A DNA stretch of 59,534 nucleotides, the filler included, from Basidiobolus ranarum (taxonomy: Eukaryota): the NCBI GenBank assembly GCA_040143965.1. It is 5 parts of 5 records of this genome, joined end to end, with 100 filler letters (N's around TTAATTAATTAA, not from the genome) between each part and the next. Parts side by side here need not be neighbours in the genome. Positions count along the whole stretch, not along the records: positions 47,723 to 59,534 come from JASJQH010007462.1; 4 more parts are not named here. One strand, 5' to 3'. The translations under genes were made by a program, and so were the position numbers. Below, one piece after another: positions 1 through 59,534 of the stretch (its first letter is position 1; each line of letters begins with the position of its first letter). Under the pieces are notes generated by a model. It worked only from the letters and a program-made list of their open reading frames with translations, was not told the origin of the DNA and ran no database searches.

Positions 1-956
1 TGGTGGATACTACGAAAACAATGAGGAACTCTGGGACATACTTAAATGATTTGTTGGTACTGCGCCTTTTCAAGTATTGCATGGTAAACAGAAATACTAA
101 AGACACACCAGATACTAAAGCCGACTGCCAATGAATTTTTCCAAGATTTTCAACTATAAATAGGAATTTCGTAATGGTTGAACCGCCATGTTTACTACCC
201 GTCAATTTATCAAGACCTAACAGAGTAACTGATTGACCGACAATAATGATGACTGCTAATGCAGTAATAAAGCCTCTGAGTAGGGAGCGAGATAAGATCG
301 AATCAAGAAAACCAACTCTGAACAGCCCAAGCAAGAGCGTAAAGAAACCAACCAGAAAGCCGACTACAGTTGCAGCAGCAATTGATTCAGCAAATATCTC
401 GTCGGGATCTGTCAAATCCGAAATTCTAATGGAGACAGCAGAGCCTACAAGCATCGCAATAAGTGCCTCGGGGCCAATAGAGATTTGCCTATGATGTATA
501 GAAATATGAGTAAGTGGGCGTTAGAATGAATCATTGAACTAATATTGTACCTGGAGGTTCCAAAGAGAGCATAAACAATTAAAGGAACACAGGTAACATA
601 GAGTCCGTACACAGGAGGTAAATGTACAATAGCAGATGCATAAGAGAGGCCTTGAGGAATACTCAAACACGCTACTGTAAGCGCAGCCAGAAAATCAGAG
701 GGGAAAGTCTTTAGGTCATAGTTCGGCACCCATGAAAGGCAAGGAACATAATACTTCAAGCGCATGTAGAACTTGTGACCATTAGCAGTTGGTTGTTCTT
801 GACTACTATTATTAGAACCTAAAGGTATATTAGTATATGATGTAGAGAAAGGTAGGTGGTGATATCCTCACCGTCATATTGGTAGCTATGCTGAGCGAAC
901 GGAATAGTTTCCGAAATATAACTATCAGTGTCAGCTATACTATGCTTTCTTTCCAT
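1..956 (-). CDS. SulP/SLC26 sulfate (anion) transporter, 5' part; runs off the contig start
   Basis: ATG at 956; exons 956-872, 818-551 and 488-<1 with GT-AG introns. The translation contains DFLAALTVACLSIPQGLSYA, PPVYGLY, ALFGTSRQISIGPEA and LLGLFRVGFLDSILSRSLLRGFITA, typical SulP N-terminal motifs. Confidence 0.93.
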
Positions 957-2667
957 GATGTGAAAGACAAAGACTATTTTCGAAAAGTATGATCAGAGGT
1001 ATTTGCGTCGTAGTCGGAGGTGTTAGGATAAAGTCAGTTCTTGTAGAAGACCAAAGGTTTGCGATAATATACCCAAATTGACAACCAACACTCATCTCAT
1101 GGATATTTATAGAGCTAGGGATAAAACTTGTGATGACAAACTATATCGGTACTCCATTATAATTTGTCGCGCTTGAAAGCATGATGAGTGGATTTTGGAA
1201 AGTCCGGATACCCAGCCAGATGAATGCAAAACATTAAGAGCTGAATACCATCATGAACTCATGCATTACATATTTGGCAATAAATCGATCTCATCTACTT
1301 TATATATTGATCATCACCCGTGATAGTGTGTGTTATGTAACTTGGACTGCAGATATGACTAATCAGAATCAGCGATCACGCTAGTTCAAGCGATGAGGTT
1401 TGATGCAGTCTAGGAGATGGCTAACCCCCAATAGCAGGCTTAAAAGATAGAGGTCAGGGTGATATTTGGGCGAAGCATGTTGACTAATATGAGTGGAAAT
1501 CTAAAGATGAGACCTTTTACAAGCATTCCTTCAGATGTTAATCTAATAATTCACACTTATTATGGCAATCTCACCTCGAACGCTGCATTTAAATCTGACT
1601 TACTACGGCGGAGGGGGGGACTCTAGGAGTAACTCTGATCCATATATCTGAACGTGAGAAGACGACTTCAGCTGAAGTTGTGCTTACATGATATCTGGCA
1701 TGCAAGAAAAAGCAGCGAATACGATTAAATATGTATCTGCATAGCTATACCTCAGCAACTTGCTGTGTTTGCTGAGATGTTCTAGCTAACACAAGAGGTA
1801 ATACGAAGGTGCAATTACCATTATTCGTACTTGAAATGGGTAATCTATTTTGCCTAATAGCCCAGTGTCTGTCTGAGTGTGTGGTATCTCCAATGCGAAT
1901 GGTTTCAAATCGTATGATTTGTGTGATATCAGGGATGTATGCTGTTTAATTTTGACTTTAAGTGTTACGCAACGTGACCAAGTCCTGTCCAGCAAATCTC
2001 AGATGTATTCTTTGAATGATAGAACGTGCAAGTAAGAAGTAAAAGAAACTCCCATATTTGGTCACTTTAAACTGGAGAGGGTTATCAGAGCTCACATGAC
2101 TCTCCAGGCACACAATTAATTTGTCCGATTTGGAATGAGGGTGTATCTCTTTTGGGTATGGTAGGAGTACTCCAGACTTAATTTGTATATCATTGGATTC
2201 CTTTCCCTTCATTTGGATCAGTCTTGTATTACATAAATTCAAATAGGATTCATATTCGAATTTGCGACCAGGTACTGCTATTTTACTAACCTACATTATT
2301 CATACGACCAATCCTTACAGATCAGCAAATAGAAACTTTTACTTGCCATTCTGTAATGGTGACCGAAGGTTGACTTGTATATATAAATTAAACATGAATT
2401 GCAGGTTCAATGGCATTTTACTTCTCTTTACTCCGCAGTATCTCAAGTAGGACACTTGTATTCAAGTTGCATAGCTCCAGTTATGGTTCGAACAAAGTAA
2501 CCTATTGTATGTACTACAAATTTCTGCAACATAGCATATAAAAGGTAAACTGCGGTAGTGTATTACTTAACCCTATTGGTCGAAACTTGATTGCTATCTA
2601 TAGATTATTCGTTTGTAGCATATAGGTATGGGATTTTGGGTTGACTATCAGAAGCAAAATGATTGAA

Positions 2668-4224
2668 CTACTTATGAAATCTATTTTGTTTTTTCATTCT
2701 TGTACTTGACGGATGACTTCGAGTACGCATTCTCCATTCTAAATATTGTGGATAGCTTTCCTTCCACAGCAGATGATAAACTTCTTCCAAGGCCTTGTCG
2801 TACCAGTCCATAGAGATCTCCGTATTTTCATACTTTCGTTGGATTTCTTCACGAATTATCGTATTCAATTCAATCCTCATATAAGCTTCTTGGTCAATAA
2901 AGGCCTTGTAAATTCCTTTCAACTCGTCAATCACCCAAGGTTCAACTTTCTCTTCAGCTTTGGCATCTGGTTCAATCACTACCATGGTCTCATTAAGTTC
3001 AAGGATGGAATCTTTGGGGATCGGGAGAAACTCTGAAACCTTAAGTTCATTTTTTGAATATTCCAAACGTCGGGATAAAATTTGTAGATCTCTACATCTT
3101 TCGTAAAATAGTGCGTAGTTCACTGTGAATTGGTCAGAGGTGAATTTTTTGAATTCTTCGAAGAGGAAAGGCGTTTGAAGTATCTGATCAAATTGTAACT
3201 GCTCAGTGGCCACTAGCTTAGCTTCCCTTCGAAGTTTGATTCGAACATAGAAGAGTGGGTAACATACGGAGGTTATGTGAATGCTAATTAAGCCCACAAG
3301 AAGCCAAAAACTAGGTGTTAGATAAGGATCTAAAAAATCTAACCACGATGTGGTGGAGCTAATAATTTGTAAGATAGTGAACAATAATCCCAAACCCAAG
3401 GTAGTCAGATATTCTTCACGCATATGATGCACGTCTCGAACCCCGCGATGAATGAAAAAAGCGAATATCAACAATCCGAGCAAGTACAAGATTAATAATC
3501 CTATTAATGGATATGTTTGCCAGAAGATTGGGCATCGGCCATAGCTGGTAATCGGTGTTGCATCCACTTGAGTTAAGAAATGGATACTTGTGGTATAAAT
3601 AAGTTGCAGGATCAAAGTACCGAAGATAACCATGACGAGAAAGCGTACAGTAAATAAACTACGGTGCCGATAATACCAATTACGACTAAGGAGTTTGTAT
3701 GTATCGAAGCTATCAAATAATTCTGCTTTCGATAAGCGCACCAAGCTATGAACATATTCACCTCTCCTTTTAACTGGCTCAGGATCTTTCGTTTTAGCGA
3801 AAGCAAAATGAGTGTAAGAAGCTGGACTAGAAGCCACAAGTAGTTCTGCCTTGTTCAGATGATATAAAAAAGCCAACCGAACGAACTTCCCAACAGTGCA
3901 GAGTAGGTAGAGACTTAGACTAGGATTAAGTACCCAATGGATGAGATTACAAGAAAAGTAAGGGATTATTAATTCCCAGAGAAATATGAAGGTAATGATC
4001 GTGATAGCGGAAATTGCTCCCAAAAAAGTTAGAGTGGTGGATCGAAATTGGACGCTAAGGATATTTCTATTGTAGATAAATAGCAATGTGGTCGACAAAA
4101 TAAAGCCATTAATCAGCACTATCAAGAGATAATTAAGCGTATACGAACGATTCATATCCCAATTAGTCGATGGGGAGCTAGAAGAGAAGATGGTGTAAGT
4201 CAAAAGATATGGAAATTCAGTCAT
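2668..4224 (-). CDS. Seven-transmembrane protein with a C-terminal RGS domain (GprK/RGS1-like GPCR-RGS)
   Basis: Intronless 518-aa ORF with about 7 hydrophobic segments, followed by FDQILQTPFLFEEFKKFTSDQFTVNYALFYE...IYKAFIDQEAYMRIELN...YDKALEEVYHLLWKESYPQYL, an RGS-domain pattern. Confidence 0.85.
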   Translation of the reverse strand: MTEFPYLLTYTIFSSSSPSTNWDMNRSYTLNYLLIVLINGFILSTTLLFIYNRNILSVQFRSTTLTFLGAISAITIITFIFLWELIIPYFSCNLIHWVLNPSLSLYLLCTVGKFVRLAFLYHLNKAELLVASSPASYTHFAFAKTKDPEPVKRRGEYVHSLVRLSKAELFDSFDTYKLLSRNWYYRHRSLFTVRFLVMVIFGTLILQLIYTTSIHFLTQVDATPITSYGRCPIFWQTYPLIGLLILYLLGLLIFAFFIHRGVRDVHHMREEYLTTLGLGLLFTILQIISSTTSWLDFLDPYLTPSFWLLVGLISIHITSVCYPLFYVRIKLRREAKLVATEQLQFDQILQTPFLFEEFKKFTSDQFTVNYALFYERCRDLQILSRRLEYSKNELKVSEFLPIPKDSILELNETMVVIEPDAKAEEKVEPWVIDELKGIYKAFIDQEAYMRIELNTIIREEIQRKYENTEISMDWYDKALEEVYHLLWKESYPQYLEWRMRTRSHPSSTRMKKQNRFHK

Positions 4225-6183
4225 TCTGTACAGACGTTATTTACAAATTACATTTAATATAGACTGCTAGATACTCTTTCAAGTGGACAAGTGACGAGCA
4301 CTAAAGCAACGAGATGTTCGAGGGGAATATATCAAAATTCGGTTGCTTCAGGCGTTACAGTTGAGTACCTATCGTCCCGAGTTGTTCATCAAGTGCGAGA
4401 ACAGCTTTATTTATGAGATCTTTGACAGGAACAGATCTGCGCATAGAATATGCATCGAGCTTTGTTGATCCTATATAACCCATTCAAATCTGTAAATCAT
4501 ACAATTCAACTTCCCTCATAAAAGATCGGTTATGTTTAGAGAATAATATCCTAGAAGAGATGAACTGTAGTCTATTCAATCCGTAATACATCAAACTCAT
4601 AATAGCCAAAACAATAGAAAGATGTGAATGGGTTGCGCTCAACTAGATGTAAGATAATGTTGAGACTCGAACAATCTCAACACGTACGTCAATGAGGGCG
4701 ACCCACTCGTAACAAACTGTGGACATATAGAGCGAATTGTAAATGGGCCGACGAGAGGTCTAACAACTGTAACTGCATGTAAGCCTCGTAATTTTAAATG
4801 CTTGCTTCTTTCCCGGTCAAAATTCACCAGTCATATGCAATGGACCAACAAAGATCTTGAAGGAAATTAATCCATGAAGTAATCAGAAGTACTAGATTAT
4901 TGCGTCAAAGTTTGGCTGAGCCACACATAGCAGCTTACAATCACGTTTGATAAAAGAAAATTTTCAATTTGAAACAATCATCAACTCATAAGCCTCATAA
5001 ATGATATGCTTACTGCAAATGCTGATCTCGATATTTCCCGAGGCGCACAAGAAAAAGAAATACCCTACTTTACAACCGAGCACAATAGCCGACTTCAATT
5101 ATATTTTATGCGATATACCCTCTTATTGACTAAAGATGATCAGCTTACTACGCAGATGGCACGATGTAGTTCACAAAGATTACTACTGCTTTGTGTTGAA
5201 GACAGAGAAGACTTGTTAGTACCTCCACATATGACCACTCCCCCCAACAGTAACGTCAGCCAAATGATTGATAGAGAGTCGGTATGAGTCATACTACTTG
5301 TCTTGGTGAACAAATAAATTTTCAATGTAAAAGGATTGGGATTACTATTACTATTCGGAAAGTTGCGCCGAAGTCAATAATACTTTAGTTATTTGATATG
5401 CTCTGCAGTGGCGAAAAAGAAGACAGTATGGGAAAATCACTTCTGAACCTCCATTGTTAGATACCTGTTTAGTAAACGTGGATTGACTGGGTGATACTAA
5501 CACATATCTACATATTTGGGCACATCTCACCACTAAATTATGATTCTACGCTAAAACTATGATTTGTTTCATATTCTTAAGGAATCCCTGCATGTTGAGA
5601 GCAGTGGATGAGAAAGAATTTCCAAAATTTATATTAGCTTTGACATTTTTATTCTTCAGGCGAGGATATTGGGGATCATACTCTACTTGTTGCCGTACCA
5701 CCTTCCTAACTGGCGCTGTCTCACCAATTGCTCCTAGTTGAAGTATTTTCTCAGGGCCACTTTTCAATATATGCCAAGAATGAGGATTCCGGAATTTTCT
5801 TTTCTAATCTATACGTCCATAACCGCTCTTGTGAGAGGTTAGGATTGATTAAAATGATATACAAGTCAAGTACTAGATATAAATACCTATGAAATAGCTA
5901 GGTGGTATATATATCTTACGTGATGGGAATATCTAACCAAGTTAGCCATACTGGTCCAAAAACCATCAGGAGAGTAGTGGCAGATTAGCTTTAGTTTCCA
6001 ATTACTCAACATTACACATAAGTGTCTATTGACCAATTTGGAAAAAAAAAGAAAACCTGCATCAACAGATGCATATATAATTGGGCTCACAAGTGTTATA
6101 GTCGATCATCCTGCATGTGCTTATACTCTTCACTGTATTAGAGCTCGAGTCTTTCACAGTTGGCGCTATAACGAAGAAGTTTA

Positions 6184-7666
6184 ATGTCAGAAGAAACACC
6201 TAGGCAATTTAGCGCAATCGAAGCCCAGAAAGTTAGTGATGTTGAATCTCCTGGTTTAATTGTTACTAAAGAAGAGATCCTCAGCTCGAAGGAAGAGTCG
6301 ATTTACGAGAGCAAGAGGGTGGATGAGTTGGACAAACCTCCAGATGGCGGATATGGTTGGTTTGTAGTCTTAGCATGCTTTCTTGTTCATTTCTCAATAC
6401 TGGGAACTTGTTTTACCTGGGGGATATTCCAGCGTTATTATGTGGAATCGATGATTTTTGGAGAGACTTCCAACGCTGTCATCTCTTTTGTTGGAACGAT
6501 AGGTGTCTCCTGTCTTGATTTGTGGGGCTTGGTAACAGGATCGATCTGTGAAAAACTAGGCTATAGGCGAACTATGTTTGTTGGAGTTATTCTGCTTTCT
6601 GCTTCATTTATTATCGCCTCGTTCTCAACACAGGTGAGGAGTTTTGTTTCATGACTATACACTTTTACGACTTTCTAATGGATTGGGATAGATTTGGCAT
6701 TTATTTCTGACTCAAGGCTTTATGTATAGCGTTGGTGGAGGTCTGCTGTACTTTCCTCCTCTCGGTGCAGTTCCACAATGGTTTCAGAAACATAGAGGGC
6801 TGGCATTAGGCTTGGGTATTTCAGGCTCCGGCATCGGAGGCCTTGTGTACAATCCTTTGGCACAATTCTTGCTAGTCAAAGTGGGAATCAGATGGACATT
6901 ACGAATTCTTGCAATAATGAATCTATTCATCGGTCTGATTGCGACCATTCTGACCAAACCTAGAATCCGTAGCTCTCCAGAAGATGTCACTTTCGCTGGC
7001 TACTTAAAGGTTATCAAGGATACTCGATTACTCTTTCTATCTTCAATTGCCATGGTTACTTTCTTTGGGTTCTTTGTTCCATTTAATCTGATACCAAGTA
7101 ATATCCTTTCCGTGATTCCTGCCAAGTAGTCACAATCGTTCTAAAACCACATTTTTACTTTAGCTTATGCGGCAGATATCGGACTGACACCAGATCAAGG
7201 TGCATTAGTAGCAGGAGTTCTCAATGGGTTTTCAGCTTTTGGTCGACTTGGGCTTGGAATATTATCGGATTACATAGGAGCTATGAATACGATATTTTTG
7301 TCTCCCTTTGTTGGTGGGTTGAGTATTCTGTTGATCTGGAGCTTTTCAAGCAATTTTGGCATTTTGATATTCTTCTCGGTAGTATATGGAGTGATGGGTG
7401 GTGGTTTGATTAGTCTACTTCCAATTGTCACAACAAGCATATTTGGCCTTGACCAAACTGCTACAAGGATTGGAATTGTTTTTGGGATATCCACAGTAGG
7501 CACCCTGCTAGGAACCCCAATTTCAGGGGCTCTGTTAGATTCAACTGGTGCAAATGTTTCGTACATGGGGGTTATCGGATTTTCAGGCGGGATGTACCTT
7601 TTAGGTGCGGCTATGGTGGTATATTTGAAGTTCAAAGTCAATGGCAAAATAATTTCCATTTCATAG
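6184..7666 (+). CDS. MFS transporter, monocarboxylate porter (MCT/Mch) family
   Basis: Exons 6184-6633, 6692-7097 and 7164-7666 (GT-AG, frames join). PPDGGYGW and QWFQKHRGLALGLGISGSGIGG motifs; about 12 TM segments. Confidence 0.93.
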
Positions 7667-8651
7667 AGAACCTTACCTGAACAGTGAATAGATATTGAGC
7701 GTATAGAACGAGGTATGGGATGGGGGAGTTACCCTTCCGTAGGTTGAAGATTAAGGATTTTTTTTGGTGTACATGTTATCATTTTTACTCTTTACATCAA
7801 ATAATCCAATTATTAAATACCTTTCTGTCGATGTCCAATGCATCATGATTTCTATTCGATAAATTCTTTCAAGATGGGATGGCGCGGGACTGCTTTACAC
7901 GAAGTTTATTTGATTTAAACTGTGTAGAAATCACAATATCCATGCGCCTATCCTAAACATGTATATTGTGATAGTAAGTAAAGGTTAGGCAACAATATGC
8001 ACCTTGTACGACAACTCTGTAGTAATCGCCAACAAATACAAGACCAGATTGATCTCGAATCGATCCAAATATGTGGTATCAATCGGGGATCAGATGTTTC
8101 GTTAAGTATTGCTATGCATGCATGATAATCAAATCATTGAAATGGCATAATAACGAATAAGCATGATCGAGTGTGGGAGAATGCCAGTCTATCAGGACAT
8201 GTAGCTTCAAGCAATATTGATTTCCAGATTAGGCTTCCTTACTCTTGTCACGCTACCAGCCTACAACCAATGGCTGATATATTTGTTAGTGATGTATGTG
8301 ACTAAGTCTATCAGGGATCGTCCAAATACCTACGAGCGATCTTACCAGTGCATTTTGGGAATATTCAAGCACCTGTGTCGCAAACTATTTGCAAATCACT
8401 CCATGATGAGTACCCCGGATACTAACGATTCTTTTACATAACATCTTACAAAATGTTAGAAAAGCACCAGTCCATAATATTTATTTTATATCTTTAAAGC
8501 CTTCAACTCTTTTTGCTTGGTAAGTTTGGATTTCCTTTTCAACTGACTAGTTAGGAATAACATGACCTTTATATCTTCATTGAATTACATATTCGCAAGT
8601 GCACAGATGAATGTTTTTTAATATTTGGATGCGAGTTAAAGAAACCCTATT

Positions 8652-10108
8652 TTAATATCCCTCAACGATGGTAGAAGGAGCAGCATTCTCGTAGACAACT
8701 TTGTAGATTCTTGTAAACAGAGGGAACCTAAAAAACATCATGACGGTTAGATATGCATAGTAAAGTGATTGACACAAGCTTTGACTTACTCATCAGTCTT
8801 GTTTTTGGCTCTAAGGTACTGGTGAACTTCTTGAGCAGCTAGGGTTCCTTGCAACTTTTGTCCATTAAGCATCTCACGTTCAAGTTCATCAAAGGATTTT
8901 CCAGTGACTACATAAGCTTCAGCGACTTTACGATTTCTACCACCAGCACAAGTAGTAATAAGATCAGCAACTCCACAACTTTCATAGAAAGTTTCCTCTC
9001 TGACACCTGACCAGAATGTACAAGCAAATTGCTTCATCTCCATAAGACCAATTCTCATGATGGCAGCTTTAGTGTTCTCACCAAGTCTAATATTATAGAT
9101 GAATACTTGAATCTTCATATACTAGAATAAAATTATTGAAAAAATCTTACTTGAGACCATCAATGATACCAGCACCAACAGCGACAATATTCTTCAACGC
9201 ACCGCATATTTCAACTCCGGCAACGTCGTCAACAACAGTAACTCTGAAGTAAGGGGTGTTGAAAATCTTATAATAAGCTTCACCATCTTCCTTTATTCTT
9301 GATCCGATAGTGGTCTCACAGAAGTATTCTTCGGCAACTTCGTTAGCAATGTTGGCGCCCGATAAGACACTAACTTCGATATTTAAAGCCTCAGAGATAA
9401 CTTGAGAGAAGAGTTTTAATCCATTAGCGGAAGCATCAAGTCCCTATAATATAGATATATAAATATAAGAATCGATTTTTAGGATTAAAAAACATTGACA
9501 ACTCACTTTAATCAGGGAAATGGCTTTAGCATCAGGTCTGATATTTCCGAGGAGACTCTTACAGATACTCTTCAAAAACTATTATTCCAAAGAAGATACG
9601 GGTTACTAAAGTGGAAATGGAATTATCTGACGAGAAGAGTATACACTAACTTGATGAGGAACAACAAAGATCAAAATGGTAGCATCTTTAACGCACTCTA
9701 GGAGGTCGGGGACTGCGACAATACTCTCGGGAAGTTTGATACCAGGTAGATATCTGTTAGAAAAAGAGGTTACGAGTTAAGAGATTCCACTGACTACAGT
9801 TCATTTTTGGTATAATCTTCAGTTGAGGTGTTAGAATATAAAAAGGATACTTGACATTTTCATGTTCGGTGTTAATAATTTCCGTCAGTTTTTGGCCGTT
9901 GATTAGCTCTTCAAAAACCCACATCCTGACTTCTTGGTCAAACTCCGAACTTTGTAATACATTACCTCCTACGATTTTGGCGATAGCAGAACCCCTGGGT
10001 AGTTTGTAAAGTTAAATTGTTAGCGATATGAATAAGAGGATGATGTATTTTCAAGCATAAAACATACCAGTTGCCCGAGCCGATAAGAGCGACTTTTTCC
10101 TTGGTCAT
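8652..10108 (-). CDS. GPD1: NAD-dependent glycerol-3-phosphate dehydrogenase
   Basis: 7 exons joined by GT-AG introns. Motifs [57 protein letters not shown] and [18 protein letters not shown]. Confidence 0.97.
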
Positions 10109-11852
10109 GATTAATAGAGAAGTAAAAAGTAAAGCGTAGGAGCGAATACAAGGATAAACCAAGAGGGATTATATATTTATGAAGAGAGATGAATAAATAT
10201 AACTGGTATTTATTTAGTGTTTTTGATGGTTTGTGAGGAATTCTAGGAATAACTGCATTTTAATTTGCTGGATTATTTAGGAATAAGCATTATCAACGTA
10301 ACTTGAATCAGCACGAATAAATCGGTATATTACCCTATTACTTCACGGTTCTTGTATAGCGACGGAGTGTATCTAAACTTTGAATACAATAAAGCTCATA
10401 TCTAATATTTTATTACTGAAAGCCAGACCAATCTTCTGTAGACAAATACCCTTCATACTTCATGACTGTGGCAAAGATGATTATGTTGGCAATAGTAGTT
10501 AAAGAATGCAGTAATTACATGACGTATTCTATTTAAGCAAACATAGTGATCGAGTAGGTAAGCAAAACTACTTGTCATTTAAATTAGACAGATTAACTAA
10601 ACGGGACACCCCTCACTAATCTAATCCATCTTTCGGAGCTCTAGCTTTTGTACTTAATGGACCCATCTTGGATCCAACAAGATTGTTGATGTTCATACGC
10701 TATAGGCGAATCAGAGAAGCTCCTTTAACCCAAGTGATAAGTAACCTCAACCATGCAATCTACATAACAGTACTAATGTAGCAACCAAAAAAGGTGCAGC
10801 CCCATTGCAAGTGAATTTAGATGGGGAGATGGGATTTGGTCGCACCTAATGAACTGGCTTGGTGCTTAGCCTGATTTTTAGTATCCGGGGGATTCATCTG
10901 TTGGAGTAGAATATGGATTTCTCACGGGTGCAAACATTGGAAGATAATAGATTTGTATTGCCTACGTGAGTCGGGAACGTGAAGCAGCACGGCTAGATAA
11001 AGATCAACCACATATGGACTATTATTATTTGATCTCTACTAAACCACTAGCAAACTATACAACCACCGTTCTGTCCAGATTCATCAGTGACTATAAGAAG
11101 CCCGTATATTATTCGCATTGGGTCTCATGGGCGAATTCTATAGCTTGATTGTTTATATTCACGCTAGCTAATTGATTGTTGACGCAGGTCGAGCCACCTA
11201 TGCATTTTCTATCTCGGACGAAATTGTATACATGCAGGTCTTTTTTGTACTTGAAATGATAATTGGTTTAGTGCTGCGCATATATTCGTAAATGTTATTG
11301 AGATTGCTTGTGGCCATCATTTTAGAATGGGACCAGGCTTTAGATATTCTAGATCTACTAGTTTGAACCTTGCCGGAATCTAGCTACTATTACAGTCATC
11401 TGTAAGAGTAATGACGTAATTGATCAATGATAGGGGTAATATCTGATATTGACTTGATTTATCAGGTTCACACCTGTCTCATTTCAAAGTTGCAATGAGA
11501 TGATTATATCTACGGATTGTGGACAAATCAAATTCGGATAGGTCCGGATCATATGGTCTAGTTAGTCATGCATATTTTATCTGTTCGTTTTCACCCAGAT
11601 GTTATATCTCGATCGTACACGTAACCAAGAGATTCTTGAGGTGACTGTATTGAATTAACAACTGAAATTTAAATCAAAGGCTCTGCTGATAAATAAGAGT
11701 TTGCTCAACCTCTAATGTTCTTTTTCAGACATTATTGTTGGCATCATTAAACAAAAATAATCTGCTAAAAGACAATATATCAGTGATGTATTTAAGAAAA
11801 AGCTATAACAAAAGAAATGGTGTCAGTTCGTTTTTCTCTTCCTTTTCTTTAT

Positions 11853-11952
11853 NNNNNNNNNNNNNNNNNNNNNNNNNNNNNNNNNNNNNNNNNNNNTTAA
11901 TTAATTAANNNNNNNNNNNNNNNNNNNNNNNNNNNNNNNNNNNNNNNNNNNN
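11853..11952. other. Artificial contig spacer 1 (N44-TTAATTAATTAA-N44)
   Basis: Identical 100-bp block occurring four times; the core gives stop codons in all six frames. Confidence 0.97.
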
Positions 11953-12727
11953 GACACTTTTCTCCATGGTAATGGAGCCATAATTTTGAATAGTAAGAAG
12001 CAACCAGCTGTAGCACTTTCCACTACAGAAGCAGAGTATATGGCTGCTTCCACTGCTACACAAGAAGCTACTTGGTTAGGGAAGTTATTTACAGACTTAA
12101 ATTGCATCCAAAAATGTGCTATTACTGTATTTGAAGATAATCAAAGTAGTATTTTGCTAGACAAAAACCCTATATTTCTTGCTAGAACAAAACATATAGA
12201 TATTAGGCAGCATTTTGTTAGAGAAGCAGTAGAGAATGACATAATCAAACTTGCCTATTGCCCTACTGAAGAAGTGATTGCGGACATTTTAACAAAACCT
12301 TTAGCTAAAGCACAATTTGAATTATTAAGAAATAAGTTTGGTTTGAGAGCAATGGGAAATAGCTGGTTGAGTGGGCATGTTGAAATTAGGTGTATTGCAA
12401 CTCATTATTTAGTAGTTAGTTTATTCATATTCAAATTATTTAGCACTTAATTCTGTCATTCAAAAACATATGCTTATTGCTCTAATTGATATTCTATTAA
12501 TTAGATCACTTTTATCAATTTTTATTATTCTCTCAAAACTTCTCCAAAGCACCTCAATGTTCACCCATGCTGGACAGGCATGTTTGCTATGTTCTAAGCA
12601 CATCCAATAGTCCTATTTCACAGTAAACTATAAATTAGATATATTCAATTCAATAAAGCTTAAGTGTCTAATTCACAAATCCAAATCTTGTCCAAAAAAC
12701 TTCCAAATTCCCTAACCACTTTGATCA
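11953..12727 (+). mobile_element. Ty1/copia 3' end: RNase H, PPT and 3' LTR (LTR family A, 12378-12727)
   Basis: SKKQPAVALSTTEAEYMA...EDNQS...RTKHIDIRQHFVRE...ADILTKPL; PPT TTGAGTGGGCA directly before TGTTG; LTR ends ...GATCA. Confidence 0.92.
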
Positions 12728-13278
12728 TTCTTTAAGGAAATTTGCCAAAATCCAGAGCTTATTCTCACAGTGAATGGTAACAAGAGTCTGCAATTTGCCA
12801 AGTGTCAGTGCTATTCAAAGTTTTCAAAGTTTAGCAATTTTTCCACCATTAGTTCGCTATTAAAGCATATTAATATTGTTGAATTACATATGATGGGTTA
12901 AGTATGTGAATACATAGAGACTAAAAACAGCAAGATTCTTGTATTTTTTGATTCACATTGTGGCTGGAATACAAAGCCTAAAATATCCAAATAAGGGCAT
13001 ACATATAAATTCAAATTCCTACAGCAGTAAACCCAGTAATTTGCCATTCAAAAATTAGATTTTTGAGAAAAGTTCCGGAAATTAATAAAGCATGCCAAAT
13101 ATGAGGATCAATATTTCAACCTGTGTGAATACCATCACAATACCATCAAGAAGCCACCATCACACTATCAAAATCCCAGGCAGAATGCAAGCCACTAATA
13201 TTGTAACAGCTCTCATGTGGCTTTGCATTCCTGAAGGGTGAATCTGATCCGGATCAAGTTGATTTTATTTTTGTAAGG
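12728..13278 (+). mobile_element. Copy A of a degenerate repeat: 3' end of a probable CACTA-type element
   Basis: Alignable by eye with 13360-13984 plus 17932-18161, and with 20250-21106. The copies share a + frame ending at the same TAA and a shared terminus (...TTGTAAGGC here). Confidence 0.6.
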
Positions 13279-13984
13279 CTTATCCTAATCTGATTAGCAA
13301 TGTATCATCACAAGCAGTGATGGACATACTGCACTGGGCTAAGGAGACTTTGGACTATATTTCCCTTCCAACAAAGGGCTCTTTTTAACATGCCTATGGG
13401 TTGTTGCATTGCTTGACCACAATAACAGCAACTAGACCTAATCTGTGGACACAATGTAAGTACATCTATAATTTGGAATCTTTTGTTTATGTGATTTTCT
13501 GATGGTATTTCTAGGAAAGCTGGAAGACAGACTTCTTAGCAAAACAGATTGATCTAAAAAGTATTATTGCTTAGCCATGTGGCAACTTATTCAAACAATA
13601 ACATGTCTGCTTGGGGCAGGACATTTGTTTATTTAAAGTAGGTAATATATGGCTGAAATCTTTATGGAAATTTGTTAAAATCAAATTTCTTATTCTCAAT
13701 GTAATAATAACCAGAGTCTGCTAATTGTCAGTTATCATTGCTATGCTAAACTTCATGGATTTGGCAACTTTTCCATCATTATTTTGCTGGTGAAGCATAT
13801 CAATGTTGTTATAATATTTCTGATCAGACAAGTATGTGCATATGTAGAGACTAATGACAACAAGATACTTCTATATTTGGATTCTCATTCTGGCTCAAAT
13901 ACATGGACTAAAGTATCTCAATAAATGCATGCAAATTAACTCAAATTACTATAGCGCTAAGCCCAGTAATTTGCAATTCAAAAA

Positions 13985-16900
13985 TGATAAAAGTGTTTAA
14001 AGGATTCAGATTTGTGTTGGACAATATTTGTATTTGTGAAATAGATATTTGAATTTTATTGAATTGGATGGGTTCTGTTTCTAGTTTGTATAAATATGAC
14101 TATTGGACATACCTATCTCAAAACAAAAATGCCGGTAGAGCTTGGGTGAAAATAAGTGTTGATTTCAAGAAGTTTTGAGAAAATGGTGAAAATTGCAATA
14201 GTGATATAACTGATATTTCTATCAATTAGAGTGCTAAACACATATTTTGAAAGGCAAAATTGAGTGCTAAAAGAGCTGAATACAAATAAACTAAATACTA
14301 CATAATGAGTTACTATTTATTAATTTTGACATTCCCACTCAACTAATTATTTTGCATTTCTCTCAAACCTAACTTATATCTTAATAATTTAAATTGTGCT
14401 TTAGCTGCAGGTGTGGTTAAGAAGTCAGCAGTTATTTCTTCAGTTTGGCAATAGACATGTTTGATTATATCATTCTCTATTGCTTTTTTAAAAAAATTAT
14501 GCCTGACATCTATTGAACGTAGGTAAATAGCAACTCATTAATAGATAGTTAGTACATTCATATTCTGATTATTTAGCACTCAATGGTGCAATTTGAAAAA
14601 AGTTTGTTTATTGCTTTAGTACCTTGAAATATCAATTCTATCACTTTTACCTTTATCACTATTTTCCCAAAGCTTCTCTTAGTCAGCTCAAATATTCACC
14701 CAGGCATTACAGGCATGTTTGTTATGATCTAAGCATATTCAATAGTCCTATTTTATAGTAAACTACACACAGGACATATTCAATATGACTCAAATGTCTA
14801 ATTCACAAATACAATTCATGTTCAAAGAATTTCCACATCCTCTAAGCACTTTCATCAATAACTCTAAGTTTTGCTCAAGCATGAAATGTAAGGCTTTTAA
14901 CTAATGGAATAAAGGTTAGATTTTCTTAATTTAGTAATAGCATGTTTTTGCATGTATCCTCAGTCTATAAATAACTCCCTTAGCCACATAGCACCTTGAG
15001 TAGCAGGAGAGGCAGCCATGAACTCTGCTTCTGTAGTGGAAGGAGAAATGGTTGATTACTTCTTACTATTTCAAGTTATGGCTCTATTGCTAAAGAAGAA
15101 AGTGTACCCGGTTGTTGATCTCCTGTCATTACGGTTTCTTCCCTGGTCTGTATTACTATAGCCTTCAACATTTTGTGCCTCATGTGTTCCAGAGTATTCC
15201 ATAACTAGATCTACAGTTCCTCTCAAATACATGAATTTTTGTATCACTGCAGTTTTGTGCTCAGATCATGTATTTTTTAAATATTGGCTTACAGTTCCAA
15301 CTGCCACAACAACATGTATATATGTTCTAACCATTGTATGTAGTAAACAAGCAGCTAGGTACTGATGAGGGAACTCCCAGCTTTGAGAAGAGTAATTTTG
15401 GGCCAAATTGGATTCATTTTTGATTAGTTTAACACTGGGATCCATGAATGTTGATACAGGCTTATTATTCTCCATGCCCAATCATTGTAGGATATCTTGG
15501 ATGTATCTAGACTGAATCCACAGGATTTTCTGATTGGGTGTGTCTCTCTTGACTTGGATTTCTTCAGCTTGCTTGAGGCTGAATAGTGATTTTTGCATTT
15601 TACAGACTATAGCAAGGTGTTTTGAAGGATGGCTGAGAATGCCAGGATTGCACTGATGGAGCCAAACTTGGCTAATGGAGCACAAGTTTCATTAAAATCA
15701 ACTCCAGTAGTATGGGAACTTCCTTTTGCAACCAATCTTGCTTTGTACCTTTCTATGGCTCTATCTGCTTGATTTTTGACCCTGTAGATCCATTTGTAAA
15801 CTACTGGCTTTCTCTCAGCTGGAAGAGGAGTTAAAAGCTATATTCTAGTGTCCTGCATAAAGAAGACTTACCGGATATTGCTGTTTCCCCTGAATATAAC
15901 TCTGGACACTCAGAGCTTGATCAAAAGCCTGCAGCTTATGACAGCATGCTTCTGGATGACATACAAGGTCCTGAATGATCATCTGATATAATTGGCCTAG
16001 AATTTTGCTTCAGCTTGGCTCAGATAGAGCTGGAATTGCAGAAGAGACTTTCTGAACAGTACTGATTCTGTTTTTGAGATCCAGAACTGTGCTTTGTGAT
16101 GAAAATATCTCTTTTCATCAAAAATCACCTCCATACTTAATTAAGTTGGGATTTTTGGTAGCAAAGACACTGTAGGCCTGAGATTAATCAAAGTAGCTAA
16201 GAAATATGCACTTACTGCTTATGGGTTCAAAATTGGAGCATTTTTGAGCTGGAATTAGGAAATAAGCTGGGCAACCAAAGTATCTGATAAGATTAACACT
16301 TGGTTTTGATCTGTAATGCGCTTCAAAAGGAGTAGAGTATCCTACTGATCTTGTTGGGCATCTGTTTTTGGTCTAGACTGCAGTGGAGACAGATTCAGCA
16401 CAATATTGGTAATTCAGCTATTAATCTTGTAACATTGATCTTGCCATCTCCACCATGGTTCTATTAAAGCATTCTGCTACTCCATTTTGCTATGGGGTAT
16501 AAGTTGTCAATAGTTGGTTATTTGATTCTATGTTTAGAACAAAAACTAGCAAAGTCTTTAGAGCAGTGTTCTCAACTATAATCGCTCCTTGATACCCTTA
16601 CTTTTTTGCCAATTCCTTCTCTACCATTGCTTGGCAGTACTTGAGTGTAGTTATCATTTCAGATTGTTATTTGAGAAAGAAAACCTAGGTATATCATGCT
16701 CTCTCATCAATAAAAGTCATAAAATCACTTTTGTTTCCTAATGAGATAGCTTCCAAGGTTCCACATGTGTCAGAATGAATTGGGGTAAGCTTTAAGTGGA
16801 CTTGATCTCTCCAGAGCTTGAAGCAGCCGTTTGTGATGTTTTCTGCATATACCACCTTCACACAGATCCCATTGGTGTTAGTATCAGTTTCTAGGCCTGA

Positions 16901-17931
16901 AACAAGCTCATCTCGTATTCATTTAGGTGTGTTTTTGTTTGCAAATGTGGCTTAATCTTCATCACCACAATTTACAGATTGTTTCACCAGTTTTGACAAT
17001 GTTTGCATGCTGTGAATGCAATTTGTTTATTTCTGACTAAAATAAGTTTAATCCCAGCAGCTAATTTGGTATTATTCTGATCTGCAACAGTGCATCCATC
17101 AATGCTGAGGATAATACTTAGTTCTTGAACTGTTGCCTGGCTTGCTGACAGTAGACTTTTGGATGTATTTGGCACATAGAGAATGTCATTCAATTTTGCA
17201 GATGGTGCTGCTGAAATTTGATGTAAGTTGAGCAGAACTGTGCCCGTACTACCTGCAATTAATGCCTCAAGTATTTCCCAGCAGTTTGGACATTTTTGGT
17301 TGACTCTATGTGCCTTAATTGAGAGTCCCTGCAATGTGGACAAAGCACAGGGAGTACATTCCTCTACTTCTTGTGAAAGGCAGGGATAGCTTCTGGTGGT
17401 CCCTTTGGCTGTACATTTTCTGCTGAAGCAAATTCCCAAGGGTCCTTTTCTTCCAGCACCATTTGTATCTTGAACTCCCAAAGGTGAAAGTCTTCACCAT
17501 CAAGACTCACTGTGGATGCAAAAAGTTGATAATTGTACTGGTAGACATTCTTTCAACTGCTAGCTTGGGACTAATGACCTGATAAAAGTACTTAGAGGAT
17601 TTGGAGGTGTTTTGAACATGATTAGGATTTACATATTAGACACCTAAATTTTCTTGAATTGTATAGGTTCTATTTGTAGTGTTCTATGAAGCAGAACTAT
17701 TGGATATACTCGGAGCATAATAAACATGCTTGTAAACCATGGGTGAAAGTTTGGGGTGATATAGAGATGTTTTGAGAAATTGATGAAGATTGCTAATAGT
17801 AATCTAATTGTTATATCTATCAATTAGACTAATGGGCACATATTTGTGCATGGCAGTATAGAGGGCTAAGCAATCAGAATATGAATAAGCTAACCACTAC
17901 ATAATGAGTTCTTTTTTTCCTACTTTCAACG
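13985..17931 (-). mobile_element. Degenerate, internally deleted Ty1/copia element with both LTRs (5' LTR 17580-17931, 3' LTR 13985-14331)
   Basis: Integrase (IHSDTCG, QNGVAECFNRTMVEMARSML), RT (KWIYRVK...IERYKARLVAKG) and RNase H (STTEAEFMAA) remnants in copia order. PBS-like GGTCATTAGTCCCAAG after the 5' LTR, PPT GTTGAGTGGGAA, degenerate 5-bp TSD AAAAA/AACAC. Confidence 0.88.
14511..14857 (+). mobile_element. Solo LTR (family A) inserted in opposite orientation inside the copia RNase H
   Basis: Similar to 12378-12727. It interrupts the KHID-equivalent motif; flanks ACATC/ATAAC (3 of 5 match). Confidence 0.82.
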
Positions 17932-18161
17932 AACACTTGGATTTTTCAAACATTGTTGGAAATGAAATAATATATGGTAGATATAAGGAGCAATATTTCA
18001 CCATGTGTGATCACTGTCATAAAGCCATTAAGAAGTAACTGTCTCACCATTGGGATGTTTGGCAGAATACAAGCCACCAATATTGTGATGATTCTCTGAT
18101 GGTCTTGGGCTTCTAAATGGTGGATCCAATCCAGATTAAATTAACTTAATTTAGGCTAGGG

Positions 18162-20250
18162 AAATCCAGGAGGCTGGACCATATCAATCTCTCCTTTTAA
18201 GTAAACATACAGAAATGCTATCTTTACATCCATTTGACAAATCTCCCAGTCTTCTTGAGCTGCTAATGCTAGTATAAATCCAAAGGTGATATAACTAATA
18301 ACAGGAGTATAAGTCACAATAAAGTCATTTACCACAACTCATTATTATCCTTTAGAAGCAACTCTTACTTTGTATTGGTTGATAGTTCAATTGTTGTTTC
18401 TCATAATCTTGAAGACCAATCTGCATCGAACAGCATTTTGCCCCGCATGCAAATTCACCCATTCCAATTTCCATTTGATATTTTCATATTGTATTTGTCA
18501 TTAGTAGCCTTCTTATGATAAGATAACAAAGCACTATATATGTCTAGATTGGGGCTTAGGCAATGCTTACTTCAACACTAATTACCACAAAATATGCATA
18601 TCTTACTTTTGGATCAATTTACACCAATTTTTGGTCATAATTTTGACATAAGCAATGCATCCAATGACCCTTAAATGTTTTATGTCAGGTTGAATTCCAA
18701 ACCAAGCTTGATATGGTATAGAATTAGACAGACCTTTAGCAAAACTCCTATTCTTCAGATATACAGCTGTAGCAAAAGCTTTCTCCCAAAAGTTATGATA
18801 TATATTTGGGGCATTCATCATAAATATGGCCATTTTCATTTTAGTCCTGTTGGCTCTTTGAACAACTCAATTTTAGTGAGATGAATAAGGAGTGGGAGTG
18901 TCTTTCTTAATTTCATGAACTTTGCTCAAGTGATGTTGAAGTATATTCTCTACTTTTATCATGTGAATTTTTTTGATTTTAGTTCTAATGTCAGTCTCCC
19001 CAAGTGTGTTGAAATCTCTAAATATAGAGCTTAAACCAGAGCTCTTGAGCTTGGCTGGCTTGTTTTCAATATATTCAACCCTCACAAATTTCTATTTTAG
19101 TTGTATAGTTGAGTTAAATTCCAGAAAACAGGTGATTTTCAATCATTTTGCTCAAATAACCAAATTCAATGTGGCCAAATCTCTGATGCTATGATTGAAT
19201 AGCTTCTTGATTAGAATAACATATAGTTACACATTGGGCTCTTTGTACTTATGTAAGCTTGAATAAGTTTTGATCTGTTTCTCCCCAATTTAAATAGTTC
19301 CCATTTTGATCAGTGATGATGCATCCTGACTTATCAAAATTGATATTTTGCCCTTCTGAGGTGGATTTCCATACATATATTAAGTTCTTGGCAATATCTG
19401 GAACATATAGTATATCTTTAAAAGTATCCACTTTGTCTTCAGAACCTCCAGTTAGATTGAGTTAAATTAATCTCCTTCCAATGGCATTCAATGCGCAATC
19501 ATTTGCAATGAAAACCATTCAAATTGAGATTTCAACATAACTGACAAAACAGTGTTTTTCATTTGTCATATGTTGGGAGGCTTCAGAATCAATATACAAT
19601 CTGGGAATCCTGGTTGGTAGTCATAGATAGAGCAGATATGTACAAGTGATCTCCTATTGTAACCACATTTCCACATTCACTACTTTTTTCTTTTGTAATT
19701 CTTTTGAAGCAACCTATGATGTGAACAAGTGATCTTCCATTTTAACAACATTTCCAGATTCATCACTTTTTTCTTCTCTAGCAATTCTTGTGAAGCAATC
19801 TTGGCTCAAATGGCCAGTTCTTTACAGTAATTTCAGGATGTGTTACCATTATTCTTAATATGCTTTTGACATTTATAGGAAGGTTTCCCATAGCCCATTA
19901 ATGCATTTTCTTCATTTGTTTGATTGGATCCTAATTTGTGTAAATCTTAATCAAGAAGTCTGTATGTACATAATTTGGGATCAAATTTTAGTTCTTGACT
20001 TTTAGAGCCAAAAACTAGGCTCTGAAACTCATGTGGCAGGCTATTCAGGACTATGACTTTAATATCTTGGTACTCGATTGCATTCCAATTCACCTACTAA
20101 AATGGTGGCTCAACTAATTAGTGATTTAATGACTTCTCCTGGCTCAATCTTTAACTTAAATAATTACCTTCCTAGTAACATCTTGTTGGTAGCAGAACAA
20201 GCTTAGTAGGTGTCATCTAAAGCTTTCCATATATTCTTAGAGTCCAAGGT
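18162..20250 (-). mobile_element. Degenerate Ty1/copia internal region (gag, protease, integrase, partial RT)
   Basis: gag-like NIWKAL and IVLNSLPHEFQSL, protease YIDSEASQHMT, DILYVPDIAKNLI, FWEKAFATAVYLKNRS...PYQAWFG, and RT LKGEIDMVQPPGF. Confidence 0.88.
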
Positions 20251-21106
20251 ATATTAACCTTCCAACAAAGTGCTCTTTTCAATCTGATCATGGGTTTTTG
20301 CATTGTTGGAGCACAATAACAGCAACTAAGCCAAATCCATTGACATAGAGTAAGTACCTCTATAATTTGGAATAATTTGTCTGTGTGATTATCTTAAGGT
20401 ATTTCTAGGTAAGCTGCAAGACAGACCTTTTAGTGAGATAGATTGATATACTTAGTATTAATGTTTTAGCCATAGCGTAATCTTTTCAAGCAATCACACA
20501 TCTACTTGTGGCAGGACATTTGTTGACTGCAAGTTGGGGATATATTGGCTGAGTTCTTTACGGAAATTTGCCAAAATCCAAGAGGTCATTCTCATTTCAA
20601 ATGGTAACAAGAGTCAGATATTTGTCAAGTGTCAGTGCAATTCAAAATTTCAGATCTTTAGCACTTTTTCCACCATTAGTTTGCTGGTTAAGCGTATTGA
20701 TGTTGTTGAGTTAGGCCTGAGCAGTCAAGTGTGTGCATATGTTGAGACTAACCTTAACAAGATTCTTGTATTTTTTGATTCTGATTATTTGCTGGCATAC
20801 TAAGCCAGAACTATCTAAGTAAAGCCATGCATATTAATCTGAATTCCTACGGCAGTAAACCCAGTAAGTTGCCATTGGAAAATTAGATTTTTGCTAAAAT
20901 TGCTGGAAATTAAATAATGCTTGCAAAATATGAGGATCATTGTCTTGATATGTATGAATACCATCAAGATATCATCAAAAAGCCACTATCACACCATACA
21001 AATCCCTGGCAGAATGCAAGCCACCAATATTGTGATGGTTCTTGGGTGGTTAGTAATTCATAAGGGTGGATTCAATCCAGATCAAGTTAATTTATTCTTG
21101 TCAGGG
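20250..21106 (+). mobile_element. Copy C of the CCC/GGG-terminated repeat (probable CACTA 3' end)
   Basis: Homologous to copies A and B; contains ORF 20534-20803; ends ...TTCTTGTCAGGG at 21106. Confidence 0.65.
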
Positions 21107-22391
21107 AGCATAGTGCCCGATGGGGAGCTCTGGTGCCAGCTGATCCCCTTTAGCAATATAATCCTAGGCTTAAGTTTCACCAATACAATGATATTATCTT
21201 TAATAAACCCATCTGAACCCCATTGGAGGACCATTGATAAACTGCAATCAAAGGCTTGAAGAGGCTATCTATAAGCACTGGTGATTTGGGTTCAGATATG
21301 ATGGATAGTATCAAAAATTATGACTCTTATACCATGCAGCAGGAGGAAAATTGAAGTTAATTAAATTATTGGCCAGCAAGCGTTTCTGATGGTATATTTG
21401 TTTAGTCAGAAACCATCTAGAGCCAATGCAAATGCATGATCATACATGTTCTCAAACAAACCTTGACTTTTCAATTCTGGTAGGGATATCCATCAAGTAT
21501 AATGGTGATACCATCAGCTTTATGGTGAGTACTTTGGTATTGGATCAATGATCTATATTTGGGTGATTTCATCAAACTTTAAGATGAGGCATCAATGGTA
21601 TGTAGGCCAAATATGAACACTATCTACCTGATTTAGTGATTGACATTTGTGTGCAAACAGTATATAACTTCAAGTTTTTCAGATAACTGGTGAAAGCCAA
21701 AAACCATTTGGACATGAAAGTTGTTTAATTACTGAAGGATTCTTAGTCATATGCTTGACCAAAGTTTTCTACTTGTATCAGGTCTGTGGCAAGCAACAGT
21801 TGCCAATCAACTATGGTAAAAGTGTAAGAAAACCAATAAACACCTGATTGCTTAGGTTGGATTGAACTCTCCACTCTTCAATAATGAAAGCTGCTGCCTT
21901 ATAGTAAGTGTGATAAGTGGACTGATGCTTCCCAATATCATAGAGTCTGTAACAAAACTGTTGGCTTATTCCTCAACTTCTAATATATTACCATTGGTTC
22001 TGGAATAACCAAAGTCAACATCAAGCAACAAGTCCTCAAAGTTGTCTGGACTTACTGGTTAAACCAAAGTTGCATTTCTATCTACATCATACTGGTCATA
22101 TAACTGTGGTAACTCCATGGTATCTTGACTTTTGGCAGTGTTGCCAAAACTTTGAGGCAAAGTACAGTCAGTGGACTCAGTGGGCAAAACTAAAGTCAAT
22201 TTTGTGTACTTATTACCATTGATATTCACCAGGCTTTGTGGAGCTGGTGGCTTTATACAGTGACCATGTTTGTGATTATTTTTTCTATGAAGCCTGCAGC
22301 TTTCATAGCACAAATATTGGTGACAATGATAGCACAGCTTCTTTAAATGCCTGTGTTGTGGTATAAGAAGAATATTGTAGAAAAACAACAC
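21107..22391 (-). pseudogene. CACTA/EnSpm (Transposase_21/Tnp2-type) transposase pseudogene
   Basis: Frameshift-corrected translation ELKSQGLFENMYDHAFALALDGF...CWPII..NFNFPPAAWYK..N.LILSIISEPKSPVLIDSLFKPLI...GV...KGDQLA matches the Tnp2 core. An N-terminal CYHC..C..H cluster is present. Many stops. Confidence 0.82.
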
Positions 22392-22610
22392 CTCCTATGT
22401 AAGGGTGGTATCTTAGGTATATCCCACCAATATCATCTGCTAATTCTGAGATGAAGTCAAAGTGAGTCATCAGGGGATTTACAAGATATTTGCAGTAATG
22501 GATGGCAATTTTGGTTTATTAAAAGCAGTTTCTAAGCAATTTCATTACACTGGGCTTACCATCTGAAAAGTTCAATACCATTCAAAAAGCATTCTAAATC
22601 TAAATCAAAA

Positions 22611-23789
22611 TTGGTTTCCAAGCCAAAGCCTGCTGGCACAAAAGGAAAAAAACAAGCAAGAACAGAGGACTTAATTAATGAGCAGTCTAGTGATCCACTA
22701 TCCCCTTTGGAAGGCATTAATATGATGGAAAATAACTCAAGTAAAGATGCAGCAATAATCAAATTACCAGATGTGTATCTTTCCAGCAATAGTGCAATGA
22801 AGAGATTGGAATCCCCCAATTGAGTAGCAAATCAATAGTTGAGCAAAGTTCAACCAAAACACTGTTAAGACCATCAACTTCCAAAATGGTTACTTTGCCC
22901 ACTATTGAACAATCCTCTGTAGAGTATTTGGACAGAAATATTACAACCAGGGAATTGCAGGCAGAGTACCATAATGATTAGTATACAATCATAGGTAAAA
23001 ACTAAAACGTTGCTACACAGGCCATGACAAGCAATAACACCACAATATTACAATTAATGCAGCATTTGGAAGCAACTAGCCACCAGTTAGAGAGTCACTC
23101 AACAATGATAAAAGAACTATAGCAATATGCTACTCCCTTCATCCATTCTCATATGGGATTACAATTGATCCCACACCATACATATGAACATCACTATGAC
23201 AATCTAGCAGAGCAGAATATGTGTTGGACCCTTAAGCCTACACATCAACCCTTGATTGCTTGGGCACATGAAAGTAGAAATTTTTTTGGAAAACCACCAA
23301 ACCAGAAGACTCTGAATGTCAGAGCTGCCATACTTGCTCTGATGATGTGCAGTTTAACATTTTGGAAACTGTGCAGAATCTTGCCCAAAATCACCTGGAT
23401 TTGAGCCAATTGTTGAAAAACCAAAAACCAGGCATTACTCTGAAGGTTCTAGACTTATTTCATGAGGCTTTTCCTGGATTTTTGCAAGCTAATTGCAATT
23501 AGGCTAGTATAGGCCTATTCATGAAACATCTCAAAAATGTAGGCAATTATATACTTGGAAAAGGAAGAAAAGCAGCTAAAGAAGCACTCAAGGAGCATGA
23601 AGTTAGTAAACCCTAGGGAAAGGCAAAGGAGCCAGTGAGTTTAGGCTCTACTGTCCCACTTACCAAAATCTTCACACCATTACAAATATCTGCATTTCCA
23701 GAATTAGATATATTGGCAAAAAAGCTTAATGTCACCATGGAACCAGGTACACCAGTTGGAAGAGTGTTAAATTTGGAAGTTTATCCAAC
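22611..23789 (+). pseudogene. Degraded ORF divergent from the CACTA transposase; possible element accessory gene
   Basis: Interrupted protein-like frames (MVSKPKPAGTKGKK..., EAFPGFLQANCN*ASIGLFMKHLKN...). CpG-depleted like the adjacent TE DNA; cut by the contig end. Confidence 0.4.
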
Positions 23790-23889
23790 NNNNNNNNNNN
23801 NNNNNNNNNNNNNNNNNNNNNNNNNNNNNNNNNTTAATTAATTAANNNNNNNNNNNNNNNNNNNNNNNNNNNNNNNNNNNNNNNNNNNN
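23790..23889. other. Artificial contig spacer 2
   Basis: N44-TTAATTAATTAA-N44. Confidence 0.97.
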
Positions 23890-24425
23890 AAAAGCAAATA
23901 TATAGATATTGAACATCACTTCATTAGAGAGACTATAGAGAATAAGTCTATTGACTTGACTTATTATTCTATAGAAGACATGATTGCTGGTATAATAACC
24001 AAACCATTAGCTAGACAGAAATTTGGGAAATTTAGACCTTTCTTATGATTAGTTTATATTACTACTTAGTTGATGGAGAGTGTTGAAATTAGCATTGCCT
24101 AAACACCTATATAGCCATATATAGCTTAGTACTTAACTATCTTATAATTCACCAAGATATTATCCATTATTCTCAATCATAAGTATTTCAGAGTATTTTT
24201 ACAAACTTAGTTCTCAGATATATAGATTTTTCAAACTTGTGCTAGAAGCCCCAAGCTTTGCATACATGTTCCTGAGACCTTCTTTAACATATTCTACATG
24301 TGAGTTTGTTTATGTCTTGACAAAACTATAAATGTCAACTTTCTACTCAGTAAATCAATAAGTGATAACCATCAATTTCTCTAATTCTCTAAGCAACTTC
24401 GAACAGGCTCCCAAATACTTAAACA
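23890..24425 (+). mobile_element. Ty1/copia 3' end: RNase H tail, PPT and LTR (family B, 24081-24425)
   Basis: KSKYIDIEHHFIRE...MIAGIITKPL; PPT GTTGATGGAGAG, then TGTTG...AAACA. The LTR matches 29186-29498 and 56652-56999. Confidence 0.9.
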
Positions 24426-24830
24426 TATTCTTGCCACTCAAGTCACAGGCACATCCTATATTCAAAGCAACAGGATGACAACAGACTATATATATATTTA
24501 AACACTTTACGAGAATACCATAAGTAGGTATTTTGTTGTTTTAAAAAGGAATTAATATAGAAACAGTTGAATATTCAGGATAGTAAGATGAATATTCCAA
24601 AATTTCATAGAACCAAAGTAACTAAATTAAATGAATGGTTGTAATCACATGGGTTAATTCGTCTGTTAATACTTATCTATACATTACCACTTCATTACAT
24701 CATGGTATATGTGACGTACAGTATTCATTTGATATTCAGTTTCAGAGATTTGAGGAGTAGCTGATTACTCTTGATATAATGGTGGTTATTCAATTAAAAA
24801 GATCATCCGCATGCATGACTTTGCTATAAT

Positions 24831-24947
24831 CATTCATGATGGAGAAATAAAAGACTCTACGTGTTACATTCATGATGGAGAAATAAAAGACTCTACGTGT
24901 TACATTCATGATGGAGAAATAAAAGACTCTACGTGTTACATTCATGA
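24831..24947. repeat. Perfect 36-bp tandem repeat, 3 copies plus 9 bp
   Basis: Unit CATTCATGATGGAGAAATAAAAGACTCTACGTGTTA, with no spacers between units. Confidence 0.95.
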
Positions 24948-25175
24948 AATGTTTTAACTAAAGTTCATCACTGGCATTCATTATCTAATGATGGAAATGG
25001 AGATTATTTCGAGATTTATTTATGAATGATTATTGAAATAGATGTGTAATAAATCATATGAGAAACTGATGAAAGGAATCTAATGATGAATGGTATGAAG
25101 AGACGTAAATAGATACTGAGATGTATATTTAATGGGAATGAAGAATGGGAATCACAAATGGAAATGATCTCTCCG

Positions 25176-25643
25176 TTATGGACATACAGGTCCGGAATAA
25201 CGACCTGGGAGGGTGGCGAATCCTTGGGTCCAGTAGTAGCCAGGTTGACCTAGTGCAACTCCCATATGAGTAAACTTCGGGTTCAATATGTTCCTACGAT
25301 GTGGTGGTGAATTCATCCAAACATCCAACACCTCTTCCTCTGTAGATTGTCCACGTGCCACATTCTCCCCATACTGTTGCCATTGTAAACCGTGTTCTTT
25401 AATAGCTTTATCCATGGGAGAATGATCATATCTATCATGAGTCATACTTTGATATTCTGCTTGCATCACTGAATGTCTGTTACATACTAAGTTTAATTCT
25501 TCACTTAGTACTAACGCTCTCATGGATCTGGACACTCTTTCCTTGTTGACGAGACAAATTAAACGTTCAGGAGAGAAAGCATGGATCGTAATGGTGTAAA
25601 TGAAAAGTACCAAAGTGAAGGTGAAGATGGTTGAAAAGTGCAT
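25176..25643 (-). CDS. Secreted CAP/SCP (PR-1-like) protein
   Basis: Signal peptide; LVNKER, HS..Q...MTH, YGENVARGQ, WMNSPPHRRNIL and YWTQGF motifs; intronless. Confidence 0.92.
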   Translation of the reverse strand: MHFSTIFTFTLVLFIYTITIHAFSPERLICLVNKERVSRSMRALVLSEELNLVCNRHSVMQAEYQSMTHDRYDHSPMDKAIKEHGLQWQQYGENVARGQSTEEEVLDVWMNSPPHRRNILNPKFTHMGVALGQPGYYWTQGFATLPGRYSGPVCP

Positions 25644-26168
25644 GTTGAATTATGTATATCTTTCATACTTACATCTATCTATATATACCCTTTACCTTAC
25701 TTCATCTCCTCCTCTTCTTCCGTTTGGATTAATCCAATTTACATGGATTCTGTAACTGAAATTGATCTTCCGCTTAAATTGCGCTTGCCATGTGATATTC
25801 TGATCATTCTCCCCCTGGATCTACTGCTTTTATACTTGCATTACATACCTACACCTTTTGAAATCAATCAATTGGTAGTGGCAGTAACTAAGGAAGTTCC
25901 ATGTTTAATCTATCGCTCATTGGTCGAATAGGCCAATCATAAGGATTCTGCGTGGATTAAATAAAGCCATATTTTATCAGAAAAGATATAAATTACGAAG
26001 AGAAATATTTATTCCGGTTATGTATTAGGTTAAGATATATATACATCAAGTGGTACAGGAATGACTAGGACTCTATGTCTATGTTACTCCGGTTAGAGAG
26101 ATGCTCCTAGCACTGAACGCTTTTTACATGGGATATTCATGACCACTGGTAATGAGAGTACTTCAGTA

Positions 26169-27540
26169 TTACAATACGGTATCATTCTTTAAGAATGATT
26201 GTAAACTTTGATCTAGTAAGAAGGCGATCTTAGCATACTCTAACTTCTCCTCTAAAGTGCATTTACTTAAACTGGTTGGATCCAAGAATGTTTCAAGTTC
26301 ATTGAAAGATCTTTGATATTTATCGGAATAAGGTATGGCGAAGGTGGTTCTTCGGAAATCACGAATCTCTTCGGTATCACTCTCCGTTGGACTACTTGGA
26401 GTTGGACTGGATGAATGGCGCTTCAACGATGGCTTTGAATTGAACAAGCGCATATTAGATACAACTCGACCGAAGGCTGGGTGATGGGATAGAGTATGAA
26501 CTCTGATGTATCAATGATGGGAATAGTAGAACTCGAGTTTGGGAGATTCCGATAAGAAGAATAGTGTCACTTTATACTTGTCTATCCCTTTGGAATCCAT
26601 TGAATCCATTGGTAATGCTGTGTATCCTCTATTTTTAGTCAATTTCCTAGAAAATAACACTGGTTCGGGCCTACCATATTGGGCTAGTTCAGCATAGTAA
26701 GGTTTAGATAGATCAGCAGAGAATATTCTTACTAATGTATGATAGGTTGGCTTTACTTGTATCCTTAGCTTTTGGTACAAAGTTGAGCCATCTAATTTTC
26801 ATGTGCAAGTGGTCCGTTATCAACATCGAAAAGCCCTCCTTGGTAACCAGTAACCATTGGAGACAATAGGACGGTAGCCAATCGCTATCCATCGTGTTGG
26901 GAGTATAATCGAACCAAATTTTGATTCTGCTGTTCTATCATAAGCCTCGATACATCCAGGAAAGCCTTTACCAAGGGTCGCCCATTCTCTATCAGCGATT
27001 GATAGTTTGGTTTCTAAGATCTTATGTGATGACTAGTTTCATTGAAAATCTACACGCCAGAGACTCACGAAGAGGTATTTTTCGATAGTACTTACCCATC
27101 AAATCATTACTGTGTTGTCTTTCAAATCATCGAAAAAGAAGTTATCTTGGAACTTTCTTTGTAAAAGAAAAAAAATCCCACCGAACCCTAACCCTAATCC
27201 TAATCTTAACCATCATCATTTCTTAAATCATTTGGAATAGTGCATTCTGGTGTACTTTGAGATCCTGCGGGTATATACGGGATGAACCCAATAATTGGTA
27301 GATACCAGCTTGTTACTCTGATTGGAAATGGATATGACAATTCGTATCATGACCCACACACTCATCCATCAGATTTGGTAATGCAAGGTGGGATCATGCA
27401 CACGTTGGATTTGTTTGTCTTCTATACTTGGTTGATCTTTCCATAATGAAATGAGCAATCTTTCGGGAAGGTACCGAGGAGAGATAGTGCCTTCTAGAAA
27501 AAGGCAAAGTACTTTCTTTGTATTGTGCATATCTATCCAT
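26169..27540 (-). pseudogene. Decayed gene of unknown function
   Basis: ORFs 26511-26780 and 26169-26453 share a frame and are separated by one TGA. Further protein-like frames with stops and frameshifts lie upstream, with a GTAAGT donor near 27095. The 5' boundary is uncertain. Confidence 0.5.
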
Positions 27541-29185
27541 GAAATAAACGATTCTTGGGGTTGTGGTTTGGAGGCATCATTTTATTTTACCCAGAAAAAT
27601 GGCTGACTTTATCGCGTAATGATGATGATGGTGCGATGCACTTCCAATCACCAGTTGTTTATATATCGTAATTGGTGGTTAGCATCTTGCTTAAATCCAG
27701 ATACTTGGAAAGCAATACCGATACCTTGACATTTTCAGTTAATTTGTTGAAGTTATTCATGGTTAATTATAACATCAATGTTACTTAATGTTGTGCTAAC
27801 CCTAAATAAGTAATAAAACCAAGTTCCGTGTTGTGTATTCGGAACTTAGAATCTGATATTCAATCAGAATCGAGGTTTACCTAGGCTTGGGGGCTTCTTC
27901 GTCTACAACAGGCTTATCAAAACATAACTTATTAAGTTATGTTAATGTCTCGCAGTTTACTTTAATTAGCCTTGACTATCCAATATGATTCAAACTATCT
28001 ATTATGTCCAACATGTGGCTTTGTGGTGGAGCTCGATAGTCTAGTAATCTGTTCTTTTGTTCGGCCCGCGGAGTTCTCGGATTTAAATATCAGTTAATTG
28101 ACAATCACCACTTTTGAATTTCTCCGTCAAAATTAGCGAATGATGACTTATATTACTAACAAGAATAACTTAACTATTGATTCACGATGAATCCTAAGCC
28201 CACATTCTCTTTTCGCAGCTTTATATCCACTAATTTATCTCACTTCTATTCAGATACGGAAAGTTTAAACTTAAACTAAATATCATACTTTATCTAATGT
28301 GAGGGGTTTCATCGCCATTTATTCGGTGAATTTGCTCCAATAGTAAACTATTTAATCAACATAGTCATTATTTATTCAAGTTCCATCATAGAGGTACATA
28401 CCGTGTAGTAAGAAATTAACCAAGATTCTCTATGGCTCATCGAATTCTAATTTGATTTCTATACAAAATGTCAAGTATGATGCCAATTTCTCACACGCAT
28501 GGAATCAACTTGACCTCATTCCACCGTATATAATCAAATAGTTAATCAATGTGCAGTAACGTAACCCTAAGTATCGTAATCTACATACGCAGGCTAGTTC
28601 CAGATAGCTCCTAAACTCTCCTTGTCTCAAGACTTGCAAAATCTCGATGTCTCCAGTTCAATACCTATCAAATTTTTTCTACTGCCAATGGATAGGATAA
28701 ATCTGATAAGTTTGTGGCTTTATTTGGACGTAAATATGATGGTGTACATAGACCTGAATGTAGTATATATCTTGATTACCTATACTCTAGGTTTATGTAT
28801 TATCTTGGCAGGTTCATCATGTTTATTATCTGTATATTTGGTACGATAGTTACGTTCCTAATTACCTGATAGCCTCAATTCAAATTATCCGAATAAAGAT
28901 AATCAATTTACATTTCTACTTACCTCACTACATTTATTAATGAGTTTATATTTCTAGGAGTACTGATCTATCATCAACGATACTTTTCCAAGCCGGAAGG
29001 CAAAGTATTAGGGGGAGGTCTTGAGCTTGCCCAATTGTGTTATTTCACCAAAGGATTGAATTTTTAGTGGATTTAACTCAGCAAAACAATTTTACTTTCA
29101 TTGAGGATACTTCTACCAAATGTTATCCTTATGGCACTCTTCCCTCACCTTATCTACTGTTTCTAATACTTCAATATCCACACGA

Positions 29186-29498
29186 CGTTGAAATTAGCAT
29201 TGTCTAAACACCTATATAGTCATACATAGCTTAGTATTTAGTTATCCTATATTCCACTAAGATATCACCCATTATTCTCAAGAGGAATTTACTTCGAAGT
29301 TTGAAGATATATAGATTTTTCAAAGAAGTCCCAAACTTTGCACACATGTTCCTGGGACCTTCCTTAACACATTCTACACGTTAGTTTGTTTACATCTTGA
29401 CAAAACTATAAACGTCAACTTCCCACTTAATCAATCAGTTAGCACCAATTTCACTATTTCTCCAAACCACTTCCAACAGGCTCCCAAATACTTTAACA
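29186..29498 (+). mobile_element. Solo LTR (family B)
   Basis: Clear similarity to 24081-24425 and to the reverse complement of 56652-56999; no internal sequence on either side. Confidence 0.9.
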
Positions 29499-32400
29499 GT
29501 AAGATAAGTTGCCACATTCCACAAGTTTTTGTATATACGATTCCTCTTGATAAATCATTAATGCCTCTCAACTTCATGATTACTAAAGTTCTTTACATAA
29601 ATACCAGATTAGTTAGACTTAGTCAAGATTCATTAGTTGTTCTTTGTGATATGCATGTTCTGGCAACAACTTTTCAGCAGTTAGCTGCAGGAGGGGTACG
29701 CATGTAAAGCATAGTTGAAGTTGAGTAACTCCAATTCACCCACTCATTTACTCCTGAAAATGCCATCATCTCTTGGATAATAATATATATGCTGCAAAAG
29801 GTAAGCTGGGACAGAACACTATTCCCAATTAACAAATCTTTCCACATAGAAGACACAGTTATACAATGTTAAAATATATCTGTATAAACTAGAATGAAGC
29901 TTGAAATAATGAGCCTGTATCATATATCTTGAAAATATACATAAACAAATCCTTTAACACAGAGTGATTCTTAAAGAAGCATTGGGAAATCATACTTATA
30001 AAGGTGGAATATATCAAGCTTAGGTTGTAAGTCACAGAGTCCTTCTTTGGGTAAGCCAGTGAATATAAGTCTGGTTGATCTAACCAGGCTTTCCACTATT
30101 TTAACCACATGAAGCCAGTATTCTCATACTTTACTATGATTAAGGCAGCTGATGCAAGAATTAGACCCATGATAGGATACAAGTATTTCGTTCCTGCTGT
30201 TTAATCGCTCGATTTCTAGATCTTGGTAAATGTTGCGCCCTTGGTCCATAAAACTATTACATTATGCTGTCCTTGATTGGACTTGTTCCATTGTGCCAGG
30301 ATTTATCGGACCTTGGATCAATATATTAGAGTAAATGTGATTGAAATTGATCATGCCAGAGGGTGATGGATAGTGCCAAATTGTGCCGCATAAATTTTAG
30401 AATACTTTATGCTATATGATATATACAGCACAATCTGGCACTATCACAGAGAACAAGTCCATTGTCGATAGCAGTGCAAAAAGAGTCATGTGAGTATAAG
30501 AAATGATTAAGTTATGTGGCTATCAGTAGCAGCCAAATCGCCAGATGAGCTAAGAGATATGCATCCCTGGTTATCTGTATTATACAATCATATGGGTTAT
30601 GCTTGTCAATATTGCTACTGTGCATATATGTGAGCGGCATCAGCATTATTGCAGCTTCGCCTTTAATTTTAGCTTTCAGAATACATAATCCGCTAACTAT
30701 ATCAGCATTTTAGATTATATATATGCTGTGTAGGAATTAATCAAATCTGAAAGTAGATCGATCGACGTCTGCAAGTAGCTGTAGTACACATATCACCTAT
30801 ATTCTTCCCGCATGTATGTGTTGAATACCTCCACGAAATTATTCTCAGATACATTAAAGATATTACTAGCTATGTTAACTTTATCATTATTAGATAAGCC
30901 TATATTGGTTACCAGACTACAATACATGCGGTAGTGTACCCATTGTGAGGATAGATCAGTTAGCTATTAACTCTATTGGTAAGTATGGAAAAACGTTGAA
31001 TGAAGACCAGAACAAACAGCACTAGTGAAGTCATACACCATCGTTTTACATCTACTTTTCTCCATTCTTCTAGGTATATTTACCATGAAAATTCGAATGT
31101 AGATTCCACTCATTGAATAATAAGTGAATAGGATTTCCTCGATCTAATAACTTTATGGAATTCTCTTAGTGGAGGTGAAAGGTTTGTTCGAAGACTTGGT
31201 AGATGCTGAAGATTATCCACTTAATCTTTATTGCCAATGTACTCAGTCACTAATGCAACAATGAATTCGACAATCTTCTAGATTTATTGATTTACATGAG
31301 AAACAATCTTCATCTGCATTGGTTCTGTAAATGAGGATGCACATTATCGCACAGAGTTAGTAGCCAAATAAAAGAGTTCGAAATAACACTTTAAGCAAAT
31401 TCAAAAAGGGTCATTTTCATTCTCCACTTGCTGGTTTACTCCCCCCATATAGTCTATTGAGAAATTACAATCACACCTGACCCTAATGCGCTGTCGAAGA
31501 GCCGTAATCCAACTAGCTCAATAAAGAACAAGTCTGCCCTGTAGCTGCGAGTGAGTGCACTAGGCAAAAATTACTAGCAAATATCTGAATGATTATTTGT
31601 CTGCCAATTATTCATGTAGAGAAGAAAACTTCTTTGAAGACAATACTCTAGGATATACACTGGTGCTTGTAATTGATTCATTTTTTGCATACATTTTTTC
31701 AAATCAAGATATCTCATCATTTACTTCATCGTTTACATGCTATTTGTTACACTGCTCAAGTAGAGCCCAAATGACAGTCCTTCTTGTTATGAAGCTGATT
31801 CCACCAATCTCAGCAATACTATACATACATGTTAAATCCCCAATACTACATTGTTCATTATGTAGCCATTGGACCAAGCATAGAATTTAGTATTGCTGTA
31901 CATGGCAGACCTTTATTTTTACATTTCAATAACCACTTGATCATTTAATCAACCAATATGCCATCAGTCATGCTGTTGGAGATATTCCATGGAATGAAGG
32001 TTATTTTGCTGTATATATTTGCAGCTATAAGGGAAACACATCATTACCCCATCAAATTTTATCTCTGACCCATTCATTTTTTTAATCATACAACAAACAA
32101 TGAAGATGATTGGGAAGAATATTGTTTCAAAAGGCACATTTATAGCATCGATGGCTGAAAAATAGTGCTTTATTTGTATGTATGAGGTTATTCTAGCTGT
32201 TAATAAGTAAAATATTCACATATCCAACTTTTGCTATTTTAGTAGACTGCTATTCAACATTTATCGATTACGGGATCTTGTTGGATCTAGCTGGTAAGTT
32301 TTATATCAGACATGTAGTGGTTATGGTCAGAGTCGTAATGTTAAAGTTTTGACTGAAGATATAGCTGATACTACATAACTTTCATGTAAAAAGTATGTTG

Positions 32401-35400
32401 AACTAGAGATCCTATCTTGTCATTCTTCAAAGGATTTTTAGCCATAATCAAGGTATCATCGATGAGAACTCGTATGGCAAATCAGGAATAGTTGCTATGA
32501 CACATTTCGAAATCTGGATGTCTACTCTATATACTTGCTATGCCATAAAGTCGCAGCGAGAGCCTGCCTGGCTTATTGGTAATATCCGTACCGGATGGAA
32601 TCCAGAATTGTGCCTTCCTAATCTATTCAGCGTGAATCTCAGTAGGCCCATTAATTCCTACACTGGTGACACAGTTATTGAGAAGCAAAAATCCATCTTG
32701 AGATGCTTTATAATATGTGCTTTGTTCGTATAAACTGGGTAAGTCAAATGGGTAGAACCAAGTGCTGATACACATAAAACCATAACTTAAAGATAATTAA
32801 CACTTCACGTACAAGGATTATATCTTGTAGATTTCTCAGAAGTTAGCAGCTCATTATTAACTAGCTTAAGAATTTCCTTCAAGGCACATGGATGTCAATT
32901 CCAGCAATTACACACAGGGGTGACTTTTTCAGGTGGTGTTAGCTGCCCAATATTAGACATATTTTCTATCGCGCCAAAATCTCAAAATCTCTTAATAAAC
33001 ATAATTGAACTTGTTTGCCCGCTCTTACGAGAAGCAACTAGCACCATTTATAAACAATGTTCCCGAGCTGGATGTCTAAGCAGATTATTATTTGTCTTTC
33101 ATCTTACTATAGTAAACAAAAGCCGATGATTCAATACCTTTATACTCAAGTTTTATATTATGAACTAAATATATCCTATAAACAATGTAATAATTAGCTG
33201 CTAACGAAGTGATTTGGATCCAGGGCAAAAGTCGTTTTTTCAAATTATATGGTAACATTATTACGGTGGCTTGGTTCACATTCATACAAAATTCCCCCTT
33301 GATAGGCCACATTTCTTATATCAAAATCTGGCAAAATCACTTCAGATTCTTGCTTCTGATCACTACCTTGACTAAATAATAACCTGGTGAGAATCACTAA
33401 ATGTTCTTGGCCTAAATTCCTACCTCGTATATAAGGGCGTACATACCTATATTCTGCCTCTCAAACCATACTCTTCACATACTACCAGCTAGTCAAGCGT
33501 TGCTTGTTCATCCCACCCAAGACCGTGATCTAGTAAGACAGCTTTTTACAACTTCAGATGTATCAAGTGCAAATCGAACTCGTCTTTCACCAAGCCCTAA
33601 GCATGTCCTTATCTAAGTCATTGTAAATGACAGCAATTGTGAAAATGAATGCCCTAATATTAGTGAAATCAATGAATCTTTTGGATAAGGCTTCCATTGG
33701 TACTGATATATTTCTAACCTAAATACCGACCCGAATACTCCGTTGATTATCATTAAAGATATCTCTAAGTTAATGAAATAGTTGATCACGAACTCAGTGT
33801 TCTAAGATCGATATAACTATCTATACATATATATGTACTCATAAACATACATATGTAAGTGCCAAACGACTATGCTAAGAACACTTTACTTACTCGAACC
33901 TCGTTTTTGTTCGTTAAAATATTAGTTGCAGCTCCTTGTGGCAGATACTTTAATCGCCAAAGAGGTGAAATGCAACCAGAACAATCCACAGGCAACAATC
34001 GAAATCAGACCTCTTCTGGCAAGTAGCCAACAAGCGTCGAGGCTCAACCCGAGTAAATTCCGTTGCTCAAACAAGTGTTTACTACTGTTACTGGAAACCC
34101 TTATAACTTGAGTAATGTGAATATAAATGGACAAAACAATCACAGCCTACTGAAGCAGAACATCCTCCTTCACCAGAAGAACCCGAATCCTCAGGCTCAA
34201 TGTGTCTTTGATGTAATTAATCATATGATCTGTGACCTATTTACATATTATGTAATTAGCATATAGTCATTAACATCACGTATTAAGCAATAAATCATCT
34301 AAAGGTTAAAAGTATTAGCAATTCATTTGACGTCTTCTAAGTAATGATTAGACTGCGAAGGCCATAGTAAATTTCGAGGTAATGGTCTCATCTTGTATTC
34401 ATATTTAAATGACACTCATCTACTCCAAATCCCATAATTTTGAACAGCGAGAAAATTCCTCACTCATATATATTTAGATACAATATCTAGATAAGAGGTT
34501 AGATTTTACAATGAAGATAGTCCTACGTGAACTTGTGCCATTCTTGTGTGAAAATTTCGAGTAATATAATTGTATAAACGTAGTACAAGTCATTTTGATC
34601 TGATATTTTTATCCGTAGCATTAAACCAGGCCTAAACAATGCTAAAATATTATTATATATATCTCTAGTGATATGGAATATTTCATGTCATTGTCTCCTT
34701 GTATAGTACCCATTTCGGACAAAAATGGTGAAAAAATAATTATTTTGAGCTCGTTAATATCCTACATTCCCACAATAGTAAAAGCAAGAGAATTATTATT
34801 TATATATAGGGTTATTGTCCATCGTAGTATTGACTATGAAATAAATATCTACGTTACAAAATGCCATTCCTGTGCGCATATGTCAAGCCACTACTTGAAA
34901 ATACGTTGGATGAGTCTTTTGAATAAATCATGAAATAACCCTCAGGGTAACTCTAACCTAGTCTTTTACATAAATATATGAAGTATTGAAGGTATAAGCA
35001 GTTTGTTGATTTTGATTACCCGAGGTATTATTTGTATTGTCCAAGGTGGGTTTGGTTTATATCGCTAGTGGTACAGGTTCTAAATTAAAACTTAAATTAC
35101 TATAAATCCTACTGAACACCACATATTTGTCATATCTGCAAATTGGTACCTTTATATAGCGCTTATGAAGAATTTTATCATTCGGGTAGAATGGCATCTA
35201 CCCGTAACCTAAGCTTCTGAGCGGGTGGTTGGGTAGAGGCTTGAGTAGCAGTTCTCCACTGATGGTTGTTATCCATGTCGAGGATGTTGTCCCCTGGAGC
35301 TTAGTGTTGACATTGATAAAGCCGAGTAATCGGGAGGTGTCAAGGCTATTGAAGACTTAGGAACGCGTGAGACTAACAACATGGCAACGAAAACCAAGCG

Positions 35401-35708
35401 CACTGGAGCAGTCAGAAGTTTACAAATCTGAGTGGATGGTCATCAGTAGCTGCTATAATAAAGTTTGGTACCAACTATTTTCATACTTTCAATATTTTGG
35501 AATAATTAGCGCTAAACATAGGAGATTGATGGGTGTGATAGGTGACAATGTAAAATCTCAAAAGCTTTTAATGCTGCAAAATGCTATATTTAGCTTCTAT
35601 CTTATAGTTTATCATTGCACTTATAGATCAATAATACTTCGCTAACATTTTGTTTATAATCTATGATGCAAATGTACTAATTTCACAACCGTTGTCTTTC
35701 TGAACATT

Positions 35709-35808
35709 NNNNNNNNNNNNNNNNNNNNNNNNNNNNNNNNNNNNNNNNNNNNTTAATTAATTAANNNNNNNNNNNNNNNNNNNNNNNNNNNNNNNNNNNN
35801 NNNNNNNN
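35709..35808. other. Artificial contig spacer 3
   Basis: N44-TTAATTAATTAA-N44. Confidence 0.97.
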
Positions 35809-37016
35809 CCCACATGTTCATTGATCTGCCCAAACTTCAACCTTTGTGTGAAGAGTTTGTCAGAGAATCTAGTACCATTGGCAACTGGTCTAACAACGGC
35901 AAAGTGATTACCCAATCATGGCTCAAGGAGGGGTTGAAATATCGTTGTATTACTCGTGATCTAAACTGGGGAACACCTGTACCTTTAGAGCACATGAAAG
36001 AGAAGGTCTTCTATGTTTGGTTTGACGCTCCTATTGGCTACCCCTCCATAACTGCTAATTACACCTCTGAATGGGAAAAATGGTGGAAAAACCCTGAAGA
36101 TGTCAAACTTTACCAATTCATGGGTAAAGACAATATCCCTTTCCACACTGTAATCTTTCCTTGCTCGCTGATTGGTACCAATGAACCGTGGACTATGTTG
36201 CACCATGTCAGTACTACTGAGTACCTTAACTATGAGAATGGTAAATTTTCGAAGAGCAGAAATGCCGGTGTTTTTGGCAACAATGTTATGGATACTGACA
36301 TTCCTGTTTCGATTTGGCGATATTACCTCCTATCCAATCGACCAGAGAACAACGACAGTGTTTTCACTTGGAAAGATTTTATCACCAAGAACAATAGTGA
36401 ACTGCTAGCCAATGTTGGTAATTTCTGTAATCGAGTTATCAAGTTTATTGACTCGGACAAATACAATGGAATCATCCCTCCTTTCTCACTGGAGGGAGAG
36501 AGCGAGAAACAGCTTATTGAAGATATTAACAAATTGATTGATGCATACATCGACGCACTCGAAAGCGTTAAATTGCGTAACGGCCTTGAAATTGCAATGA
36601 AAATTTCTCAACGTGGTAACCTGTACCTTCAGGAATCTAAACTCGATAATTCTCTTTACCATAACGAACGCGCCCAATCTGATACCCTTGTCACAGTTGC
36701 TGTCAATTTAATTTATTTACTTTCCGCAGTGTTCTACCCCTATATACCAACTACATCAGAATCCATCTGTCAACAACTCAATGCCCCACTCCCTCGTATT
36801 CCCGAAACTTTCCAAATCAACATTCTCGAAGGACATGTTATCAGTAAGCCAGAGTATCTTTTCAAGAAAATAGATCCAAAGATGGAGGAGATATATCGGC
36901 AAAAATATGGAGGTGGCTCTAAAGAGGAACCCCCAAAGAGGCGGAGGAGCAAAAAAGAAAAGAAAGCTGAAACTAAGCCCCAACAGGAGAGTGATCTAAG
37001 AGACTGCTTAGAGTAA
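35809..37016 (+). CDS. MES1: Cytosolic methionyl-tRNA synthetase, 3' part (5' end lost at the contig edge)
   Basis: RCITRDLNWGTPVP, KVFYVWFDAPIGY, QFMGKDNIPFH, the KMSKS-like KFSKS and NNSELLANVGNF. Confidence 0.96.
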
Positions 37017-37636
37017 ATCCACACACACAGAGTTATATTCTGACGAGTTTTCAATGTCTTCTATCACATTCTCTGTAAATCTTATAATCAATTGATCCGA
37101 CATTTATAAATAAATATGCTTAATCGTTTTGTGTAATAATGACTTTGTTTAGTTGGTGGATACCCAGCTAATTGGAATCCTCGAAGAACCCTACACATAT
37201 GTAAATGTTCTTGGATACTGTTTGCTGATTCTGTGTACAAGCACAACCATAATGAATACAGTTGGTAAACAACAAAGTTTAATGTAGAATTGATGCGGCC
37301 AGAGACTACAGTAATAATATTACCGCATGGATTTTCTACAATATTACTTCAAAATAAGGTGTAAGGCTTATTTCTCTATAAATGGAAAACTTAAATGTGA
37401 CCCTGGACAAGTTACGAGGTGGGACGAAATTGTAAGATGTACTACATAAATGAATTAGTACTTGACTTGCTATAATTGAGCTCTATAACCCTTAACATGT
37501 TTATTATACTGTCCACTTTTGTTGACTCTGTACACATTTGGTCTTGCATTTAAAGTATTTATTTCTGTCTTTCGTCAAGTAGGTGGACGATAAACACTCG
37601 TTCTCATTCCCTTTCAGTCGACAATTTCTAGAGTCA

Positions 37637-38708
37637 ATGAGACTTTTCTTTTATTCAAAGAAGCGATCATTATTGCAACTGCCGTACCTTTTTCTGGCTT
37701 GTATATCACTTGTTACCGCATTGAAAAAACCACCGACATACCACATAGTTGGAGGAGACCCAGCTGCTCAAGACGAATTGCCTTTCGCGGCCAACATATA
37801 TATAGATAATTGGTCTTCTTGTGGTGGAGCAATACTGACGGAAGACTGGATTGTAACTGCTGCTCACTGTGTAAACGCTGCATACCTTGGCATCAGTGGG
37901 ATAGTATCCAGGGTTTACGAACCAATAAATGTCACGCGAGTAAGCATTTCGGTTGGTTATCTCGCCAAAAATGCTCCAATAACCCTCCCTATCAAAACGG
38001 TTGTTGTTCATCCTAACTATACACCTGGTCCAGAAATGGTAAGTGGTATATAGAGCACCCTTTTCCTAGTCACGAGCCGGATTCTAAAGGAAAAATGATT
38101 TTATTTTGTAACAGCACGACTTAGCCCTTCTTCAGCTTCATCAACCACTTATATTCAACCAAAGTGTACAAAGGATACCTATTAGTAATGCTGATGTTTA
38201 TCCCGGGTTAAATGTAACCGCTTTAGGCTGGGGAAATTATGATGAAAAAACTCTTGCAGTATCTTTGCATAAAGTGGGATTAAACATCGCCCCTCCGCAA
38301 GTATGTCGCTCCATAAATCCAGGATTTACTGATAATCAAGGTTTTCAAATCTGCACAGGATTGACACCAGGTCGAGATACATGTTATGGAGACTCGGGTG
38401 GCCCTTTAATTCACCAAGTAAATGGAACAGCCCGTTTGTTGGGAGTCACGAGTTACGGTGGCTCGATCATTCGAGGAGAGCCAGCATGTGGTGGGGATAA
38501 TAGTGTGGGCTTTTACACACGTGTCAGCAAACACATGAGCTTCTTGATGAATGTTACAGGCTTGGTGGATGACCAATTTGAACCAAAGCAAGCAAAGAAT
38601 ACCACTGAAGATAGTAAACAAATATGGACCAACAGTGGAATCCCATCTCAATACTTGAGTATCGTGAGTTACTTGATAATCTTTCTATGTAGTTTAAGTG
38701 CCTGGTAG
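37637..38708 (+). CDS. Secreted trypsin-like serine protease (S1) with a hydrophobic C-terminal tail
   Basis: Exons 37637-38038 and 38115-38708. Signal peptide, IVGG, CGGAIL, TAAHC, HDLAL and [10 protein letters not shown] (intact triad). Confidence 0.93.
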
Positions 38709-40058
38709 AGAGCATTTGACTATATATATAACTAGCGCTTAATATCTAATATTTTGATATATCCAACATACCTTTTAATACTTCACGGAGATAGATGTTT
38801 GCTTATAATTCTGACGTAATTAAATCATGGATTGGGCATATTTGCTTTCTCACCATTGCACTCGGTCAAGAGTTTTAAAAATTAATATAGAATTGGGCCT
38901 TCCAAGCATGCACAAACAGAGATGGTACGAACCAACGGTCCAGTTGAATCGTGATTTTACAGCAAAATAACAATTACACATGCACGTCTCGATTTAAGTT
39001 GTGAGTAACATGCATCCGATGTCTTACCAATGTAAATAAAGTAGTCGCCACATTTTGAGAAAACCAAAACTGAATTGAGTACATAAAAATGCCCACCTTT
39101 TGTTGCTCTTCTCCCAATTCAGACACTCATCCTCAGACACGAGAAACAAATGTAGAAGAGCGAGAATTCACAACAATAAAAGGCTACACAGAAAACAATG
39201 AAGGACTTCGATTTAAGTCAAAGCTACACCATGATATGTATTACACAAGCTAATTTGGATTCCTAAAAAGAAATACCATCAATTCAAAAGGAAACCTAAT
39301 ATTTTCGAGGTGTCACTAGGATAAAGCATAATAAAATCCCTTGATACGGTACAACCTATCACTGGCACCATCGATAATTAACCATGGTTGAAGGTAATCC
39401 TCAGGATGTTTAGGCAGCATGAAGAAGAGCATACCTGGAAGGGTGTTCAAAACAATCGTCTGGGATCGCGGAATCATCCATATGTATAACAACGTAATGA
39501 GTTGAAAACTTTCTCAATCGATTTAGCTCTTCACATACAGGAGATTTTTGCATTGGTTCCTTAGCATTAGTAACATAATCAAATCATAAGAAACGTAATC
39601 AGAATCAAGCTTTTCAGCCAATAGAAGCAAGCGCTAGTATCCCTAGTCGATACTCCCAATACCTGCAGAATTAAACTTTATCGATGTGGATCCAAACCTT
39701 AAAAAGTTACGCATTAAATATCATTACTTACGTCGGAGGCTTAGCTCACGTTACTCAATACGATTAATCCATCAGTAATGTTCATTATTTTATACATCAG
39801 AATAGGTATATTTTGCTCTTTTCCCATGATAGTAAGAAACCAAAGAATATGCGGATGTTAATGGAATTCAAACTGCTATGGCGATTGAATATTGTAATTT
39901 TTAATATCGCATTACCGAAAATTGGATTTCTTAGATTTACCCGGTCCCTCTGGTTACCTCAAACTAAGTTGGTTATCTTTATCTTTCCTGGACTACTCAG
40001 ATTTCCCTAGAGCACTTTCTTTTACACCGCCTTGTTCTAGTTCTTTTGTCTGTTAAAA

Positions 40059-41877
40059 ATGGATCCCAGAATCAACGAAAAAGAAGCTGCCGCCATTCAC
40101 GCCGCTGCTGTAACCAGAAATTATTCTTTACAGCCACGTTTGGGTATGTGCCTATGGACAAGCTTCATCTATAAAGTTATAATTGAATCCTTCCAGTTTA
40201 TGACTTCTTGAATCTACTGTATAGATTATAGAACTGTCGCCGGTGTCAATGGCCCCTTGGTTATTTTGGATAATGTCAAGGTACTTGTTGACTTTCCGTC
40301 GTCAATAACTTCGCATTTCCTTTGCTTACCTTCATTTTCATGTAGTTTCCAAAATTTGCTGAAATTGTTGAACTTACCCTTCCAGACGGTACCAAGCGCT
40401 CTGGACAAGTATTAGAAGTTCAAGGCAAAAGAGCTGTCGTACAACTATGTGCTTTCTAAGACTCACTCTTCTTACGCCCAAGTTAAAGTATAAAATCGAT
40501 AGGTATTTGAAGGGACTGCAGGTGTTGATGCTCGCGCCACTCACGTTGAATTTACTGGAGATACTCTAAAGATGCGTGGTTCAGAGGACATGTTAGGTCG
40601 TGTTTTCACTGGCGATGGTACACGCATCGACAAGTGACCCACGGTCTTTGCTGAAGAATTCTTGGACATTGAAGGTATTTTTTTCTCTAACTACCAGACT
40701 TGCACTTGATATTTACTTCGACCTGAAACTTACTGCCCAATTATTCTAATTCATAATAGGTTCACCAATTAACCCTTTTTCACGCATTTATCCTGAGGAA
40801 ATGATCCAAACTGGTATTTCTGCTATCGATACAATGAACTCAATTGCCCGTGGTCAAAAGATCCCTATTTTCTCTGCTGCCGGTTTGCCCCACAATGAGG
40901 TTGCAGCCCAAATTTGTAGACAGGCTGGTTTAGTTAAAAAGCCTACCAAGGATGTACATGACGGTCATGAGGACAATTTTGCTATCGTGTTTGCAGCCAT
41001 GGGTGTTAACATGGAAACTGCCCGTTTCTTCAAACAAGATTTCGAGGAGAATGGCTCTATTGAACGTGTTACCCTTTTCCTCAATCTTGCCAATGATCCT
41101 ACTATTGAACGTATTATCACTCCTCGATTGGCGTTGACCACAGCAGAATATTATGCATACCAACTCGAAAAGCACGTCCTGGTTATCTTGACTGATATGT
41201 CTTCATATGCAGATGCCTTGCGTGAAGTCTCTGCTGCTAGAGAAGAAGTCCCAGGTCGTCGTGGTTATCCAGGTTATATGTACACTGATTTATCAACCAT
41301 TTATGAGCGTGCTGGTCGTGTTGAAGGTAGAAACGGCTCTATTACACAGATTCCTATCTTGACTATGCCAAATGATGATATCACCCATCCTATCCCTGAT
41401 TTGACTGGTTACATTACTGAGGGACAAATCTATGTTGACCGTCAGCTTCATAATCGTCAGATTTACCCTCCCATCAATGTGTTACCTTCACTCTCTCGCC
41501 TCATGAAATCCGCCATTGGCGAAGGCATGACGCGTAAAGATCATGGAGATGTTTCTAATCAACTGTACGCAAAGTATGCCATTGGCCGTGATGCTGCCGC
41601 TATGAAGGCCGTTGTTGGTGAAGAAGCTCTTAACCAGGAAGATAAATTATCTTTGGAATTTTTGGATAAATTTGAGAAAACCTTCATTGCACAAGGCCAT
41701 TACGAGTCGAGAACCATCTTCGAGTCTCTTGATCATGCTTGGTCACTTCTGCGCATCTTCCCTAAGGAGTTGCTCAATCGTATTCCTCAGAAAACTTTAG
41801 CCGAATTCTACCAACGTGACCGCAAAAACAAGGGCAATAAGGGCACTGTAGATAACGAAATCGAAGTCGAGGCCTAA
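40059..41877 (+). CDS. VMA2: V-type ATPase subunit B; the sequence as given has a lesioned exon 4
   Basis: Exons 40059-40143, 40225-40280, 40346-40444, 40503-40674 and 40760-41877. [29 protein letters not shown] and [14 protein letters not shown]. In-frame TGA at 40635 and a CT donor at 40445. Confidence 0.95.
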
Positions 41878-43096
41878 GGTAATATGAAGGCTTGCACGCA
41901 TGCCCTCCCTTTCATTTGAATTTCTAAAGGAGAATCGATGTCCAGTCACAGTGACGCAAAGCTTAATTTGTGCTCTTCATTCGTTAATTAAATAGTGTAC
42001 CTTTCCTCGTTGCTTGTTCTCTGGAGTGTTATATTTCGTATTTTAATTTAGTCAATAAATGTATTCAATCATTATCGTTAATCATTCGCACTAAACACAC
42101 ATGAAGCCAATATAGCCAGGAACTAGAATTCAGCGAAATCGCTAATCATTGCTAGGCGTACCACCAATTGTAGACTGATGAAAAGATTCAATTGGGCTCA
42201 ATCCATTCCAGCCAAAAATACTATGGATCCGCATAAAATGTGCATTTCACACAGATATACTATAGGCCTTTCTAGCCACACTTCATTGGCAGAATTCATG
42301 ACAACCAATGAATGGATGTGCTACTAGGCGCCATGCTATGCCATGGCAGTCAATGGATTATGATCCTCGCCACTCAGGTCAAGAATACTAAAATACTCGA
42401 TCGAGTTCTATTTCTAGTTTTGGCCCCGGTTGATATGGAAGACGTGCCTTCATATATTGGAGTGGAAAGTACTTTGTAAAAGTTCCTTTGGTGTATGTGT
42501 CGTCGTTGCTTTCTGATGGAATCTTCACCGCTGCAGATGCAGGCCTTATTGTGGAAGCAAAGCAATGTAGAAAATCCCGAAAATGGCTGAATAGTTTCCT
42601 ACTTTATTCGATGTGAGTTGGTTTAGGGGAGATGTTACGCAAGCGCAGTGAATTTAAGAATGAAGAATCAATCATAGAATGTGCTTGCATTTGGAGAGGC
42701 CAGCTTGCAGAAATACTTAAAAAGATTTCCTTATTTGAATTGCACATACCTACTAGAGATGAGCTATAACAAGTAATATTCTTGAATGGAAATTGCCGTG
42801 CTTCTTGTTAGGACCTATGATTGGTGGAATTCAAAATACTGTCCATCTCTGCATAATGTTCGAAGGATTTTGTACCTCGTCTCGAGTGTTAATCACTTTT
42901 CTGTTCAGCTTGAGAAGCAAAAGCAACGTTTGTCAGTTGAATCGTACTTTCCAAATCATACTAACTTCTCTATTTTCAAACCATATTCCCTTCTCTCAAG
43001 TTACATGTCAACACCTCAATAGCCGCTGAAAAATACGCCCTACCACTAGAGAAGTGAATTATAGCGTTACCGTTCTTCTTCTCCAATAACCATATA

Positions 43097-44340
43097 ATGG
43101 ACATAAAAATACCCCCATTTAGTCATATACCTTACCTAATATTAGTGATATGCTTTGGGTCAAGCCATAGTTCTTATTTTTCTAACTCTCAGTTAATTCG
43201 ACGAGCAGGCAGGTCGTTAGATTTTCTTTGTTCTTGGAGTTATGTCCTAACTGATCTTAAATAGATACCTCAGTTTGTGGTCCTGATATTTATTGTTTAC
43301 CTAAAACCAATGATACTTGGGTCATGTCGTCCGTCGAAGTGATTCGTTGGAATTCCGAATACCCCACTTTCGCTGTACAGGGTACTGTCGACATCCGCTT
43401 ATACGATGTAACGGATATGCGAAAGCCGGTTCTAGAGCGTTTAAATACTACAAATGGTAAAGGTTATATGAACCTTACTTTAGACCCTAATCTTCAGCCA
43501 CCTATTTTTGCACCTGTGCTTAACCGTCCGAAGAATTTTACTGCCATCAGAATGTACTGCTTTTTGATAACTGTTGCTGGAGATGATATAGTAAATAAAC
43601 CAAACGGTCCTTATTTCTATATCCAAGGTATTTTTTTTATCACAATAATTTTGTTACTTCGTGAACTACTATGTAACTCTTGGAATTTTTTCAATACACC
43701 TAGATCCTCCTCCTTTAAGCGAGGCATTACCATCTGTCGCCCCTATTCCTAGTGCTACTGTTCCAACAGATTCTACGAACACAGCTACGCCGGATCCACC
43801 TATACCAATACCTATTGATACGTCAAATCAAAAAGATAGTTATTACCATGGGTCTATGGGGTTGACTTCTGGTGCGATTGCTGGAATTTCTATAGGATGT
43901 GTATCAGTGCTCGCGGCAGCTGGGATATATCTTTTTATTTAATTGAACAATATTCTACCAGTTGACATTAGATATTTTAAAATCCTTAACATTCTACAGC
44001 TTTAGTGGTTTATCGTCGTCGAAATATGAAGGCTAAGCCTGGAACTGGTAAAGACGCTCCTCGTGATGGCAATTTAGATAGTAGCGTTATTCCTGAGAGT
44101 GGAGAGACAATTCGACGTCCTAGCTCCTTACGCCTTACTGCGAATGACGCTCAACTGATCGCGGAGACCTACCGCCGACTTCTACGTAAACCAAGCTGGG
44201 GAACTGCAGATGAAGGTGAGGTAGTACATGTAGAGACAGGTTCTCCACCTCTTTCTCCAACACTTTCCATGAATTCAGCACGTCAGACAACATCACCTAC
44301 ACAGCCTTCATTTCCAACAGAATTGAGTTCTCGAAAATAG
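43097..44340 (+). CDS. Type I single-pass membrane protein (signal peptide, ectodomain, Pro/Ser/Thr stalk, TM, cytoplasmic tail)
   Basis: Exons 43097-43208, 43265-43627, 43704-~43922 and 44000-44340. GLTSGAIAGISIGCVSVLAAA..LVVYRRR forms a TM plus stop-transfer. The last donor is uncertain. Confidence 0.75.
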
Positions 44341-46949
44341 ATTAACAACAGTGTAGATGAACGATTTTTACGTTCAAGTCAGAAACATTCTAAACTCATC
44401 CATTCTCACCTTCGAACACTCAAATACCCACTTTACATCAACCAAAGTTTTGTTATTTTGATTTTAAGAGTAACGTTCTTCTTGTTCTTCCCCTTTTTGT
44501 CATTGAATGGTTGTTCCAATTCATATCACATTCATCTATTTTGTAGCTGTGATCCTCTCATTACTAATTAGTATCTTTTTCTTCCCTTCGGTTGGTGATT
44601 ATAATTTCTTATATGTACATGATATACGTATCTACTTACATGAACTTTTGTATTAGTTTCTTATCGTTTCAGAACCTTTCTTGGAAATAAAGTTGCCACT
44701 TTATGGGATGATTTCCCTGCCCATTCGACTGTGTAAGATCTTCTGGTATTTCAATCATGCTGAAGCCATATGATGAGTTTGTTTCGACTAATCAAGGATC
44801 TGTAGTATGTACATATAGGCTAGAGATCATATTTTCAAACAGATCATCCTGGATTCTCCCAAGTAATCGATTGGAGTTGTATTGCAGTGCATAATAAATA
44901 ATTCAAGAACACAGAACCTTTAGGAGCATCTAGGTGGCTGAATTGAGAACTTGTAGGTTGAAGGCGATGGGTAGCATTGATATGTCAGAAGTAACATATA
45001 TGTATTCTGGGATTTAGTAAATTTCAATCTTGTCAGGTACCGCAATGTAACTAAGGTTGTTCGGCATCAACTTGACAGGTTTCTTACTTTCGAGATTTTG
45101 AATGCGTTAGTTAGGCACTACGGTCGTTATATTGGGTTGGAAAATTAATTGTCACTGGAACATTGTTTAGTAGTGGTGATTCTGTTTAGATACATTACAA
45201 ATGACAACTTTTAGTTTCGCTATTCTCCTGCTACCCAACCAATCATGGCTGGTATGGATGGCGTTTACAACTCAAAGATGGTTTAGATGTGGTATCATGA
45301 CAAACAACTCCAGTCTAGCAACCATTTCAGCGGCGAAAGGTAGTCTTGATATTCAAAATTAGACTTGTGGACCTGTTAGCATTCTTTGCAATATCGCCCT
45401 ATTTTACAATAAACCAGAATTACTATCGGTAAATATATTCCATACACAATTGTCATTTCTCTGGAGATGCTTTTCCGATATAACTCTTTCCCGGTAAGAC
45501 GTGTAATTGTTAAGGTCCACCACATCCACATTGTATTGAGTAATGTCCATGATATGTTTGGCAAAACCTGATCAATCATGTATATCTTTTATTTCTAGAC
45601 TTGTCGGGTTCTGGACGACTTACCTGGTCCGTTTTAAGATTCAGCAAACACTGAAACCTTATAATTCCTTATTATGTACCTTTCGTATAGCGCTTAACAA
45701 CCCAGTCATTGTCGTAAACATTCTCACATGATTCGCACAATATTTTCAATTTGCACCTTGGGGCCGTTTTTACGACCAGCCATACAACTTCGGCACTATT
45801 GTGACACGACTAGTACAGAAATCAATGTTCAAGGGATAGTAGCTATTTGCAAAGTCTACCAAATGAGTAACAATTCTTTCACAATGACGCCGTTCGATTT
45901 ATGAACAATCCGTGTAAGTTCATTTATAGATGGGCACCCTCATGGAGTGAAGGAACGTAACATTCTGCCTTTATTTCTAAACTCTTGCTTAATAGGATTT
46001 CTTCTTTGACGCTAAGCTTAAAGTATTTACATACACAGCAATACAGAGTTCCCATACAGTCAGATTCGATGTGTTGGTATTAGAAACTCTGTGGGGTTTT
46101 CATTCGGCTAGCCTAAAGTGGAATTTTCGATTCGAATTATATTAGAGTTGCATTATATATGTTATATATGTATTACATAGAGGCACAGGCATTGATATTT
46201 CTTGTTAACTTCTGATCAACTGGATTTCACCACAGACCTAACAGCAAATCCAATATATACACATATAGGATAATTTGATGAGTGATTAAATTGAATGACA
46301 GTGCTCCTGGTTCGAGCCATGCTAAGCCTCCTATAAAGATCCAATAACGCCTTATATAACATCAGTAGCAGGTCAAACCTCAGTGTTCATTAGATCCCAC
46401 GGATTTATGCTAGCTTTCCATCTAAGTTGGGAAAACAGAGCAAGTTATAGAAATTGGTGGTCAGGAAAGGACATCGCTGTACAGAGTGACTACTACCTTT
46501 CACTGCGTAGCTGTTCAACCTACTCCTGAATCTTTCTCACTTATTAATCCTTTACTCCTTTAATCTGAGACAACCTCCAAAAGGCTAATCCATGCGAATC
46601 TAATGTTATGATTTATTTACTCTTAATTGTCAACATCAGGATATTATGTGTCTCGCTTCCCATTAGATGTATCCGAATCCTTACCTTTTGGAACAATGCT
46701 AAATGAAACATATCCGGGGTCTATAACCCCTCATAATGCATGACATAGGATATAAGCATCTAGGCATAAGCCTTGATTGAAAGTCATCATTTCCTCTTTC
46801 TTCTACAAACTCTTACTCCACACGGAAAACGGAAGACACTCCTTGCTTCTCTTCTCGCGATACCGAAAGACCACATCTATATAGCCGCAGTTATACATTT
46901 ATATACCCTGATTGTTATTCTGTAGTAGTTCATCTGCACCGCCGTCACA

Positions 46950-47622
46950 ATGACAGAAGATATTGCTGCAATCCAACCAAACAGTTATCCAATTAGTAAT
47001 ACTCATTTGACTGAGTTCACCAAAAGAAAGAACTGGATAGATCGTATTATCAATGAATTGAAGGATTTTTATCATGTCATCACTCCATCGGGAAAGTTCA
47101 TCTATTGTTCCCCAGCCTGCCAGGAGCTTGTAGGATATTTACCTGAGGAGATGATCGGCAGAAATCTGAAAGAATTCATCCATATTGATGATGTAGATAC
47201 CTTTTTGAGAGACTTCAACTTGGCCTTGAAGCAACGGGAATATCGACTATTTCTACGTTTCCGTCGCAAGGATGACAAGTTCTCGATGTTTGAAATTACT
47301 GGGCATCCGTACTTCCATGAACGTACTAATGAATTAAAAGGATTCTTCAGCATGGCAAGGCTTTATCCTGGCAAAACCACCTCAACGATGGATAGTTTCT
47401 TGGAATTAAGAATTGAAAATGAAAATCTCCGAAGGAAATTAAGGAATCTTGGATTGGAAGATACCGAGACTCCTCCCTATCGCTCAGAAAATCGGCCAAG
47501 TACAGGCCTAAGTACTCCAGGCTCATCCAATGTACACAGCCCCGAGGGACAAGCCGACACTTTGAATGAATTAAGAAGGCCAACCATCTCATCAGAGCTG
47601 CCTGAGGCGGAGGCGCTCTCTC
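46950..47622 (+). CDS. wc-2: White collar-2-like PAS protein, truncated by the contig end before the expected GATA zinc finger
   Basis: EFTKRKNW...ELKDFYHVITPSGKFIYCSP...LVGY.PEEMIGR...FIHIDD (PAS) and MARLYP...MDSFLELRIENENLRRKL, characteristic of WC-2. Confidence 0.85.
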
Positions 47623-47722
47623 NNNNNNNNNNNNNNNNNNNNNNNNNNNNNNNNNNNNNNNNNNNNTTAATTAATTAANNNNNNNNNNNNNNNNNNNNNN
47701 NNNNNNNNNNNNNNNNNNNNNN
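47623..47722. other. Artificial contig spacer 4
   Basis: N44-TTAATTAATTAA-N44. Confidence 0.97.
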
Positions 47723-48265
47723 CTTTTTGTCTGATTGTATTTGGTTAATTAAACTTGAGAGCCTCATTTTTCTAAAAAGTAACTAAACACTAGTACGCGT
47801 GTCTTCTCCTGCAGGGTGATCTTCATTTGAGTAATATGCTCTCATGACCGGAGTGACTTTGGCTTTTTCTTGAAGATACGTAGCAAACTTGCCTTTGTTG
47901 GCAGTTGAAGATTTCAAACGTGATAGGAAATGCTCAGCTCTGGTGACTTGGTCTGTCTTTAAGTACTCTCTGAGCTTCCTGAATTTTCTGTACTTTGTTT
48001 CAATTACTTTTTGGTTGCTTGTATATCGGTAAGCCATTTTGTTTTCAGCGGTACTTTCTTCGTGCATACAGTACAGCAAATCGCGACGTCCAGGATCATT
48101 TAGCACACAATTGCCAACACTAGCCTTCAATTCTTCTCTTCCCAACTTCTCCACATACTGAAACTCCTCTTTTGAAGCAAGAGACTTTGATTTTGTGCCA
48201 CTGCTACCCTTCTTCTCTGTATCATTGTTTTGCTTTAACACCGACACACCTACACCATCTGTGTA
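47723..48265 (-). mobile_element. Fanzor1/TnpB-like nuclease fragment 1 (TDG motif through RuvC-I and the following helical region)
   Basis: TDGVGVSVLKQ...FQYVEKL...CVLNDPGRRDLLYCMHE...YRYT...AE..LS...FRKMRLSSLINQIQSDK. One TAG at 47783; cut by the contig edge. Confidence 0.85.
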
Positions 48266-48521
48266 CTTTTCAGACCTGAAAGGATTGTATCCAATATTGT
48301 TTGGTCCCATCAGATGCACATATTTAACTCTACCTGACTGTTTGAAGAATTCAGCACTATTCTGGAACATTTTGTCAACCAGAGCTTGGTCAACTCCATG
48401 GTTTTGGAGATAAAAGAAACCTATGTTCGTGCTAACCTCACCCACTTACTTTGCGCACTCTTGCAAGTTGGTAGAAAATAGAGAAAGATTAAATTACAGG
48501 TATTTCGGTGAGGTGTGGCAT
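48266..48521 (-). pseudogene. 5' remnant of a 2OG-Fe(II) dioxygenase (DIOX_N) gene
   Basis: MPHLTEIPVI[fs]NLSLF...CAK*VGEVSTNIGFFYLQNHGVDQALVDKMF..SAEFF...K...NIGY. One frameshift and one stop; interrupted by Fanzor sequence. Confidence 0.8.
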
Positions 48522-49397
48522 TAGAAATGGCTAGCTAACTAGTGAAAGGATGATAAGGCTTTATAGAAGATCTTGGTAATGATAAGCATGTGAGTGTTCC
48601 GAGTGGCAAGATGTGAAGGAAAAACATTGCCGATCTGCAGCTTTATTTGAGTGGGGTTTCGACATCATCCTATCCATTGCATTTCTCACCAAGGATAAGT
48701 ATATAACAGATACACATAAGTTCATTTGTATACTATTCACATAGATTGGTTTAGATTTATGGAGTTGAAAGCTGCCCAGTGGGGTTATCATCATTTCCTC
48801 TATCAGTCTACAAAGGGTCGTTTAGATTTTCATTCATTTGCTTAAACTAGTCATCTCTCTCCTGCCAGAGAAGTGTGACAATGAAGTTACTTAGGAGTAT
48901 ATCTATACAGCTCAAATCTTAGTTATTGGGTTAACAAGTTTGTTCAAATTGCATAATTGTTGATCAACTCTATATGTAAAGCTCGGACAATAACTATTCC
49001 CACTTTCAATCTAGTCTGATCGAAATCACTTCTAGCGTGCTATCTCACCAATCTCAATGAATTTACACTCGATGTGAAGGCCGTCCGACATGTCTCTCAC
49101 AGCTTCCATGAGATCAGAATTCTAGAGCATTCTCCAATACCATCTAAACATCTGTAAATGGTGACTAGCTTCCTCAAAAATAGATCCCTATCATTTGGCG
49201 AAGTCACGCGCTTCCCAACCATCGTAGACCATTGGTCGCGCTATAGCTCTCGAATCAGACCACCGTTGGATGTGATGGGATGGAATAGAGATTCTACAAC
49301 AAGGGATTCGATCATAACATAAACATTGAAAAGCACCAAACTTTATAAAGGTTCGTCCCACTGACTTCTTTGCCTTTCCGTAACCACTTAGAAAGAA

Positions 49398-50090
49398 ATG
49401 AATATTAAAGAGGAACCAGTGAAAAATGAGAAAGAAACCCGAATAACATTGAATATCGGCGGAGCAAGATTCGTCACCACGTTGGAAACAATTCAAAAGT
49501 ATCCGGATACAATGCTGGGTCGTATGTTCGCCGTAGAAAATCGAGAACTCACTAAACCAAACGACAAGGGAGAATACCTCGTGAATTACAGTCCTCAATG
49601 GTTCGATCGTATACTGAGGTTTTATCGGACTGGTCAGCCTGTACCTCGACCTGTAGATATTGATCCATCATTTGAGGATGCCTTGGATTTCTGGGCCATT
49701 CCATCGGCAACTGTCATAGAACAACTAAACATAGAAGCAAGTCAAATCTTGGAGGAATTCTTAGACGGGGTGATAGAGGTGATGTTCACAGCAGTCAAAA
49801 ACTTTCTTCCTAAAGTCAAGATTATTTTCGATTCACTCTACGACGTTCGATTTGAGCCTAAACTTCTTACCGTTCATGAATCGATTAAAGTTCAATTTCG
49901 TAATGGTTATAAAATTCTAAACTCTTCAGCTAGAGTCATAGTTGGGATTCAACTGAGAAAAATCCTTTTTCCAGCTACTTTATCCATTGTATACACTTAT
50001 GGCTCACCTGAACGTTTTCACTTATCTATAGAAAACTACTTGAACTTTGATACCATTTCGAAAAATTTGGCTTATAACCCTATTGTATGA
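49398..50090 (+). CDS. BTB/POZ (KCTD/T1-type) domain protein
   Basis: RITLNIGGARFVTTLETIQKYPDTMLGRMF...EYLVN...FDRILRFYRTG...ALDFWAI; intronless 230-aa ORF. Confidence 0.9.
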   Translation: MNIKEEPVKNEKETRITLNIGGARFVTTLETIQKYPDTMLGRMFAVENRELTKPNDKGEYLVNYSPQWFDRILRFYRTGQPVPRPVDIDPSFEDALDFWAIPSATVIEQLNIEASQILEEFLDGVIEVMFTAVKNFLPKVKIIFDSLYDVRFEPKLLTVHESIKVQFRNGYKILNSSARVIVGIQLRKILFPATLSIVYTYGSPERFHLSIENYLNFDTISKNLAYNPIV

Positions 50091-50225
50091 CCCTTTACAG
50101 TGTTTTAATCTAAAATGGGATGAATTAAATAAATCAATTAGACATTTCATAAAATAAATTCGAGATAAGCTTAGACACATGGCAAAAGAAACTTACTCTG
50201 TATTAAATGTTTAGTGTAGCGATAA

Positions 50226-50860
50226 TCACACAGGATGGTTTGCTTTTTGAGTTTATCGACTGCTGCTAGCCGACGAAATACCCTTTCTTTTATACCTGGT
50301 GGAAAGAGGTTCCTTCAATCTGCAAAAGCGTTCTGGTCTTTCCCAAGTTGAGCGCAAGTTAAAAAGGATATGTCAAAGTAGCAACCAGGTCACGGCTCCA
50401 AAGATGAAGGGGAAAATCTTCAGTAGTATTGGCCGCGACCTTTAAATATTGTTGGTTTTAGCACCTGAACAGAAATTAGGTTTGAATTTTTTACTTGCAT
50501 ATAAAAAGCGTTTACCTTAAAAGACCACAATAGGATACTTTTCTCTTTTGTATGGTCTAGGATTTTGGATTTTTTGAAACTTTTCCAGTTCACCGTTCTG
50601 GCAAGTAGGGCACAGACTTGAAGTTTTAAACTCGTCAAGGTGGTATAGCTGGATGCCTTCTTTGGCCAACATTTTCTCATTCCGACGCCTCTATTGGGTT
50701 CATAATACTTTTCATTTCCAGCCCACCAGTCACCAAGTATTAATATAGTATTTTTCCCAAACTTCTCCCAAAGACTCTTGGCAAGCCGTTTGTCTGATTG
50801 TAGTTGGTTAATGAAACTTGAGAGCTTCATTTTCCTAAAGGTAACAAACTGCTGGTAGTT
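50226..50860 (-). mobile_element. Fanzor1/TnpB-like nuclease fragment 2 (RuvC-II, zinc finger, RuvC-III, C-terminus), pseudogenised, one intron at 50465-50515
   Basis: FRKMKLSSFINQLQSDKRLAK...KFG...LILGDW...EPNRGVGMR[fs]LAKEGIQLYHLDEFKTSSLCPTCQ...NPRPY...GLLR|C*NQQY...LWSRDLVA[fs]HIL..LR....RPERFCR...KRK. Confidence 0.88.
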
Positions 50861-51248
50861 ACAAGCTAAACTCATGTTCCTGAAAGCTAATTATATATTA
50901 TAAAGAAATAGGGTTTTCACTCTTTACCAAATTGTATGGAGGGCCAGTGTTTGATTTTGAATGCTCCCAGCAGGAGTGAGTCCTAGTAACAATCTATTTA
51001 TTGCTATAAGACATACTTCCTATCTTGGAAATATTGATGATTTCAACTTTGATCTATTTAGGATGTATTTAAGCTTAAATAATAGTAAAAATTGAATAAA
51101 TTAGCTACAATATATTGAAGACTAAAGCAACTATATGTAGACAAGCTCCTATAGCATTGCAATTACAAGTGTATTATATTTTGCAATTTAATTTATTAAA
51201 AGTACAACTAGGACGTGACAGTGGGTTCTGATGCAATGAGTGATAGAC

Positions 51249-52163
51249 TTACTTCTTGAGTTCCCAGACACTACCCTGATCCTCGTGCAGAGCTTCATCT
51301 GGGCTCCACTTGATTAAAGACTCGAATACAGCACGTCCCGCCTTCTCTTCAAGATCAGGAACGATAGTGTGATCGATAAATTGGTTAGTCACTCTATCAG
51401 CGAACACCATCATGGATGCTCCACAGTGGATACTCTGGTTATTCTTCTTCTCAGTTAACGGAGCCGAGGTTGTACAATGTGCAAGGTGATAAAGCATAAA
51501 AGTCTCCATCTCAAGTGAAACAGCGGTGGGTAGTTCCTCACGAATAACCTGGAACAGGTTCTCTTTGGCATCAACGAAGTTCTCGTCCACACGTCCCTGA
51601 GATGAGTAAAATGAATCTGCGGTGATGTTCACTCCGTTATGAACCTTTTCTTCACCGAATACCTGGGTTAATTCCTGAGTCAAGAGATTAGATAAGGTTT
51701 CATCTGCTGGGAATTCCATGGAGATGTCGTATGGCTTTTGGACCTTCGAATTGGGTGCAAAGTAGTTGTAGTTACGAGTGAGTGCGACAGAGCTGGTGGG
51801 AACCATAAACTCCCCAGGCTTAGCTCCATTCAATGAGCCACATGAGCCGAGACGAATGATGCACATGGGTCCATCGACCACTGCACGTACCTCACGTACA
51901 AAGAAATCCATCATGGGGATTCCCATACCAATAGCTACGATACTGACTGGAATTCCCTTATAACGACCGGTTGCGGTGTAGAAGCCTCTGTGAGAACTCA
52001 TCTCGAACACAGGATATTCCGAGTCAAGGAATTGGGTAAGACGTTTAGCACGGGCTGGATCTCCTACAGTGATCATGCGATTGGCAGCCTCCCCACGCTT
52101 TAACTCTACGTGGTATGTGCGACCGTCAAGGGAGGTAGGAAAGTTGGCATTAGCGAAAACCAT
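51249..52163 (-). CDS. Uridine phosphorylase / PNP-UDP family nucleoside phosphorylase
   Basis: ITVGDPARA, SHRG, GMGIPMMD, IIRLGSCGS, TADSFYSSQGR and LEMETF motifs; intronless 304-aa ORF. Confidence 0.92.
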   Translation of the reverse strand: MVFANANFPTSLDGRTYHVELKRGEAANRMITVGDPARAKRLTQFLDSEYPVFEMSSHRGFYTATGRYKGIPVSIVAIGMGIPMMDFFVREVRAVVDGPMCIIRLGSCGSLNGAKPGEFMVPTSSVALTRNYNYFAPNSKVQKPYDISMEFPADETLSNLLTQELTQVFGEEKVHNGVNITADSFYSSQGRVDENFVDAKENLFQVIREELPTAVSLEMETFMLYHLAHCTTSAPLTEKKNNQSIHCGASMMVFADRVTNQFIDHTIVPDLEEKAGRAVFESLIKWSPDEALHEDQGSVWELKK

Positions 52164-55100
52164 GTTTGAATATTTTTAGAAAGAACTGATAATACGTTTA
52201 TTGTTTAGATGTGGGCCGAGATGGAATATTTATACAAGCCTCATTCTACCTTTTTTCCTTCAGCTCTTCCTGGGCAATTCGCCCCACTGGACACATTAGG
52301 AAACTCCCAATTTCGTATTATTTTCTCACATCCAATTACCAATCATTGATGGGATCGAATTCTCATGAGCCTGTGAATTCCATGAAAAATGATGGTAACA
52401 AAGAACAATCTCGAACTGCTCTGGCTACACGGGGTATTCTATAGATTACTCTAAGTATTTAATCCTCGCAATACATGTTTGCGTTATGATTATGGAACGT
52501 TCCTGAGGGAAATGGATTCCAGGTTTGCCCGAAAGCTTGTCCCACTCAACGTGAATTTCAATGCTACTCTTTTTGTATATCAAATCTGGAGTAGGGCTCA
52601 CGTCTCACCAACGAATCGAATTATTGGATTCTGAGATTGAGGTTGAGGCTGAAGCTGAGGCTGGATGCACTTATTTCGACAAGAATTTAGCTCCAATAAG
52701 TTGTACTCTCATGTATGTCAAGACCGGGAGTTCATTGTGAACAGATCCGGAGTCCATTATTGAAATATGTTGGCGGTTCGATCCGATCCAATCCAATACA
52801 ATCCCCTTCATCATTCCAGAAGAGCATATGAATAGATGGATTACAACAAGGTGGTTTGGCCGATTTCGGAGAGAAGTTATGGCGACCAAGATGCGATTGC
52901 TTAGTAATAGCCTTGAATCATAACCATAACCCTAGCCCTAACATGTATACAGGTGATAATGAAATGTCTTTTCGTGTTGGATGGAACCTACTTGACAACT
53001 CGGAGGGGAGTTGAACCGTTTACTCTGTTGGCCAGGCTGGGACCAATAGCTGAAGGAGTGAAATTATTGCGTCTATCTATAAGCGCATCATTAATTATTT
53101 TTATTTTGGAATAATTTAGTAATAAAATTCCGGAGCCCGGGCATTGGCTATTGATGGCGGTGAATTTTCCACCAATCTATATTCACTGGTAGACTCTAGG
53201 TAAGATTCATGTATGGCGAGAGCGTTGTTACGTGTGAATCTAACCTCCCATGCCTTAGGCTTAGTACTATTTCTGATCCTTAATTTCACTTCCTTTCACT
53301 TGTAAACTTGCATCACTCACTTGAGAGAAGGAAATGTATCCTATAGTGATTCCTATACATCTTGTGGGATATAGAGACTCTGTGTGACTGCATATTCATC
53401 CACACGCTCAAAAGAATCCCCCTCCAATTACGCACAATAGAGTCCTACAGTGGAGAAATCAGATTGGCCTCTCGATGGTAATTGTTAGAAACGAGCACCG
53501 ATGTTATATCGTGCAGATTGGGAGAAGTGATAGGAATGTTGAGAAAATCGTCAAATCAACAGAATATATCAACTACCTGATAGATTTTCAATTCACCATA
53601 TATGAACATACAACAGTCCCATCCCCCGCAAAACTTGTCGAAAGAGAGCCGTGCATATTGGAGGTGATTATTGAAATTGAAATGGGGATTGCCGTGATTC
53701 CACATTATAATCATTCTGCATCTTATACTCTCCCCTCTTTACGATCCCTACTTTCAGGGCAGATTTGGCTTTCCAACATTCTGTTATCATCCTTCCAGTC
53801 AATCGGATTGGGTATTTTTCTAACTCGAGCCCTCAATCAAAATGACGGCCTTTCTGTACCAAGGGTTCCGAGTCTTGTTCAGGAATACATTCTAACAGCA
53901 ATACAAACTAAGAAAGTTCTATAGATATTGTACGGAAAGCTCGAGATTGGTCGTTAGAACAGCCCATATTGGTACCGTCAGAATCCAATCAATTTTGAGT
54001 TGGTTGGAGCTAATCATCGTATAATATAACAACATACATAAACCCCAGTTTAGTAAAAAATTGGCTACAATTTTTAGTGATTTCCCTAAGAATATCCGAG
54101 TAAAATTGAGCCAGCTTGAATACTTCTCTTTTTATGCATAATAAAAAGTCGACTACCCAATGAAGTAAGCTATAGAAATATTTACTTTTTTACTAATTCA
54201 ATAGGAGTTTAACTGTTGATCTAAAGTTTGAATTCTGCTTGTCCCGTAATTTAATTAAAACCCCTTCTACACAAATTACGCCTTGAAAAGCTGCAATATC
54301 TTCACTCAAGTGCCCTTAAACTACCTATTTTTTGATAGAATCAATGCACGCGAGAGCTTTTTTCCTTTCCTCCCATTGAGATTTCTTTACTATCCATCCC
54401 TCTAGTTATCTATTTAATAGAAATATTTATACTTCAAGGAATTAACGCTTATTGAATAGAGAGTACGCGTTTAGTACTCAGTGTGAGTAACAGTAAGAAA
54501 ACTTTGTAGTATGAATTCCTCAGTTTATGACTTGAAGTAGTTCTCCAAGTATGAAGAGAAGCAATATCCGCACTGGGGTATGCATTTCTTGAGTGATATA
54601 GGGGAGTGTTATTGTACTTGAAATGCGTAGACCTGAATCATCAAGTACCCGATTAAGGCCAAGTCTAGTGTAGTCAACTTCAATTTTCTGGTGTATTATA
54701 TTTTGTGCCGGTAGCAACTAATAAGAGCACACAACAAAGACTTTACTTGTCTAAGTAGATAAGATAAGCTTCTTACAGAAAATACATACCAAAGAGTAGA
54801 CAGTGAATAAATTGATTTTTCCATCAAGGGCATATTGAACCAAAGGCTACGAGATTTTACTACTGCATTCGAACATGCATAAGAGCTCAGAGTTTTAGAG
54901 TCCATTGCGCACTTGATCAGTCGGTAATGGGATTCTTGGTTATGCATGACACTTAGTTTCACGAAGAATTGCACACCTTCTACTTAATAATATCTCTAAT
55001 GAAAAACATCAAATGAACTTTGTAATATTACACAGGAAGGTGGAGATGGAGGATTGCACGCTGCTATACATGTCCCGTAATTTTCTTTATGATACACTAC

Positions 55101-55771
55101 TTGTTTATCCTCGCCTTTCTGCTGTCCATCTTTGCGGAGAACAAAAAATGTTTTCACTCGTTCGCAATCATCACTTGACATTAAGAGGAATAAAATACCA
55201 TTATTTTACCATAAAGGATGATAATTAGTTTTTGCACATTTTGATTTTGAGTTCTGTTGCAAATCTTAATAATTCTTATCTCCAGTGACGAAATGCTTAT
55301 TGCTGATATCACTCAATCAGAGAAATGCGAGTAATCGTGACGTTTTATGCTACCTTTATTCTATTAGAGTGCAGGTTCAACATTCAGTGCAACTTAATAA
55401 TTGAAGTGTGCTGTTACTTTGATTTCATTAAAGAGAGGTGCATTTTGCTTTCTTTTTTATATATTAATTCCTCATGAATATAGAAGATCAGCACAAACTA
55501 AATTTAGAATCATAAGGCACTGAAAACTCCTATATTAAGTATAAGTAGTATTGTTAATGGAGGGCCTTTCAGACTGGCAGAGGTTGGGCGTCGGTAGTGA
55601 GGCAATCGTGGAACTGTAAGTACTGTGTAATCAAAATAGTGGACCAAGGGCTACCTATTTTTGGTACGAACTGAATCTCTGAATATTTCGTTGATGCCTT
55701 TCTAAAAATAACTACCTCTACTTACATAAAATGCCACCCTTGAAACCTGAAATCAAGAAAAATAGTCTAAT

Positions 55772-56361
55772 ATGAGAATCTTGATCAACGTACTTGCTTT
55801 CGTCGCTCTTTTCACCCTTAATGGTGAGGCTGTATTGTCTGGAAGAAAGCCTGCCGGTATCGCTTACAAGGAATCTTTTGCGGACTCGGATGATCGTTCA
55901 CCAGTAGTTGACGGCAAATATACCACTGTATTCAAAAACTATCCCGCCGCGTCCATCCTCATCACCAGCAAGTGGTAGATATATAAAGCACTATATAATT
56001 TCATTCGCCCATAACCATTACTAATATTTGCTCAAGTGGTACCAATAAAAAACTTCAAGGATCAATCACCGCTCTCAGCAGTACTGCCACTAACTTGGAC
56101 CAGCTTCAGCAGCATGGATACAGTAATGGAACTGCTGCTGGATTCTATCTTAAGAAGGGTAATCGGGCAATCCTAGAGGATATAGTTGGCTATGCCGATT
56201 CTACTGCTGTTTACATGAGTGCCACTAATGGTGATTCATATTGGTGTAAGCCCGGAGGTAAAGTTATCATATAGAACGCAGCAACTTGGTAATCATTCTA
56301 ACTATGATTTTCGTAAGGTTTTGGTGAAGAACTTGCTAGTGTTACCTTGAAGAAGTTGTAA
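55772..56361 (+). CDS. Small secreted protein of unknown family (about 155 aa, 2 introns)
   Basis: Signal peptide MRILINVLAFVALFTLNGEA. Exons 55772-~55971, 56037-56257 and 56318-56361 join in frame; the introns carry CTAAT/CTAAC branch sites. Confidence 0.75.
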
Positions 56362-56651
56362 ATAATTTACTCTATCGCAACTACCTCAATTTATCTCTGT
56401 TGAACTTATCGCTAGGTATATTGTCACAGTTCCTTCAGTATTAAAAATAAACTGAGCTGGGACTATAGTGGACTTTCAAGCACCTAATAATGGTTATGGA
56501 ATTACTCATAACTAGAGCCATTATGCTAACTGACTCGATTTAACATATGTACGTTTAGAGAAAATGTATATTCAATTTCTTACTTTGAAATCTATTCTCT
56601 GCGTTCTCAGAAATCGTAAGTAATATCAATAGAGCAGTGTAAGCTAGGCCT

Positions 56652-58430
56652 TGTTAAAGTATTTGGGAGCCTGTTGGAAGTGGTTTGGAGAATTAGAGAA
56701 ATTGGTGGCTTCCACCTATTGATTTATTGAGTAGAAAGTTGACATTTATAGTTTTGTCAAGACGTAAACAAACTAACATGTAGAGTGTGTCAAGGAAGTT
56801 CCCAGGAACATGTGTGCAAAGTTTGGGCCTTCTAGCACAAGTTTGAAAAATCTATATGTCTGAGAACTTCTAAGTTGGTGTCAATATTCTAAGTAAATTC
56901 TGATTAAGAATAATGGATAATATCTTAGTGAATTATAGGATAACTAAGTACTAAGCTATATATGACTATATAGGTGCTTAGGCAATGCTAATTTCAACAC
57001 TCTCCCTCAACTAAATAGTAATACAAACTAATCCTAACCAAGGTCTAAATTTCTCAAATTTCTGTCTAGCTATGGTTTGGTCAACTTAACAGCAATCATT
57101 TCTTCTGTAGAACAGTTAGTTAAGTCAATAAATGTATTTTCTATAATCTCTCTAATGAAGTGATGTCTAATATCTATATGTTTGCTTCTATCATGAAACA
57201 TGGGATTTTTAACTAATTTGATACAACTTTGATTATCTTGAAATATTGTAGTTGGTGTATTTTGAGAACAACCTAAATCTGTTAAGAGTTTTCTTAACCA
57301 CATTGCTTCTTTTGTTGCTTCACAGGCAGCCATGTATTCTGCATCTGTTGTTGAAAGTACTCCAGTAGGTTATATCTTTAAATTCCAAGAAATAACTCCA
57401 TTACAGCAACAAAATAGCTATCCTGTTGTAGATCTCTGGTCTTCAATATCTCTTCCCCAATTTGCATCTGAATATCTCATTAGATCAAAGTATGATCCAG
57501 AATATGCATATTTTAAGCACAGACCCACAGTACCTTTCAAATATCTGAAAATCTGCTCAACTACTATGAATTGATCAGATCCAAAATTTTAAAGATATTG
57601 GCACATAACTACCACAAAATATGCAATATCTGGCCATGTTCCAACCATGATTTACATCAGACAACCACCATAGATTGATAAGGAAATTTCTGACTTTCAT
57701 TTGAATCCAAAAACATCTGATTTAAGCCATTTTTGTCAAGTAAAGATTTGTCGCCATTGGGGTGGATACTAGATTACATTCTTCCATTTTGAATTCCTTT
57801 AGTATATCTAGGATATACTTAGATTGGTTTAAAGTAATTGTTCTGATAGTTCTGTCCATCTTAATTTGGATTCCAAGATAGTATGTCAGTTAACCAAGAT
57901 CAGTCATTTTGAATTTAGTAGATAAGCTGGATTTGGTTTTCTCCAAAGTCTTCAAGTCATGGTTGCTATAATAAGCTCATTTACATATAAGGCTAATAAA
58001 ACATGGTTTGTCTTATCTGGCCTGTATTAGTTACTATAGTCAGCATTACTCTTTTGGAATTTGAGTGTTTCCAAAAAAGCAACTATCTTGCTATTCCAAG
58101 TGCTTGGAGATTGTTTCAAGCCATACAGTGTTTTCTAGAGTCTGTCAACTTATTTAGGGTTTTCTGGGTCCACAAATTATCTGGCTGGTCCATGTAGATC
58201 TTCTCAGCAAGTTCACCATTCAAAAAAGCAGTTATGATATCTATTTGATATATAATGAACTGATATTTAGCTAAAGTTACAAAAATGAATCCAATTGAAT
58301 TAAACTTTACTACAGGAGCAAAAGTTTATGTATAATCTATTCCTGTGTTTGGGAATAGATGTTGGCTACTAGTCTAGCCTTGTACCTTTCTATACTGCCA
58401 TTAGAGTTGTATTTATCTTTAAACACCTAT
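56652..58430 (-). mobile_element. Ty1/copia RT, RNase H, PPT and 3' LTR (family B, 56652-56999)
   Basis: VFKDKYNSNGSIERYKARLVA, AFLNGELAEKIYMDQP, LYGLKQSP, TWPDIAY, STTDAEYMAA and RSKHIDIRHHFIRE; PPT GTTGAGGGAGAG. Confidence 0.93.
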
Positions 58431-58737
58431 CCCTAACAGAAATTTGAGTATTGTTATCATAAGAAAACTATCACAATTTTAATCTATTGTTGATTGACTG
58501 TTTACTCACCATCATAAAATAGTCAAGTTAGATTTGATTTTAATCAATTTTTTCAGTTTCAGGAGTGAAACTTCAAGATCTTGGTAAATCAGCAAAAAAC
58601 CATTTTCAAAAGAAGGAACAGAGCCAAAGATTTATTGGATCTTCTTCATACACACTTATATAGCTCATAGCAAACTTTGACACAATGTAAGGGACAATCC
58701 CCAACAGAAATAAAATTGACTTGATCTGGATTGGATC
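58431..58737. mobile_element. Two stacked CCC-initiated element ends inserted in the copia RT
   Basis: Copia RT homology stops at CCCTAACAGAAAT (58431). CCCCAACAGAAATAAAATTGACTTGATCTGG at about 58699 matches the reverse complement of the copy A/B/C terminus. Confidence 0.55.
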
Positions 58738-59534
58738 TATTGGGAAAATAAGGGCTCTTGGGAGGAATTTTAGAAAAGTGGAGATGTGAATAGCTTTGTG
58801 AGATAATTATTTATTGTCCAGAAATAAAGCATTTATGCATTTTGGTGAAAATGCAAAAAACTAACACTGGGGTTGTGTTCAGAACATCTGTGGGAGTAGA
58901 ATGAGCTATTTTTGGGGCAATTTGGACAAGTTTGAAATCTCCAATATGGAATTGCTAATTCTCACATTATTCACAAATATATACAATATATGTTCCAATT
59001 TTAAGTTAAGCAATATTTGACTAAGTAATGTTAGCTAACCTATATGTGATATATGAAAAAGTTAGATGTATAAAGATAGAGATAACAATTATGATAAAGA
59101 CAATAAACTTCAACACTCCCACTCAACTAAATATTCGTATATCTTAATCCTACATTAAATCTTAATACTTCAAATTTTGGCTAGGGTAATGGTTTGTAAG
59201 GATGTCAGCAAGCATGTCTTCAGTTGAACAGTACTGTAGTTGGATGTGCTTATTCTCAATAGCATCCCTAACAAAGGGATGTTGAATGTCAATGTGCTTA
59301 CTTCTGGTATGAAATTTGGGATTTTTAGCTTAAGAAACACAACTTTGATTATCCTTGAAAATTATGATGGATGAACTTTGAGAAATGCCCAAGTCTTTAA
59401 AGAGTTTCCTTAGCCACATAGCCTCCTTTGTTGTATGTGAAGCTGCCATGTATTCTGCTTCAGTTGTTGAAAGTGCTATGGTTGGTTGTTTCTTGCTATT
59501 CCAAGATATGGCTGCTTCACTATAGAGAAAGGTA
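58738..59534 (-). mobile_element. Ty1/copia 3' end: RNase H, PPT and a different LTR (family C, about 58738-59115)
   Basis: ISWNSKKQPTIALSTTEAEYMAA, DNQS, RSKHIDIQHPFVRD and MLADILT; PPT GTTGAGTGGGAG before TGTTG. Confidence 0.88.

Follow-up and report, generated by a model that had tools for sequence, protein, structure and literature searches.

Introduction

The gene family to which the locus reported here belongs is already described: it is the Mucorales-type Fanzor1, recorded in 2013 and represented by a solved structure, that of PpFz1 from Parasitella parasitica, since 2024. In the 2013 account, four Fanzor1 families are listed for Rhizopus oryzae, ten for Mucor circinelloides and three for Phycomyces; the C-terminal motif order is given as [TS][TS]-x-x-C4 zinc finger-x(5,50)-RD, and 5'-truncated copies are reported for other Fanzor1 elements (PMC3627910). 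Introns are common in Fanzor genes, as are nuclear localisation signals (PMC10530073).

PpFz1 (PDB 9cf0-9cf3) is the best solved match both for the two searched pieces of a Fanzor1 fragment from Basidiobolus ranarum, hereafter copy A, and for the full-length relatives of that fragment. The two have the fungal Fanzor1 group in common and share the layout of RuvC-II, zinc ribbon and RuvC-III. They differ in that PpFz1 is active, with its structure solved, DNA cutting shown and a TAM of 5'-ATN (PMC11423790), whereas copy A, judged by the lesions listed below, is dead. PpFz1 also carries an insertion of about 100 residues in RuvC, the FRI domain, which binds cyclophilin. This domain is absent from the Rhizopus relative P0001 and from a second Basidiobolus fragment, copy B; where P0001 and PpFz1 are aligned, the chain position jumps from 986 to 1092 against P0001 residues 365-375.

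Closest of all are the Fanzor1 elements of Rhizopus, comprising the ROr families of R. oryzae RA 99-880 (PMC3627910), the proteins P0001 and P0002, and the metagenome locus L001. They resemble the Basidiobolus relics at 68-74% in protein and 77-79% in DNA, and in intron site and terminal repeat sequence; the difference lies in the host, which is a member of the Mucorales in one case and Basidiobolus in the other. One of these families, ROr-4, was assigned to MuDR with 9-bp duplications (PMC3627910), whereas L001 has TA at both ends. Much weaker similarity connects copy A to SpuFz1 (PDB 8gkh), the product of Spu-1 in Spizellomyces punctatus, the repeats of which measure 30-33 nt as against 135 nt in L001 (PMC10432273, PMC3627910). 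Partial copies are common in that genome: 19 of its 42 Spu-1 loci are full-length (PMC10432273, PMC3627910).

That Fanzor has spread among eukaryotes is a proposal made so far only in a general way (PMC10432273). In the library searched, no full text mentions both Basidiobolus and Fanzor, and the supplementary host lists of the surveys may still name Basidiobolus.

Results

The analysed DNA

The window, by which we mean the whole 59,534-nt stretch of B. ranarum DNA, is made of five separate contigs in decreasing order of length (11,852, 11,837, 11,819, 11,814 and 11,812 bases). Features that flank one of the linkers between them are not genomic neighbours. Copies A and B both lie on the last contig (47723-59534), and a search of the window for further copies of the element, or for its repeat tips, found none beyond these two. 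The remaining contigs hold ordinary eukaryotic genes, for an RGS protein, a methionyl-tRNA synthetase, a V-ATPase subunit and a PAS protein; a tRNA scan found none. The features that frame the analysis are as follows.

11853-11952, 23790-23889, 35709-35808 and 47623-47722: four linkers, each N44-TTAATTAATTAA-N44
35181-35479, plus strand: SRP RNA gene (Rfam Metazoa_SRP model, 94.2 bits, E 1.4e-22)
49392-50090, plus strand: BTB-domain gene, stop codon TGA at 50088-50090
51252-52163: uridine phosphorylase gene, about 0.4 kb from copy A

The repeat tip of copy A (50098) falls 7 bp past the stop codon of the BTB gene, the two being on opposite strands. This means that the 3' untranslated region of the BTB gene must extend into the relic.

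A Fanzor1 C terminus spread over three frames

The fragment and its coding part are delimited as follows.

50096..50866, minus strand: copy A, the entire relic of a Fanzor1-carrying transposon with terminal inverted repeats (TIRs), 5'-truncated and with its 3' end kept, by blastn to L001
50229..50866, minus strand: coding remnant, equivalent to P0001, the relative from Rhizopus, from about residue 372 to residue 577

The range of copy A includes the flanking TA at 50096-50097, and its 5' limit (about 50866) is set by alignments. When the 577-aa P0001 of R. arrhizus was used as a tblastn query, residues 376-577 aligned to 50848-50229. The preliminary description had placed the remnant at 50226-50860; that core stands, while the relic as a whole runs from about 50866 down to the repeat tip at 50098 and does not end at 50226.

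From 50866 to 50229, three minus-strand frames have to be combined to read the C-terminal third of Fanzor1. The reading opens in one frame, ...YQQFVTFRKMKLSSFINQLQSDKRLAKSLWEKFGKNTILILGDWWAGNEKYYEPNRGVGMRK, and passes to a second, MLAKEGIQLYHLDEFKTSSLCPTCQNGELEKFQKIQNPRPYKREKYPIV. In the third it gives CGLLR, a 51-nt interruption, and then C, a stop and NQQYLKVAANTTEDFPLHLWSRDLVATL, after which the second frame resumes with ILFNLRSTWERPERFCRLKEPLSTRYKRKGISSASSSR, a stop, TQKANHPV and a further stop. Along this path lie ILILGDWWAG, LDEFKTS, CPTC, CGLLR and C on either side of the intron, WSRDLVA, RPERFCR and YKRKG, so that every motif named in the preliminary description (GDW, LDEFKTS, CPTC, GLLRC, WSRDLVA, RPERFCR and KRK) was recovered on the minus strand. 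Of these, LDEFKTS contains the Glu of RuvC-II and WSRD the Asp of RuvC-III; CPTC ... C/Y forms the zinc ribbon, and KRK belongs to a basic tail. The published motif order appears as LDEFKTSSLCPTC ... C(stop)NQQ(Y) ... WSRD, with the last Cys mutated. The basic KRK patch, a putative localisation signal, is conserved in the relatives from Rhizopus, Helicostylum and Basidiobolus.

Comparison to the chains of the PDB gave direct matches to two experimentally characterised proteins. The piece at 50517-50690 matches P. parasitica Fanzor1 with an E-value of 3.1e-12 and S. punctatus Fanzor1 with 3e-4; for the piece at 50669-50875 the values are 1.6e-10 (PpFz1) and 0.012 (SpuFz1). Four pieces of copy A were also compared to Pfam. 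Three were without a match and the fourth gave a sub-threshold hit to PF07282, Cas12f1-like TNB (E 3.4e-4; 21.2 bits against a cut-off of 26.3). Pfam by itself would have left the identity of copy A undecided.

Full-length relatives and a reference element

A protein search with copy B found 17 proteins among 81 candidates. The best named matches come from Rhizopus arrhizus, R. delemar and R. microsporus, followed by Helicostylum, Phycomyces and Coemansia, and the relatives carry the precomputed label PF26935.1. The family is large: at E<=0.001 it comprises 2,735 representative proteins, of which 323 remain at E<=1e-30. Full-length relatives match the solved Fanzor1 chains far more strongly than do the pieces of copy A: P0001 gave 1.6e-140 to PpFz1 and 3e-50 to SpuFz1, and a profile of eight sequences (A3) gave 5e-165 and 1e-62. 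With either of these queries, PDB searches taken up to E 10 returned only Fanzor1 chains, with no TnpB, Cas12 or Fanzor2 among them in the profile search, and an identity as Fanzor2 or as IS607-type TnpB was rejected. On the combined strength of these matches and of the direct matches to PpFz1 and SpuFz1, copy A is identified as a Fanzor1 gene of which the C-terminal part remains, as the preliminary description had proposed.

A scan of metagenomes produced 326 pattern matches and one confirmed locus, L001, which is the sole complete reference element; one locus is too few for an analysis of covariation in the omegaRNA region. L001 lies on a metagenome contig of 4,815 bp and encodes a protein identical to P0001. 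The element measures about 2.9 kb and is bounded by TIRs of 135 nt (1721-1855 and 4446-4580) that are 89% complementary. Its Fanzor1 gene starts near 2220 and contains a 59-nt intron (4038-4096) inside codon R490, the Arg of GLLRC. Within 2220-2440 we observed a one-base slip in a T run near 2430, which splits the N-terminal approximately 70 codons from the rest; owing to this slip, P0001, the public model of 577 aa, takes a Met farther downstream as its start, and the full protein would have about 690 aa.

Upstream of the element, L001 1-906 contains the end of an open frame, which we take to resemble a tyrosine-recombinase (Crypton-like) transposon protein. A perfect inverted repeat of 43 nt (975-1017 and 1192-1234) is also present in this upstream part. 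No transposase was seen. A TA dinucleotide stands at both tips of L001 and at the tip of copy A, and it stands within a palindromic tip in the one complete element; with a single reference element, neither a Tc1/mariner-like duplication of TA nor the exact ends can be taken as proven.

Intron and lesions of copy A

Aligned to the Rhizopus-type reference, relative to which all lesions were called, copy A shows one intron and a series of disabling changes, here in the order of reading.

50673..50674, minus strand: 1-nt deletion in an A run, first frame change
50527..50528, minus strand: 10-nt deletion removing the VDRH codons, second frame change
50465..50515, minus strand: intron of 51 nt, phase 2, GTAAAC...CTAAT...CAG, within the Arg codon of GLLRC
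50458..50460, minus strand: premature TAA (from AAA) where relatives have Lys (CKNQQC)
50377..50378, minus strand: 8-nt deletion, third frame change
50253..50255, minus strand: second premature stop, 9 codons ahead of the ancestral stop

The interruption of 51 nt occupies the same site, R490 of P0001, as the intron of L001. Over 51 aligned bases the two are identical at 43 (84%), with GT...AG ends and a CTAAT branch site. By position and by likeness, then, it is an inherited intron, and the preliminary description was right to remove one here. Its count of two frameshifts was too low, since alignment to the reference yields three frame-changing deletions, of 1, 10 and 8 nt. Two further deletions, of 12 and 6 nt, are in-frame. 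Four codons after the TAA the fourth zinc-finger Cys has become Tyr (TGT to TAT, 50446-50448), and the ancestral stop codon is at 50226-50228. At the other end, tblastn with full-length relatives found no match upstream of 50866 on the contig, which leaves the first 370 or so residues missing.

A functional nuclease of this type has a full frame, the RuvC D-E-D residues and four zinc ligands. In copy A, RuvC-I is absent and the remainder bears three frameshifts, two stops and the Cys-to-Tyr change. These lesions bear out the earlier statement that the copy is dead, 5'-truncated and interrupted by TAA at 50458-50460. With neither RuvC-I, nor a left repeat, nor an open frame, copy A is incapable of making a nuclease and of being excised by two ends.

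That the gene is really intact and its breaks are errors of assembly or sequencing in a fragmented draft seems to us scarcely credible. The assembly is indeed one of contigs of about 11.8 kb, and one lesion is a 1-nt homopolymer change; this deletion in the A run could be an assembly error, and the others not. Deletions of 10, 8, 12 and 6 nt, two stops produced by substitution, a Cys-to-Tyr replacement and the absence of the 5' two-thirds are atypical of read errors, and B. ranarum relatives show different lesions of a similar kind.

The 5' limit of copy A, at about 50866, coincides with the point at which the FRI domain is inserted in PpFz1, and this is probably a coincidence. We considered whether an FRI-type domain might be hidden beyond this limit and rejected the idea: the nearest gene in that direction is 360 bp off and the interval holds no open frame.

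A second fragment

The same contig begins with a second Fanzor1 fragment on the same strand.

47723..48280, minus strand: copy B, 5'-truncated, carrying DPGRRD of RuvC-I and aligned to P0001 over residues 211-396
47786..48370, minus strand: chimeric frame of 195 aa, in which copy B continues in frame from the end of a dioxygenase N-terminal domain

Copy B is 69.5% identical to P0001 over 187 aa (tblastn) and 79.3% identical to L001 in DNA over 545 nt (blastn). A single TAG (47783-47785) interrupts its frame, and the fragment stops where the contig does, at 47723, as is typical of a repeat that breaks an assembly. The ORF at 47783-48445 matches Pfam DIOX_N with an E-value of 3.7e-12, and the remainder of the dioxygenase gene is absent from the contig. 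The chimeric frame has entered public protein sets as P0209, the window's own protein, and shows how such relics contaminate gene sets.

The possibility that A and B are halves of one split insertion was rejected: they share about 60 nt of element sequence in which they differ, and they follow each other on the strand in the wrong order. The differing overlap makes A and B separate insertions, and an independent copy 2 kb from copy A on one contig indicates that the family was multi-copy in the B. ranarum genome.

Two further members are known as proteins. The top match for the middle piece of copy A is a degenerate B. ranarum protein of 181 aa, 84% identical (one match of three candidates), and a second degenerate B. 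ranarum protein, P0266, matches copy B at 70%. All four Basidiobolus-type copies seen (A, B, P0018 and P0266) are degenerate.

The retained 3' end

Beyond the old stop codon, copy A has a region shortened by about 90 nt, followed by the terminal 60 nt or so of the right repeat.

50098..50158, minus strand: remnant of the right TIR, matching both TIR arms of L001 (1721-1783 and 4533-4580)

On the plus strand the tip reads CAGTG from 50098, with TA before it at 50096-50097. The match over 50096-50158 identifies copy A as a Fanzor1 carried in a eukaryotic transposon with terminal repeats. By analogy with SpuFz1 (PMC10432273), the tip at 50098 is also where an omegaRNA scaffold would end.

The relic might have been put to host use, either as a ghost guide-RNA locus for a Fanzor encoded at another site or by providing the BTB gene with its 3' UTR and terminator. 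We regard such use as very improbable. In Spizellomyces, loci that have no protein but still possess a functional omegaRNA are reported (PMC10432273), and here some 60 nt of the right repeat have been kept with the BTB stop codon (50088-50090) only 7 bp from the tip; on the other side, none of the four Basidiobolus copies seen is an intact Fanzor. Nor does the 3' region of copy A carry a fold signal. Compared to shuffled sequences, the 3' end of copy A folds no better (z +1.06) and that of L001 only slightly better (z -1.40), neither being significant, and an Rfam search of the locus at a permissive threshold gave nothing but a chance sRNA match (E 1.7), the SRP RNA gene being the one Rfam match elsewhere.

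Divergence of the element and of the host

As a yardstick of host divergence we used one protein, the uridine phosphorylase of the window. Its identity to two proteins of Basidiobolus meristosporus is 84% and 86%, against 46% to R. microsporus and 45% to R. stolonifer. By blastn, copy A is 77.5% identical to L001 in DNA over 618 nt (50272-50849). Third codon positions of the relics are 74% identical to those of L001, and the intron 84%. In protein, copy B is 68% identical to P0001, while P0001 and P0004 of R. microsporus are 64% identical over the same columns; to P0001, Helicostylum stands at 56-63% and Phycomyces at 39-43%. Identities of 77-79% in DNA, together with that of the intron, set against 46% for the host enzyme, argue for horizontal transfer.

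Trees were built for both ends of the protein. In the C-terminal tree copy A pairs with P0018 of B. ranarum (98/96); the pair stands beside R. arrhizus/delemar (90/91) and is nested in R. microsporus (88/89), Helicostylum being the outgroup and the nodes that place it inside Rhizopus having support of 88-91 and no higher. The N-terminal tree puts copy B into one polytomy with the groups of Rhizopus and of Helicostylum, from which Phycomyces and Coemansia are cleanly separated (100/98).

Taken together, the identities and the trees suggest that the Fanzor1 TIR transposon probably moved horizontally between the R. arrhizus/delemar lineage and Basidiobolus, and then multiplied and decayed. Such a transfer, which may have run in either direction or through a third party, is the simplest reading. 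Viral contigs scanned with profile A3 gave 90 pattern matches, none confirmed, and accordingly provide no candidate for a viral vector.

Vertical inheritance, by which an old and slow-evolving Fanzor1 family would have come down from the common ancestor of Basidiobolus and the Mucorales with no transfer, seems to us unlikely. It would draw on the wide occurrence of Fanzor1 in early-diverging fungi (PMC10432273), to which the 2,735 representative proteins at E<=0.001 also attest, on the capacity of paralogous lineages within transposon families to mimic an odd placement in a tree, and on the polytomy in which the N-terminal tree leaves copy B. Slow evolution would nonetheless have had to hold third positions at 74% and an intron at 84% identity across phyla, between hosts whose enzyme is 46% identical in protein. 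It would also have to accommodate Phycomyces (39-43%) and Helicostylum (56-63%), which are farther from Rhizopus than is copy B at 68%.

The Rhizopus-like character of the fragments might instead reflect contaminating Mucorales DNA or a chimeric contig, given that Rhizopus is the name borne by every one of the closest full-length relatives. This we consider negligible as an explanation: in DNA the fragments and the Rhizopus-type element agree at no more than 77-79%, the fragments lie 0.4-1 kb from Basidiobolus-like genes on one contig, and two proteins named as B. ranarum fall in the same group. Horizontal transfer remains the reading that we prefer.

Discussion

Considered jointly, the data give us high confidence that copy A is an inert relic of a Mucorales-type Fanzor1 transposon, that its family was multi-copy in B. 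ranarum and that the family most likely reached one or other of the two lineages, Rhizopus or Basidiobolus, horizontally.

The ancestral element may be pictured on the model of L001, with about 2.9 kb of DNA, TIRs of 135 nt, TA flanks and an intron at the GLLRC site. It would have been a non-autonomous cut-and-paste DNA transposon with a single gene, for a Mucorales-type Fanzor1 RNA-guided endonuclease. RNA from the element would read into the flanking DNA, which would serve as guide, and the complex of protein and RNA would cut matching DNA beside a short motif. Copy A retains only the final third of this gene, together with a right end that has been shortened. It has lost the left repeat, the promoter, the WED, REC and RuvC-I parts, the frame on three occasions, two codons (to stops) and one zinc ligand.

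As a source of nucleases the locus is worthless: it is a dead fragment of a type for which a structure has been solved and activity shown. For the mining of this genome for nucleases, it is pertinent that the copies seen so far are degenerate in four cases of four. Copy A is in itself ordinary, and wider interest attaches only to the likely transfer of a transposon across phyla. With these relics, the Rhizopus-type Fanzor1 element is placed in a genus, Basidiobolus, that belongs to a different phylum from the Mucorales. If the transfer is true, it would constitute a concrete and datable case of the spread of RNA-guided nuclease elements from eukaryote to eukaryote, across fungal phyla.
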